From the NCBI GenBank assembly GCA_965238005.1, contig OZ250165.1, forward strand, positions 2,496,001 to 2,560,000: 64,000 bases of DNA, read 5' to 3'. Within the stretch, counting starts at the first letter, position 1; every line of letters starts with the position of its first letter. The stretch is from Longimicrobiales bacterium (GTDB taxonomy: Bacteria; Gemmatimonadota; Gemmatimonadetes; Longimicrobiales; Gaopeijiaceae). Positions 1 through 64,000 of the stretch are shown piece after piece. The translations under genes and the position numbers were made by a program. The notes below the pieces were generated by a model, which saw only the letters and a program-made list of their open reading frames with translations, was not told the DNA's origin and searched no databases.

Positions 1-715
1 GGACGACCGCCAGTTCGACCGCAAGACCGGCATAACTAAGGAAGAGCGCCACCCACCGTTCTCCAGCGTATAGCCTCAGGCCGGGCACGGCCCGCAATGG
101 CCTCGACATCGCCAGCGGATAACCCTGCAGCCAATCCGGGGTCAGCTTGGCAATGCCTCCATAGAAGTAAACCAGCCCGATCTGCAATCGGAGCGTCCAG
201 AGAGCCCATTGGCCTATCTGGGGTCCGGGCTCCGAAAGGAATGGCCACGCGGGAAACCGGGCCTTCAGATAAGCATCGAGCGAGAGTTGCCGATGCGCCG
301 GGATCAGGACCATCAGTCCGGAGATGAGCACGACCAGGTAGATGTGATTGAGGTAGTTGCTCTGGTCGAGCAGGAGGACATATCCGATCGTGAGAAACAT
401 GCCCAGCGCGGCGAGGCGGTAACACAGCCCGAGCGCGACCATCACCGCCAACACCCCGATCAGGATGAAGTGGAGCTCCATCAGGGTCTGGCTTGGCCAC
501 GGCCGTACCCAGGAAAAGCCCGGGAACGTGAAGTACAGGTTCAGCCCCGTGTACATCAGCCGGATCCAATCATTCAGCCAGTACCGGAAGACCTCCCAGA
601 GCAGGATCGAGCCGAATGCGATGCGGAAGAACGTCACGGAGCTCGCGTCCAGCGGCGTGTACATCCATCGCAACAGCCGCTGAGTGCGGTCGGAATTCGC
701 TGGTTGATCCACCAT
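1..715 (-). CDS. HTTM-domain / vitamin K-dependent gamma-carboxylase-like membrane protein (runs off the left edge)
   Basis: Manual translation from ATG 715: ...PLDASSVTFFRIAFG...YLNHIYL...QIGLVYFYGGIAKLTPDWLQG. It is absent from the ORF track because there is no stop inside the window. Confidence 0.85.
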   Translation of the reverse strand, partial: MVDQPANSDRTQRLLRWMYTPLDASSVTFFRIAFGSILLWEVFRYWLNDWIRLMYTGLNLYFTFPGFSWVRPWPSQTLMELHFILIGVLAVMVALGLCYRLAALGMFLTIGYVLLLDQSNYLNHIYLVVLISGLMVLIPAHRQLSLDAYLKARFPAWPFLSEPGPQIGQWALWTLRLQIGLVYFYGGIAKLTPDWLQGYPLAMSRPLRAVPGLRLYAGERWVALFLSYAGLAVELAVV

Positions 716-1126
716 CGCTAGCTGGTGCAGTCGGAGTAGATCGGTCGAACGGCTGCCGGACGGGGTGCCGAGGTCATTCGGCAATGTAGCAGGCCGGTAC
801 TCGCAGGCGGAAGTCCGTCTACGCGCGCGGAATTACCGTCTACCGGTCGGGTCGGCCGTGGACGTCCCTTCCTTCAGACGGCACCTTCCGCCTCGTCTTG
901 CTCGCCGACCATAAGGCGAGGACGGTCACCGCCAGAAGCGAGAGCCTCAATGGCCAACGCGGGAAACCCAGTTCTCGCCAGATCACCGACATCTGTTCCG
1001 CTTCCTTCTGTCCCGTCGCACAGTATCTTGTCGTGGTCCCGTCACCACGTTCACGTGATCGAGGGCAGACCACCGGAGACGGGTCCATCCGTCCGCCGTC
1101 CGCATAAATCGTTGTGGTACAACCAG

Positions 1127-1210
1127 TGCCGGGAGGGGGACTCGAACCCCCAAGGGCCGAAGCCCGCCGGATTTTGAGTCCGGTGCGTCTACCAATTCCA
1201 CCATCCCGGC
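1127..1210 (-). tRNA. tRNA-Leu (CAA)
   Basis: GCCGGGATGGTGGAATTGGTAGAC...CCGGA-CTCAAAA-TCCGG, long variable arm, GGTTCGAGTCC T-loop, acceptor stem GCCGGGA/TCCCGGC; CCA not encoded. Confidence 0.96.
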
Positions 1211-1483
1211 AAGTGCTTATTCTATCAGCCTAAAGTGCCTCCCCCGACTGTCTGTTTCGTGCCTTCGGTAACAATCCCGGTAACGTATGGGTAACGCATT
1301 AGTCCAGTGCATCTAGGCGGTGACGTGCGCGCACAGATGTGCCGGAACATGATTCGCGATTCTCCTGCGCGGTCGCGATGCCGACCCGGCGCGGTGCCGT
1401 AAGCTGCCGCGGCGCCGGCGCGAGCCAGACGTGCCAGCGGGTGTCCTCCCGACCTGTTCCAAGGGGCACCGGCCCGGATCGCG

Positions 1484-2527
1484 CTAGGCACCGGTCGTGA
1501 CCCCCTTCACGAGCGGAATCACCTCCTCGGCGAACCGCTCCATCTCTTCATGTTGGGGCGAGAACTGAAGGAGAAGCAGGTCAAGACCGGCCGTCTCGAA
1601 CTCCATGATCCGTTCGGCCACCTGCTCCGGTGTGCCCACGAGTCCGCTTTGAAGCCCTCGGTTCGATACCGAGTAGTCCTCCAGGCTCACTCGGCGCTCG
1701 AGCTCGGTGTTGCCGATCCAGTCCTGATAGTTGGCGTATCCCTTGGCGCTCTGACGAACATCCGTGATTCTGCTCACCTCCTGGCGAGCTTCGTCCTCGC
1801 TGGCTCGTACGACGACGAAGCCCGCGGCACCGAACGCCATCGGCGGTAGTCCCAGGCGATCACGACGGGCTCGCATGTCGGTCACCTTGTCTGCGATCAC
1901 GTGCGGAGGATCACCGTGCGTCAGCCAGGCGTCACACTTCTCCGAGATCAGAGCCTTCCCCGCTGGAGACTCGCCGCCCGCGTACAACGTGGGGCGCGGC
2001 CGCTGGACCGGCTTCGGCTCGAGGATCGCCTCTTCGACCGAATAGAACTCGCCCGAGAACGAGAACACCGGCTCCGTCCACATGCCGTCCACTACCGGCA
2101 GCCACTCTCTTGTGCACTCATACCGCCTGTCGTGCTCGTCGAATCGGACGCCGTACTTGCGTGCCTCGGTTGCCCACCAGGACGACACGACGTTGAGGGA
2201 CAGCCGTCCGCCGCTGATCCGGTCGATGTTGGCCGCCTGTTTGGCCAGGAGGGCCGGCGCGTGAAAGGTCGGCCGCACGGCGACCATGATCTCGAGTCGC
2301 TCCGTCACCGCGGCCAGAGCCGCCGCAGTGCTCCACGCATCGAGGGACGGGGCGTCCATGCCCTTGATGTCATTGAGGTTGAGCTCTGCTACCAGCGTGA
2401 GATCGAAGCCGATCTCTTCGCTGCGGCAGGCGAGGCGACTGGTGTAGTCCCAAGTCGCCTCCATGCCTTCGTCATCGACGTTACGGAGCCACCCCCCGAA
2501 AACCGGCAGCCAGTAGCCGAACCTCAT
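1484..2527 (-). CDS. LLM-class flavin-dependent monooxygenase (SfnG/SsuD-like)
   Basis: MRFGYWLPVFGGW, AALAAVTERLEIMVAVRP, IDRISGGRLSLNVVS, PTLYAGGES, LVGTPEQVAERI. Confidence 0.85.
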   Translation of the reverse strand: MRFGYWLPVFGGWLRNVDDEGMEATWDYTSRLACRSEEIGFDLTLVAELNLNDIKGMDAPSLDAWSTAAALAAVTERLEIMVAVRPTFHAPALLAKQAANIDRISGGRLSLNVVSSWWATEARKYGVRFDEHDRRYECTREWLPVVDGMWTEPVFSFSGEFYSVEEAILEPKPVQRPRPTLYAGGESPAGKALISEKCDAWLTHGDPPHVIADKVTDMRARRDRLGLPPMAFGAAGFVVVRASEDEARQEVSRITDVRQSAKGYANYQDWIGNTELERRVSLEDYSVSNRGLQSGLVGTPEQVAERIMEFETAGLDLLLLQFSPQHEEMERFAEEVIPLVKGVTTGA

Positions 2528-3510
2528 CGCACACCGCCCGCTAGTGTGGACACAAGCCCGGCCTCCTGTTCGAGCCAGTCGGCCAGCTTCGCGAACGCGT
2601 CGAACCCGACGACCCTCGGCGCGTCGGCGACGAAGTTCGAGAGCGCGTTGATATCGTAGTAGTAGAGCTGGCCGTCCCGGTCATCGATCATGTACTCGAC
2701 GCCCCCGATCTCGATTCCGGAGGCCGTCATGATCCGCTCGACCTGCGAGACGATCTCGACGGGAGGCTCGTAGCCCTCCACCCGGAGGCTGTTTTCAGCG
2801 GCATCGGCCGAACAGGCGGAGCGCTCCAACTGGGTTCCATCCATGTCCAGGCTGACGTCGGCGGGGCAGAGATTGAAGTCAGTACCGTCCGTGTAGATAC
2901 GAATCGCGTAAAGGAACCGGCCGTCCAGTATCTCGACGCGGACGATGCGCCCGCCCTCGGCCGGAATGTGCTCCTGTACCAGGGCCGTGCGGTCGATCCC
3001 CAGATCCAGCTCGTCCACCGCGCTCTGGAGCTCTGCCAGCGTCTCGAAGCGGCGAACGCCGGCTCCGCTCCCGCCGATATTGGGCTTGACCACTATGGGG
3101 AAGCGGAGCCCACGAGCCGCGCCAGGCGCACCGGCGGCGTCGTGGATCACTTTCGCCCTCGGATAGGTCAGGTCCAGGCGCTCGAGCACCGAGAGCTGAT
3201 AGGCCTTGGAGATCTCCGTCTGCCATGCCTGCCATCCGTTGATGACGCGTACGCCCGATTGATGCAGGTGGGCCAGGTAATGCGATGTGTAGAGAATCGC
3301 GCTGCCCGCGTCCCTCAGGTACGCGGATGGGCTCATCCGGTTGAACACCAGGGAGTATGGTACCTCGGTGTCGCCCGGGTCGTAGCTCAGCGTGGCGGCG
3401 TCCAGCTTGACAAACGGTATCCCGCGTCGGTCCAGCTCTTCGAAGAGCGGCCTGAACCAGTAGGGATGCTCGAAGTAGATCGCGAGGGATCGTTCGTCAG
3501 CGATGGGCAT
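2524..3510 (-). CDS. ATP-grasp domain protein (RimK/glutathione synthetase-like)
   Basis: PIVVKPNIGGSGAGV, ALVQEHIP, YYYDINALSNF; GGAGG RBS before ATG 3510; overlaps the LLM gene start by 4 nt. Confidence 0.8.
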   Translation of the reverse strand: MPIADERSLAIYFEHPYWFRPLFEELDRRGIPFVKLDAATLSYDPGDTEVPYSLVFNRMSPSAYLRDAGSAILYTSHYLAHLHQSGVRVINGWQAWQTEISKAYQLSVLERLDLTYPRAKVIHDAAGAPGAARGLRFPIVVKPNIGGSGAGVRRFETLAELQSAVDELDLGIDRTALVQEHIPAEGGRIVRVEILDGRFLYAIRIYTDGTDFNLCPADVSLDMDGTQLERSACSADAAENSLRVEGYEPPVEIVSQVERIMTASGIEIGGVEYMIDDRDGQLYYYDINALSNFVADAPRVVGFDAFAKLADWLEQEAGLVSTLAGGVR

Positions 3511-3651
3511 GATGGGTACCTCCCGTCCCGGTTTGGAGCCTCGCTGCGCTGCTCGTGCCCGCGGCGAATGCAATCGCCTCGAGGGCGCTCCGTTCGACAC
3601 GCTCGACGAGGGCCGGGTCCGCCCGTTCGTTCGTCATTCGACCGACAGGCA

Positions 3652-3690
3652 ACAAAAAACCCGGCCCCTCTCCGCGGAGAGAAGCCGGGT
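3652..3690 (-). terminator. Intrinsic terminator-like hairpin upstream of the ATP-grasp gene
   Basis: Minus strand ACCCGGCTTCTCTCCGCGGAGAGGGGCCGGGTTTTTTGTT: GC stem followed by a T run. Confidence 0.6.
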
Positions 3691-4664
3691 AATACAATGA
3701 CAGTTTAAGGGTTCGCAGGCCAGGGTATGACTGGACGGGAGGAGAACCGGAATATATCCGCTGCGGCTAGAACTTCGCCGCGAACGTCAGCTCCGTCAGT
3801 CGCTGGTGTCGGAAACCAACGCTTGGACTCTCACCGTTGGTGTATTTGAGAGACACGCCAGCCCGCCTCCCGGCAGCCGTTCGCACGAACCACACGTTCG
3901 CGTTCACCTTCACGAGCCCGTGACCGGGGGTTAGCCGATCAGGATCGGCACGGTCTATCAAGTCGTAGACGTAGGAGTACTCGACGTTCAGTTCGAGCCG
4001 TTCTGACAACTGCGAAGGCAGCGGAAGCAGCTCCGCCCGCACCCGAGTGACTGCCCGGACGACGGAGCCTTCCAGAGAATCGACCGCCGCGCTCAGCACG
4101 CCCTCGTGCTCGAGACCGATGTACGGGCTGTAGGTGAACTGCATCGCCGTGCCGAAGCGCGTCGGGACATTCGGGAGAAACAGAGTTCGGAGAACGCCGC
4201 CCCGGCCGCGCGCTACCGGCGTGAAGAGCAGGTTCGTCTGCATCGCCTTGGTGGAGCGAACGAAGTCGTTCTTGTAGTTGGCGCGCAAAACCAGGACAGC
4301 ACTCCACGGTTGCTCTTCCGCCTCCGCATCCTGAGTCTGCCAGTCCATCGCCAGCCCCAGCATAAAGACATTCTGCCGCTTCTTGATGTTCGTGTGCCGT
4401 CGGTATTCGACCTACGGGCCGATATCGACCTTCCGGCCCAAACTCCCGAAACCGAGGTCGACCCGCATGGCTGCCCGGATGCTGTACGAAGGGGTGGTAT
4501 CACCTGGTAGGAGGACGCTAAACGACGCCGGCCGAGATCGTCCCAGCTTGCCCGAGAACGATTCCCGGAAGCTGAGACGCTCCCAGATCTTCTTCCCCTT
4601 TTAGCGCCCACGGTTTCTCTGGACAGTAGATTGGCAAAGAGAGCGGGTCCAGAGAGAAAGGGAC

Positions 4665-5027
4665 GTGATGGCCCAGAAGCCGAGGGAAAAGAAGGCGACC
4701 GAAGGTCGTGAGAAGGTACCCGAGCGGTGGAGCGCACAGCATAAGACGGAGGTGGTGCTGCGCCTGCTGCGGGGGGAGGATCTGGTGGAGGTCAGCCGCG
4801 AGGTGCAGGTCTCACCACCGGAGTTGGAGGAATGGCGGCGGGTGTTTCTGGAGACCGGTCAGCAGGGGCTGAGGCGCCGGGGCCGGGACCCTGGAGAACG
4901 AGAGCTGACCCGGACCCAGGCGAAGCTGGGAGAGTTGACGATGCGACTGGAGCTTGCGAGAGAGCTCCTGGAAAAAAGGGGGTACGGGGACGAGCTACGG
5001 ACGCTCTTGAAGCGTGGACGCGAGTGA
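4665..5027 (+). CDS. IS3-family transposase OrfA (HTH)
   Basis: RWSAQHKTEVVLRLLRGE...LEEWRRVFLE followed by a coiled-coil tail; A6G run near 4972. Confidence 0.8.
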   Translation: MMAQKPREKKATEGREKVPERWSAQHKTEVVLRLLRGEDLVEVSREVQVSPPELEEWRRVFLETGQQGLRRRGRDPGERELTRTQAKLGELTMRLELARELLEKRGYGDELRTLLKRGRE

Positions 5028-5907
5028 GTCCGGGGACCGGGCGGCCCTACCCTCTGACGATGATCTGCGAGGCCTGGCGGGTGGGGCGCTCGACGGTCTA
5101 TGCGGCCCGGGATCGAGAAGAGAGCGAGGGGCCGGCAGAGCCGAAGAAACGAGGACCGAAGACGAAGCTGAGCGACGAGGAGTTGGTAGAGGAGATCCGA
5201 CAGGTGCTGAAGCAGAGCGACTTCCTGGGCGAGGGTCATCGAAAGGTGAGGGCGCGCCTGAGGCCGAAGGGGATCCATGTGGGCAAGAACCGCGTGCTCA
5301 GGCTGATGCGGGAGAATGGGCTGCTGGCCCCTGTACGACGCGGGAAGCATCCGCATGGGGACCGGAGCCACAGTGGCCGGATCACGACGGACGTGCCGAA
5401 CGAGCTGTGGGGCACGGACGCGACGCGGTTCTACACGAAGGAGGATGGGTGGTGCTGGTTTTCGTGGCGGTGGATCACTGCGTCACGGACGTGGTGGGCT
5501 GGCACGTGGCGAAGAAGGGCGATCGGTGGGCAGCGCTCGAGCCGATCCGCCAGGGCGTACGGACCCACATGGACGACTACGCGCCCAAGATCGCTCTGGG
5601 GCTCGGCCTACGGCACGACTGGGGACCGCAGTACACGGCGCATCAGTTCCAGGGGGAGCTGGCCTGGCTCGGGATCCGCTCGACGGCCTCGTACGTGGGA
5701 GAGCCGGAGTGCAACGGCGTCGCAGAGCGCTTCATGCGGACGCTGAAGGAGGAGTGCTTGTACCTCCACGACTTCAAGAGTCTCGAGGAGGCCAGACAGG
5801 AGATCGACGCGTTTATCGAACGCTACAACCGCGGGTGGCTCCTAGAGCGGCATGGGTATCGGACCCCGGCCCAGGTCCGTCAGGAGCTCACCCTGAAGGC
5901 GGCTTGA
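5024..5907 (+). pseudogene. IS3-family transposase OrfB (rve/DDE), frameshifted near 5460
   Basis: LWGTDATRF lies in one frame; VAVDH, LRHDWGPQY and NGVAERFMRTLKEE lie in another; the shift is at the T run 5459-5462. Confidence 0.8.
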
Positions 5908-6173
5908 TTAGGCCGCCGACTTGTCCAGCAAACCGGAACCGGTACACCCTGGCCCAGGGCTTCTGTGCTGGAGCACAGTACTAGGGCCAAGACGATGAGT
6001 AGCGTCGGTCTCGCCATGGGTCGGGTCAGCTATCGGACTATATCGGACTCGATGCGCACACGCCAGTCAATTTCCAGCTCTTCACAAACCTGAAGTTAAC
6101 GCCGCGCTAGCCAAAACTAGCCAAAACCGTAAGGCTTCCGCGGCGTCCCTCCTGCCGAAGGCACGACGTAGAG

Positions 6174-6356
6174 TTGCTGATTGGGAGTGGAAGGGGGGTC
6201 GGGCTGAGGTCTTTGGAAGACGACGGCGGAACGACCTGGGACGCCGTGACCGACGGACAGATCAACAGCGCCTCGGTCGGCGCCGTCAGGTATGCGAGGC
6301 CAAACCTGGCGCCGCTCCGCCAGCTCAACGAGCAGGTGGCCAACTCGTGGATGTAG
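6174..6356 (+). pseudogene. Tiny remnant of a VPS10/BNR-repeat hydrolase gene
   Basis: DDGGTTWDAVTDGQINSASVGAV (N-terminal BNR motif, compare 14698..17151) is joined directly to NLAPLRQL (post-propeller motif). Confidence 0.45.
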
Positions 6357-6427
6357 AGGAGATCGGACGGGCAGCCGCCGCCGTCCGGGCGCGTTTCGCC
6401 CGAGACCTCCTAAGATCGCACGCCGCC

Positions 6428-6817
6428 TTACCGGGTCCGGACCATGATGATCCCGCCCGGGTGCCCCGACCCGTACCGCATCTCTGCCTCAGATCGATCG
6501 AGGAACTGCATCTGCTGGACCGTGGAGGCGATGATCTGCCGCAGGATTTCGGGGCCGTTTCCGTAGTGCAACTCGTCCACGTAGACCTGGGGAACGCTCG
6601 CTCTCGCATTACCGATGTCGATCGTTCCGCGGGCCTGGAGCCAGAGCGGCCGTAAAATCCGCACCAACTCGTACGCTTCAGTAACATTGTCCACCGTCCT
6701 GATCTCCTCGAAGGTGATCAGGCTCCGCCTCCCGCCGGCTCCCCCACCACCCACACCGCCGCTGGCGCAGGCGGTGAGGCCGGTGTTCAGAGCCAGGGCC
6801 AGGATGAGATATCGCAT
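6428..6817 (-). CDS. Small lipoprotein resembling a stand-alone TonB-receptor plug domain
   Basis: Lipobox LTAC; LITFEEI...AYELVRILRPLWL...PQVYVD...AEMRYGSGHPGGIIMVRTR parallels the plug signature. Confidence 0.7.
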   Translation of the reverse strand: MRYLILALALNTGLTACASGGVGGGGAGGRRSLITFEEIRTVDNVTEAYELVRILRPLWLQARGTIDIGNARASVPQVYVDELHYGNGPEILRQIIASTVQQMQFLDRSEAEMRYGSGHPGGIIMVRTR

Positions 6818-6921
6818 GATGTTCCGTGGTGCCCTTTCCCGAGAGGCGGTGGAGGCGAACGTCCCGGACGCCCGCCCAGAAGAGCCACCGCCCCTCAGCG
6901 TCGAAGCCGGATGCTCGCCCA

Positions 6922-7770
6922 TCACCACTGATTGTCCAGGACGTTGGTGACCTTGGTATTCCCCGGGCCCGGAGTGGCACTGAAGCCGGTGCTCTGCACG
7001 ATGAACGAGCGAACCTCGCCTGCGCCGAGTGAGACTGTCCCCGTCCACAGCATGGTCCCGTCGTCACGCCACATCGTCAGCGTATAACTTCCCGGCGGAG
7101 GATTGACGAAGGCGCTGGTGTCGCGGTAGTCTACCGGATCGGTGTCATCGTCCGCGGTGAACGTTTGCGCCCCCACGAAAGTCGCGGAGATCCCGGCTCC
7201 CCCTCCGTCCGCACTCGCAAAGGGCGCGGCGTTGATCATCTTTACGCGGGCCATACCGGAAACCGGCTCGAACTGGTCGTCGGGAAACCACTCAAACGGG
7301 AAAGAACCAGCTGGCGTCCGGCCCGTGGGCGGCGCAATACCCGCGACTATTATCGTGTGGGGTATGGGCGTGACGTATAGCGTCACCGTATACGGCGCAA
7401 ATTCGTTTTGATAGAGTGAGTTGGTAGTGCCGGTTATTCGCGAAAGGAAGGTGTGGACGGCTTCCTCCACCGCCGAGTAGCCCGCCGATGATGCCCTGCC
7501 TGCGGGGAAGCCGGCTGTACCGGTCGTCATGGAGTTGGGCGCTATGGTGGCCGCGCCGGGCACCGAGGTCGACTCGTCGACCAGAAAATCAATCGACACC
7601 GGGACAGCCGTTGCGGCGTCCGCTCCTTGATAAGCGGAGTTGACGACGCGGATCCGTGATGAATGGCCCTCATCCTCCGGCGTAATGTCCTGGTTGCATG
7701 CGACGGTGGTGAAGCTGGCCAATAGCGCAACCAGCGAAGAGGTGCGCCAAGCAAACGTCAATCTGAACAT
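6922..7770 (-). CDS. Lipoprotein, DUF4397-like
   Basis: Lipobox TVAC; repeated SRIRVVNS / ARVKMINAAP beta-sandwich starts; GGAGG RBS. Confidence 0.65.
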   Translation of the reverse strand: MFRLTFAWRTSSLVALLASFTTVACNQDITPEDEGHSSRIRVVNSAYQGADAATAVPVSIDFLVDESTSVPGAATIAPNSMTTGTAGFPAGRASSAGYSAVEEAVHTFLSRITGTTNSLYQNEFAPYTVTLYVTPIPHTIIVAGIAPPTGRTPAGSFPFEWFPDDQFEPVSGMARVKMINAAPFASADGGGAGISATFVGAQTFTADDDTDPVDYRDTSAFVNPPPGSYTLTMWRDDGTMLWTGTVSLGAGEVRSFIVQSTGFSATPGPGNTKVTNVLDNQW

Positions 7771-7885
7771 GTCAAGCCTCCCTGTATTTATAGGTCCCGG
7801 GTGAGCGCCTCAAGAGGACGACACCGAGTGCGACATCATATGAGGGCAACGCGAATCGAACATTGCGTCCTTACGTATCTGGCGA

Positions 7886-7932
7886 TGGTCGCGAGCGCGC
7901 TGGTTTACCAAACCAAGTAGCGCTCGCGACCA
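7886..7932. terminator. 13-bp inverted repeat between the receptor and lipoprotein genes (terminator or mRNA-stabilising hairpin)
   Basis: TGGTCGCGAGCGC...GCGCTCGCGACCA. Confidence 0.45.
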
Positions 7933-7936
7933 ACGC

Positions 7937-7990
7937 GCAGTCCTATAAGAACTTGCAGTCCTATAAGAACTTGCAGTCCTATAAGAACTT
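7937..7990. repeat. Three perfect 18-bp tandem repeats
   Basis: (GCAGTCCTATAAGAACTT)x3. Confidence 0.95.
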
Positions 7991-8008
7991 ATAGATCCGC
8001 TTTACTTC

Positions 8009-10528
8009 TTACTTCAAGCGGATGCGGGTACCAATGGTCGACACCCGCCCCATGACCGGCCTACTGGTCAATGCCCGGGCCTCGTCGGGCGTTCGGTTGT
8101 TGAACACGTTCGAGACCTGGAGATACAACTTGACCGTCGGCGAGATCTCACGCTGGACGTTGAGCTCGGCCGCAAAGTATGAGTCAAGTAATATCCACTG
8201 CGGGACCTCCGGCGGGTTCGGCTCCAGGGGCAGCCTTTGGGAGTTCTGACGGACGGCCTCCAGACCCCTAAATCCCCTCGTCCTGCGATCCCCAATCCAC
8301 GATCCACTCAAGATCACGTCCGTCCCACCCTCCCTATAGGTAATTGATGCTCCCCCAAACTTCTCAGGCACGTCCGGGATTCGATCACCCTCTTCGAATC
8401 CCGAAAATTGGGCGATGTCCTGCCTGAGTCCGAGGTCCGTCAGGCGGCTCCGCATCCACGAGTACGTTATGTTGAAGTCAAACGGACCGGTGCCCGTGCG
8501 GAGTTGAAATTCCAATCCCTTGTTGTTCATCTCGGCGAAGTTCGCGGCCTGTTGGCGGAACAAGGGGGGCCCCGTGCCGGAGAGTGGCAGGACGCTGTCG
8601 ACGAGGACCCGAGCAACCCAATCCTCGACCGTCTGGTCATAGAACGTGACCGTGAACAAATTCCGCCCCTGATAGATTTCAAATCCGACCTCCGGGCCAT
8701 GCTGTGAGCCGGGCTTGAGATCGTCGGGTGGAAATCTGCACCACGTTAGAGGTCCATACTCCTCAATTACGTCTGGGTTGCAAGGGCTCCCAAAACCGTC
8801 ATTCCGCTTCGGCTGAAGGACGGATTTCGCCCAGGCGCCCCGAAGCTTCGCTTGCGCTGAGCCGATGTCTGTCACATAGCTGAGGCCGAAACGCGGATTC
8901 CATATGGCGTCGTTCTGGGACTCGAAGTTCCGGTTTTGATCGAGCCGAATCCCCGCTGTGAGGAAGAGCTGGTCCGCGATCTCCAATACCTCCTGGGCGA
9001 AGGTCCCGTAGTGGTTCTGGTTCGTTCGCAGCGCGAGGACGGTAAAGGTTCTAGGGCGGTCAGGGCTACGAGCAGACCAAAGACCCTCTTTTTCGTTATG
9101 CCCGAAGACTTGGGAGGCGGTGGAGAGGTAATGCCACCACTCGGCGCCGATCGTGAACACCGAACGCACGTTGTCATTGAGTGCTCGGTCAATCGTGGTG
9201 TTGTAGGCGACGGTCGTACGCGTATACGGATCGCTCCAATATGAGAATCCGGTGTCGTTAACCCTTCTGAAACGGCGATTTTTAGGCGCGTTTAAGTCCT
9301 CTGCATGATCGCGACCGAGCGTCAGCTTGTGCGACCACCACGACGTGGGGGCGTACGTAAAATTGAAGCCTATTGTATTGCCGGACTGTTCGTAGTCACC
9401 CCGGACTGTAGGCACCAGGCCCGTGCCGTTGCCCACATCAAATTCGCCGGTAAGGCGTCTTGAATTGAAATACTGGGCCTGGCCACGGCTTGACAGGCGC
9501 TGGAACCCTCTCACGTTGAGGTCCGCGGTAAACGGCCCCTCGTGGAGGCGCACACTGGCAGCGCCGCTGTTCACGTCCTGGAAATACTTTCTGAACCAGG
9601 CACCCTCGTGCGTACGCGACACGGTCCCACCATACGATAGGCGTCCGTCACTCGATGACCCCTGGACCCCGAACGAGACGTCGTACCGCGGAGCGACGGT
9701 GCTGTTATACGGGCCCTCAATTATACCAGTTGAGGCCTGCAGGTTCATTTTTACCAGGTCCGCTCCTGGCGCACCGCGCTTGGTATAGATCTGGATGATA
9801 CCGCTCGCGGCATTTGCCCCGTATATGGTGGACGCCTGCGGTCCGGGAATGATCTCCACCCGCTCGATCGATTGGGGGTCGACATTGTTGAGCCAAGCGA
9901 CAAACATGGTACCAACCATCTCAATGCCATCGATGTACGTCGTGACCCCCTGCTGCCCCCACCCGGTGCTTACATCTCCTCGCATGTATACCTCGGCTTG
10001 GCCGTACCAGTTAGCTGCGGTATTCAGTGCGATGGCTCCAGGGACCTCACCCCGAAGCAACTGACCGAGCTGCGTAATCGATCTCTCTTCGATCATCTGG
10101 GCGTCGATCAGCGTCACGGTGGTGGGAACCGCCTTCTGCGTTGATATCACTCCCGTCGCGCTCACCACGATCTCATCCAGAAAAAGGGCCGACACTTCCA
10201 ACTCAAAGTCGACAACCGCGGCGCCGCTGCTAACCGTCACGGATCTCCGCGCGTCGACATACCCGAGCCGCTCCACTACCACCGTGTACGTCCCCGCAGG
10301 AACGTTAGTGATGGTATAGCGACCGTAGTTGTCCGCGTTCCCGTCGTAGGAGGTCCCTTCTAGGAACGCTCTGGCCGCGCCCAGGAATTCTCCCGTCGAG
10401 GCGTCCGTGATTTGGCCCGTGACCGAGCCGGCTCCCTGGGCGTGGGCCACCGGCACCAGGGGTGGAAACACGAACGCGAAGAGCAAGGCGGCGAGGCCCA
10501 CTTTTCGGACGATGGTCTTCATACTCAT
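8009..10528 (-). CDS. TonB-dependent receptor (SusC-like, with N-terminal carboxypeptidase-regulatory-like domain)
   Basis: Signal peptide; GSVTGQITDASTGE; LDEIVVSATG; plug motif IERVEIIPGPQASTIYGANAASGIIQIYTK; VSNVFN near the C-terminus. Confidence 0.9.
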   Translation of the reverse strand: MSMKTIVRKVGLAALLFAFVFPPLVPVAHAQGAGSVTGQITDASTGEFLGAARAFLEGTSYDGNADNYGRYTITNVPAGTYTVVVERLGYVDARRSVTVSSGAAVVDFELEVSALFLDEIVVSATGVISTQKAVPTTVTLIDAQMIEERSITQLGQLLRGEVPGAIALNTAANWYGQAEVYMRGDVSTGWGQQGVTTYIDGIEMVGTMFVAWLNNVDPQSIERVEIIPGPQASTIYGANAASGIIQIYTKRGAPGADLVKMNLQASTGIIEGPYNSTVAPRYDVSFGVQGSSSDGRLSYGGTVSRTHEGAWFRKYFQDVNSGAASVRLHEGPFTADLNVRGFQRLSSRGQAQYFNSRRLTGEFDVGNGTGLVPTVRGDYEQSGNTIGFNFTYAPTSWWSHKLTLGRDHAEDLNAPKNRRFRRVNDTGFSYWSDPYTRTTVAYNTTIDRALNDNVRSVFTIGAEWWHYLSTASQVFGHNEKEGLWSARSPDRPRTFTVLALRTNQNHYGTFAQEVLEIADQLFLTAGIRLDQNRNFESQNDAIWNPRFGLSYVTDIGSAQAKLRGAWAKSVLQPKRNDGFGSPCNPDVIEEYGPLTWCRFPPDDLKPGSQHGPEVGFEIYQGRNLFTVTFYDQTVEDWVARVLVDSVLPLSGTGPPLFRQQAANFAEMNNKGLEFQLRTGTGPFDFNITYSWMRSRLTDLGLRQDIAQFSGFEEGDRIPDVPEKFGGASITYREGGTDVILSGSWIGDRRTRGFRGLEAVRQNSQRLPLEPNPPEVPQWILLDSYFAAELNVQREISPTVKLYLQVSNVFNNRTPDEARALTSRPVMGRVSTIGTRIRLK

Positions 10529-10750
10529 GATCTCCTCCAAAGTTGATTGGCACACGTCTTCACGGACTACGTTTCGTGGCCCGTGATGTGTCTCTCCCTC
10601 CGTTCCTACCTCGGTTCCTAAGCATCACCCTCCCAAGAGTAAAAGGAATGACATGTTGAAGGGGACGGCCCCCTCCGAAAGGTTGATTACTTATACGATG
10701 GTTGACCCAATCCGTCAAGAGGGGCGAATGGAAGGTGCGTATCATCGAGG

Positions 10751-13045
10751 TCACCTCCCGCCGGGCGGGAGATGCTCGAGCCAATACCGTGACATGAGCC
10801 GGAAGAGATGCGGCCGGGTCTCTTCTCCTTCCCTCATCCCATGATTGCGGTTGGGGTACAATACGTACTCGAACGGCTTGCCTAGCTCGATGAGCCGATT
10901 CACCAGATGCTCGATGATCTGAATATGGGTGTTGGTCTCGCCCGAGCCGGTCACGATGAGGAGGCGCCCCTTCAACCCTTCGGCATAGTAGAGCGGAGCG
11001 GCGACGCGGTACCCCTCGGGATTCTCCTCGGGCGTCCGCATGAAGATCTCCTGGTACCACGCGTTGTACAGATCTGCTTGTGGCTTCGGCACGACGGCGA
11101 TGCCGACGTGATACTGATCCGGCTTTCTGAAGAGCGCGTTCAAGGTGTTCGTGCCGCCGCCGCTCCACCCCCAGATCCCCACGCGTGACAAATCGACGTA
11201 AGAGCGCGTGCGGCCCAGCTCGCGAAGTCCGTCCGCCTGTTCTTCCGTCGACAGCGGACCCAAGCTTCCGAAGACCGCCCGGCGCCATGCCGCACCCTTG
11301 GGCGCGGGCGTTCCCCGATTGTCTATCGAGACCACGAGGTACCCTTCGTCGGCGAGGGAACGGTGGTAGAGGCTGTGGCCCTGCTGACCTCTTCCCCAGT
11401 CATCCAGGACTGTCTGCCCCGCAGGCTCTCCGTAGACGAAGACGACCACGGGGTATTTCTTGCCCGCATCGAAGTCCCGGGGCTTGATCATCAGCGCGTC
11501 CATCACGACACCGTTCCCGATGTCCAGCGTGAAGAACTCGGTCGGGCCGGCGATCCACGCTTTCAACTTCTCACGAAGCGCGGCGTTGTCCTCCAGCACG
11601 CGCACGGTGCGGTGCGCCGGCAGCTCGATCAGCTCGAACACCGGCGGCGTGTCGAAGGTCGAGTATGTATGGACGGCAAAGCGGGCGTCGGGTGAGAAAT
11701 CGTAGCTGTGCGTTCCGGGCTGATCTTCCGGCGTCACCCGCTCAGCGTCTCCAGTCGCATCCAGGCGCACGCGATAGAGATACCTCTGGGCGCCGTCGTC
11801 GGGTGACGCATGGTAATAGAGCCAGCCGCCCTCCTCGTCGATCGTTCCCTTCCCGCGCGTCACGATGTCGTGCGCACCGCGAGTGAGCAGCGTCTCCTTC
11901 CTGCCGTCGCGCGAGATGAGATACGCATGCCGCCAGCCATCCTTCTCGCTCACCAGCACGAACGCCTGCCCGTCGCCCAACCAGTCGATGCCGCCGTTCG
12001 TCTGGTCGCTGCTGTCCACCCAAGCCGAGTCGGCTTCTTGGTAGGCACTACTGACCCTGCCGGTTCGAACGTTGGCGAACAGCACATTGCGCCGATCGCG
12101 CGCTCGGGATAGCTGCTCCACGACGAGCTCCTCCGAGTTCGCCGCCCAATCGAGACCTCTGAGGTAGAACGTTCCCGGCTGGCCTGGAAGAGCCATCCAA
12201 CGGGTCGGGCCGCCGTCGGCGCTCACCACACCCAGGCGCAGTTTCGCGATCGGAGTTCCCACCTTCGGAAAGCGCAAATACTCTGCAACCGGATACAGGC
12301 TCTCCGTATAGTTGATGCGCGGGAACATCCCGACCTCGCGCGAGTCCACCTGAATGTAGGCGATCTGCTCGCTGTCAGGGCTCCAGCGCACACCGCCTCC
12401 AGGCCCCCAGTCGCTGACGCCATTGCCCAACGATCCGGGCATCCCGTCGTGCGTGAGTCTGGTATTCCGGCCACTCGACACGTCATGGACGTACAGATTG
12501 TGCCCATGGATGTAGAGGACACGCCGGCCATCGGGAGAAAGCGCATCCCCCACCCGGCAGGACGCGACTCCGGACAGGACCATCCGCAATTCTGTGGACT
12601 CCAGATCGAGCAACCAACAATCGCTGACCGGGCCGCCGTCTGGCAGCTCACGCGTGTTCGCTTGGAGAAGTAGGCGCCGCCCATTCGGCGAGAGCCCGAA
12701 ATCTTCGATGACGAGGGGCCCGGATGTGCCGGATGGGACTAGCTGCGACGAGGACCGGATCACCTCGCGTGTGCCGCTGGCGGCATCATAGCGCACGAGC
12801 TCCTGCGCCCCGTCGGAGGTGGGCTCGAGCACGAGAAGGCCGGATCCATCCGGAAGCCAAAGCGCCGATGGACGTTTGGCCTGCATCTCGTTCGTCTCAT
12901 AGATCGCACGGATCCGTGCATCCAGCTCCGCAGGCAGCTCGGGAGAAGGAACGATCGCCGGTGATCCGCCGCCGCACGCGAGGAGAAGAGAGCAGCACGA
13001 CAGCACGAACGCGGTCAGCGTGGTCCTGCGGGGACATGGGGACAT
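10751..13045 (-). CDS. S9 family dipeptidyl-peptidase IV-like lipoprotein
   Basis: Lipobox LLAC, beta-propeller (WSPD), catalytic GIWGWSGGG, YPNRNH. Confidence 0.9.
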   Translation of the reverse strand: MSPCPRRTTLTAFVLSCCSLLLACGGGSPAIVPSPELPAELDARIRAIYETNEMQAKRPSALWLPDGSGLLVLEPTSDGAQELVRYDAASGTREVIRSSSQLVPSGTSGPLVIEDFGLSPNGRRLLLQANTRELPDGGPVSDCWLLDLESTELRMVLSGVASCRVGDALSPDGRRVLYIHGHNLYVHDVSSGRNTRLTHDGMPGSLGNGVSDWGPGGGVRWSPDSEQIAYIQVDSREVGMFPRINYTESLYPVAEYLRFPKVGTPIAKLRLGVVSADGGPTRWMALPGQPGTFYLRGLDWAANSEELVVEQLSRARDRRNVLFANVRTGRVSSAYQEADSAWVDSSDQTNGGIDWLGDGQAFVLVSEKDGWRHAYLISRDGRKETLLTRGAHDIVTRGKGTIDEEGGWLYYHASPDDGAQRYLYRVRLDATGDAERVTPEDQPGTHSYDFSPDARFAVHTYSTFDTPPVFELIELPAHRTVRVLEDNAALREKLKAWIAGPTEFFTLDIGNGVVMDALMIKPRDFDAGKKYPVVVFVYGEPAGQTVLDDWGRGQQGHSLYHRSLADEGYLVVSIDNRGTPAPKGAAWRRAVFGSLGPLSTEEQADGLRELGRTRSYVDLSRVGIWGWSGGGTNTLNALFRKPDQYHVGIAVVPKPQADLYNAWYQEIFMRTPEENPEGYRVAAPLYYAEGLKGRLLIVTGSGETNTHIQIIEHLVNRLIELGKPFEYVLYPNRNHGMREGEETRPHLFRLMSRYWLEHLPPGGR

Positions 13046-13165
13046 CGCTAGGCACCTCCCTCACGACAGATGGGCAGCAAAGCTTTCGGCGGCCAGCGAC
13101 CCGGCCGCGCCGTCGCTGTCAGAATAGCTCGAGGTATGTAACGGCCGCTTTGCGGCCGCATGCTT

Positions 13166-14554
13166 TCAGATTTCCAGGAGGGCCCACTCCTTTGTCAGGT
13201 TCGGCACGCTTCCCTGAACCCAGCCCTTCTCCGTTCCTACCACCACGAGATCCGAGGGGTTGTAACCGTAGCCGCCCTCGGGATTGAAGAGGCCAGGCTC
13301 CATGGAGAAGGTCATGTTCTCTTCGAGTAAGGTGGTCTCGCCCAGTGAGATGAACGGCTCCTGATGGCCCTCCATGCCCTCGCCGTGCGCCACACGCTGA
13401 TACAGGTACTTCTGCATTCCGTTCTCGACCTGATATTCGTGGATCGCCTTCGCGACGTCCTGGCAGGGTGTGCCGGCCTTGGACAGCTCGATCTGCATAC
13501 GCGAGCCTTCGGCCATGACCTCCCATACTTTCTCCCAATCCGGATTCCAGGGCGCGATGTGATAAGGGCAATAGAGCTCCCCGCCAACGCCTCCGAGCCT
13601 CACGCCACCGGAGACTTGAAGAGAGTCTCCTTTCCTGACCGGGTTGTGATGAAACTGGTTGGGATGTGGGTAGGCCGTGCCGATACCGGTCCGGCAGCCG
13701 ATACGGACACTGATCCCCACCGCGGTGTGGGGGTGGCCGTCGCGTTTGATGTCTCTCATGACCAAATCGGTCCCATACTCCGTCGCCGCCATCCCGATCT
13801 TGAAATCGGTGAGGTCGGTACCGTGTTCGAGGATGTAGTCGCGGGTCCAGGCATGGATCTGGCTGAAATAGTTGTAGGCCCTTTGTGAGAGCACGAGCTC
13901 CTCGGGTGTCTTGACCCGGCGCATCTTGATGCAGATGTCGCCCACGTCCTCGAAGGCCGCCCTGGGAAGAACCTCGGTCATGCGCTTCAAGCGCCCGACC
14001 GAGGGCGAGGCGCTGAGGCCGATCTTCTTGTCCCCGAAGCCTCGCCCTGCAATTCCCTTGAGCGCCCACTCGACGAGGTCCACGGGCGGCCCCGTGGCCA
14101 CTTTGCCCTGGTCGGGGTAGCCGTCCGCTGACGGCGGGTAGTCGAAGTAGTAGTCCGCCCCGTCAGACCACCAGCTTCGTACGATCTCCATGTCGAGGCC
14201 CGGGTGAAACCAATAGACCGCGAGCTCGTTCGTGGGAATGAAGCAGGAAAAGGGCCGCTCCGTCGTCGAGTGGAAGAGCCCGGTAAAGTAGATGATGTTC
14301 CAGCGATCGGTGATCCAGATTCCGTCGAGGCCTCGCTCGCCAAGCTTCTCTTGAAGACGTTGCACGGTTGCCTGATGCCATTCGAGCGGTAGGCGGTCGA
14401 CGGTCGCCGGCTCCAGGTGCTCGGGACGGCTGACGAGCATGGCCGCCGACCCGGCCCCGCCCGCCGATTGGCCGCCGGGCGCACAAGAAGCACCGACGGC
14501 CGCGCTCAGGCTCATCGCGCCCGATTGTTTGAAGAACTCTCTCCGTGTGGTCAT
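13166..14554 (-). CDS. Tat-exported M24 (Xaa-Pro) peptidase
   Basis: TRREFFK Tat signal; MRRVKTPEE; HGEGMEGHQEP; FSMEPGLF. Confidence 0.85.
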   Translation of the reverse strand: MTTRREFFKQSGAMSLSAAVGASCAPGGQSAGGAGSAAMLVSRPEHLEPATVDRLPLEWHQATVQRLQEKLGERGLDGIWITDRWNIIYFTGLFHSTTERPFSCFIPTNELAVYWFHPGLDMEIVRSWWSDGADYYFDYPPSADGYPDQGKVATGPPVDLVEWALKGIAGRGFGDKKIGLSASPSVGRLKRMTEVLPRAAFEDVGDICIKMRRVKTPEELVLSQRAYNYFSQIHAWTRDYILEHGTDLTDFKIGMAATEYGTDLVMRDIKRDGHPHTAVGISVRIGCRTGIGTAYPHPNQFHHNPVRKGDSLQVSGGVRLGGVGGELYCPYHIAPWNPDWEKVWEVMAEGSRMQIELSKAGTPCQDVAKAIHEYQVENGMQKYLYQRVAHGEGMEGHQEPFISLGETTLLEENMTFSMEPGLFNPEGGYGYNPSDLVVVGTEKGWVQGSVPNLTKEWALLEI

Positions 14555-14697
14555 GATGCACTCCTCACTATAATTTGCGTTAGATATAAGCTCTCCACCT
14601 TCTCTACCGCAACAGGCATCCGTGCGGTCTTCGCCGCTGTTCGCCGCGCTCGCCCAAGACCTCCATCACCCGCGAGTCCGGAGGCCCGGTCTGCGCG

Positions 14698-17151
14698 TCA
14701 TTCGCGCTCGAGTTCTCGAACCGGCGCCAAGTCAGCGACGAAGATGCTTCGGCCGTGTGTTCCGATGGCGATCTCCCCGTCCCGCCGATGGACCTCCAAA
14801 TCGTGCACCGGCGTTGTGGGGAGGTTCGCGCAGAGCGAGTGCCACGTTCCGCCGCTGTCGAGTGAGACGTACACCCCCAGATCCGTACCCACGTACAGGA
14901 TGTCCGCGTAGCGCGGGTCCTCACCGATCACGTTGACCGACTCCGCGGGCAGATTCGCCGCGATCGATGTCCAGCTCTCGCCGAAATCCCTCGATACATA
15001 GAGGTACGTTCCAAAGTCGTCCTCCCGATACCCGGTCTGTGCCACGTATACCGTGCCGATCTCATGATCGGACGCGACCACACGGCTCACCCATTTCCTT
15101 GGAAGTCCATCGCTGACCTTAGACCAGGTGGCTCCATCGTCCCGGGTGAGCCACACGCTTCCCCCCTCCGTCCCCACATAGATCAGTCCCTGCCGAAACC
15201 GGGACTCAGAGATCATCGTGATGGTACCGAACGGCACGGCGGCGCGCTGGCCTCCGGCCGGATCCGAAAGGTCCGGACTGATAGGGTGCCAATCCGCGCT
15301 GCGATTGGTCGATTTCAGCAGACGGTCCGCGCCGACGTACAGCGTTCGTGGATTGTGGTGCGAGATCACGAACGGAGTATACCATCCGAAGCGCCACGGT
15401 GGCTGTCCCTCGGGGGCGCGTGGGCGGATGCTCTCCGAGTCCGGCCCGTTGCTGAGCACGGAGTCGCCCGTGATGACCATGCGCCGCATGTTGCCGTGCT
15501 GGTGCTCGTAGTAGACGAGCGTGCTGTCGGTGGGATCCACGTAAGTGTCGTAGGAGTCTCCTCCCGTCCACCGATCCAGGTAGACATTCTCCCACGGGTC
15601 GTCCGTCGCGTCCTCAAGGGCCACGTTACTCGGGCCGTACAGGGCCGCGTTGTCCTGGGTGCCGCCGTAGATCCGGTAGGGCACGGCCATATCCATGGAG
15701 ATGGAGTAAAACTCCGCCGCAGGGATGTTGTTGATGTGCAGCCAGCTCTCGCCGCGGTCGTAGGACTGAAAGAGCCCTCCGTCGTTGCCCAACAACACCC
15801 GATCCGGATTCAGCGGATCGATCCAAATTTCGTGATGATCCAGATGCATCACGAGCCCACGGGTGTCGTGCATCCGGATGATCTTCTCACCAACGCGCTG
15901 GTACGTTCGGCCGCCATCGGTCGAATGGAACGCGCGATTCCCCAAAATGAAGAGGTCGTCCTCGTTTTCAGGAGACACGCGAACGTCCATGAATTTCCAC
16001 CCATAGACGGTGAACACCGAGTAGAGGTCCTCCTCGTTGGCCCTGCGCCACGTCTCGCCCTTGTCGTCGGAGCGGTACACCTCTCCGCCCACAATCTCGC
16101 GGCGGCGCTGCTCAGAGTCCTGCTCGCCGGTGTATTCGGCCCAGTTGTCGACAAACGCGTAGACGACGTTCGGATTACCGGGAGCCACGTCCAAGCCGAT
16201 GCGGCCGAGAGGGCCTGAGGGCAGACCGACGGTGAGCTCGCTCCAGCTGTGGCCGCCGTCGGTAGTCCGGTAGATGCCGCTCTCCTCACCGCTCTCGGCG
16301 GGCGTGCCGCTCACCGCCTGCCAGAGCGCCGCATAGAGAACGCGCGGGTCAGACGGATCCATGACCAGGTCAACCGCCCCCGTTCGCTCGCTCACGTACA
16401 GCACCTTCTCCCAGCTCTCGCCGCCGTCATTCGTTCGGAACACACCCCGATCTTCGTTTCGGGACCAGAAATGGCCGAGGGCCGCCACGTAGACCACATC
16501 GGGATCGCGGGGATGAATCAGGACCTTGCCGATGTGATGCGTATCATGAAGGCCCATGTTGCGCCATGTACTCCCCGCGTCGGTCGACTTGAAGACGCCC
16601 GTGCCCGCAAAGGAGTAACCGCTATGCCGCGGTTGTGTCTCTCCCGTCCCAACCCACACGACATTCGGATTCGAGGTCGAGACCGCGACGTCGCCGATGG
16701 TGAACGTGGACTGCTTCTCGAAAATGGCACGCCATGTAAGCCCGTTGTTCTCGGTCTTCCAGAGATTGCCTGAACCCACGCCGACGTAAATGGTCCCGTG
16801 ATTTCCCCGAGGCACGGCGATCGCCTCGACTCTGGCTCCCGCCTGCTTGGGTCCCACGACCCGCCACTGGAAATCCTTGAACGGCGACTCGCGCTCGAGG
16901 CGGACATGTTGCTCCCAGGACGTCTTGCGCGTCGCCGGGTCGGTGGCCTGGGCGGCCACATCGGATACGGCGATGATTCCAGGAATGCCCGGCAGGCTTA
17001 CAATCCATGCGATAAGGGCTGAACGCCACGCTTTGCGGTTTCCGTAGACATGGCCTCCAATGCCGCGAGACCTACAGGATTTGTGCTCGGTCATGTGTGA
17101 ATCCGGCGTCGAAAGACGGAGAATAGGTCTGAATCCCAAGCGGGGCGCCAC
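14698..17151 (-). CDS. VPS10/sortilin-like BNR-repeat beta-propeller protein (often annotated glycosyl hydrolase); start uncertain
   Basis: Many SxDxGxTW repeats, TIGDVAVS, GTHGRSIF. The best RBS+ATG (~17051) is out of frame. Confidence 0.85.
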   Translation of the reverse strand: MAPRLGFRPILRLSTPDSHMTEHKSCRSRGIGGHVYGNRKAWRSALIAWIVSLPGIPGIIAVSDVAAQATDPATRKTSWEQHVRLERESPFKDFQWRVVGPKQAGARVEAIAVPRGNHGTIYVGVGSGNLWKTENNGLTWRAIFEKQSTFTIGDVAVSTSNPNVVWVGTGETQPRHSGYSFAGTGVFKSTDAGSTWRNMGLHDTHHIGKVLIHPRDPDVVYVAALGHFWSRNEDRGVFRTNDGGESWEKVLYVSERTGAVDLVMDPSDPRVLYAALWQAVSGTPAESGEESGIYRTTDGGHSWSELTVGLPSGPLGRIGLDVAPGNPNVVYAFVDNWAEYTGEQDSEQRRREIVGGEVYRSDDKGETWRRANEEDLYSVFTVYGWKFMDVRVSPENEDDLFILGNRAFHSTDGGRTYQRVGEKIIRMHDTRGLVMHLDHHEIWIDPLNPDRVLLGNDGGLFQSYDRGESWLHINNIPAAEFYSISMDMAVPYRIYGGTQDNAALYGPSNVALEDATDDPWENVYLDRWTGGDSYDTYVDPTDSTLVYYEHQHGNMRRMVITGDSVLSNGPDSESIRPRAPEGQPPWRFGWYTPFVISHHNPRTLYVGADRLLKSTNRSADWHPISPDLSDPAGGQRAAVPFGTITMISESRFRQGLIYVGTEGGSVWLTRDDGATWSKVSDGLPRKWVSRVVASDHEIGTVYVAQTGYREDDFGTYLYVSRDFGESWTSIAANLPAESVNVIGEDPRYADILYVGTDLGVYVSLDSGGTWHSLCANLPTTPVHDLEVHRRDGEIAIGTHGRSIFVADLAPVRELERE

Positions 17152-17168
17152 TCACCAACGCGCATTCC

Positions 17169-20100
17169 CTACCGCTTCCCTTTGTTCGGCCACACCTCGT
17201 CCATCGTGTCTCCCTCCCACATCACGCCGGCCTTCATCACGTAGCGAATCGAGTTGGTGTTCCTGAGGTCCACCAGCGGATTCCGATCGAGGACCATTAG
17301 GTCCGCGATCTTTCCGGGCTCCAGCGAGCCGAGGTCGTCCTTCATCCCCATGGCCTCCGCGCCGGTGAGGGTCGCGCTCCGGAGCGCCTCGAACGGAGTT
17401 AATCCGCCGCTCGCCATCGCCCAGACCTCCCAGTGGGAGCCGAGCCCCTGCACCTGACCGTGCGAGCCCATCCCGACCTTCCCGCCGGCACGCACTAGGT
17501 CGCGAACAACCTCGGACCGCCACGTGGGGAGCTCGTGCGGCATCAGCCACTGGTTGTGACCCTGCACCTCCCTGTCGAGGAAGACGTGAGGAATGAAGCG
17601 CCGCAACTTCTCATCGTCATGTGGACTGGTCGTAGTCACGAAATAGGATTCGAATCCGCCGGAAACCAGCGTCGGGACGTAGAAGGCGCCGGTCCGGGCG
17701 AACAGCTCGATCACGTCCTTCTTCGCCGGTGCTGCCGCGTAGACGTGCTCGAGGCTCGTCGCGCCGTCCATCAACGGCCGGATTTCGCGCCGCGGGCCAC
17801 GCGCCGGATCCTCCACCACCTGGAGCCCCTCCTCGCGGCTCGCCTGGATGATCCATTGCACCTGGTCGCGCCTCGGCACCGTGTGGTCCTTGATGGAGGT
17901 GGCGCCGAGCGCCTTCTGGTTCCGCACGAGGCGGCGCGCCTCCTCGAGGTCGTTCGGCACTCCGCAGCAGTGGTTCTTCACGTGCATGAAGATGTCCCCA
18001 GTCCCGTGCATCCGTGGGCCGAGGGCGGTCCCGGCCTCCACCAGCTCGGCCATTCCGAAGAGCGTCTGGCTGCGGATGGAGGGGTCTCTCCACGTCGTGA
18101 CGCCATAGGCGAGGTTGGCCATCAGGAAGGGGTTCCGCTGGAGGTAGAGGTGCCCCTGCGCCTGTGACCCGCTACAGCAGATGAGGTGGGCGTGGAGATC
18201 GATGAATCCCGGGATGATCGTCTTGCCGGAGAGGTCCATCGTGGTAGCGCTCACCGGCGCCTCGACCTGCCCCGCCGGTCCTACGGCGGCGATGCGCCCG
18301 TTCGAGACGAGAATGTCGCCGCTCTCAAGGACCTCGTCGCCTTTCATGGTGATCAGGCGGGCGTTTCTGAGCAGCAGGTGGCCCTCCCCCTGGACGCGGG
18401 GGAGCTCGAACGAAACGTCCGTGACCTGGGGCGCTACCCTCTCGCCGCTGGACGCGGAGGCGAGGTCCACCTGGTACACCTTCGGGCCCCAGCTCCACAG
18501 CAGCCTCTTCCCGCCGTCCATCCAGTACAGGTAATCGCCCTGTGGGCCGAGTAGATAGACCGGGAACGCGCCGCCACCCGACTGGACGAGGGTCGGGTCC
18601 TTGCCGGGGGGCGGGAGCGCCGCCAGGTAGACGTTTTGCCTCTCCGTATAGAGGACCCACCTACCGTCGGGTGAGGGCATCAGCTCGTCGGCGAACTCGA
18701 AGTGGGCGATGCACTGGCGGTCGGCCCCGTCGAGAGTCACGGAGCAGACCCGGACGGCGAGAGGCATGTAGCCGGAAGCTGGAGCGCCTGGCGCAGCGTA
18801 GGGGACCGTGTAGTAGATCCGCTCGCCGCTTTCGTCGAACGTCGCCCGTTGGGGCGGCTTCCGCCAGTTCCCTCTCGCCGTCACCGAGGTGATGATGTGG
18901 AGCTCACCGCCACTCTCCGCGTCCAGCCAGTGGAAATGGTAGTCCTGCTCCGTGTAGCCGTCGGCCTCCATCCGCTGCTCGGAGACGACCAGCTTCTTCC
19001 CGTCGAGCGACCAGGAGATGTTCTGGTAACGCCCGGGGCGCACGCCGAGCGACGTTCCCGGTCCTCCGGCCGCCGGGGCTCTCATGAGCCGCCCGCCAAT
19101 CGAGTCGTCCCAATCGACGTACGCGACCCATTGCCCATCGGGGGACACCGCGGGCGCGTACTGGAGGCCGGGGCCGTTGGCGAAGGGGGTCGCCCGCCGT
19201 GACTTGGTATCGTATCGGTAGAGCTTTCCGGCAGCGCCCAAGATCAGCTCGTTCGCCCCGAGCGCCTGGACCCAGTGCAGCACCTTCGGGCTGAAGGGAC
19301 CGTCGGAGAGCGTGTGCTTGGGGTTCAACGTCTCGGTGACGGTTAGCTCGACGTCGGCCGTGAACGGGATCACCGTCATGGCGCCCGAGGCCAGGTCGAC
19401 CCGCCGGAACTTGCCGTCGGCGGTGAAGACGATCGCCCGCTCGTCGGGCGTGAAGGCGTAGCCGGGAAGGTCATCGAGGTCTCCGGACCCGGAGCGCCTT
19501 GTGTAGTCGAGGCCGCTGTACAGGATGCGGTCGCGGCCGCTGTCGAGGTCCCGCAGGATGAGGCGCGGCACCGCGTCGATGGTCGTCGCGAAGGAGAGGA
19601 GGCGACCGCTCGGGCTGATCGCGGGCCGGCTTACATCGGCGTACCCGGAGACGACCGTCGTCTTCTCGCCGGTGCGCCGGTCGAGCCGCTCGATGCGATT
19701 GTCGAGAGTGTAATAGAGCCAGCGCCCATCCGCCGAAGCCACCAGGCCCGCAGCGCCGTCCTCTGCGACGGGCGTGCCGGACCCGCCCTGGTGGTGCATC
19801 ATCACGTATTCCCCCAGCCGGCTGAAGGGGAGCTCCTCGCGCGCTGTGAAAATGAACTGCCCGCTCGGATCCCATGAGGGCGACCCGTACTGATAGCCGC
19901 CCCCACTTGAGGGCGCCCCGTACCGATAGTTGCCATCCTTGGTGATCATGGTCGGCGTGCCACCCTCCACGGGAATGACCCAGAGCTGATCCGAGCCGGA
20001 TGGATCGGAGGCGAACAGCACGCGCCTGCCGTCGGGAGAGAACCGCGGGGTCGCGTCCCAGCGCGTGCCGCTGGTGAACCGCGTGGCCTTCCCGCCGGCG

Positions 20101-20327
20101 ATCGGCAGCGTGTAGAGGTCGCCCAGCAGGTCGAAGATCAGCGTCCGCCCGTCGGGCGACACATCCACCGACATCCAGGTCCCCTCGTCCACCGTGTATT
20201 TGAGGTCGAGCGCCGGCCCGTGGATCTCTTCGACTGACCAGGGCTTCGCGGGCGCCTGCGCGCTCGCCGGTCCTGGGAGAAGAAGCAGGCCCAGGAGCAA
20301 CGCCACTGAGGGTATGATAGCGGTCAC
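17169..20327 (-). CDS. Amidohydrolase family protein with N-terminal TolB/PD40 beta-propellers
   Basis: EGTWMSVDVSPDG, IIPGFIDLHAH, GSHGQVQG, GSLEPGKIADL; signal peptide after GTG 20327 with GGAGG. Confidence 0.88.
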   Translation of the reverse strand: MTAIIPSVALLLGLLLLPGPASAQAPAKPWSVEEIHGPALDLKYTVDEGTWMSVDVSPDGRTLIFDLLGDLYTLPIAGGKATRFTSGTRWDATPRFSPDGRRVLFASDPSGSDQLWVIPVEGGTPTMITKDGNYRYGAPSSGGGYQYGSPSWDPSGQFIFTAREELPFSRLGEYVMMHHQGGSGTPVAEDGAAGLVASADGRWLYYTLDNRIERLDRRTGEKTTVVSGYADVSRPAISPSGRLLSFATTIDAVPRLILRDLDSGRDRILYSGLDYTRRSGSGDLDDLPGYAFTPDERAIVFTADGKFRRVDLASGAMTVIPFTADVELTVTETLNPKHTLSDGPFSPKVLHWVQALGANELILGAAGKLYRYDTKSRRATPFANGPGLQYAPAVSPDGQWVAYVDWDDSIGGRLMRAPAAGGPGTSLGVRPGRYQNISWSLDGKKLVVSEQRMEADGYTEQDYHFHWLDAESGGELHIITSVTARGNWRKPPQRATFDESGERIYYTVPYAAPGAPASGYMPLAVRVCSVTLDGADRQCIAHFEFADELMPSPDGRWVLYTERQNVYLAALPPPGKDPTLVQSGGGAFPVYLLGPQGDYLYWMDGGKRLLWSWGPKVYQVDLASASSGERVAPQVTDVSFELPRVQGEGHLLLRNARLITMKGDEVLESGDILVSNGRIAAVGPAGQVEAPVSATTMDLSGKTIIPGFIDLHAHLICCSGSQAQGHLYLQRNPFLMANLAYGVTTWRDPSIRSQTLFGMAELVEAGTALGPRMHGTGDIFMHVKNHCCGVPNDLEEARRLVRNQKALGATSIKDHTVPRRDQVQWIIQASREEGLQVVEDPARGPRREIRPLMDGATSLEHVYAAAPAKKDVIELFARTGAFYVPTLVSGGFESYFVTTTSPHDDEKLRRFIPHVFLDREVQGHNQWLMPHELPTWRSEVVRDLVRAGGKVGMGSHGQVQGLGSHWEVWAMASGGLTPFEALRSATLTGAEAMGMKDDLGSLEPGKIADLMVLDRNPLVDLRNTNSIRYVMKAGVMWEGDTMDEVWPNKGKR

Positions 20328-20512
20328 TTGAACCTCCGTGATCGAGGAGAGAGGGAGGATGAGAATTCCAAACGCCGTTTTTGCGTGGGCGTGCAGTGTA
20401 GAACGGGGAGGGTGGACCGTCAAGAAGGCGCAGGCTGCCCGGATGCGACGCTTGATCTCTCCGTGCAGCCGCTCGAGTCCGTCGGTCGTCCTTGGCTGCA
20501 GATGCTCCTTTT

Positions 20513-20597
20513 TGTGCGCTGGGCGAGTTCACAATACGTTCAGTGTCGTAGCGCCAGTGACCGGGTCGCCGACCGCTGATTTGCAGAGTCGTTAGCA
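20513..20597 (+). other. Degenerate 3' half of an integron attC-like site
   Basis: ...GGGTCGCCGACCGCTGATTTGCAGAGTC-GTTAGCA about 40 nt before the CocE start codon. Confidence 0.5.
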
Positions 20598-20632
20598 GCC
20601 CGAGAAGAACCGTCACCCGCTGAAGGAGCCGA

Positions 20633-22447
20633 ATGATGAAACTTACATACTCTAAAGTTTTCTTGTTCGTTGGAATCGGGATGATCTCTTTTACGTCTCG
20701 CGTATGGGCGCAAGATGCAGGCGTCGAGATTAGGGTAGACCGAAAGATCCCGATGCGTGATGGGGTGCAATTGTCGGCGATCATCTGGAAACCCGCCAAC
20801 CAGCAAGAACCCCTACCGGTTGTACTTGTCAAGACGCCTTATATCGCCGATGGAGACCATCACCTGGCCCTCAAATTTGTTGACAATGGATACGTCTACG
20901 TCAGCGTAGACCGTCGGGGGCGAGGGAATTCAGAGGGTGAATTCAATCCCTTAGAAGACAGTGGACTAGATGGCTATGATGTGATTGCCTGGTTGGCAAA
21001 ACAGCCTTGGAGCAATGGACAGATTGCGATGCGCGGGGGATCGTACCGGGGTATGGTGCAGTGGAAAATTATGGCCGAGCATCCCCAGCAACTAATCTCG
21101 ACAGTTCCGACTGCCCCCGTATATCCAGGGCATACCTTTCCTAAGACCAAAAACATCTTCATGAGTTATATGGCTGCCTGGTTGGCTTTTACCAACACAC
21201 GCACAGGCAACACCGAATTATTTGGGGCAAGACAATATTGGTCTGAGAAATACCAAGAAATGTATACGGAGCATCTTCCTTTCCGTAAGCTCGATAGCCT
21301 TACGGCAACCAATTCCCGCATCTTTCACCGGTGGTTGGACCATCCCAGTCATGATGCGTACTGGCAGAGCCTAACTCCCTCAGCTGAAGACTATGCCGGC
21401 ATCAACATGCCTATCTTGACCATCACCGGCCATTTTGACGCAGATCAACCGGGGGCCATGCGTTATTACCGAGAGCATATGCAGTATGCCTCGTCCGAAG
21501 CTCGTGACCAACATTACCTTCTCATGGGACCTTGGAGCCATGGAGGGACACGCAATCCTGAAAAAGAGTTGGGCGGGTTTACCTTTGGGGATAATAGTGT
21601 CTTAGATATGGATCAACTTCAGATCGATTGGTTTGATTGGGTGCTGAAAAGGGGCGAAAAACCTGAGATCCTGAAGGATAGAGTCAATTTCTATGTGATG
21701 GGCGATCAACAGTGGCGGCATGTGAATACGCTGGGGGAGATGCACAACGATACACGCACGTTCTATCTAACATCGGAAAACAGTGGCGCGAACGATGTAT
21801 TTCACTCCGGTACCCTAAGTGAAAGTATTCCACCCGAGCAAAATCCCGACGCCTTCGTCTACGACCCCTTAGATACATCTGCCGTCGTATCGACACCGCA
21901 GGGTTTCTCGAATCGGTCTTATCTAAGTCAGACCGTTGCGTTTGATGAGAATGTGCTTGTTTACCACAGTTCACCGTTAGCGGTAGAAACAACGCTTTCA
22001 GGAGTTATCAAGTTCACAGCCTATCTCTCGATGGATGTACCTGACACCGATTTGCTGGCTAGCTTATACGCTATCCTGCCCGACGGGATGAGCTACTACC
22101 TGGGCAACGATATGGTTCGGGCACGGTACCGTAAGAGTTTGTCACAAGCCGAGTTGGTCGCATCTGATCAGACAGAGGAGTACATTTTTGATGGATTCTA
22201 CCTCACGGTGCGCACGCTGCCTAAGGGTACCCGTTTACGGCTAATTCTTGGCTCTGTGAATTCAGCTAACTGGCAGAAAAACTACAACTCAGGTGGCGAG
22301 ATCAGCGAGGAAACGGCAAAGGATGCCCGTACAGCAACGATCAAGGTTCATATGGGGGGGACTCATGCCAGTTTTTTAGAATTGCCCATCTTGCGTTCAC
22401 AGAAAGAACCGGAGCATGCTACAGAAACACTTGGTAATCAAAGATAG
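20633..22447 (+). CDS. CocE/NonD family (S15) serine hydrolase, exported
   Basis: IPMRDGVQL, DRRGRGNSEG, nucleophile GGSYRG, MGPWSH; visibly more AT-rich than its neighbours. Confidence 0.9.
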   Translation: MMKLTYSKVFLFVGIGMISFTSRVWAQDAGVEIRVDRKIPMRDGVQLSAIIWKPANQQEPLPVVLVKTPYIADGDHHLALKFVDNGYVYVSVDRRGRGNSEGEFNPLEDSGLDGYDVIAWLAKQPWSNGQIAMRGGSYRGMVQWKIMAEHPQQLISTVPTAPVYPGHTFPKTKNIFMSYMAAWLAFTNTRTGNTELFGARQYWSEKYQEMYTEHLPFRKLDSLTATNSRIFHRWLDHPSHDAYWQSLTPSAEDYAGINMPILTITGHFDADQPGAMRYYREHMQYASSEARDQHYLLMGPWSHGGTRNPEKELGGFTFGDNSVLDMDQLQIDWFDWVLKRGEKPEILKDRVNFYVMGDQQWRHVNTLGEMHNDTRTFYLTSENSGANDVFHSGTLSESIPPEQNPDAFVYDPLDTSAVVSTPQGFSNRSYLSQTVAFDENVLVYHSSPLAVETTLSGVIKFTAYLSMDVPDTDLLASLYAILPDGMSYYLGNDMVRARYRKSLSQAELVASDQTEEYIFDGFYLTVRTLPKGTRLRLILGSVNSANWQKNYNSGGEISEETAKDARTATIKVHMGGTHASFLELPILRSQKEPEHATETLGNQR

Positions 22448-22490
22448 AAGAACTGCAATCTTGGCATGAGTTGCCAGAGACACGTCCGTT

Positions 22491-22524
22491 GGGGTCGCTA
22501 AACCGAGCGTATGCAGCCGACCCC
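22491..22524 (+). other. Degenerate 5' half of an attC-like site
   Basis: GGGGTCGCTAAACCGAGCGTATGCAGCCGAC; near-complement of GTTAGCAGCCC at 20591. Confidence 0.45.
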
Positions 22525-22535
22525 AAACTCAGTCC

Positions 22536-22584
22536 CTGCCCGACTAGACACAGCCCGCCGGAATGGCCCGTCCCGGACCCGGGG
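22536..22584 (+). repeat. Dispersed ~49-bp repeat, copy 1
   Basis: CTGCCCGACTAGACACAGCCCGCCGGA...CCGTCCCGGACCCGGGG; similar to 28276-28324. Confidence 0.7.
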
Positions 22585-22845
22585 TCGGGTCCGTCGGCAT
22601 CCCTTGACCATCCAACGCATCCGCTCGTCGCGTCCTTATTCACCGGCCATCTTTATCGGGAAGGAGAGCGTCTCGCTGTCGCCCAACGTCTCCTGGGGGC
22701 GACGGGGTTCCACGAGAAGCGCCCACCCCTGTTCTCTTGACGAGCACCGCACGCCATTGCGCCCGCCCATCTCTCGACAACGGGCAACGCCGGATGACCA
22801 GAGGGACCCAATAACCCTTTGCAACTTTCTACTGGAGACGAATTC

Positions 22846-24672
22846 ATGATCTATCGCAGAGTAGCGGATGTTCCATTCTGTTCTAAGTTGCTTTTCGCGG
22901 TGCTACTCATGATGCCGCACGGCCTGCGGGCGCAGAATGCGGAGATAGACTTGCCCACGGGCTGGGAGGGTGATGCGCCGGTGCTCTCTTCGCTCGTCAA
23001 TTTTGCTCGCAGTGAGAGCAATCTGCGAGTAGCCGTGAAGCGCTATGTGGAAGACAAGGCGTCCATCGAACGGCGTTATGAAGTGCTCTACTCACCCGCC
23101 CGCAACCAGCGCCTGAACACCTTCCACCGGGCTTGGCTGCAGCGCCTCGAGGAACTTGACTTCGATGCCCTGAATCACGAAGGCCAGATCGATTACATCG
23201 CGCTTCGCAACCGCGTCGAATATGACCTTGAGACACTGCATCTTGCCGAACGACAAGCGAAGGAGATGGTGCCGCTGCTCCCATTCGGAGATCAGCTCCG
23301 CTTGTTGCAGGAAGATCGGCACGACCGGAAACGGGTCGATCCGCAGACAGCAGCCACGACACTGGACGAGGTCACGCAGCAGGTGACCGGTCTGACGCGC
23401 GCGCTTGTTGCGGAGGCGCGGGAAGCAGGAGGTTTGGTAACGCGAAGCGGCATTTCGCCCGTAATCGCCTGGCGGGCCGCCAGACAGATCGAGCATCTTC
23501 GCACCGTGCTGGCGGATTGGAACACGTTTTACGATGGCTATGACCCGATCTATTCCTGGTGGGTACGTGAACCCTATGGCCGGGTGGACGCCGCCTTGCA
23601 GGATTACGTCGGCGCCATCGACGAACATCTAGTAGATATCAAACCGGGCGGAAAAGCACCCATCATCGGTGACCCGGTCCTGGCCGACGGCCTGCGCGTC
23701 GAGCTGGACGTACAGATGATCCCGTACACTCCGGAGGAACTGATCGCCATCGGCCAACGGGAGTTTGATTGGATCGAAAACCAGTTCAGGATCGTATCCC
23801 GGGAGATGGGCTATGGCGACGACTGGAAAGCCGCGCTTGAGTATGCCAAGAGCCTCGCACCGCCGCCCGGTGAGAAGCCGTGGCTCATCTTCGAAATTCA
23901 AGAATACTCGGAAGACTTCGTCGCGAAGCTCGATATGATCACCTTGCCGCCGCTCACGCGGGAGGTCTGGCGTCTCGCAATGCAGACGCCGGAGAGGCAG
24001 ATCATCAATCCGTTCTTCAGTGGGGGTGAGGTCACGCGGGTCTCCTATCCGACGGACGGGATGGCCCATCAGGACAAGCTGATGAGTATGCGCGGCAACT
24101 CGCCGCACCTCAACTTTGGCAGCGTGCAGCATGAGCTCGTTCCCGGTCATTACATGCAGGGGTTCCTGACCCGTCGTTTCAATCCACATCGAGGTGAGCT
24201 TCTGCGCACTCCGTTTTGGGGCGAAGGCTGGGCGCAGTATTGGGAGTTTCAGCTCTTGCCGCGGGATTTTCCGCGCAACAACCCGGACAAGGTCGGCATG
24301 CTGTTTTGGCGATTGCATCGCGCTTCGCGAATCATCTTTTCGCTCAACTATCAGCTCGGCAACTGGACCCCAAAACAGGCGGTCGATTTTCTTGTGGAAC
24401 GGGGCGGGCACGAGCGCGCGAATGCGGAGGCAGAGGTACGCCGCAGCGCCATGGCTTCGCCGCTTTACCAGGCGGGCTATATGATTGGCGCGCTCCAGTT
24501 TCGCTCACTCTACCAGGAACTGGTCGAGTCCGGCCGGATGAGCGCGACGCAATTTCATGACGCCATCATGTTGGGCGGTCGTTTGCCCGTCGAACTGGTA
24601 CGCGCTCGGCTAACCAATCAACCACTCACCCGAAACTACAGGAGTCAGTGGCGTTTCGACAGCCTACCCTAA
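22846..24672 (+). CDS. DUF885 family protein (putative metallopeptidase)
   Basis: HELVPGHYMQ, FWGEGWAQYWE, YQAGYMIGALQ, FHDAIM. Confidence 0.85.
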   Translation: MIYRRVADVPFCSKLLFAVLLMMPHGLRAQNAEIDLPTGWEGDAPVLSSLVNFARSESNLRVAVKRYVEDKASIERRYEVLYSPARNQRLNTFHRAWLQRLEELDFDALNHEGQIDYIALRNRVEYDLETLHLAERQAKEMVPLLPFGDQLRLLQEDRHDRKRVDPQTAATTLDEVTQQVTGLTRALVAEAREAGGLVTRSGISPVIAWRAARQIEHLRTVLADWNTFYDGYDPIYSWWVREPYGRVDAALQDYVGAIDEHLVDIKPGGKAPIIGDPVLADGLRVELDVQMIPYTPEELIAIGQREFDWIENQFRIVSREMGYGDDWKAALEYAKSLAPPPGEKPWLIFEIQEYSEDFVAKLDMITLPPLTREVWRLAMQTPERQIINPFFSGGEVTRVSYPTDGMAHQDKLMSMRGNSPHLNFGSVQHELVPGHYMQGFLTRRFNPHRGELLRTPFWGEGWAQYWEFQLLPRDFPRNNPDKVGMLFWRLHRASRIIFSLNYQLGNWTPKQAVDFLVERGGHERANAEAEVRRSAMASPLYQAGYMIGALQFRSLYQELVESGRMSATQFHDAIMLGGRLPVELVRARLTNQPLTRNYRSQWRFDSLP

Positions 24673-24820
24673 GCCAAATTACCCTAAGCCAACTAATGTG
24701 AGAATGCGCCAAAAAGAGCTTGCCGCCGCTGGCTTCGCCACACCAGCCCTCCTCCGACCGCACCCCGACTCGGGTCCGCCGAGTCCCTAAAGTCGAGCGG
24801 CCCGCTGAGTGGAGAGAACA

Positions 24821-26296
24821 ATGAAATTCGAAGGAATTATCCCACCGGTCACAACACCGTTTGGAAAGGACGGTTCGGTGGACGCAGCTCGCCTCTTCCC
24901 GCCTAGACCGACCAAACGCCGACGTCTCTGGGTCGCTGTGACTCTGGCGACAGCCGTGGCGTTCTTCGAACCTGGGGCCACCGCGTCCGCGGAAACTCGT
25001 CCGCCCGTCGTGGCACCCCTCTCCACCGGCCAACAGGCAGGCTCGGCTCTGGAACGCACTCTCCGGGAATGGGAGGTCAAGAAGGAGAAGATGGAGCTTC
25101 ACCTCCGGCCCGCCATGCGCCGTCACGGCATCGGCATGTGGATCCTCATGAGCCGGGAGTTTCACCCGGATCCAGTTCTCGATCTGTTCGGCGGCCACGG
25201 CATCTCGGGCTGGTACGGGCATCGCAACGCCTACATCTTCCGCGATCCGGGCGGCGACCGCCCTCTGGAGAGCGTGATTCTCGGCACTCACCAGAGTGAG
25301 CACATGCATCGCTTCTTCGAGCGCATCGAGAGCTACGGGGAAGAGGGACTGGCACCGCACTTGCGTGAATACGTGCAGCAAGCGGATCCGGGGCGCATCG
25401 CCATCAACCGGTCAAGGACGGTAGCGATGGCCGACGGCATCACTGCCGCGTTGCTTGCGTACCTCGAGGAGGCTGTCGGCCCGGAGTATTCATCGCGGCT
25501 CGTGTCGTCAGAACCGCTGGTGATCGACTATGTGAGCCGCCGCACGCCTGCGGAGCTGGCAATCGAGACCGAGGCGAGCTGGCGCACATGGAACATCCTT
25601 CGCCGGGCTTTCTCCAATGAGGTCATCACACCGGGTCGCACCCGTCTGATGGAGGTCTGGGGATGGATCGTCGACGAATGGAAATCCCAGCACCTGGATT
25701 TCAACTTCGCGCCCGGCCTGACTATCTACCGGCGTGGCGAGCCCGAGGGCATCGACGACTCCGCCGATCCAGTCATCGAGCCGGGGGACCTGCTTCACGT
25801 CGACTTCGGCGTTCGGCTGATGGGCCTGGTCACCGACCAGCAGCACCTCGCCTACGTGCTGCGCCCGGGCGAAACGGAGCCGCCCGCGGGCTTGCAAGAC
25901 GTCTTCCAGCAGTCGGTACGGGTGGCGGAGATCTATGCGGAGGAGCTGAAGCCGGGCCGGGCGGGTCACGAAGTCAAGGACATCGCCGAGCGCCGTGCCC
26001 GCCAGGAAGGGATCGATGCCTTGCTCTACGGGCACACGCAAGGCAACTGGGTGCACGGCGTGGGGGCCCGCACCGTGTTTGACTGGCCAGAGCGTTACGG
26101 CATCTTTCCGCGGGAGCCGGTGCGAATCGGAGAGTTCTGGTCGATCGAGTTCCGGGTGAGGGCGCCGGTGCCGGAATGGGATGGTCAGGTCGTGCCCATT
26201 CCCCGAGAGGAGGACGCCTGGATCGATTCCGATGGCACGGCCCGCTTCCTGACGGGCCCACAAACAGAGCTCTGGATCGTTCGCAGCGGTGGTTGA
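24821..26296 (+). CDS. M24 family metallopeptidase with an apparently chimeric N-terminus
   Basis: IEPGDLLHVDFG, TDQQHLAYVL, HTQGNWVHGVG, WSIE, EEDA; the first ~25 aa look like a DapA-family N-terminus. Confidence 0.8.
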   Translation: MKFEGIIPPVTTPFGKDGSVDAARLFPPRPTKRRRLWVAVTLATAVAFFEPGATASAETRPPVVAPLSTGQQAGSALERTLREWEVKKEKMELHLRPAMRRHGIGMWILMSREFHPDPVLDLFGGHGISGWYGHRNAYIFRDPGGDRPLESVILGTHQSEHMHRFFERIESYGEEGLAPHLREYVQQADPGRIAINRSRTVAMADGITAALLAYLEEAVGPEYSSRLVSSEPLVIDYVSRRTPAELAIETEASWRTWNILRRAFSNEVITPGRTRLMEVWGWIVDEWKSQHLDFNFAPGLTIYRRGEPEGIDDSADPVIEPGDLLHVDFGVRLMGLVTDQQHLAYVLRPGETEPPAGLQDVFQQSVRVAEIYAEELKPGRAGHEVKDIAERRARQEGIDALLYGHTQGNWVHGVGARTVFDWPERYGIFPREPVRIGEFWSIEFRVRAPVPEWDGQVVPIPREEDAWIDSDGTARFLTGPQTELWIVRSGG

Positions 26297-26341
26297 GACG
26301 GTCGTGCGACAGAATCCACAAACCGAAACAGGAGGTCCGAG

Positions 26342-27961
26342 ATGGGATACACGAGTAGAGCCAACAAGCTGACACGATGCCTTCTTGTGTCGGTTTCACT
26401 GCTGGCCGTGTGTGCAGTGCTGTTCTCGAGCGAAGAGGCAACCGCGCAGACTGGAGATTTCGGCAACCTGGCAGATGGGCCTTACGACAGGCTGGTCATC
26501 CTCAATGCCATGGTCCTTCCGGGCCATGGGGGTCCGCCGGTGGGCCCGTACGACATCGTCATCGAGGGGAATCGGATCACCGACATGACCATATTCGATC
26601 CGGTGACGGTTGGGCGCCGGGGCGATGCGACGCGTGCCACCGGTGATCGCGTCATCGATGCCGAAGGCATGTACGTGATGCCGGGCATGATCGATCTGCA
26701 TATGCATCTGCGACAGTTGCCGATGGAGCTCGAGTATGTGTACTACCTCAAACTGGCTCATGGCGCGACGACGATGGTTGTGGCTCCAGACCGGGGTCTC
26801 GAGCAGGCTATCGAGGAGGCGCAACGGAGCGCCGACAACGACATACTAGCCCCAAGAATGTTTCCCATCTTCGGTTGGGGTGCCGGCACCGACTACGACC
26901 GTGAATTTCTCGAGAATCCAGCGAACGCTCAGACGGTGGCGACGGAAATGGTCGCCGCCGGGGCGCACGTGGTCACTGTCGGCCCGCTCGGCTGGAATCC
27001 GGAGCTACTGGGCGCGGTCTGCAAGGCCGTTTATGACGCTGGAGGCATCACGACATATCACATTCCCCCCAGCACGACCCCCGTCACCAACGCGGTCGAT
27101 GCCGCCCGATTGGGCGTAACGATGATCGAGCACCATTATGCCTATGCCGAATCCTCACTGGACCGGACGGTGCAGGATTACCCGAGAGACTACAGCTACA
27201 ACGACGAGGACGCCCGCTTCCGCCATGCCGGAAAGGTATGGACAGAGGCCAACAAAGACCGACTCCTGAACGAGGTCGCAGATGCTCTCGTGGAATCCGG
27301 CGTACACATGCTCCCCACACGCGTCACTTATGAGGCCAATCGCGACTGGCTCCGAAAGATCAGCCGCCCTTGGCACGAGAAGTACACCCATCAGGCCCTG
27401 ATCGACTGGAGCGTGCCAAACCCTAACCTGCACGCCGTCTTTCATTATGACTGGACCTCCGACGACGAGTACTACTGGTACTATGCGTTCGATCTGTGGG
27501 GAGACTTGATCTTCGAGTTCAACAAACGCGGTGGCCACGTCTCCTATGGCACAGATGACAACTACACATGGGGCACCCCTGGCTTTTCAAATATCCGTGA
27601 GCTGCAGCTGCTCAGAGAAACCGGTATGCATACGCTGGAAGTACTCCGCGCGGCGACCCACTACAGTGCCCAGACCCTGCGCCAGGACAGACTCGGCCTG
27701 GTACGTCCCGGCTATATTGCTGATCTGCTCATCGTGGACGGCAGTCCCGTTTATAACCTGCGGTTCCTGTATTCGTTCGGTGCGCTGACCCTGGATGAGA
27801 ACGGCCAGATGTATCGCACGAAGGGAATCGTACATACCATCAAAGATGGAATCGTTATCAATAACGACAAGTTGATGGAAGAGGTCGCCCGAATGGTCAA
27901 GGAATCAAAAAAGGGTGTCGACCCGGTCAATGCCGTGAATGAGCCGTTTATTGTCAGGTAA
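26342..27961 (+). CDS. Exported amidohydrolase family protein
   Basis: YVMPGMIDLHMH, YGTDD, GLVRPGYIADLLIVDG; signal peptide. Confidence 0.85.
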   Translation: MGYTSRANKLTRCLLVSVSLLAVCAVLFSSEEATAQTGDFGNLADGPYDRLVILNAMVLPGHGGPPVGPYDIVIEGNRITDMTIFDPVTVGRRGDATRATGDRVIDAEGMYVMPGMIDLHMHLRQLPMELEYVYYLKLAHGATTMVVAPDRGLEQAIEEAQRSADNDILAPRMFPIFGWGAGTDYDREFLENPANAQTVATEMVAAGAHVVTVGPLGWNPELLGAVCKAVYDAGGITTYHIPPSTTPVTNAVDAARLGVTMIEHHYAYAESSLDRTVQDYPRDYSYNDEDARFRHAGKVWTEANKDRLLNEVADALVESGVHMLPTRVTYEANRDWLRKISRPWHEKYTHQALIDWSVPNPNLHAVFHYDWTSDDEYYWYYAFDLWGDLIFEFNKRGGHVSYGTDDNYTWGTPGFSNIRELQLLRETGMHTLEVLRAATHYSAQTLRQDRLGLVRPGYIADLLIVDGSPVYNLRFLYSFGALTLDENGQMYRTKGIVHTIKDGIVINNDKLMEEVARMVKESKKGVDPVNAVNEPFIVR

Positions 27962-28275
27962 GGTCGCTCGAAAGAGGACGTCTCAACACGGTCGTCGCGC
28001 TGGGTCGTGACCAGGACGAGGGGTCGGCTGCGCCACCACCTGCGTGCCCTTCCAAGCCGGCCTCCTCCCCTGACCGCCGCCGGCGTCCCACCCCAGACTG
28101 GGCTCGGATTGAGCTCCGGTTGCCTTCGACAATCCTCGCTCGTCTCGGCGGTCGGCATCGCTCAGTGGTTTACATCTTGGCGCCTCGGCTCGATCAGTCT
28201 TCGGGTTTCGATGCCACGGAGCCGGAGCCGACGCCCGACCACGCTTCGCGCGGTGCCCTCGAGTTCGATCAGCCG

Positions 28276-28324
28276 CTGCCCGACTGAGACACAGCCCGAC
28301 GGACCCGCCGTCGCGGACCCGGGG
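28276..28324 (+). repeat. Dispersed ~49-bp repeat, copy 2
   Basis: CTGCCCGACTGAGACACAGCCCGACGGA...CCGTCGCGGACCCGGGG. Confidence 0.7.
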
Positions 28325-28462
28325 GTTCCAAACGCAACCCCATCGTGGAGGGTGGGCGGTAGGCTGGCTGAATTGCGTGCCGCTAAATTGGCTAGCACGC
28401 ATATGAACGGCTCTTCCGGTCCTCCTGCCCAAATCGGGCTAGGATTTCAGCGGCCTCCGGGT

Positions 28463-29104
28463 TTAGGGGTACAAAGACCTGAATGCGCCGCCGTCTGCGG
28501 TGGAGAACGGCGAGGCCTGCCCGATGTCATCCCAGACCTCGAGCTGTTCGCGAAAGCGCATGAAGTAGGCGACGAAGTCACCACCATACTGGAACGAGTA
28601 CATAATGTCCGCGAAAGCACTGGTATGGGGGAGCCCAAACGCATGGCCTAGCTCATGAACACAGGTCAGATAAACGACCGTATCCCTGAAGAGCGGATCC
28701 AGCCTCGCCCTTCGCGCGATGTCCGGCCTAAGACCGTCGGTATCTGGGCGCACGAACACGTCGGCGGCGAGCCGCCCCTCCACTAGTCGTCCTCGCATCT
28801 CACCGTATAGACCCGCGCCCCCGGGCACCCAATAGACGCGAATGGTCGCGGACGCTTCAGGGCCCGGCACCATGTCCACGGGGGGATCGGCCTGCCTGCC
28901 CCACGCCCCTAGCGCCCATTCGGCCAGGGTCCGGTCTCCCTCCTTGAACCCCGATTCGGCCGAGCCTTCCGCAATGAAGTACGTGATGGACTCTGAAGAG
29001 TCCAACCGCCAGACGTCCTGCTGGGAGTAGGCCGCGACCGGGGCGTTGAGGGTCCCGGCCGCGATCGTGAGCGCCCCAACCCAGAGAATGCGCAGTCTCG
29101 CCAT
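28463..29104 (-). CDS. Matrixin-like (metzincin) zinc metalloprotease
   Basis: HELGHAFGLPH zinc motif, DIMY Met-turn, signal peptide. Confidence 0.85.
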   Translation of the reverse strand: MARLRILWVGALTIAAGTLNAPVAAYSQQDVWRLDSSESITYFIAEGSAESGFKEGDRTLAEWALGAWGRQADPPVDMVPGPEASATIRVYWVPGGAGLYGEMRGRLVEGRLAADVFVRPDTDGLRPDIARRARLDPLFRDTVVYLTCVHELGHAFGLPHTSAFADIMYSFQYGGDFVAYFMRFREQLEVWDDIGQASPFSTADGGAFRSLYP

Positions 29105-29264
29105 AACACCCGAACGTCCGTTACTATGCCTTCCACTGCAAGGTCTTCCGGGCGGAACGAACCAGGATCGCAGTCGATAAGAAAAAGGTAAAGCAGAAGC
29201 TAAGCCGCCGCGCCGAATCACGGCAAACGGTTGTTTGTAAATCACTCATGTGGCAGTGCCAATC

Positions 29265-29281
29265 TTGGCACGGACCTTGTC
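29265..29281 (+). promoter_or_regulatory. sigma54 (-24/-12)-like promoter
   Basis: TTGGCACGGACCTTGTC vs consensus YTGGCACGRNNNTTGCW; the -12 GC is GT here. Confidence 0.55.
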
Positions 29282-29291
29282 ATAGAAACGG

Positions 29292-29450
29292 ACGTCGGAC
29301 GGAGGAGACGAAGTCCGACCGGAAAACGGCGAATGTGATGATGATGGGGGGACAGTTGAGGAGCCTGGGTGGATGATGTGGGGATGATGTGAATTGGCTC
29401 GACGCCGTAAAAAGCTCGGCAGGGATCGCCCCCCTGCCGAGCTTTTTTTT
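29292..29450 (+). ncRNA. Candidate ~160-nt small RNA
   Basis: Lies between the sigma54-like promoter and a strong intrinsic terminator; 5' hairpin GTCGGAC/GTCCGAC; repeated GGATGATGTG; no credible ORF. Confidence 0.5.
29409..29450 (+). terminator. Rho-independent terminator (potentially bidirectional)
   Basis: AAAAA-GCTCGGCAGGG-loop-CCCTGCCGAGC-T8. Confidence 0.85.
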
Positions 29451-29528
29451 GCACCCCTCCGAAGGATGGGGTAGTCTCCCACCACCACCCATGCCCTCAT
29501 TCCCATAGACTCCACTCCGACGCCGCGC

Positions 29529-30536
29529 GTGAGCCCCGCCCTCGTCGCGCCCGACACCGGGCCCCCGGAGTCGACTCCCTCCCCGACTCTCGTCGTGCTG
29601 GCAGCCGGCCTGTCCACCCGGTATGGGGCCGTGAAGCCACTCGCGTCCGTCGGCCCGCAAGGAGAAGCCCTCATCGACTACGCCCTCTACGATGCCGCCT
29701 GCTCGGGATACGGTGACGCGATCCTGGTGGTGCGCCGGGAGATCGAGGCCGAGGTGTCACTGCATGTCGAGAAGCTCACCGGGGGCTCCTGGCCCTGCCG
29801 CTTCGTTTGCCAGCGCATGGACGACCTCCCCGACGGTGTTGCATTCGCTGGAGGCCGTGCGAAGCCCTGGGGAACCGGCCACGCGGTTTGGACCGCACGG
29901 TATGCCGTCCGGGGATCCTTCGCCGTGGTGAACGCAGACGACCTCTACGGGCGGGCCGCCCTACAGGCGCTGGCAGAGCATCTGCTTGTCGGGGGTGCCC
30001 GGGAGAACCGAGGACCGCAAGACTATGTGGCCATCACGTATCGGCTGGCCGACACCCTCTCCGACACCGCTCGGGTCTCGAGGGCCATCCTCAAGGTCGA
30101 CGCCGACCATCTGGTCCGGGAGATCCGTGAGGTGCTTCGGGTCCACCGTACATCGGCGGGGATCGTCGGTGAGACCCCCGACGGCGTGGTGCTGTCCTTC
30201 TCCGGCGATGAGCCGTCCTCCATGGGCATCTGGGGCTTCAAGCCCACCCTGTTTCCGCTTCTCGAGGACCGCCTCCGCTCCTTCCTCGGACGGCCCGGCG
30301 CCGATGACTCCGCGGAGTTCTACCTGAGCGACACGCTGAACGGGCTCATCGCTTCTGGAGACGCCCGGATCCGTGCGGTGGAGTCCGGTGCATCGGGATT
30401 CGGCGTGACGTTTCCCGACGATCGGTCGGAGGTTCGAGCCCGCATCGATAGGCTCGTTGCCGAGGGTGCTTATCCGGCGGATCTTCGGAGCACATTTCGA
30501 GCGTTGACGAACCCGGGTGGACCTTCAGGAACGTAG
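29529..30536 (+). CDS. Sugar-phosphate nucleotidyltransferase family protein
   Basis: LVVLAAGLSTRYG, KPWGTGHAV, VVNADDLYG, EFYL. Confidence 0.85.
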   Translation: MSPALVAPDTGPPESTPSPTLVVLAAGLSTRYGAVKPLASVGPQGEALIDYALYDAACSGYGDAILVVRREIEAEVSLHVEKLTGGSWPCRFVCQRMDDLPDGVAFAGGRAKPWGTGHAVWTARYAVRGSFAVVNADDLYGRAALQALAEHLLVGGARENRGPQDYVAITYRLADTLSDTARVSRAILKVDADHLVREIREVLRVHRTSAGIVGETPDGVVLSFSGDEPSSMGIWGFKPTLFPLLEDRLRSFLGRPGADDSAEFYLSDTLNGLIASGDARIRAVESGASGFGVTFPDDRSEVRARIDRLVAEGAYPADLRSTFRALTNPGGPSGT

Positions 30537-30541
30537 CCCTG

Positions 30542-32329
30542 ATGCAGCTTTCGATACTGGACTGGTGGGTCCTGGCCCTCTACGGTGTGACAGCCCTCTC
30601 CGTGGGGCTGGCGTTCGCCCGCCGAGCCGGACGCGGCACCGAAGAATACTTCCTCGCCGGCCGGTCCATGCCGTGGTGGCTTCTCGGGACCTCCATGGTG
30701 GCCACGACATTCTCGACAGACACGCCCAACCTCGTCACCGACCTCGTGCGCACGGGGGGAGTCAGCCAGAACTGGATCTGGTGGGCCTTCCTGATCACCG
30801 GGATGTGCACGGTGTTTTTCTACGCCAAGCTGTGGCGGCGCTCGGGCGTCCTCACCGACATCGGGTTCTACGAGCTCCGCTATGCCGGGCGGCCCGCCGC
30901 CTTCCTCCGGGGGTTCCGCGCCATCTACCTGGGCGTGTTCTTCAACGTCATGATCATGGCCACGGTGACCCTGGCGGCCATCAAGATCGGCAGTGTGCTC
31001 CTGGGGGCGGACAAGTACACGGTAGTGCTGATCGCCGGGACGGCGACGGTCCTCTACTCGGCCACTTCCGGGCTTTGGGGGGTCCTGGTCACGGACCTGC
31101 TGCTCTTCTCGATCTCCATGATCGGCGCCGTGGCTGCGGCGTTCTACGCGCTACGACTCCCCGAGGTGGGTGGGCTCTCCGGCCTCATTTCCAACCCGGC
31201 CGTCGCCGGCAAGCTGTCCTTCCTCCCGGACTTCTCGGATCCCTCCACCGCAGCAGCAGTCTTCATCGTGCCCATCGCCGTTCAGTGGTGGAGTACCTGG
31301 TACCCCGGTGCGGAGCCCGGTGGCGGGGGTTATTCCGCCCAACGCATGCTCGCGGCCAAAGACGAGAAGCACGCCATGCAGGCCACGCTCTGGTTCAACC
31401 TGGCCCATTACGCCCTGAGACCGTGGCCCTGGATCCTGGTGGCCCTGGCTTCGCTCATCGTCTACCCGACCCTCGGCGACCTTCAGGCGGCCTTCCCAAA
31501 CGTGGATCCGTCGGTCATCCGAAATGACCTCGCCTATCCCGCCATGCTGGTCTTCTTGCCTCACGGGCTCCTGGGTCTTGTGGTGGCCTCGCTGGCCGCC
31601 GCCTACATGTCCACGATAAGCACCCACCTCAACTGGGGGGCGTCGTACATCGTAGACGACGTATACCGCCGCTTCGTGGCCCCGGACCGTGAGGAGAAGG
31701 ACTACGTTCGCGTGGCGAGGCTCTCCACCGTCGGACTGATCATCCTCTCGTCCTTCGTAGCGCTGCAGCTAGAGAACGCCATGCAGGCCTTCCAGATCCT
31801 CCTGCAGATCGGAGCCGGAACAGGCCTCGTGTTCCTCCTCCGTTGGTTCTGGTGGCGGGTGAACACCTGGAGTGAGATCTCCGCCATGGTGATTTCGTTC
31901 CTGGTCGCGCTCTACTTCGCGTTCGTGCACACGCGACTGGGGTTCGAGGCCTGGAACCCTTCGACTACCCTGGTAGTGGGCGTGGCGATCACCACGGTCG
32001 GGTGGCTGGCCGTTACGTTCATGACGCCCCCGGTTGAAGCCGAGACCCTGCGCGCCTTCCACCGGAGCATCCGTCCCCTTGGCCGGGGCTGGGACGCCGT
32101 CGTTGGAGATGGCGCATCCGCTGACGAAGCCCCATCTGGGGCGGAGGGAGAGCTCACCGCCGGTCTCCTCTCGTGGTTCCTGGGGTGCACCATGGTGTAC
32201 GGCGCCTTGTTCGGAACCGGCTTCCTGCTCTACGGGCAGCTTGTGGCGGGAGCCTTGGGGCTGATCGTTGCGACCGTCGCGGGCTGGGGAGTCTTCAGGA
32301 TCCTCCCGCGGGTGGGCTTCCTCACGTAG
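30542..32329 (+). CDS. Sodium:solute symporter family protein
   Basis: EYFLAGRSMPWW, AAYMSTISTHLNWGAS, many transmembrane helices. Confidence 0.9.
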   Translation: MQLSILDWWVLALYGVTALSVGLAFARRAGRGTEEYFLAGRSMPWWLLGTSMVATTFSTDTPNLVTDLVRTGGVSQNWIWWAFLITGMCTVFFYAKLWRRSGVLTDIGFYELRYAGRPAAFLRGFRAIYLGVFFNVMIMATVTLAAIKIGSVLLGADKYTVVLIAGTATVLYSATSGLWGVLVTDLLLFSISMIGAVAAAFYALRLPEVGGLSGLISNPAVAGKLSFLPDFSDPSTAAAVFIVPIAVQWWSTWYPGAEPGGGGYSAQRMLAAKDEKHAMQATLWFNLAHYALRPWPWILVALASLIVYPTLGDLQAAFPNVDPSVIRNDLAYPAMLVFLPHGLLGLVVASLAAAYMSTISTHLNWGASYIVDDVYRRFVAPDREEKDYVRVARLSTVGLIILSSFVALQLENAMQAFQILLQIGAGTGLVFLLRWFWWRVNTWSEISAMVISFLVALYFAFVHTRLGFEAWNPSTTLVVGVAITTVGWLAVTFMTPPVEAETLRAFHRSIRPLGRGWDAVVGDGASADEAPSGAEGELTAGLLSWFLGCTMVYGALFGTGFLLYGQLVAGALGLIVATVAGWGVFRILPRVGFLT

Positions 32330-32360
32330 CCTATCCGAAGGTAGTCCCATCGAGAGGTAG

Positions 32361-33806
32361 GTCGAGTAGCCCGGGCGGTTGCCCGCCCGGGCCCTCTCAG
32401 ATCCGAGCAAGGAGATTTCCACCACTCGGCTCCTCCGTTGAGGAGTCTCACGGAGCCCTGACCCAGACTTGTACACGTTGCCGAACATCGGCGAGATGAT
32501 CGACCCCTGCGCGGAACCCTCGCCCGGCTTGCTGAACTCTTCGCCGTCGAGGACGCCCACGTGAAGACATTTGCCGAGCAGCCGCAGGAGCGGCGTGTCG
32601 GCCACCCGGATCTGGAGCAGCTCCAACAGCTTCTTGCGGTCGATGCTGTCGAAGAAACGCCTGGATGTCGGCCTCCAGGACCACCGCGATCCCTTCCCAG
32701 GACACCATCCGGTTGATGGCTCGAAGCGCGTCGTGCGCACTGCGATCTGGCCGGAACCCGTATGAGCATTCCAGGAAGTCCTGTTCGTAGACTGCCTCCA
32801 GGACCTCATGCAGCGCGCCCTGCACAATCTTGTCCTCCAGATTGGAGATACCGATCGGCCGCGTCTTACCGTTCCCCTTCGGGATGTACACACGTCGGAT
32901 CGGCTGATGTCGGTACCGCATCGATCTCAGCCGCTCGTGCAGCCCCCGGCGGTTCCCCTCCAGATGCCGCCCGTACTCCTCCTTCGTGATGCCCTCGACC
33001 CCGACCGCCGCGTTCTTGCGGATCCGGCCGTAGGCCCGTCGTAGGCCCGTCCCAGCGCCGCCTCGTCCACGAGGTGCGCCAACGAGTTGAATCTGGCGTC
33101 CGGGTCTCGCCTCGCTCTCTCCGCTACCTTCAGGAGTCCCGGGGACATGGGGGACCCTTGGTCTGTGCTCAAGGCCATGTTTCCCTCCTGAAGTTCTGCC
33201 TCAACACGGGCCGCCTTTGCTCGGCTGGGTCCGGGTGCCATCATCCGTTCCCCAGCGTCTTCGCTCCTAAGCGGCCCTCCGACTCCCCTGCCGCATTGGC
33301 ACGCCTCCGGTTTGCCCTCGGTCGTGCCTTACCGGTTGAGCAAGCGTCGCTTCTGTGCCTGGTGGCGTCGCCGCCACGGGGCCGGCCACCGGACCGCTTG
33401 CCGCCGACGGCGCGTCGGAGAGGGTCACCGGTTCTCCGTTGCCCGGATCCTCCAACCGGACGGTCAGGGGCCTCCCAGGTTACTGGGCCGTCCTCTTTGA
33501 GCGTGCCGCCCGCCACCCACCCCGCCGGGTCTCCTCGTCGGCTGGCCTTTAGCGCCTTCGGGAGTACTGCTTTCCAGGATGGGAAACCCTTGAGCACCCG
33601 GGATTAAGCTGTTTCGGGGCTGACACACGCGGCCCACCCACTCGCCTGACTACGCATCAACCGCCTCCTCACGAAGACGGCTGCAAGCCTGGCTACCGGT
33701 CTGCCGGCTACGCTTTGACCGGGTGGGGCTCGCACCCACAGGACGACTCATCCGAGTTTCGGTCTACATCCTGACCTCCTCCCAGACCAGCAGGGCCTGG
33801 TCGCTT
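32361..33806 (-). mobile_element. Group II intron, internally deleted
   Basis: Domain V GAGCCGAGTGGTGGAAATCTCCTTGCTCGGATC, domain VI hairpin ending CTACTCGAC at 32361, RT remnant, 5' region beginning AAGCGACCAGG near 33806 (boundary inferred). Confidence 0.85.
32468..33178 (-). pseudogene. ltrA: Group II intron reverse transcriptase/maturase, frameshifted and truncated
   Basis: RFNSLAHL, RRVYIPKGNGKTRPIGI, SYGFRP, EADI..FFDSID, QGSIISP..NVY; 11-bp duplication at 33030-33051, +1 shift near 32656, no YADD or maturase domain. Confidence 0.88.
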
Positions 33807-34072
33807 CTCCCATCCAGCCATGGACGGATTCTGAGCCTCATGATCGTCGAGATCCGGGACTCCCTGTAGAACGCACCTGACGACGCCTGGCATTCGGTCT
33901 GCCCGGCGACCTCGACCCCGGGACACTTCCGGCGTCCCCCACCCCCTCCGCGGCCCGCCCACAAGCCAGCCAGGGCCTCGAGAAACCCCCTCTTATCTTT
34001 CAAGCAAGCACGCCGAACACTCCTGGCATCCCAAACCACCGCCGCATGCTAACCCGTTCCAAGGAGCTTCCC

Positions 34073-35674
34073 ATGGTCCGCCCCGCTGTCGCTGCCGTCA
34101 CTCCCAGCGATTCCGGCCCCACGCTCGCCGTCGTGCCTTCCTGCGACTCCGGCCCCACGCTCGCCGTCGTAGCCGGCGCGTCAACCCAGAACCTCGAGCG
34201 CCTGGGCGACGAGATCGCCGAGCTGGCCGCACACCTGGATGCGGCCACCTACCGCCTCCTGGCGCTAATCCGTGAGTTCGACGCGAAAGAGGGGTGGCGC
34301 TCGGGATTCCGGACGTGCGCCCACTGGCTCAGCTGGCGTACCGGGATCGACATGGGAGCTGCCCGCGAGAAGGTGAGGGTGGCCCGGGCCTTGGAGCATC
34401 TACCCCTGCTGAGCGAAGAGATGCGGCTTGGAGAGCTCTCCTACTCGAAGGCCCGAGCTCTCACGCGCGTCGCCACGGCGGATAACGAAGAGGAGTTGAT
34501 GGGCTTCGCCCAGCACGCAACGGCATCGCATGTGGAAACACTCGTGAGGACGTGGCGCCGTGTGGACCGCTTGGAGGAGCAATGCCAGGAGCGGGAGCGG
34601 CATCGGTCGCGCTTCCTCACTGTCCGTCCCGATGTGGACGGCATGTACGTTGTCCGGGGACGGCTGGATCCCGAGGTCGGTGCGCTGTTGACGAAGGCCC
34701 TCGAAGCTGCGGGGGATGAACTCTACCGCAGGGCTGCGGAGGATGAAGTCTACCGGAGGGCTGCGGAGGATGACCCCGTGGGCGATCCCCAGATCACCGG
34801 GGATGGGGTGGCCGCGGACACGGTGGAAGGGTCCGTGGCAGCGGAGGTCCGATCTGAGGTTCGATCTGAGGTCCGATCTGAGGAGACCACGCCGGGGCAG
34901 CGGCGGGCGGACGCGATCGGCCTTCTCGCCGAGTGTGCGCTGCAGGGCGGATTGGTGGAGGCGGGCGGGGGGCGTGCCGCCGGCGAGTGCGGCGACGGCA
35001 AGCGCAGCGACGGACGGGCTGCAGCCACGGTGAGCCGGGCAGACCGTTTTCAGGTGGTTCTTCACGTGGATGCCGAGGCGCTCGCCGATTCCGAGACCCT
35101 CGTGGACGGCTCCGTGGACGGCTCCGTGGCGTATGAATCCGAGCTGGAGGACGGCGTTCGCGTTTCCGCGGAGACGTCGAGGCGTCTGGCATGCGACGCG
35201 AGCCGTGTCGTCATGACTCACGGCACCGATGGATCGGTGCTCGATGTCGGAAGGAAGACGCGAACGGTGCCACCCGCCATTCGGAGGGCGCTCGACCACA
35301 GGGACAGGGGATGCCGTTTCCCAGGCTGTGGACTCAGGTTCTGCGACGCCCATCACATCGAACACTGGGCCGACGGTGGAGAGACCAGGCTGGACGGCCT
35401 CGTGCTTTTGTGCCGTCTACATCACCGGGCGGTGCACGAGGAGGGATTCGGGGTGGCCTTCACGGACGACGGCCGGATCCACTTCCGTTGGCCTGACGGG
35501 CGGGCATTCCCCGACGCTCCCCAGGCGCCGCGGCTGACAGGGGATCCGGTCACGGCTCTCGAAAGGAAGCACGAGAGGATGGAGCTCGGTATCGATCCCG
35601 GGACACCGACTAGCCTGTGGCAAGGTGAGTCCTTCGACCTGGGCCTGGCGATCCAGATGTTCCGAAATGCGTGA
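34073..35674 (+). CDS. DUF222-domain HNH endonuclease (13E12-repeat-like)
   Basis: AREKVRVARAL, GELSYSKARAL, RRLACDA, RRALDHRDRGCRFPGC...CDAHHIEHWADGGET...LLCRLHHRAVH; AAGGAG RBS. Confidence 0.88.
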   Translation: MVRPAVAAVTPSDSGPTLAVVPSCDSGPTLAVVAGASTQNLERLGDEIAELAAHLDAATYRLLALIREFDAKEGWRSGFRTCAHWLSWRTGIDMGAAREKVRVARALEHLPLLSEEMRLGELSYSKARALTRVATADNEEELMGFAQHATASHVETLVRTWRRVDRLEEQCQERERHRSRFLTVRPDVDGMYVVRGRLDPEVGALLTKALEAAGDELYRRAAEDEVYRRAAEDDPVGDPQITGDGVAADTVEGSVAAEVRSEVRSEVRSEETTPGQRRADAIGLLAECALQGGLVEAGGGRAAGECGDGKRSDGRAAATVSRADRFQVVLHVDAEALADSETLVDGSVDGSVAYESELEDGVRVSAETSRRLACDASRVVMTHGTDGSVLDVGRKTRTVPPAIRRALDHRDRGCRFPGCGLRFCDAHHIEHWADGGETRLDGLVLLCRLHHRAVHEEGFGVAFTDDGRIHFRWPDGRAFPDAPQAPRLTGDPVTALERKHERMELGIDPGTPTSLWQGESFDLGLAIQMFRNA

Positions 35675-35967
35675 GGGCTCGGGGGCCGGGAGCGTCCTGG
35701 ACTCTCCTAAGCCCCCACCCTCTCCACCGTGGCTCCCCCCGAGGGGGCCGCCCTGAAGACCGCTTCCTCTGCCGATGTGTCTCTCCTCAGCCTGTAGCAA
35801 CCAACTGCGAGGGCTTCCAGAGCCGCCGACTCCGCGGCCTCCGTACACAGGATCAGTGCCGCACCCCCGAGTCCCGCTCCGGTGAGACGTGCCCCTGCCG
35901 CGCCCGCCTCCCGAGCGAGCCGATTCCGATCTAAGCAAGGGGACCACGTCCGTTACTCCGATCCAGG

Positions 35968-36398
35968 ATGAAGCTCATGGACAGCCCCCACCCGACCCGG
36001 CGAGTCCTGGCCGCTGTTCTGCTTTCGTTGGTGATGGCGAGCTCCGCCGCCGCACAGCACGGATGACATCGGATTCCACCTGATCAACCCCTCGCTCCCG
36101 CTGACCGAGCCACCCCGTGAGCGAACCGAGGTGGAGGTCAGCCCCGACCGTGTTGTCACAGTGGTCGGGGTTTGCGAGTTGACGCCCGAGTTCCAGATCA
36201 CGGTGACCTCGAGGATGGCCAGCTACACGCCCAGGCGACCGGCCAGGGTAAGGCTCCCATCTTCCCCGCGTAGGAGGACGAATTCTTCTACAAGGTCATC
36301 GATGCCCAGGTGAGCTTCGTTCGGAATACCGCTGGAGAAGTGATGGAGCTGATCTCCACAAGAACAGGCGTGACACACCCGGCAAGAAGCTGCGCTGA
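35968..36398 (+). pseudogene. Remnant of a serine hydrolase (beta-lactamase family): signal peptide plus C-terminal DUF3471-like domain only
   Basis: MDSPHPTRRVLAAVLLSLVMASSAAAQ jumps to DDIGFHLINP...ELTPEFQITVT...AQATGQ...EFFYKVIDAQVSF, with frameshifts and a TAG. Confidence 0.6.
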
Positions 36399-36506
36399 GG
36401 CTACCCGGGAGACACCTACGCGTCGTTGCCGGCCGTGCCCGGCGGGCGCCCGGCGGGCGGGCGGGCGTGCCCGGCGGGGCGGTGCACCGGCGTGGGAAGA
36501 CCGCCC

Positions 36507-37382
36507 CTAACGAACCCTCAAGACCATGAGAACGGGCCGGTGATCCGACGCCAGGCGCTCGTCGATCACACGGTACTCCAGGAGCTCGAATCGATCTTCG
36601 GGGCGGTAGCCGATGAAGTCGATCTCCCGCTCAGGTCGATCCGCCGGAAAGGTCAGGGCAGGTCGGGCCTTGTTCGGCATCGTCCAGTGGTGATCGATGA
36701 CGTCCATCACCCGGTCACCCAGTCGCGAATTGAAGTCGCCCGCCAGAATGACCGGCGTGGGCTCGTGCTCGAAGATGTCGACGATCTCCCGGGCCTGTCT
36801 GAAGCGCTGCTCCTCCGTCCGATAGAGGTGGACGCCCGCGACGATAACCTCCCCTGCCCCCCCCGGCAGGCGGATCCTGGCGGCCAGCGTGCTCCGGGGC
36901 TCCGTGCCGCGTGGCAATTCGTGGTTCACGGACACCACGATAGGTGACCGTGACAGGATGGCCATTCCGTATTCCCCACCCTGGTACTCCATGAACGCGC
37001 CGAAAGCGTGGTCCATCCCGGTCAGATCGCCCAGACGCGCCGCCTGGTCCACCCGACCCGTGCGGCTCACGTCCCAGTCGACCTCCTGAAGGGCTACGAT
37101 ATCGGGGCGAGCGGCGCGGATGACGGCGGCCACCCGCTCCAGGTCCAGCTCCCGGTCCATACCCTCGCCGTGCCGGATGTTGTAGGCCAGGACCCGCACG
37201 GTGGGTCGTTGCCCGGCCTCCTCCAGCATCTCCTGGATGGCCGCGCAGCCCGTCAGCCCCAGCCCCAGCCCCAGCCCCAGCGCCAGCGCCCACGAGGCCC
37301 TCCTCTTCCCGCCGCCCTTGCCGCGGGGGCCCCAGCCGCCAGGGGTCAGCCGCCGACTCTTCTTCGCTCTGATCACTCCCAT
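36507..37382 (-). CDS. Endonuclease/exonuclease/phosphatase family lipoprotein
   Basis: LAYNIRHG, DIVALQEVD, ILAGDFNS, ASDHRPV; lipobox LTGC. Confidence 0.88.
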   Translation of the reverse strand: MGVIRAKKSRRLTPGGWGPRGKGGGKRRASWALALGLGLGLGLTGCAAIQEMLEEAGQRPTVRVLAYNIRHGEGMDRELDLERVAAVIRAARPDIVALQEVDWDVSRTGRVDQAARLGDLTGMDHAFGAFMEYQGGEYGMAILSRSPIVVSVNHELPRGTEPRSTLAARIRLPGGAGEVIVAGVHLYRTEEQRFRQAREIVDIFEHEPTPVILAGDFNSRLGDRVMDVIDHHWTMPNKARPALTFPADRPEREIDFIGYRPEDRFELLEYRVIDERLASDHRPVLMVLRVR

Positions 37383-37675
37383 GCTCCATCGTCCAGGGCC
37401 CGCCCGAGGGCCTCCAGTCCGCCACCGAGCATGTCGCTCAGGCCGCCGATGGCCACCCTGAAGTGGGCGGGGCACTGGAAGAAGGACCCGGGCACGACAA
37501 CCCGTATCGTACTGCTCCGCCAGCCTCTGAGCGAAGATCTCGGTGTCCTCGACGCCGCGGATCCGGGGAAAGCCCACGGCACCGCCCACCGGAGGAGCCC
37601 ACTCGAGCACATCGCGGCCCTCGATGAAGTCCGTGAGCAGCCGAAAGTTGGGTTCGAGGATGGAGCGGGCCCGCG
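37373..37675 (-). pseudogene. C-terminal fragment of a class I/II aminotransferase
   Basis: LEWAPPVGGAVGFPRI...VVVPGSFFQCPAHFRVAIG with a frameshift; fused directly to the permease fragment. Confidence 0.65.
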
Positions 37676-38046
37676 TCGACGCTCCTCCCCGACCCACCAA
37701 CCGAAGCGTGTACTCCGCGAAGGTGATGCCCACTGCCGCGATGGCCCCGCTCTCGATCATGAGCAGGAGCGCCCATCCGTACAGGAACCCCGCCAGGGGG
37801 TGATAGGCGTCACGCAGGTAGGCGTAATGACCGCCGGCCGTCGGAAGGAGTGACCCGGAGCTCGGCGAAGGTGAACGCACCGGCGAGGGCGATTCCGCCC
37901 CCGGCGATCCAGGCAGCCATGACCAGCCACCCGGAGTCCAGCCGCTGGGCCACGATGTAAGGGTTGATGAAGATGCCGGCGCCGATGATACCACCCACCA
38001 CCACCATCGTGGCGTCGAACGTCCCGAGCTCCCGGCGGAAGCTCAT
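37676..38046 (-). pseudogene. N-terminal fragment of an APC amino acid permease
   Basis: MSFRRELGTFDATMVVVGGIIGAGIF...AEL, frameshift, then PTAGGHYAYLRDAY..GFLYGW; truncated. Confidence 0.8.
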
Positions 38047-38160
38047 CGTGATACCCTCGCAAAGGTGACACTGCTCGACGAGAAGGCGCCGAGAACGCTG
38101 AGGGTTGAAGCTCGCATGGCGACAAACTACTGTGAGCAAACGGACTCCGCGAAGTAGTCG

Positions 38161-38224
38161 GCGTACGTACGTTCAAGACGATACATACGTATGTTGAAGA
38201 CGAATATGTACGTACGTTGGAGAG
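38161..38224. promoter_or_regulatory. Three spaced palindromic boxes (candidate operator array)
   Basis: GCGTACGTACGT (38161), ACATACGTATGT (38183), ATGTACGTACGT (38206), each followed by TNRAGA. Confidence 0.5.
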
Positions 38225-38388
38225 ACTCCCCTCACCCCGTGGGAGAGAGTGCGAGGGCCGCGTGGGGTTAGGTACGGGGTGTTTTCCGCGCTGAGCCTTT
38301 GGTATTCTTTCACATCCGCTTCCCCCGACGGACCACGACCAACGCGCACCAGAGAACGCCGCGCACCAGAGAGCACATAAAGGCCGTC

Positions 38389-41097
38389 ATGAGCAGCGAC
38401 CCCTTCGGCGCACTGACCAGCATCGATCTGAGGGAAGGGCTCACGTCCTTCTACCGGCTCGGTAGATTGGAGGAGACCGGCCTCGGAGACCTGGGCCGCC
38501 TCCCCTTCTCCATCCGCATCCTCCTGGAGAACGCCCTGCGCCATGCCGGCAGCAGGTACGTGGGTGAGGAGCACGTGCAGGCGGTAGCCGAGTGGAGCCC
38601 GACGAACGCGGGTGCCGACGTGCCGTTCATGCCCACACGGGTGGTGCTCCAGGACTTCACCGGCGTCCCCGCAGTGGTCGATCTTGCCGCCATGCGGGAC
38701 CGGCTCAAGGCCATGAACGGCGATCCGAACCGCATCAACCCGGTGGTCCCGGCCGACCTCGTCATCGACCACTCGGTCCAGGTCGACTACTTCGGGACCC
38801 CCGAGGCCTATCGGCAGAACGTGGAGAAGGAGTTCGAACGGAACCGGGAGCGGTACGCCCTCCTACGGTGGGCTCAGCACTCTTTCGAGGACTTCCGGGT
38901 CGTGCCGCCGGGAACGGGGATCGTGCACCAGGTGAACCTCGAGTACCTGGCGTCCGTGGTGCATCGACGGGAGGAGGGCGGCGCGTGGGTGGCCTATCCC
39001 GACACGCTCGTGGGCACCGACTCGCATACGACCATGATCAACGGGCTGGGGGTCGTGGGTTGGGGCGTGGGCGGTATCGAGGCGGAGGCCGTACTCACGG
39101 GTCAACCCTACTACATGCTGCTGCCCGAGGTGGTGGGCGTGAAGTTCACCGGTGAGCTGCCCGAGGGAGCCACGGCCACGGATCTCGTGCTCCACGTGGT
39201 GGAGATGCTACGGGCCCACGGCGTGGTGGGTCGCTTCGTCGAGTACTTCGGCCCCGGTCTCTCCAAGCTGACCCTTCCGGACCGCGCGACCCTGGCCAAC
39301 ATGTCCCCCGAATACGGTGCGACCATCGGCTTCTTCCCCGTCGATGCCGAGACCCTGTCCTACCTGACAGGATCGGGACGAAGCGAGGAGCTGGTGGAGA
39401 GGGTCGAGCGGATCAGCAAGGAGCAGGGGCTCTTCCGCACCGATCAGACACCGGATGCGGAGTACACCGACGTTCTCCACATGGACCTCTCCACGGTGGA
39501 GCCCAGCGTGGCCGGGCCGAAGCGTCCCCAGGACCGGATCGGGTTGGGCGACCTTCCCGCGGCGTTCGCCCGGGATCTCCCGACCCTCGTGCCCTCTGGG
39601 TTCCCACTAAACGGGAACGGCAAGCGGACGGTCCCCGTGGAGGTGGACGGAGAGGCGTGCGAGATCGGAGACGGCAGCATCGTCATCGCCGCCATCACCA
39701 GCTGTACCAACACATCGAACCCGACGGTCATGGTGGGGGCGGGCCTCATGGCCAAGAAGGCCGTGGAGCTGGGTCTCGAGGTGAAGCCGTGGGTGAAGCC
39801 TAGCATGGCTCCGGGATCGAAGGTGGTCAGCGACTACCTGGATGCCGCCGGCCTCAGCGACTATCTGAACCAGCTGGGGTTCGACGTGGTGGGATACGGA
39901 TGCACGACGTGCATCGGAAACTCGGGGCCCCTGGCCGGGTCCATTGGCGAAGAGGTCACGAAGCAGGGCTTGGTCGTGACGTCGATCCTCTCCGGCAATC
40001 GGAACTTCGAGGCGCGCATCCACCCCCAGGTGCGGGCGAACTACCTGTCCTCTCCCATCCTGGTCGTCGCGTACGCCCTGGCAGGACGGATCGACATCGA
40101 CTGGGCGACGGAGCCCGTAGGCCACGACCGCGACGGCCAGCCCGTCTATCTCAAGGACCTGTGGCCCAGCTCGGGGGTCATCGGCGAGACCGTGCGGTCC
40201 TGCCTCCGGCCCGAGATGTTCGAGAGCCGGTACGCCGAGGTATTCGAGGGCAACGACCTGTGGCAGGCGCTCCCCCTCCCCACCGACGAGGACAACCTCT
40301 ACGACTGGGAGGCCGATTCCACGTACATCCGGAATCCTCCCTTCTTCCAGGGCATGTCGCTGGAGGTCCCGGACCTGGCCGACGTCCACGGAGCCCGGGT
40401 CCTGGGCATCGTCGGTCATACGACGACCACGGACCACATATCCCCTGCGGGTGCGATCCCCAAGGATCAGCCCGCCGGAGCCTACCTGCAGGAGCGGGGG
40501 GTGAAGCCCTGGCAGTTCAACACCTTCGGCTCCCGGCGCGGGAACCACGAGGTGATGATGCGGGGCACCTTCGGCAACGTGCGCATCCGGAACCTCATGC
40601 TCGAAGATCGCGAGGGCGGCTACACCGTCCACATCCCCAGCGGTGAGGAGACATCCATCTTCGAAGCCTCGATGCGCTATCAGGCCGAGGGCACGCCTCT
40701 GGTGGTCCTGGCCGGGCGGGAATACGGGACGGGCAGCTCACGTGACTGGGCGGCGAAGGGTACCGCCTTGCTGGGCGTCCGAGCGGTCATCGCCGAGAGC
40801 TACGAGCGCATCCACCGGAGCAACCTGGTGGGCATGGGCGTCCTACCCCTGCAGTTCGAAGAGGGCGACAGCGCCCGATCCCTGGGTCTGACGGGCCGTG
40901 AGACGTACGACATCACGGGTGTGGCCGACGGACTGGAGCCCCACGCACGCTTGAGCGTGGTGGCCACGGCCGAGGACGGCACCGAGACGGCTTTCCAGGT
41001 GATCGCGCGCCTCGATTCGGACGTGGATGTGGAGTACTACCAGAACGGCGGAATCCTGCACACCGTGCTGCGGAGGATGGGCTCAGGGGAGATGTAG
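38389..41097 (+). CDS. acnA: Aconitate hydratase A
   Basis: RVVLQDFTGVPAVVDLAAMR, LVIDHSVQVD, VGTDSHT, ITSCTNTSNP, GCTTCIGNSG, GSSRDWAAKG. Confidence 0.97.
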   Translation: MSSDPFGALTSIDLREGLTSFYRLGRLEETGLGDLGRLPFSIRILLENALRHAGSRYVGEEHVQAVAEWSPTNAGADVPFMPTRVVLQDFTGVPAVVDLAAMRDRLKAMNGDPNRINPVVPADLVIDHSVQVDYFGTPEAYRQNVEKEFERNRERYALLRWAQHSFEDFRVVPPGTGIVHQVNLEYLASVVHRREEGGAWVAYPDTLVGTDSHTTMINGLGVVGWGVGGIEAEAVLTGQPYYMLLPEVVGVKFTGELPEGATATDLVLHVVEMLRAHGVVGRFVEYFGPGLSKLTLPDRATLANMSPEYGATIGFFPVDAETLSYLTGSGRSEELVERVERISKEQGLFRTDQTPDAEYTDVLHMDLSTVEPSVAGPKRPQDRIGLGDLPAAFARDLPTLVPSGFPLNGNGKRTVPVEVDGEACEIGDGSIVIAAITSCTNTSNPTVMVGAGLMAKKAVELGLEVKPWVKPSMAPGSKVVSDYLDAAGLSDYLNQLGFDVVGYGCTTCIGNSGPLAGSIGEEVTKQGLVVTSILSGNRNFEARIHPQVRANYLSSPILVVAYALAGRIDIDWATEPVGHDRDGQPVYLKDLWPSSGVIGETVRSCLRPEMFESRYAEVFEGNDLWQALPLPTDEDNLYDWEADSTYIRNPPFFQGMSLEVPDLADVHGARVLGIVGHTTTTDHISPAGAIPKDQPAGAYLQERGVKPWQFNTFGSRRGNHEVMMRGTFGNVRIRNLMLEDREGGYTVHIPSGEETSIFEASMRYQAEGTPLVVLAGREYGTGSSRDWAAKGTALLGVRAVIAESYERIHRSNLVGMGVLPLQFEEGDSARSLGLTGRETYDITGVADGLEPHARLSVVATAEDGTETAFQVIARLDSDVDVEYYQNGGILHTVLRRMGSGEM

Positions 41098-41112
41098 CGC
41101 TCCAGCGCGGCC

Positions 41113-41904
41113 TCAGCCCGGAGGCTCGTGATCCGAGTCCCGTAGGGACACAGGCGGGCCCAGGACCTCGGCCAGGATCACGGCCTGCCGGATGCTCTCA
41201 CGACCTCCGTGTGTCAAGGTCCGGCGTACACTTCGCCCTTTCCGGGGCTTTCGAGAAACCCGACCCGGGTCTTCATCCGGGCCCGGCTCGCCTACGGCCT
41301 CGGCCGGCTCCGCCATCCCCCGCGAAATAGCCCGCTCGGGCACAGGCGGGGCGGAACGAGTGACCGCTCTTTCTTCGGTGCGGGCAAGCCGGTCGTCGTC
41401 CCAGATGAGAGGCTCGGCTCCCGCGCCGGGCGCCGTCGGGTACGCCGGGTCCTCCTCCGAGGCCCACTCCACGTGACGGTGATCCTCCACGTGCTGATGC
41501 TCGGGCCTCAGAGAGGTCTCCTCAGGCTCGGGCGCCCTCGCAGGCGCGGTGCGCTCGAACCCGGACGGAGTCCCACGGGGAGCGGGATCACCGTACGCCG
41601 GACGACCCTCGGCCCCGGGAACCCGCCTGGGGGGTAACGGCCTCGAAGCCGAGGGAGGGCCTCCCCTGGCCAGGGCGGCGATCTCCTCCCAGAGCTCGTC
41701 GGGGACCATCCCCTCGGACGTCTGCCCTCTGGACTCCCGCTCGGCCTTCATCGACTGGTGCTCACCTACGTCCAGAGCGCCCTCCCCTCGCCCAACCGTG
41801 CCGCGGCGCTGGGCCTCCTGGCGCTTCTTCCGGGCCGCACTGTCCATCATCGCGATGATGATGAAGAACGCGATGACCAAAATCTGGATCAGGCCTTCGT
41901 CCAT
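41113..41904 (-). CDS. Hypothetical membrane-anchored protein (YqfB-like position after floA)
   Basis: N-terminal transmembrane helix, low-complexity middle, C-terminal IRQAVILAEVLGPP. Confidence 0.7.
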   Translation of the reverse strand: MDEGLIQILVIAFFIIIAMMDSAARKKRQEAQRRGTVGRGEGALDVGEHQSMKAERESRGQTSEGMVPDELWEEIAALARGGPPSASRPLPPRRVPGAEGRPAYGDPAPRGTPSGFERTAPARAPEPEETSLRPEHQHVEDHRHVEWASEEDPAYPTAPGAGAEPLIWDDDRLARTEERAVTRSAPPVPERAISRGMAEPAEAVGEPGPDEDPGRVSRKPRKGRSVRRTLTHGGRESIRQAVILAEVLGPPVSLRDSDHEPPG

Positions 41905-41937
41905 GAGAGCGTCCTCGAGAGAGTCTGGAGAGCCGCG

Positions 41938-42927
41938 CTAGGCCAACGGCTCGCTGTCCTCGTCGTCCCCGCCGGCAATGGCTTTCCGCATGGAGGTGTC
42001 GGACTGGATGTTGTCGTAGCGCACATAGTCCATGACGCCCATGTGGCCCTGGCGGAAGGCGTCCGCCAAAGCCAGGGGCACCTGCGCCTCGGCCTTCACC
42101 AGATCCGCCCGCATCTCCTGGACCTTGGCCTTCATCTCCTGCTCGAGGGCCACGGCCATGGCCCGCCGCTCCTCAGCCCGGGCCTGGGCGACCCTCTTGT
42201 CGGCGTCGGCCTGATGGGTTTGGAGGTCGGCCCCGATGTTCTTGCCGACGTCCACGTCGGCGATGTCGATGGAGAGGATCTCGAAGGCGGTTCCCGAGTC
42301 GAGTCCCTTGGCCAGCACCGTCTTGGAGATGTCGTCCGGGTTCTCGAGAACTTCCTTGTGGGAGTCGGCGGAGCCGATGGACGACACGATGCCCTCACCC
42401 ACGCGAGCGAGGATGGTGTCCTCGCCGGCGCCACCCACCAGCCGGTTGATGTTGGCCCGAACGGTGACCCGGGCCTGGGCGATGAGCTGGATGCCGTCCT
42501 TGGCCATGGCCGCCACCTTGGGCGTGTTGATCACCTTGGGGTTCACCGAGACCTGCACGGCCTCGAAGACGTCCCGGCCGGCGAGGTCGATGGCGGCGGC
42601 CTGCTGGAACCCCATCTCGATGTTCGCCTTGTCGGCGCTGATGAGGGCCCGGACGACGCGATCGACCTGCCCTCCCGCCAGGTAGTGGGCCTCCAGGTCG
42701 TCGACGTTGAGCGGAATACCCGCCTTGGTCGCCCAGATCAGGGGGCGCACGACCGCCGGAGGGCTCACCTTGCGAAGGCGCATCCCCACCAGGTAGCCGA
42801 TGCTCAGCCTCACGCCGGCCGAGATCGCCTCGATCCACAGGCGCACGGGCACGGCCCAGGCGACGATGGAGATGAAAATGACCGCCCCGAAGAGGACGAA
42901 CAGGCTGAAGATGTCGAGCTGCTGCAT
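41938..42927 (-). CDS. floA: Flotillin-like protein FloA (YqfA)
   Basis: [54 protein letters not shown]. Confidence 0.95.
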
Positions 42928-43002
42928 CGAACGATCCTTTCAGTGAACCCGGGCGGCCGGCGGGTCGCGCCCCGCCGGCCGCCTCAGGGTCGTGTCCTTG
43001 CG

Positions 43003-44370
43003 TTATTCTTCCTCGGCGGCCACGGGTCGGACCTGATCGGCCACGGGTCGGACGACGTGACGGTATCCCTCCGCGGCCACGATGCGCACCGGCGTCCCCT
43101 GCTCGATCCACTCCGACTCCGAGACGACATCGATGCGCTCATCGTCGAACAGTCCGACCCCCGAGGGCCTCAGATCCGTAATGGCGACACCCTCCCGATC
43201 GACGAGCTCAGGACGCGTCTCGGCCGACTCGTACCCGATGGCCTTGTCCGTCCGGGTACCGAGGAAGATCCCCGTGCGGTATAGCCGCGTGCCCTTGGGA
43301 AGGTACCGAAGGAGCGCCCAGGCTGTGACCAGAAGGAGCAGCAGGGTCGTGCTGAGCACCCCCCCTGCCCTGCTGAAGTCCTCCACGGTGGGCAGGCTGC
43401 CCAGGAGGCTCATATAGATCCCCGCCCCCATACCGACGATGCCCAGCAGCCCGAAGAACCCGAAGCCCGGGATGAGCATGACCTCGGCGGCCAGGAACAG
43501 CACGCCGGCGCCGAAGACCAGAAGGTCCTCCCAGCCGGCCAATCCCAGAATCAGGTGAGATCCGAAGAACAGCGACAGCGACAGGAGTCCAGCGGCTCCC
43601 GCGAGTCCCACGGTCGGCGTCTTGATCTCGATGATGAGCCCCAGGAAGCCCAGCGACAGAAGGAAGGGAGCCACCACCGGATGCGAGAAGAAGCGGACGA
43701 GGCGCTCGGCCCAGTTGACCTCCAGGTCCTGCACTGCAGCACCGGAGAGCTCCAGATCGTCCAATAGGGTGTTGAAGTCTTCCGTCTCCCGGGCGTATCC
43801 CAGCCCTACGGCCTCTTCGGTGGTGAGGGTGAGGAGCTTTCCGGCTTCCACCACGTCGGGGATGGCCAGGGATTCGTCCACCATGGCCTCCGCCACCGCT
43901 GGGTCCAGACCTCGGGCTTCGGCCAGGGCGCGCATCTCACTCCGCATGGCGGAGACGATCTTCTCGGAGGCCTTTTTTCCCGCCCCGTCCACCGGGGTGA
44001 CGGCCCCCATCACGGAGCCGGGCCTCATGTAGATGCCCTGAGTAGCCAGAGAGATCAGAGCTCCCGCCGAGAAGGCGCGACGATTCACGAAAGCGTAGAC
44101 CGGAACCTGCGCGTCGGCGATGGCATCCGCGATGCGCTCCGCCGCGTCCACCCGACCACCGGGCGTGTCGATGTCCAACACGATGGCTCGGGCGCCGGCT
44201 GCCTCGGCCTCTCGGATGGCGCGCTCGATGAAGGGCGCGAGCCCGAGCTCGATGATCCCGCTCACGGGCACCCGGAAGACGGCGCCCCCCGCCTGGCCGA
44301 GGGCCATCGAGGGGAAGCCCAGCACCCCCCCGAGCACCACGGCCGCAATGGTGCGGATTATCCGCGACAT
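43003..44370 (-). CDS. nfeD: NfeD family membrane-bound serine protease
   Basis: IDTPGGRVDAA, AFSAGALI, GKLLTLT, C-terminal TDLRPSG OB fold; directly upstream of floA. Confidence 0.9.
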   Translation of the reverse strand: MSRIIRTIAAVVLGGVLGFPSMALGQAGGAVFRVPVSGIIELGLAPFIERAIREAEAAGARAIVLDIDTPGGRVDAAERIADAIADAQVPVYAFVNRRAFSAGALISLATQGIYMRPGSVMGAVTPVDGAGKKASEKIVSAMRSEMRALAEARGLDPAVAEAMVDESLAIPDVVEAGKLLTLTTEEAVGLGYARETEDFNTLLDDLELSGAAVQDLEVNWAERLVRFFSHPVVAPFLLSLGFLGLIIEIKTPTVGLAGAAGLLSLSLFFGSHLILGLAGWEDLLVFGAGVLFLAAEVMLIPGFGFFGLLGIVGMGAGIYMSLLGSLPTVEDFSRAGGVLSTTLLLLLVTAWALLRYLPKGTRLYRTGIFLGTRTDKAIGYESAETRPELVDREGVAITDLRPSGVGLFDDERIDVVSESEWIEQGTPVRIVAAEGYRHVVRPVADQVRPVAAEEE

Positions 44371-44523
44371 GTCTCTTCTCCCCCGGAGCTTTGCGCTTCC
44401 CCCGGAGCTATGGGCTCTGACGGACACACTTAACGTACGACGGGAAGCCTGCTCTCACAAAGCAGAGCCAACCCCCCCCCCCGAGTACTGAGGAGGCGGG
44501 CTCGTCGACCACGGCGGCTACCG

Positions 44524-45261
44524 CTAGTCGGGCGGCTCTACCCCCAGGAGGAGGCAAGCGTAGTATGACCCGCGGATCGCCCGGGCGTAATCACCGTCGT
44601 GGATCGCTTCTCGAGCCACGTCGATGAGCCGCTCTGCCCGCCCCTGCATCTGCTCCGAGTACGGGTCATCGGCGGAAATCCTTCTCATCCCCCCCTCGGC
44701 AGATGCCAGCAGCTGAGCGGCCACGTGGGGTGGAGTCACTTCCAGGAGATAGTCGGAGGCCCGGAGGGCCGCAGCGAGAGACGATGCACCTTCGCGCTCC
44801 TCCGCCAGGATCCATGCCCTCGTCAACATCTCACGAGCCGAATCCAGACTGCGACTCAGCCGCTCCGGCATACCGATGGCGGAGAGTTGGTCGACCCGGG
44901 CCAGGGTCGAATCCATGTCGACCAGGAGCTTCTGCAAGGCGCCTTCGCGGAGGCGTCCGAAGAGACCCGGCACCGCGTCGTCGTAAACCAGGGCGCGTAG
45001 CGCCCTTCCCTCCCGCGCTGGTAACTCCCAGGAGTCCTCCCACCGCGTAACCGGTACCTCGTCGAGAATGCCTCCGGATTCGACCCATACGTCCGTGAGG
45101 CGGGGCACGGCCCCGCCGAAGTCGAGAGCGGCACGGGTCTCCCGCGCCATGAGGGCCGCCATGGGATCGGACACCGCGTCGGCGCACGCCCCGGCCACAA
45201 TCATCGCCACCAGAAGAAAGGGTAGCGTTCGGGTACGAGAGGGAATGGAGTCGACTGTCAT
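44524..45261 (-). CDS. Hypothetical helical lipoprotein
   Basis: Signal with AGAC lipobox; 245-aa ORF, no recognised family. Confidence 0.6.
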   Translation of the reverse strand: MTVDSIPSRTRTLPFLLVAMIVAGACADAVSDPMAALMARETRAALDFGGAVPRLTDVWVESGGILDEVPVTRWEDSWELPAREGRALRALVYDDAVPGLFGRLREGALQKLLVDMDSTLARVDQLSAIGMPERLSRSLDSAREMLTRAWILAEEREGASSLAAALRASDYLLEVTPPHVAAQLLASAEGGMRRISADDPYSEQMQGRAERLIDVAREAIHDGDYARAIRGSYYACLLLGVEPPD

Positions 45262-45429
45262 TGTTCCAAGCTATCCAAGACCGGTCATCCGAATCAATTC
45301 TCGGAGCGGCGTCATATCCTCTCGGGCGGCTCGTCACCCGTCCGCCACACCGGGATCGGGATCCGGTTGACCCTCCTCAAAGCCCTGGGTAGCTACTCGT
45401 TCGAACGCTCGTCCGAACTGGATGTTTCC

Positions 45430-45692
45430 CCAGATATACCTTCGACACGGTCAATCCGGCCACGGATGAGTCGATGGCATCCGTGGCCGAGGGCGCGGAA
45501 GCCGACATCGAGCGGGCCGCAGCGGTTCGGGGCGCCACCACGGGCACCTTCGTCACGGCCACCGTCTTCGCGGATGTGGACGCCGACATGCAGATCGCCC
45601 AGGAGGAGATCTTCGGCCGCGACCTCGGGTATCCGGCCGTCCTCGACAAGTGTACCCACACCAAAAGCGTCTGGGTTGCGCTGGATCGGTGA
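45430..45692 (+). pseudogene. Aldehyde dehydrogenase remnant with internal deletions
   Basis: TFDTVNPATDE, AEADIERAA, TVFADVDADMQIAQEEIFG and RDLG...THTKSVWV sit within ~260 nt. Confidence 0.75.
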
Positions 45693-45697
45693 GCGGA

Positions 45698-46668
45698 ATG
45701 AAGGCGGCATGGATCATTGATGCCGTGCGCACCCCGATCGGCAGGCACGGGGGCGCGCTGGCCGGCGTCCGGCCCGACGATCTCGCGGCGCACGCCATCC
45801 GTGCGCTCGTGGGCCGGACGGGTGTGGACCCGGCGGAAGTGGACGACGTCCTCATGGGGTGCATCAACCAGGCGGGCGAGGACAACCGCAACGTCGCGCG
45901 CATGGCGCTCCTCCTGGCCGGACTCCCCGTCAGCGTGCCGGGGGTCACGGTCAATCGACTGTGCGGCTCGGGCCTGCAGGCAGTGAACTCGGCCTTTCAG
46001 GCCATCCAGGCGGGTGAAGGAGAGATCTTCGTCGCCGGTGGTGTGGAGAGCATGAGCCGCTCGCCCTTCGTGATGCTCAAGCCCGAGCGCGCGTACGCCA
46101 GAGGGCATCCCCAGACCGCCGACACGGTTCTGGGGTGGCGCTTCACGAACCCGGCCCTGCCCAGCCACTGGACCATCGGCCTCGGCGAGACCGCGGAGGT
46201 GGTGGCCGAGGAGTTCGGCATCGGCCGAGACGAGCAGGACGCCTTCGCCGCCGAAAGTCAGAGGCGGGCGGGAGAGGCCACGGAGGCGGGCCGCTTTGCC
46301 GCCGAGATCGCTCCGGTGGAGCTTCCCCAGCGGAAGGGTGACCCCCTGGTCGTCGACGGGGACGAGCACCCCCGACCCGGCACCACCGTCGAGGATCTTG
46401 CTCGGCTGCATCCGGTGTTCAAGTAGGACGTGGGGGCCGGCGACCTCGACCTGGTCGAGCTCAACGAGGCCTTCGCCGCCCAGGCGCTTCCCTGTGTGAA
46501 GGAGCTCGATCTGGATCCGGCAAGGGTGCACGTGAACGGGGGGGCCATCGCCCTCGGGCATCCCGTGGGTTGCTCTGGAGCCCACATCCTTACAACCCTT
46601 GTGCATGAGATGTCGAGACGCGAGGCCGCAACGGGAATGGCCACGATGTGCATCGGTGTCGGCCAGGG
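45698..46668 (+). pseudogene. Acetyl-CoA C-acyltransferase (thiolase, PaaJ/PcaF-like), disrupted
   Basis: DAVRTPIG, NRLCGSG; TAG at 46424 with a segment missing, then [24 protein letters not shown]. Confidence 0.85.
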
Positions 46669-47315
46669 ACGATCCGGACATCAAGGTGGCCATCATCCAC
46701 GGACAGGGTGACAAAGCCTTCACCGCCGGAGCGGACGTCTCCGAATTCGCGTCACGGACGGCGGCGGAGCAGCGCGAGCTCTACCAGCACCCACGGGTGT
46801 ACGACGTGGCGGCGGCCTTCGCCAAACCCTTGATCGCCGCGATCCACGGATTCTGCGTCGGCGGCGGGTGCGAGCTGGCACTGGCCTGCGACGTCCGGGT
46901 GGCCGACCGGACCACCCGGTTCAGTCAGGCCGAGATCCGCCTTGGCCTAATTCCCGGGGCGGGCGGAACCCAGCGCCTCGCCCGGCTGGTGGGAGCGGGT
47001 CAGGCAATGCGCATCGCCCTCACCGGCGACTTCATCGACGCCGAGGAGGCGTTCCGCATCGGGCTGGTGGAGTTCCTGGTCGACGACGGCCAGCACGTGG
47101 AGAAAGCCCGCGAGCTGGGCAGCCGCATGGCACGCTGGAGCCCCGTGGCCCTGCGCCTGGTCAAGCAGTCCGTAAAGGCCGCCCTCGAGACCCCCCTCTC
47201 CGCCGGGCTGGAATTGGAGCGGGAGCTCTTCCTGTCGGCCTTCGCCAGTGAGGACGGACGCGAGGGCGTGCAGGCATTCGTGGAGAAGCGGAAGCCCGAG
47301 TTCAAGGGCCGATGA
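46667..47315 (+). pseudogene. Enoyl-CoA hydratase/isomerase, 5'-truncated
   Basis: AFTAGADV, IHGFCVGGGCELALACD, PGAGGTQRL; the N-terminal part is missing and it abuts the thiolase end. Confidence 0.75.
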
Positions 47316-47524
47316 AGCCGCGGGCGGTCCGTACGGCCGTGGTCGCCTTCCTGATCGTGGACGGCGTCCTCGGCATGTGGCCCGGCCTGGTGCCCTTCAA
47401 TAGTATCCGCCCGCTCGTCCTGGGCCTTCCGTTCGTCATGGCCTGGCTGACTCTTCTGCTCATCCTGGTCGGGGTGGCCCTCCTGGTGATGGAGCTGGCC
47501 GAGCGACGGGCCGGCGACAGGTAG
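47312..47524 (+). CDS. Small membrane protein (DUF3311-like symporter partner)
   Basis: Two transmembrane segments, FNSIRPLVLGLPFVMAW, directly upstream of an SSS gene. Confidence 0.7.
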   Translation: MKPRAVRTAVVAFLIVDGVLGMWPGLVPFNSIRPLVLGLPFVMAWLTLLLILVGVALLVMELAERRAGDR

Positions 47525-47530
47525 GCCCTC

Positions 47531-49012
47531 ATGGAGCGCTGGCAGGTCGTTTCCTCCGTCATCGGCATCTATCTGCTGATCACCCTGATCATCGGGCTCA
47601 GGGCCGGTCGCAGGAGCACCAAGAGCGTCCAGGGGTTCGTAGCCGGGGACCGGAGCTTCGGGCTCCTGGTCTTCTACTTCGTCACCGGCGCGAGCGTCTA
47701 TTCCGCCTTCGCATTCCTGGGTGGGCCCGGATGGGCATACGGAAGAGGCGCCGCGGCGTTCTACATCCTCTCCTACGGCGCTCTGGGGATGGCACCCTGG
47801 TACTGGGTGGGACCGAAGGTGGCGGGTCTCGGTCGACGGTTCGGCTTCGTCACACAGGCCCAGCTCATCGTGGGGCGCTTTCCGTCCCGGGGACTGTCGG
47901 TCCTGATCGCGTCCCTCACCCTCATAGCCTTCGTGCCCTACATCACGCTCCAGATGCGCGGCGCCGGGATCGTCATCGAGGCGGTGACGGAGGGGCACGT
48001 GCCGCTGGCCCTGGGGGCGGCTCTGGCCTACGCCATCGTCATCATCTACGTGCTGGGAAGCGGGATGATGGCCGTGGGGTGGACCAACACCTTCCAGGGT
48101 GTGTTCATGCTGATCATCGCCTGGACCCTGGGACTCTACCTGCCCTTCCACCTCTACGGGGGTGTGGGCGCCATGTTCGAACGCATCGCCGCGGAGCGGC
48201 CGGAGCTCCTCACCGTGCCGGGCCTAACGGCCGGAGGTGAAGCCTGGACCTGGGGCGGATATTCGACGGCCATTCTCGTGAGCGTCATCGGCCTCCAGAT
48301 GTGGCCTCACCTGTTCATGAAGGCGTTCACGGCCCGGGACGATGACATCATCCGGAAGACGGCCATCCTCTTCCCCACCTTCCAGCTCTTCCTGGTTCCC
48401 GTCTTCCTCATCGGCTTCGCCGGCGTGCTCTTTCCCGAGCGTCCCCCCACCGACGACTTCATCCTGCCGTTCATGGTGCTGAGAACCGACCTACCCGCCC
48501 TCGTGGTGGGGCTGTTCTGCGCCGGGGCGCTGTCCGCATCCATGAGCACGGGAGACGCGCTCCTGCACGGAGCGGCGTCGGTGGCGGTGGAGGACGGGGT
48601 GCGCCCGTTCGTACCCCTGACCGATGCGCAGCAGCGACTCCTCATGCGCGTCTTGATCGTTGCGGTGGGCGCGGTGGCATACGTTTTCGCACTCGACGAC
48701 CAGGGCTCTCTGGTCGGGCTACTCCTGGGCTCGTACGGCATCATCTGCCAGCTGGCCCCCACCGTGCTTGCCGCCCTCTACTGGCGGCGGGCCACTACGA
48801 CCGGGGCCCTGCTGGGGCTCCTGGCGGGGTCGGCCACGGCCGTATTCTTCTTCGTGAACGGGTCCCTGAGACCTCTGGACCTGCACGAGGGGATCCTGGG
48901 ATTGTTGGTCCACGTGCCCACGCTGATTCTTGTGAGTCTGGCCACCGCGCCGCAGGATGGAGAGCACACTTTCGAGTTCGTCGAAGGCCCACCCCTGGAG
49001 TCATCCTCATGA
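47531..49012 (+). CDS. Sodium:solute symporter family protein
   Basis: FVAGDRSFG, YSAFAFLGGPG, ALSASMST. Confidence 0.9.
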   Translation: MERWQVVSSVIGIYLLITLIIGLRAGRRSTKSVQGFVAGDRSFGLLVFYFVTGASVYSAFAFLGGPGWAYGRGAAAFYILSYGALGMAPWYWVGPKVAGLGRRFGFVTQAQLIVGRFPSRGLSVLIASLTLIAFVPYITLQMRGAGIVIEAVTEGHVPLALGAALAYAIVIIYVLGSGMMAVGWTNTFQGVFMLIIAWTLGLYLPFHLYGGVGAMFERIAAERPELLTVPGLTAGGEAWTWGGYSTAILVSVIGLQMWPHLFMKAFTARDDDIIRKTAILFPTFQLFLVPVFLIGFAGVLFPERPPTDDFILPFMVLRTDLPALVVGLFCAGALSASMSTGDALLHGAASVAVEDGVRPFVPLTDAQQRLLMRVLIVAVGAVAYVFALDDQGSLVGLLLGSYGIICQLAPTVLAALYWRRATTTGALLGLLAGSATAVFFFVNGSLRPLDLHEGILGLLVHVPTLILVSLATAPQDGEHTFEFVEGPPLESSS

Positions 49013-49320
49013 GCGACGACACGTCACATGGAGACGGCGATCCGGCGCCCCATGCCGAGCTGGACGAGCTGCGGGACCGCATCATGGAGCTGGACGACGA
49101 GATCATCCGGTTTATCGGCGAGCGCCGCACGCTCGCCGTGGAGATCGGTCGTGTGAAGCAGGAGCTGGGTCTTCCGGTACTGGATCCTGCCCGCGAAGCT
49201 CGGGTCGTGCGCCGCGTCGCGGAGAGGGCTCGGAAGCTGGGCGTGGATCCGGAGCTCGCCCGGGACGTGATCTGGCGGATCATCTCGGCCGCCCGCCAAG
49301 CCCAGAGTGGAGAGCCTTAG
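49009..49320 (+). CDS. Chorismate mutase (type II, AroQ-like)
   Basis: LDELRDRIMELDDEI...ERRTLAVEIGRVK...VLDPARE. Confidence 0.85.
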   Translation: MSDDTSHGDGDPAPHAELDELRDRIMELDDEIIRFIGERRTLAVEIGRVKQELGLPVLDPAREARVVRRVAERARKLGVDPELARDVIWRIISAARQAQSGEP

Positions 49321-49347
49321 CCCACGAGCCTCACTAGCCCGCAGGCG

Positions 49348-50346
49348 TCAGTCGTCGGCGCGGCGGACACGGCGATCGGTCATCCCCAGGGTCGCCACTA
49401 CCTGATTGGCGGCGCCGACGGGGACCCGGAGGGGATACGCCGCGCCCGGAGGCGTCACGCCCCGGATGAGCTGAGGGTTCAGCTCGTACATGCGCTCCGC
49501 CGACACACTCACAGACTCCGCGACATGCCGGAGTCCCGTTCCCCCCGGCGTCCAGACGATATCGTAGACATACGGCTCCGCGCGGGTGACCTCGAAGCCG
49601 TACTTCGAAGCGTGGCGGGCCAGATAGGTGGCCGCCAGGAGCTTCGGCACGTATTGGGCCGTCTCGGGTGGTAGGTGGTCCACGATCTCCCAGTACAGGC
49701 TCTCGTCCCCGACCCGCCCACCGGCATGCCGGTTGAGCGTGCGGGACACACGGGTCGGACCCGCGTTGTATGCCGCAGCCGCCAGGTACCAGGAGCCGTA
49801 GCGCTGGTGCAGCTCGTTCAGGTAGTCCAGCGCCGCGTCGGTGGCCCGCACCGGGTCGCGTCGCTCGTCCACGTACGAGTCGATCCGGAGCCCGTACGCC
49901 CGGGCCGTGGGGCTCATGAACTGCCAGACTCCTAGCGCGGAAACGTAGGATCGAGCACTCGGAACGAACCCGGACTCGATCATGGCCACGTAGATCAGCT
50001 CCTCGGGCATGCCTCGCTCGCGGAGCTTGGCCGTGATCATGTCCGAGTAGAGACCCTCCCTCGAGAGAAGCTCCTCGAAGGCCGACCTCTCCTCGGTGAC
50101 GAACCGCCGCGTCCAGAACTCGACGCGCTCGTTCACCTGCAGCGGCAACTGGGCCGATGCCAGCTCCCGCTCCATGTCGGCCAGTACGACTGGAACGACT
50201 TCGTCGCTTAACCAGCCGGAGTCGGTGGGCGGGTCATCGCCGTCGGTCACTGCCCAGCCGGCCGCTAGGAACGCCAGCGACAAGGCCAGCGCCACACCAC
50301 GGACGACTCGCCGCGGCCATCTATCGTATTTCTTCATGGAGTACAT
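49348..50346 (-). CDS. Lytic transglycosylase (MltD-like SLT domain)
   Basis: AMIESGF, ALGVWQFM, DERRDP, AAAYNAG, ETAQYVPK. Confidence 0.9.
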   Translation of the reverse strand: MYSMKKYDRWPRRVVRGVALALSLAFLAAGWAVTDGDDPPTDSGWLSDEVVPVVLADMERELASAQLPLQVNERVEFWTRRFVTEERSAFEELLSREGLYSDMITAKLRERGMPEELIYVAMIESGFVPSARSYVSALGVWQFMSPTARAYGLRIDSYVDERRDPVRATDAALDYLNELHQRYGSWYLAAAAYNAGPTRVSRTLNRHAGGRVGDESLYWEIVDHLPPETAQYVPKLLAATYLARHASKYGFEVTRAEPYVYDIVWTPGGTGLRHVAESVSVSAERMYELNPQLIRGVTPPGAAYPLRVPVGAANQVVATLGMTDRRVRRADD

Positions 50347-50479
50347 GTACCCTCCCTATTTCTTCCCTCGCACCCCTTACGGAGCGATGCCCAAGAAAGA
50401 TCCACTCCCGCCCATCCGAACCGGGTAATCGTCAGAAAAGATCCGAATTCTTTGTCTTTCGATGCGGGTGTCGGGCATA

Positions 50480-50519
50480 AAGGAAGTCCGCTCCGCAGGC
50501 AGCCCCTGCGGAGCGGACT
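50480..50519 (-). terminator. Terminator hairpin after rpmA
   Basis: 15-bp perfect stem AGTCCGCTCCGCAGG/CCTGCGGAGCGGACT. Confidence 0.7.
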
Positions 50520-50539
50520 CGATAATTTTCTGCTCGGGA

Positions 50540-50794
50540 CTACTCGCCGGGGTAGACCGAAACCGCCTTACGTCGACGGTAAGTCTCGAACGTCACCACA
50601 CCATCAGCAGTGGCGAACAAAGTGTCGTCTCTTCCGCGAGAAACGTTACGGCCCGGGTGGAAACGCGTCCCACGCTGGCGAACGATGATGCTGCCAGCGC
50701 TGACCCATTGTCCGCCGAATCGCTTTACGCCGAGCCGCTTCGAATTGCTGTCGCGGCCGTTCCGGCTCGAGCCTACGCCCTTCTTATGTGCCAT
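50540..50794 (-). CDS. rpmA: 50S ribosomal protein L27
   Basis: [24 protein letters not shown]. Confidence 0.98.
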
Positions 50795-50832
50795 GAGATG
50801 TCCCTCGGAGAATCGCCCCGGGTGTCGGTTCG

Positions 50833-51144
50833 CTAAAGCTCGATGTCGGCGATCCGAATCTCGGTGAACTTCTGCCGATGTCCCTGCTTCCTGCGGTAGC
50901 CTTTCCTGCGTTTCCGCTTGAATACGATGATCTTCTTGTCCCTGCCGTGACGGAGCACCTCGGCGGTCACCTTGGCGCCACCTACGGTGGGCTGACCAAC
51001 GGATACCGCATCGCCGTCCGAGGTTAGCAGAACCTCGTCGAAGGAGATGGTGCTTCCCTCCTCCGCCTCCAGGGAAGGAATCCGGAGCTTTACGCCCGGT
51101 TCCGCCCGGAACTGCTTACCACCCGTCTGAAAAACCGCGTACAT
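50833..51144 (-). CDS. rplU: 50S ribosomal protein L21
   Basis: [11 protein letters not shown]...[16 protein letters not shown]. Confidence 0.98.
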
Positions 51145-51230
51145 GCTGTACCTCGATGGCGGTGCGAACTCGTCCAATACAGCCTAAAAAGCTCATGGAA
51201 GTCCGGAGTCGGGTCAAGACGTGGCGACAC

Positions 51231-52754
51231 TCATGCGGCGGCGTATCGGGCCGTCACGTCCGTTTCTGCAGCGCCCGAGAGAATCCGGAACTCATCCTCC
51301 CTGAGCAGCGGATCATCCCTCATGTCCAGTGACAGCTTGGTATAGCGTCCCAGTCTCGGCAGGAAGTCCGGCTCGTCCTCGAGGATTCGCAGGGTCACTT
51401 CGGGATGCATCCGGATCAGGATCTCCCGCTCCTCGCCCTTGGCGGAAACTCTCCTGAGACTCCTCTCGATCTGGCGGACCACGGTTGCCGGAGTGTAGAC
51501 GCGGCCCCCGCCGTCGCAGTGATCACAGGTCTTGGTGAGGGAGTTGAAGAGAGACGGACGGACCCGCTGCCGTGTCATCTCCACCAATCCCAATCCCGAG
51601 ACCTCGAAGGCCTTGGTGCGGGCACGATCGCGCCCCAGGTGAGTCCTCAGCTCATGAAGGACACGATCGCGATTCTGCTGGGACTCCATGTCGATGAAGT
51701 CGCACACGATGATGCCCCCTATGTCCCGCAGCCGCAGCTGACGGGCGATCTCTTTCGCGGCATCCAGGTTGGTCTTGAGGATAGTGCTCTCGGCGTCCTT
51801 CTTCCCCTTGTAGCGCCCCGTATTGACGTCGATGGACACGAGCGCCTCGGTGGGCTCGATGATGATGTAGCCGCCGGAGGGCATGATCACCTTCTTCTCG
51901 AACGCCGCCTGGATCTCTTCTTCGATCCCGTGCTTGTCGAAGAGCGAGACCGAGTCCGAATAGAGCCGGACACGGCCCTTCAGGTCGGGCGCCACGCTCT
52001 TCACGTATTGGAGGATCTCGTTGTAGATCACTTTGTCGTCCACGGTGATCGACTCGAAGCGATTGCTGAAGAGGTCTCGAATCACCCCGCTGATGAGCTT
52101 CGCCTCACGGTGCAGGAGCGCCGGAGCCTTGGCACCTTCCCTCTTCTTGAGGATCTTCTTCCAGTTCGCGCTGAGGCGCTTGAACTCCTTCCTGAAGGTG
52201 TCCTCGTTGAGCTCCTCGCTCACGGTTCGGACGATGATGCCCCCGCTGTTCTTGGGCAGGATGCCCTTGGCGAGCTTGCGCAGCCGCGAGCGCTCGTCCC
52301 GATCCTCGATCTTCCGGCTGACGCCCACGTGGGACGAGCCGGGCATGTAGACGAGGAATCGACCCGGCAGCGAGACCTCGGCGGTCAGGCGAGGTCCCTT
52401 GTTACTGATGGGCTCCTTGGTGACCTGCACGATCACCTGCTGGCCCTTCTTAATGAGGTCCTGAATGGGAGGATACTTCTTCGGGCGGCGCCGTCTTCCT
52501 CCTCCACCGTCCTCCTCGTCGTCGTCACCCGTGTCGAGGTCGGCGACGTGGAGGAATCCCGCCTTGTCCGTTCCGATATCGACGAAAGCGGCCTGAATGC
52601 CGGGCAGAATCGACTCGACCTTGCCCAGATAGATGTCTCCGAGCAGACGCCCTTGATCGGGCCGGTCGAACATCAACTCGACCAACTGCTCGTCTTCCAT
52701 GAGCGCTACCCACGATTCGTGGGCTGTGGCGCTCACGAGGATTTCTCTCCTCAA
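51231..52754 (-). CDS. rng: Ribonuclease G/E family
   Basis: IYLGKV..ILPGIQAAFVDIG, KGPRLT, IDVNTG, RLRDIGGIIVCDFIDM, CDHCDG. Confidence 0.93.
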   Translation of the reverse strand: MRREILVSATAHESWVALMEDEQLVELMFDRPDQGRLLGDIYLGKVESILPGIQAAFVDIGTDKAGFLHVADLDTGDDDEEDGGGGRRRRPKKYPPIQDLIKKGQQVIVQVTKEPISNKGPRLTAEVSLPGRFLVYMPGSSHVGVSRKIEDRDERSRLRKLAKGILPKNSGGIIVRTVSEELNEDTFRKEFKRLSANWKKILKKREGAKAPALLHREAKLISGVIRDLFSNRFESITVDDKVIYNEILQYVKSVAPDLKGRVRLYSDSVSLFDKHGIEEEIQAAFEKKVIMPSGGYIIIEPTEALVSIDVNTGRYKGKKDAESTILKTNLDAAKEIARQLRLRDIGGIIVCDFIDMESQQNRDRVLHELRTHLGRDRARTKAFEVSGLGLVEMTRQRVRPSLFNSLTKTCDHCDGGGRVYTPATVVRQIERSLRRVSAKGEEREILIRMHPEVTLRILEDEPDFLPRLGRYTKLSLDMRDDPLLREDEFRILSGAAETDVTARYAAA

Positions 52755-52934
52755 TGTATTTTTCTCCTTGGTCGGCTACTCGTGGCCAATCCCGCCGGTG
52801 CGCCCAGGCTACCCCGGCCTCGTCCCTTCCCTCGTTGCGGGGAGGAGCGAAGCCGGCCGCAGCTCAGGCCCGCGTGGCGCGCGCGACGTGCGCGCGCGCG
52901 ATTGGCGAGCCAGCGGCCCGAGTGAGCTTCCCTG

Positions 52935-54153
52935 TTATGCCAGCGCCGATCCGCCGAACGTCTCCTTGACGAGCTGTCGACCGATCACCAAACGCTGGAT
53001 CTCGTTAGTTCCCTCACCGATCTCGCAAACCTTGGCGTCGCGCATCATGCGCTCCACCGGGTAGTCGGCGGTGTAACCCGCCCCACCCATGATCTGGACC
53101 GCCTTGTGCGTGGCTCGCATGGCAAGCTCGGAACAGAAGAGCTTGGCCATCGAGGCCTCCTTCGTGAATGGCTGGTCGTGATCCTTGAGCCAGGCTGCGT
53201 GGTACGTGAGGTGCTTCCCTGCTTGAATGTCCGTGGCGATATCCGCCAACTCAAACTGAATGTTCTGGAAATCCCAGATCTTTTTTCCAAACTGTTCGCG
53301 CTCGTTCGCATACCGGAGCGCCGTTTCGAACGCCCCTTCGGCCAATCCCAGAGAGAGGGCCGCGAGGCCGATCCGGCCGGCGTCGAGGGTCTTCATGAAG
53401 TTGATGAAGCCCTCTCCCTCCTCACCGAGACGATCCTCTTCAGGGACGAGCGCATCTTCTATGAGCAGCTCCCGCGTGTCGGAAGCTCTCCACCCCATCT
53501 TGTCCTCTTTCTTGCCCGCCCGCACCCCCTCGAGGAACGGAAGGTCGTCGTCGTGCCCGAAGCCGAGGGACCGGGCCCGCTCCAGATCCACCGTCGGCTT
53601 GCACACGATGAAGCTCGAGATCCCGTGAGATCCCTGATCGGGTTGGGTCACCGCCGTGACCGTAAAGATCTCTCCCACACCCGCATGTGTGATGAAGATC
53701 TTCGATCCGCTTACGCGGTACCCGCCGTTCTCCCGGACGGCCCTCGCGGTGGTTCCCCCTGCATCGGATCCCGCTCCCGGCTCCGTGAGGCCGAAGCCCC
53801 CGAGGACTTTACCGCTCGCCAGAGGGCGAACATACCGCTCCCGCTGCGCATCCGTTCCGAATGCCAGGATCGGAGACGTGCCCAACGTGGTGTGGGCGGA
53901 CACGGTGATGGCGTGGCTCGCGTCGACCTTGGCGAGCTCCTCGACCACGAGAATGTAACTCAAGTAGTCGCGTCCCATACCCCCGAGCTCCCGGGGGACG
54001 GGCACTCCCAGGAGCCCCATGTCCCCCATCGCCTTGACCGTCTCCCAGGGGAACTCGTTCGACTCGTCGGCATCCCTCGCGATGGGTGCGATGGCCTCGC
54101 GGGCGAACGCCCGTACCTCTTTCACGAGGCAGTCGTGCTCTTCCGACAGATAT

Positions 54154-54161
<8 letters not shown>
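52935..54161 (-). CDS. Acyl-CoA dehydrogenase (short/branched-chain type)
   Basis: FGLTEPGAGSDA, GSKIFIT, REQFGK, RDAKVCEIGEGTNEIQR. Confidence 0.93.
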
Positions 54162-55710
<1,549 letters not shown>

Positions 55711-55751
55711 GCGGGACCGTCGCCCGAGCGAGTGGGCACCTCAATGACGGT

Positions 55752-55937
55752 TCAGGCCCCCAGATCCTCCTCCTCTTCCGTCGGGTCTCGGTCCGGCGTG
55801 TAGCTCACCGCAATGCCAACGAGGAGCACGACCAGAGCCACCGTCACCAGCCAGGCGGCCTCCAGGAAGATGCCGCCCAAGCCGAGCACCGCGCCGATCC
55901 CGAAAAGCCGAATCCGCCACTCGAGAAGCCGTGCCAT
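55752..55937 (-). CDS. Small hypothetical membrane protein
   Basis: 61 aa, two hydrophobic helices, coupled to the upstream stop (TGATG). Confidence 0.6.
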   Translation of the reverse strand: MARLLEWRIRLFGIGAVLGLGGIFLEAAWLVTVALVVLLVGIAVSYTPDRDPTEEEEDLGA

Positions 55938-56698
55938 CAGTGGCCCAGAAACCGTCGGACGCCCTCCCGACAGGCCTCGGTCCGGCGAGCGATGGCGTTC
56001 ACCTCCGAGCCCTTCGTGATGGCCTCTTCGAAGCCGGCCTCGTCCAGCTCGTAGAGCAGGCCCTTGGAGAGCTCCAACGCCGACGCCGGCTTCTGGGCGA
56101 GCGCCTCGAGGAACCGGGATGCGCCGGCCTCGAAATCGGCGGCCCCGAAGACTCGGTTGACCAGCCCGATCTGCCCTGCCCTCTCGGCCGAGATCCGCTC
56201 GCCCGTGGTCAAGAGCTCGAAGGCAACGGATTCCGTGACCTTGCGCCGCAAGATCGCCATGACCATGGCCGGGACGAAGCCGAGATTGACCTCCGGATAG
56301 CCGAACTCCGCGTCGTCGCTGGCCAGAACCAGGTCGCACGCGGTGGCCAGCCCGCAGCCGCCTGCCAAGGCCCGTCCGTGGACCACGGCGACGATGGGCT
56401 TGGGATGACGCCGCATCTGGATGAAGAGATTGCCGAGGGTCATGGCGTCGGCCACGCTCGCCTCGTGGCCCAGGTCGAGGGTCCGCTCCAGCTCTGCCAG
56501 GTCCGCCCCTGCACAGAAGTCCTCCCCCGCGCCCCGGATGGCGATGACGCGGACCGCGTCGTCGTCCGATGCACCGTGGAGTGCCTCCGCCAGCGCAGAC
56601 ATGAGCTCACCGTTCAAGGCGTTCCGCTTCTCCGCACGGTTGAGCGTCAACCGGCAGATCCCGTCCGAGACGTGCACCTCCAAGATCGAGGACGTCAT
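55937..56698 (-). CDS. Enoyl-CoA hydratase family (methylglutaconyl-CoA hydratase-like)
   Basis: LNRAEKRNAL, FCAGADL, ALAGGCGLATACD, YPEVNLGFVPA. Confidence 0.88.
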   Translation of the reverse strand: MTSSILEVHVSDGICRLTLNRAEKRNALNGELMSALAEALHGASDDDAVRVIAIRGAGEDFCAGADLAELERTLDLGHEASVADAMTLGNLFIQMRRHPKPIVAVVHGRALAGGCGLATACDLVLASDDAEFGYPEVNLGFVPAMVMAILRRKVTESVAFELLTTGERISAERAGQIGLVNRVFGAADFEAGASRFLEALAQKPASALELSKGLLYELDEAGFEEAITKGSEVNAIARRTEACREGVRRFLGH

Positions 56699-57087
56699 GA
56701 GGGCTTCTCGCCTTCGGCGGCGGGGGCTCGTCCCCGACCTCGTACGGCCTCCGCGACCTCGGCGGGCACGTCGACCTCCAAGCGGAGCAGCGCCGTGCTG
56801 AAGACCTTCCCCTGAGCGTCGTTCATGAGAGACATGGTGCCTCCCCCGTCGAGGGCGTTGTGCAGCAGGAAGTTGAGGGCGCCGAGGTTGGGCAGCTCGA
56901 AGCGCTCCACTGGGCCGAGCACCATCTCGCCGAAATGCTCCTTCACGCGCTCCACCGTCACAACCTCCTTGAGGAGCTCGTAGTGGCTCGGATCGTAGGC
57001 GATCACGCCCACGTTGGCCGTGTCGCCCTTGTCACCGGAGCGGGCATGCGCAAGGTCGACGAGCTGGATCCGCGAGGGCCTAGACAT
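56695..57087 (-). CDS. AtuA C-terminal-like small protein
   Basis: [30 protein letters not shown]...DAQGK. Confidence 0.8.
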
Positions 57088-58456
57088 CAAAGACCTCCAC
57101 CGTCAGATGAGGCTCCACCGCTTCCTTCTCGATCAGGGCCGGCCAATACGCCATGATCTCCTGAACACGAGGTCTGCCCCCGGCGAAACCCGTCACCGAG
57201 GGAGGCCCCGTCAGGACCAGAGGCGCGATCTCCCGCGTGAAGCGCTCCACCGCCGCCCGGTCCCTCCCTCGCACTCCCACGCGAAGCTGCAGCTCGGGCA
57301 GATCCGCAGGCGGCGGCCCGGCCAGAGCGCCGTGTGTCGAGTCCCAGCCCACCAGCTCCGTGCGCACCTCCAGAACGAGGCCGAGGCGTTCCAGACGCTC
57401 CCGGAGCACCCGGTCGGCCGCCCGGGCCTTGGCGGCCGCGTCGGGCCAGGCGTACGTCAGGGTGCCCACGGCCTTGAAGCCGTCGGAATAAGCGATGGAC
57501 ACCTTCATGAACTCCGTGGCCTCTCGGCCCCGGACTCCTTTGATCCGGACCCGGTCCTCGCCCTCGTCCTCGAGCTCGATGGTGGTGAAGTCGGCGACGA
57601 CGTCCGGAGTGATGTACGTCCGGGGATCTCCCATCTCGTAGACGATCTGCTCGGTGACCGTGCCCCGGGTGACCCGACCGCCCGATCCGTCGTTCTTGGT
57701 CACCACGAAAGTGCCGTCGGCGTTGGCCTCGATGATGGGAAAGCCGACTTCGGCCAGGTTCGGGACGGACCACCAGTCGATGAGGCAATTCCCGCCGGTA
57801 CATTGAGCGCCGCATTCGTTGATGTGCCCCGCCACCACTCCGGAGGCCAAGCGGTCCCAGTCGTCCAGGGCCCACCCGAACTCGTGGATCATGGGTCCGT
57901 ATTTAAGGGCCGTGTCGGTGGAGCGGCCCGTCACCACCACATCGGCTCCTAGACCGAGAGCCTGCAGGATGGGTCGGGCGCCCATGTAGACGTTGGCGCT
58001 CTGCACCCGATCACGGATGGCTCAGAGGGGCTCGTCCGTCTCCATGTTGCGGAGCTGATGGCCGTCGGCGAGGAACCCGTCGAGCCGGTCCATGAGGTCG
58101 TCGCCCACGACCATGCCCACGGTGGCCTTCCCTCCGACTCCGGCCTCCCGTCCCGCCTCGACCAGGGCCTCCGCACACCCGCGAGGATTCACGCCACCGG
58201 CGTTGGTGATCACCGTGATCTCTCGCTCCACGCACGTCGGGAAGATCCGGCGCATCAGGGGCACGAAGTCCCGGGCGTACCCGGCCGACGGGTCCCGGGC
58301 GCGTTGCTTCTGCAAGATGGACATGGTGACCTCGGCCAGGTAGTCCATCATGAGGTAGTCGATGGGGCCGCCCTCCACCTGGCGCACGGGCGCCTCGGGA
58401 TCGTCGCCCCAGAAGCCCTGTCCCGAGGCGATGCGTACGAGGTCCCCCTCAGCCAT
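57080..58456 (-). pseudogene. Acyclic terpene utilisation AtuA family (DUF1446) protein with an in-frame TGA
   Basis: [44 protein letters not shown] at 58022-58024, frame continues. Confidence 0.85.
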
Positions 58457-60215
58457 GGTCCGGCCCCGCAGCCCCCTCGAGGTTTGAGGTGGGGGGCCCC
58501 GCGTCCAAGTGGAAGGGTCCCAAATGGGGGCCCGGGTTGTTGAGGGCGGCCCTCAGGAGATGGATCAACGCCGGCCGGAGCTCCTCGGGCAGCACGATCT
58601 CATCGACGAAGCCCCGGGCCGCCGCGAAGCGGGCGTCGAGCTGCCGGTCGTAGTCCGCGCGAACCTCGTCCATGCGGGTGCTGAGGTCTTCGTCGGGCAC
58701 CTCCCCCTTGGCCTTGAGTTCCTCGAGCTGCCGACTGAAGAGCGCCATCACGGCGCTGTCTCCCTCCATCACGCCCATGCGGCCGGTCGGGAGAGACAGG
58801 ATGAAGTCCGGATCGAATCCCTGCCCGGCCATGGCGTATTAGCCCGCGCCCGATGCGTGGTTCAGGGTGAGTACGAGCTTGGGCACGGTGGCAGTGGCCA
58901 TGGCCTCCACGAAGCGGGCCCCGGCGCGGATGATCCCCGAGTGCTCGGCCTCGGGTCCGACCATGAAGCCCGACACGTCCTGGACGAACAGAATTGGCGT
59001 CCGTTGGCGGTTCATGGTCTCGATGAAATACGCCACCTTCTCGGCACTCTCCGTATAGATGATCCCCCCGAAGCGGGGCGGGCCGGGCCGATCGTCCTGG
59101 ATCACGGTCCGCGCGTTGGCGATGACGCCCAAGGGCATCCCTCCGATGAACCCCATCCCGCAGATCATCTCGGCGGCATGGTCGGGCTGGAACTCGTCGA
59201 GCGCCTCCCCGTCGAGAATGCACGCCAGCACGGCACGCATGTCGTAGGGCTGACGGTGGTCCGCCGGGAGGAGATCATAGAGGTCCACAGGGTCACGAGC
59301 AGGGGGTGAGCCTCCTCCTCCTCCTCCTCCTCCTCCTCCTCCTCCTCCTCCTCCTCCTCCTGCTTCTGCTCCTGCTCCCGCTCCCCGAGTGGGAATACGT
59401 GTGGACGGGTCCCCGGGCAGCTCGTAGATCAGCCTCCGGAGCTTGGTCAAACAAGTCTGGTCGTCCGGCATCATGTAGTGGGCGACGCCGCTCACCTCGG
59501 TATGCACCCGGGCGCCGCCCAGCTCCTCCGAATCCACCGTCTGCCCCGTCGCCCCTTTCACGAGGTTCGGCCCCCCGAGGCCCATGAAGCTCGTCCCCTC
59601 CACCATGAGGATGACGTCGGAGAGGGCGGGCAGGTATGCGCCGCCTGCGATACACGGTCCCATGACCGCTGCGAGCTGGGGAATCCCCAGATAGCGGCGC
59701 ATGATGGAGTTGTAGTAGAAGATGCGAGCGGCCCCGTACTGCCCCGGAAACACGCCGCTCTGGTACGGCAGATTCACTCCAGCGGAGTCCACGAGATACA
59801 CGATGGGGATGCGGCAACGCATGGCGATCTCCTGGGCCCGGAGCATCTTTGTGATGGTCTCGGGCCACCAGGATCCCGCCTTGACGGTGGCGTCGTTTGC
59901 CACGACCACGACCTCACGCCCTTCGACAACGCCCACCCCCGTCACCACGCCTGCTCCGGGAGCCTGGCCGTCGTACTGGTCATAGGCCACGAGCATGCCG
60001 ACCTCGACCCAGGTGCTCCCGGAGTCCAGCAGCCGCCCCACCCGCTCGCGGGCCGTCAGCTTGCCCTGGTCGTGCTGGCGTTGGATCCGTTTGGGGCCAC
60101 CCCCTTGGAGGAGCGCCGAACGAAGCTCCGTGAGCTCTTCCGCCAGCGTGGCGAGGCGACCCTGGCCCAGGGTGGTCCGAGAATCCTCGGTCGTCGCGTC
60201 CCCGGGTTGGGTCAC
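58449..60215 (-). pseudogene. Acyl-CoA carboxylase carboxyltransferase (MccB/LiuB-like) with an in-frame TAA
   Basis: GKLTARER, ANDATVKAG, CIAGGAY, EELGGA, GAG*YAMAG (TAA at 58839-58841), frame continues. Confidence 0.88.
59311..59361. repeat. (CCT)17 microsatellite encoding a poly-Gly linker
   Basis: Perfect trinucleotide run inside the carboxyltransferase inter-domain region. Confidence 0.95.
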
Positions 60216-60216
60216 G

Positions 60217-60636
60217 TCAGACCCTTTCCTCGCGTGTAGTGAACCAATCACGGACGTACGCCACGGCGTCGGCGGTGGACGTGCCGGGGCCGAAAAGCTT
60301 CCCCACGCCCTGCCCCGAGAGCGCGTGCATGTCCCCCTCGGAGATGATTCCGCCCCCGGTGAGGAGCATGTGGTCCGCGCCCTCTTCCCTGAGCAGCTCC
60401 AGGACCCTCGGAAAGAGCGTCATGTGGGCCCCCGACAGGACTGACAAGGCTACCACATCCACGTCCTCCTGGACGGCGGCATTTACGATCATCTCGGGCG
60501 TCTGATGGAGACCCGTGTAGATGACCTCGAAACCGGCGTCCCTGAAGGACGCGGCGATGACCTTGGCCCCGCGGTCGTGGCCATCCAACCCAGGCTTGGC
60601 CACCAGCACTCGAATCTGTCGATCCTCCGACGACAT
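60217..60636 (-). CDS. Cobalamin-binding small subunit of an acyl-CoA mutase
   Basis: [12 protein letters not shown] (DxHxxG), SVLSGAH, GGII, FGPGT. Confidence 0.93.
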
Positions 60637-60834
60637 GGGATTCTCCGTTTGGAATGCTCCAGGCGCGATCCCGTCTGGTCGCGCAAAGCGCTTCAAATCT
60701 ATCGGTTTGAGAGGGGTCGTCACATGTCGCTGGACAAACAGGGCATTCATGCATAACATCGGCCAGATTCAGGCCGTCGGACGGCAGTCCGGCCGCAGTG
60801 GGATTCAATCGCTCCAGTCTGGAGGAGATGATCG

Positions 60835-61257
60835 ATGGCGCGGATTCGTGTCACGCTGAAGTGGATCAAGATTCTCGACAAGCTCGAACCGTTCTTCAAG
60901 GAGACGGGAGAGTTCCGGTTCCGTTCGCATGTCTCGAGTGAGAACAGTGGCGGTCTCTCGGAGGAGACCCGCTTCCCCGAGGAGGGTCACTACTCCCTCT
61001 CGGACAAGCCAGGCTGGAATTTCGTCACTCTGAACAAGGTGCTGTTCGAGGGCGATGTGGAGGACCACCTGGTCGTCGATCTGTTCGGCGAAGAGATCGA
61101 CGTCCTCTCCGCCAACGACGAGCTCGATCGGTACCGCAGGGAGTTCAAGGGACCGGTCGACGACTGGGCAGGACTCTACGAGCCTGCGGACGAGGGATCG
61201 TCGGATCCGGAAGCCATGTCCAACTGGCGCATCAGCTACATCATAGAGAGACTCTGA
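60835..61257 (+). CDS. Hypothetical acidic beta-rich protein
   Basis: 140-aa ORF with GGAGGAG RBS and genome-like codon usage; no recognised family. Confidence 0.75.
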   Translation: MARIRVTLKWIKILDKLEPFFKETGEFRFRSHVSSENSGGLSEETRFPEEGHYSLSDKPGWNFVTLNKVLFEGDVEDHLVVDLFGEEIDVLSANDELDRYRREFKGPVDDWAGLYEPADEGSSDPEAMSNWRISYIIERL

Positions 61258-61261
61258 GTCC

Positions 61262-62986
61262 CTAAAAGAAGACGGGCTCCTTGTAGCTTCCGAAGACCAC
61301 CTCCATGGCATGCCGGATCTCGTACAACGTGCAGTCGGCCCGTGCACAGTCGAGGATCGCCGGCACCACGTTGCCACCGTCGCGACACACAGCTTCGAGG
61401 GTCTGTAAGGTCTCCTGCACGCGGTCGTCGTCCCTGAGGGCTCGAAGCTCGGCCATGCGCCGACGCTGACGCTCCTCCACGGACGCATCGATCTTGAGGG
61501 TATCGATCTCGATGTCCTCCGAGCCCTCGGTGAACTCGTTCACGCCCACCACCAGCCGCCGGGACGACTCCACTTCGTTCTGCTGGCGTAGGGCCGAGTG
61601 CGCGATCTCGGATTGGAAGAAGCCCGTCTCGATGCCCGGAACGACCCCGCCCAGCTCGTCGATCTGCCGGAAGAGGTCGAGGGCCTCGGCCTCGAGCCGG
61701 TCCGTAAGGGATTCCACGTAATAGGAGCCCGCCAGCGGATCGATGGTGTTGGGCACGCCGCTCTCGTAGGCGAGGATCTGCTGTGTACGAAGCGCGATCC
61801 GGACGGTCTTCTCCGTGGGGAGCGCCAGGGTCTCGTCCATGGAGTTGGTGTGCAGCGATTGGGTTCCACCCAGCACGGCGGCCATGGCCTGGTACGCAAC
61901 GCGCACGATGTTGTTCTCGGGCTGCTGCGCCATGAGGCTGACCCCGGCAGTCTGTGCGTGGGTACGGAGCCTCCACGCGTCCGGATTCGTGGCGCCGTAT
62001 GTGTCGCGCATGGCCCGAGCCCAGATCCGTCGCGCCGCCCGGAACTTCGCGATCTCCTCGAAGAAGTCGTTGTGGACGTCGAAGAAGAACGAGAGCCGTG
62101 GAGCGAAGCGGTTCACGTCCAGGCCCCGCTCTATTCCCCTCTCCACGTACTCGAAGCCGTTCCTCAGCGTGAACGCCAGCTCCTGGGCGGCCGTGGCACC
62201 GGCCTCCCGAATGTGGTAGCCGGAGATGGAGATCGGGTTGTACTTGGGCGCGTGCTCCGCGCACCACTCGAACATGTCGACGATGCAGCGCAGCGCAGGC
62301 TCCGGCGGGAAGATCCAGGCGTGCTGCGCCTGGTACTCCTTGAGGATGTCGTTCTGGACGGTACCTCGGAGCTTATCCGGCGAGATGCCTTGCCGCTCGG
62401 CCGCCGCCACGTAGAAGCAGTAGAGGATGACGGCCGGCCCGTTGATGGTCATGGAGACCGAGACCTGGTCGAGGGGGATGCCCTCGAAGAGCGTCTCCAT
62501 GTCGTGCGGGGATGAGATGGCCACCCCGCAGACACCTACCTCCCCCAGAGAGCGCGGGTGGTCGCTGTCGTAGCCCATCAGGGTGGGAAAGTCGAAGGCC
62601 ACGGACAGGCCCGTGGTGCCGTGGTTCAGAAGGTACCTGTACCGCTCGTTCGTCTCCTCGGACGTGGCGAAGCCCGCGAATTGACGCATGGTCCAGAGGC
62701 GCGTGCGGTACATGGTGGAGTAGGGACCACGAGTGAACGGGAACCGGCCGGGAACCCCCAGGGCATCCTCGTAGCTCTCAGCCCCTGCCCGGTCGGCCGG
62801 CGTATAGAGCGGCTTTACGTCCATACCGGAAAGAGTCGTGAAGAGCCCGTCCCGCGTGGGCGTCGCCTCGAACTCCTCCTCCCACGCCTTCAGCTGCTCC
62901 CGCAGCCTGTCGATCTCGGCCTTCTGTGCGGCCACCTGCTCCATCAGGTCGCCGGGAGAAGTCATATCCCGTTCAAGAGTGGACAT
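61262..62986 (-). CDS. Methylmalonyl-CoA mutase family large subunit; residues indicate isobutyryl-CoA mutase (IcmA) type
   Basis: PFTRGPY, WTMRQFAGF, GLSVAFD, QNDILKEYQAQ, SGYHIREAG, SLHTNSMDE. Confidence 0.92.
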   Translation of the reverse strand: MSTLERDMTSPGDLMEQVAAQKAEIDRLREQLKAWEEEFEATPTRDGLFTTLSGMDVKPLYTPADRAGAESYEDALGVPGRFPFTRGPYSTMYRTRLWTMRQFAGFATSEETNERYRYLLNHGTTGLSVAFDFPTLMGYDSDHPRSLGEVGVCGVAISSPHDMETLFEGIPLDQVSVSMTINGPAVILYCFYVAAAERQGISPDKLRGTVQNDILKEYQAQHAWIFPPEPALRCIVDMFEWCAEHAPKYNPISISGYHIREAGATAAQELAFTLRNGFEYVERGIERGLDVNRFAPRLSFFFDVHNDFFEEIAKFRAARRIWARAMRDTYGATNPDAWRLRTHAQTAGVSLMAQQPENNIVRVAYQAMAAVLGGTQSLHTNSMDETLALPTEKTVRIALRTQQILAYESGVPNTIDPLAGSYYVESLTDRLEAEALDLFRQIDELGGVVPGIETGFFQSEIAHSALRQQNEVESSRRLVVGVNEFTEGSEDIEIDTLKIDASVEERQRRRMAELRALRDDDRVQETLQTLEAVCRDGGNVVPAILDCARADCTLYEIRHAMEVVFGSYKEPVFF

Positions 62987-62995
62987 GGTCGAAGT

Positions 62996-64000
62996 CTACC
63001 CATCTTCAGTGGAAATGTCCCGGCTCAGCAGATCGCTCAGGATGGACGAAGAGACTGAGTAGGGAGTCGCTTCACCGTGCTGGATCCGGTCCAGACCTTC
63101 CTCCAGGAGAGCAGCCGTGCTCTCGCTCCCCCACAAGATTCCGCGGAGCTCCCGGTCGGCCACCTCTCGAACCCTGACGGCCACCCTGGCTCTGCGCCGC
63201 GCCCCGAGCTCCCCTGACTCGCTCACAAACGTCCCGTGCTCGTCGATGGCGGCCAGAAGCTCTGGAACCCCCTCACCCGTCTGGGCCACGGTCTTGAGAA
63301 CCGGGATCTCCCAGGCAGGCCCCTCCTCTACTTCCGGATCGGGGGTGACCTGCTTTTTCTTGCCCAGACGCGACAGATCGACGCCGTGGTGGGCGGGCAC
63401 GTCACTTAGGGCCTTCCCCGCCCTCAGGTGCAGCGCCACCCGCAGATCCTTGAGCAGGCGGTCCGCTCCGGGGCGGTCGGCCTTGTTCACCACGAAGATG
63501 TCGGCGATCTCCATGAGCCCCGCCTTCATGGCCTGGATGCCGTCGCCTGACTCCGGCACGAGAACGACCACGACCGTGTCCGTCGCCCCCGTGATCTCAA
63601 GCTCGGTCTGACCCACACCCACCGTCTCGACCATTATACGGCCGAACCCGAACGCATCCATGAGGTCGATGACCTCCTTGGTGGTGGTGGCAAGCCCTCC
63701 CAAGGAGCCACGGGTCGCCATGGAGCGGATGAAGATCCCCTTGTCGGTCGACAAGTCATTCATGCGGATCCGATCACCCAAGAGCGCGCCTCCCGAGTAC
63801 CGGGACGTGGGGTCCACCGCCACGATGCCCACCTCGTCACCCTGGGAGCGGCACAGGGTCGCGAGGTCGGCGATGAGGCTGGACTTCCCTGCACCCGGCG
63901 GGCCGGTCATCCCCAGGCGGCGTGCCTGGGGGCCCTGATCGAGTGCGCGGTGCAGAAAGCCCTGAAAGGACGGGCGCTCGCCCTCGATCACCGAAATGGC
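62996..64000 (-). CDS. meaB: Mutase-associated GTPase MeaB (N-terminus beyond the window)
   Basis: GMTGPPGAGKS, AVDPTS..SGGALLGDRIRM, ETVGVGQ, VVNKAD. Confidence 0.93.
   Translation of the reverse strand, partial: AISVIEGERPSFQGFLHRALDQGPQARRLGMTGPPGAGKSSLIADLATLCRSQGDEVGIVAVDPTSRYSGGALLGDRIRMNDLSTDKGIFIRSMATRGSLGGLATTTKEVIDLMDAFGFGRIMVETVGVGQTELEITGATDTVVVVLVPESGDGIQAMKAGLMEIADIFVVNKADRPGADRLLKDLRVALHLRAGKALSDVPAHHGVDLSRLGKKKQVTPDPEVEEGPAWEIPVLKTVAQTGEGVPELLAAIDEHGTFVSESGELGARRRARVAVRVREVADRELRGILWGSESTAALLEEGLDRIQHGEATPYSVSSSILSDLLSRDISTEDG

Follow-up and report, generated by a model that had tools for sequence, protein, structure and literature searches.

A predicted sigma54-dependent small-RNA family of Longimicrobiales and its candidate envelope regulon

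The window, by which we mean the whole 64,000-nt stretch of a Longimicrobiales genome (phylum Gemmatimonadota) that was analysed, carries one member of a real and conserved family of predicted small RNAs of this order that is absent from Rfam 15. Sigma54-dependent small RNAs are already known as a class (e.g., GlmY and Pxr, and further CrcZ and Qrr), and it is the family that is new. Its member in the window has a -24/-12 box of the sigma54 type followed by a hairpin at the 5' end, by repeats of GAUGAUGUG and by a strong terminator, an arrangement noticed in a preliminary description of the sequence and confirmed here.

The promoter (29265-29280, forward strand) is conserved in relatives and scores 18.2 against a matrix derived from 65 pattern matches in other genomes. 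Its -12 element is the variant TTGT, common to all intact members of the RNA family, and the positions of GG (29267-29268) and of GT rather than GC (29279-29280) put +1 at 29292, where the preliminary description had also placed it. The predicted small RNA, of ~157-159 nt (29292-29450, +) with its start placed by promoter spacing, begins with a 7-bp hairpin with a purine-rich loop (SL1, 29294-29319, +; arms 29294-29300 and 29313-29319), which is missing in the short form of the family found in genus g15. A single-stranded GAY-repeat and then a G-run (29333-29353, +) are common to this RNA and those of genomes G061, G146, G029 and G105, and folding predicts a two-stem domain thereafter (29352-29408, +), in which 29352-29356 pair with 29404-29408 and 29361-29365 with 29396-29400. 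Copies of GGATGATGTG start at 29371 and 29382 and a variant at 29333, as had been reported; the 30-nt loop of the two-stem domain carries both GGAUGAUGUG copies, and G002 has three. The intrinsic terminator (29409-29450, +) consists of an 11-bp GC stem (29414-29424 with 29432-29442), an A5 extension and a T8 tract (29443-29450). It was not called by a consensus scanner and is shown instead by folding and conservation, the sequence of its 5' arm being conserved across subfamilies.

Of the 18 genomic occurrences of the repeat's 10-mer, only the pair found here is spaced within 30 nt. The G-over-C skew of the RNA body is matched by 96 of 483,906 genome windows, and the RNA folds with z = -2.47 (4 of 200 shuffles equally stable), a value to which the terminator contributes much. 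Sequence searches found no second copy of the RNA in its own genome, and plasmid and phage collections gave no match to it. At the gathering threshold, Rfam matches in the whole window were confined to two, one tRNA and one group II intron domain; at E<=10 the element itself drew 12 hits, all sub-threshold and mostly over the terminator, and eight homologue loci yielded tRNAs and sub-threshold hits and nothing else. With no Rfam match, rpoN present in the genome, and both promoter and terminator conserved, the earlier proposal of a self-contained sigma54-type RNA gene of ~157-159 nt from an unrecognised family stands.

DNA searches recovered the element in G002, from the same genus (g1; 87%), and in G061, G118 and G146 (genus g53); in G002, G061 and G146 none of the parts, from enhancer through promoter and stems to terminator, has been lost, and pairwise matches show 75-87% identity. 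A promoter-plus-terminator pattern, present in 8 of 301 family genomes (reversed control, 0), added all four g15 genomes, in which the RNA is 110 nt long and occupies a different locus. Five g1/g53 RNAs, stripped of their promoters, were used to build a covariance model, which recognised all four g15 RNAs as well as a metagenome copy (33-36 bits, against at most 12.7 bits for 23 control loci) and aligned the terminator arm and the UGAUGUG core of the loop between the g1/g53 and g15 RNAs. Four more genomes, G029 (g28), G010 (g9), G105 (g97) and G273 (g76), reached just 7-12 bits with this model. G029 is syntenic and has the GAY-repeat, and the other three have the enhancer, the promoter variant, a G-rich body and a terminator in common with the family and are probably members of it. 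Homologues were thus reached in three genera through RNA sequence or the covariance model, in a fourth through synteny and in three more through architecture only.

The stems are paired in 120 of 120 cells in g15, against 32-58% for slid registers, and in 94% of cells in g1/g53, against 30-45%. All four g15 genomes and the metagenome copy are intact, and each change in their stems preserves pairing. SL1 shows three both-sided changes in G029 (in a hand-set register) and two breaks in the lesioned G118. Covariation did not rise above a column-shuffle control (172 of 500 in g15, 327 of 500 in g1/g53) at this small number of sequences. The comparison with relatives proposed in the preliminary description therefore produced homologues and paired stems, and no covariation above that control.

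Carriers of the RNA are few and patchy. Of 291 family genomes, 14 contain the TTGT variant together with the enhancer pattern described below (control, 0), the match being the RNA in 11 of them. Regions upstream of homologues of the neighbouring nucleotidyltransferase gene (30 + 33 loci) hold the RNA in g1 and g53 only. Terminator-anchored patterns, the source of the G029 copy, were noisy: 17 of 351 genomes matched one of them (four being the RNA) and 30 of 301 another (six being the RNA), and the RNA made up one of 18 matches in a metagenome scan. A literature search, mostly confined to papers outside subscription, found nothing on small RNAs, the enhancer motif or the regulon in Gemmatimonadota.

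Relatives have between one and three GTCC-N7/8-GGACA palindromes, of which the best lies 75-96 bp upstream of the -24 box, and this enhancer was missed in the preliminary description, as was its loss from the copy in the window. Enhancer scores of 12.5-19.3 were obtained in 8 of 8 relatives scored; they are partly circular, since the matrix was made from matches to a pattern taken from the same loci. IHF may bind in an AT-richer stretch that separates enhancer and promoter, the match being loose. Across the order, 59 of 301 genomes contain the palindrome together with a sigma54 box (64 matches), whereas the reversed pattern matched 8 times, in 6 genomes. We read 63 of the 64: two are the RNA, and most others precede genes with signal-peptide-like starts, with the palindrome ~70-85 bp upstream of the -24 box (e.g., L078-L106, L143-L175 and L294-L297, and C1:1239835 (-) and C1:2109541 (+) in the window's own genome). 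The regulon starts so listed number 57, a few of them in the wrong frame. Four of six regulon proteins tested match envelope families (outer-membrane beta-barrel, glycine-zipper/OmpA, TonB C-terminal and Bor), and Asp/Arg-repeat exported proteins are also included. Since the enhancer motif also lies ahead of genes for exported proteins, we infer that the RNA would be the non-coding arm of an envelope programme; RybB and MicA are non-coding arms of this kind in the sigmaE envelope regulon.

Two other promoters in the window's genome keep the enhancer motif (scores 19.2 and 11.7), so the activator probably survives there. That genome encodes about ten sigma54 activators, none of which could be linked to the motif as its cognate activator, and no activator gene adjoins the RNA. 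The palindrome also appears in tandem, with a sigma54 box, before two short ORFs in Myxococcota/Deltaproteobacteria records, and also in Bacteroidales records (L109, L118, L121, L125, L199-L202 and L209; L107 and L124), an occurrence that suggests a widespread activator family. As a separate observation, a protein of 59 aa that is conserved, hydrophobic at its N-terminus and without a match in Pfam is encoded behind a sigma54 promoter in L126-L130, L132, L133 (genus g71), L135 and L084. Its start codon is ATT in g71 and in L084, and G081 has ATG in the same place with the same ribosome-binding site.

Among the known RNAs that come closest is GlmY of Enterobacteriaceae, with upstream sites that the palindrome resembles: its sigma54 promoter is preceded by TGTC-N10-GACA sites for the activator GlrR, according to the part of that report used here (PMC3045617). 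Like the RNA described here, GlmY is a stand-alone small RNA with several upstream TGTC-spacer-GACA sites, and it is activated by GlrR/QseF and acts as a decoy with a link to the envelope, as is proposed here likewise (PMC3045617 and PMC13501541, both in excerpt). The GlrR spacer is N10, while here it is 9 or 10; the GlmY/GlmZ pair is further set apart by the lack of an Rfam match, by RapZ, which was not found in the window's genome, and by the missing adjacent activator gene. Pxr of myxobacteria similarly has a predicted sigma54 promoter, an upstream enhancer region, a stem-loop RNA and an Hfq-less host, and differs in adjoining its activator gene, pxrR, as far as the available portion of PMC5684412 describes it; the RNA here has neither a pxrR nor a pxrK neighbour, no Rfam match to Pxr, and repeated G-rich motifs.

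What the RNA might do was approached through its motifs, counted in seven RNAs, each of a different genus, against 1000 dinucleotide shuffles, the patterns having been chosen after inspection of the sequences. GAYG (41 vs. 30.7 in shuffles; 1 of 1000), GAYGAYG (11 vs. 2.7; 0 of 1000) and GGAYG (20 vs. 12.4; 7 of 1000) are enriched, and GGA (41 vs. 37.9) and ANGGA (5 vs. 7.8) are not. Unpaired bases of the RNAs are 41-68% G and 0-16% C, the low C content being in part a consequence of the excess of G. Lengths across the family range from 97 to 239 nt, and the number of repeats varies by tandem duplication. Loops that are G-rich, C-poor and unpaired, GAYG repeats, and varying copy number and length together constitute the build of a titrating RNA. 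Neither the two-stem domain that holds both 10-mers nor the lack of GGA enrichment could be seen in the preliminary description.

We therefore favour, tentatively and at somewhat less than even confidence, a titrating RNA whose partner would be an RNA or a protein. In intact relatives, an NtrC-type enhancer-binding protein would bind the tandem GTCC-N7/8-GGACA sites ~75-100 bp upstream and activate sigma54 polymerase, so that the stand-alone RNA is made, and the same activator input would also drive genes for exported and outer-membrane proteins. Between its short stems the RNA would expose unpaired, G-rich and C-poor stretches in which GAYG/UGAUGUG repeats recur in varying number. A partner that recognises these motifs would be bound in several copies; it would be an RNA-binding protein or, as for RosA and RsaI, a C-rich RNA, and its titration would set the partner's own targets free. 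RosA of Bacillus and RsaI of Staphylococcus are stand-alone G-rich sponges of C-rich small RNAs with several unpaired G-rich regions, a feature present here too, and, in the portion of PMC8216469 drawn on, they are CcpA-controlled RNAs of Firmicutes; there is no sequence match to them, and five exact patterns made no complementary C-rich small RNA evident in the window's genome. The literature consulted also covered RbpB/FopS (PMC11697453). As for a protein partner, Hfq/LSm, RRM, KhpA/B, ProQ and RapZ were not found in this genome (one contig, 95.85% complete), and cold-shock proteins, with five full domains and one fragment, were the sole RNA-binding family found among those searched. A more specific version, in which the RNA would be a decoy for an undescribed class of translational regulator and its GAYG/UGAUGUG motifs would mimic the ribosome-binding regions of envelope mRNAs, appears unlikely.

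The main rival to titration is base pairing with multiple targets in the manner of GcvB, which we regard as possible, if doubtful. The UGAUGUG loop seeds would anneal to C/A-rich sequences immediately ahead of ribosome-binding sites and repress envelope or transporter mRNAs without Hfq. The conserved core is indeed a G/U-rich loop sequence, and GcvB acts through an unstructured GU-rich region on CA-rich leader elements (PMC3879156, as far as the excerpt goes). In the window's genome, the complementary CACATCA lies at -42 to -12 of 4 of 240 predicted signal-peptide genes and at none further upstream (mean of 0.4 for letter permutations), and several of the best duplexes fall just upstream of the Shine-Dalgarno sequence. 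Against this, duplex energies near starts are no better than those further upstream or with shuffled seeds (-21.6 vs. -21.3; -24.3 vs. -25.2), and CACATC stands before a ribosome-binding site in 11.4 per 1000 occurrences, compared with a permutation median of 10.2. For the target-site enrichment expected of a GcvB-like RNA, the k-mer counts give a weak hint and the duplex energies no signal; the counts come from 27 k-mer/set tests on a crude gene set of 946 starts. GcvB uses Hfq, and neither Hfq nor ProQ was found in the window's genome, nor was there an Rfam match to GcvB.

The copy of the RNA gene in the window (genome G000) is itself damaged. Alignment shows that 253 bp, which hold the enhancer in G002, are missing here, homology to G002 ending at a junction at 29199-29203, and the best enhancer score in this copy is -4.6; as this score goes back to a matrix made from the motif itself, independent evidence for the loss comes from the alignment. 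The junction borders a ~28-kb island (1225-29198) containing an integrase-core transposase, a TonB-dependent receptor and many peptidases and amidohydrolases, at whose other end lies tRNA-Leu(CAA) (1126-1210, -), identified by Rfam match and, from the synteny of relatives, as the ancestral upstream neighbour. This tRNA gene is within ~350 bp of the promoter in G002, G061, G146, G118 and G029 and 28 kb away here. Sigma54 promoters require a bound activator, and with the enhancer missing, deleted at the island edge, the window's copy is probably no longer induced. Such a requirement has been shown for the sigma54 promoter of glmY (PMC3045617, in part). Two side observations concern tRNA genes: in G001 a 25-bp duplicate of the 5' end of tRNA-Leu marks the far edge of the island, and G000 has two tRNA arrays of 17 genes each (C1:1035994-1037821 and C1:4451264-4453598).

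Three further syntenic copies are damaged, each differently: G001 has kept the enhancer and lost promoter and RNA, G118 has lost the enhancer and the -24 box, and G029 is missing its 3' domain, although a fault in the assembly could account for this. With four of seven syntenic copies damaged (G000, G001, G118 and G029), the RNA is dispensable in that lineage. These lesions and the patchy distribution would fit an ancestral RNA family now in decay, with repeats that arose by slippage in G-rich sequence and with no present role in g1/g53. We consider such a history quite improbable, given that G002, G061 and G146 keep all parts at the identities stated above and that the g15 and metagenome copies are intact, with stem changes that preserve pairs.

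A coding role, either as a very short peptide or through ribosome loading on the Shine-Dalgarno/AUG-like repeats, is highly improbable. It would draw on the GAYGAUG sequence, which puts an AUG behind a purine-rich stretch in most members, and on GACG-AUG at 5 of 57 regulon starts, compared with 20 of 1453 own-genome starts, a comparison that spans different genomes and related genes. The ATG- or GTG-started frames of 3-45 aa, however, differ between homologues and reveal no conserved peptide, in line with the original remark that the unit encodes no credible protein: the candidate peptides are 4-17 aa long, differ in sequence and show frameshifts between close relatives, and G010 is without any frame of 3-45 aa.

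The genes downstream, a nucleotidyltransferase-like gene and a sodium:solute symporter (29529-32329, +), are syntenic neighbours outside the RNA unit and appear to have their own promoter beyond the terminator. A sigma70-like sequence, TTGCAC-N17-TAGTCT (29449-29477, +), is the candidate, proposed on the basis of conservation: G002, G061, G146, G118 and also G001, where the RNA has been lost, preserve its -10 box and the 17-bp distance while the spacer itself varies, though the consensus scanner did not call it. This arrangement suggests that the RNA stands alone and counts against a 5' leader or attenuator of the nucleotidyltransferase/symporter operon, which we consider extremely improbable, even if promoter and terminator lie 80 bp ahead of the same-strand operon in g1, g53 and g28. 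Members in g15, g9, g76 and g97 instead have other neighbours (paaX, DUF411, a helicase and a gene beside DUF72), and Rfam contained no riboswitch match at threshold. The DUF411 gene follows the RNA in G163 (g15; Pfam; L073:828-1295), and G010 (g9) has a similar protein (L140:265-725); this shared neighbour could possibly reflect older synteny or a metal-stress link. Elsewhere in this part of the window, the group II intron domain (RF02005, 33510-33732) lies just past the symporter within 31769-33732 (-), together with what looks like a fragmented reverse-transcriptase-like gene, a label taken from the translation of a region whose scanned piece had no Pfam match; a DUF222/HNH gene occupies 34046-35674 (+).

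Finally, a CsrA/RsmA sponge, an analogy first drawn from the several GGA triplets, of which we count nine within the RNA, some in the SL1 loop, is largely refuted and retains next to no probability: CsrA was found in 0 of 6 genomes (the window's own and 5 of 5 carriers, 90-96% complete; the search control was positive in 3 of 14 reference genomes), neither GGA nor ANGGA shows enrichment, and there is no Rfam match. CsrB/RsmZ sponges present GGA in small hairpin loops, and CrcZ is under sigma54 control. Short motifs repeated in variable number and titrating a protein are what the RNA would have in common with both (PMC13501541, in excerpt); its motif, unlike theirs, is GAYG/UGAUGUG in large loops, with no CA motifs. 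The genome check suggested earlier thus returned rpoN and neither csrA nor hfq. The CrcZ analogy fails because Hfq was not found, and this, together with the absence of CA/A-rich repeats and of an Rfam match, counts against identity with CrcZ.

For the biology of the order, the copy in the window is itself of lower value, having probably lost its coupling to the activator. The lesions, four independent ones that affect the enhancer only, promoter and RNA, enhancer and -24 box, or the 3' domain, amount to natural mutants, and through the family a sigma54 enhancer motif spread across the order and a candidate envelope regulon come to light. With 100-170 nt and a conserved loop motif, the RNAs also provide a defined bait for post-transcriptional control that operates without the usual RNA chaperones. 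Were they indeed decoys for a translational regulator, a single sigma54 activator would switch on envelope genes together with an RNA that frees their translation, and Longimicrobiales would have a CsrB-like circuit assembled from unrelated parts where Hfq, CsrA, ProQ, RRM and KhpA/B were not found.
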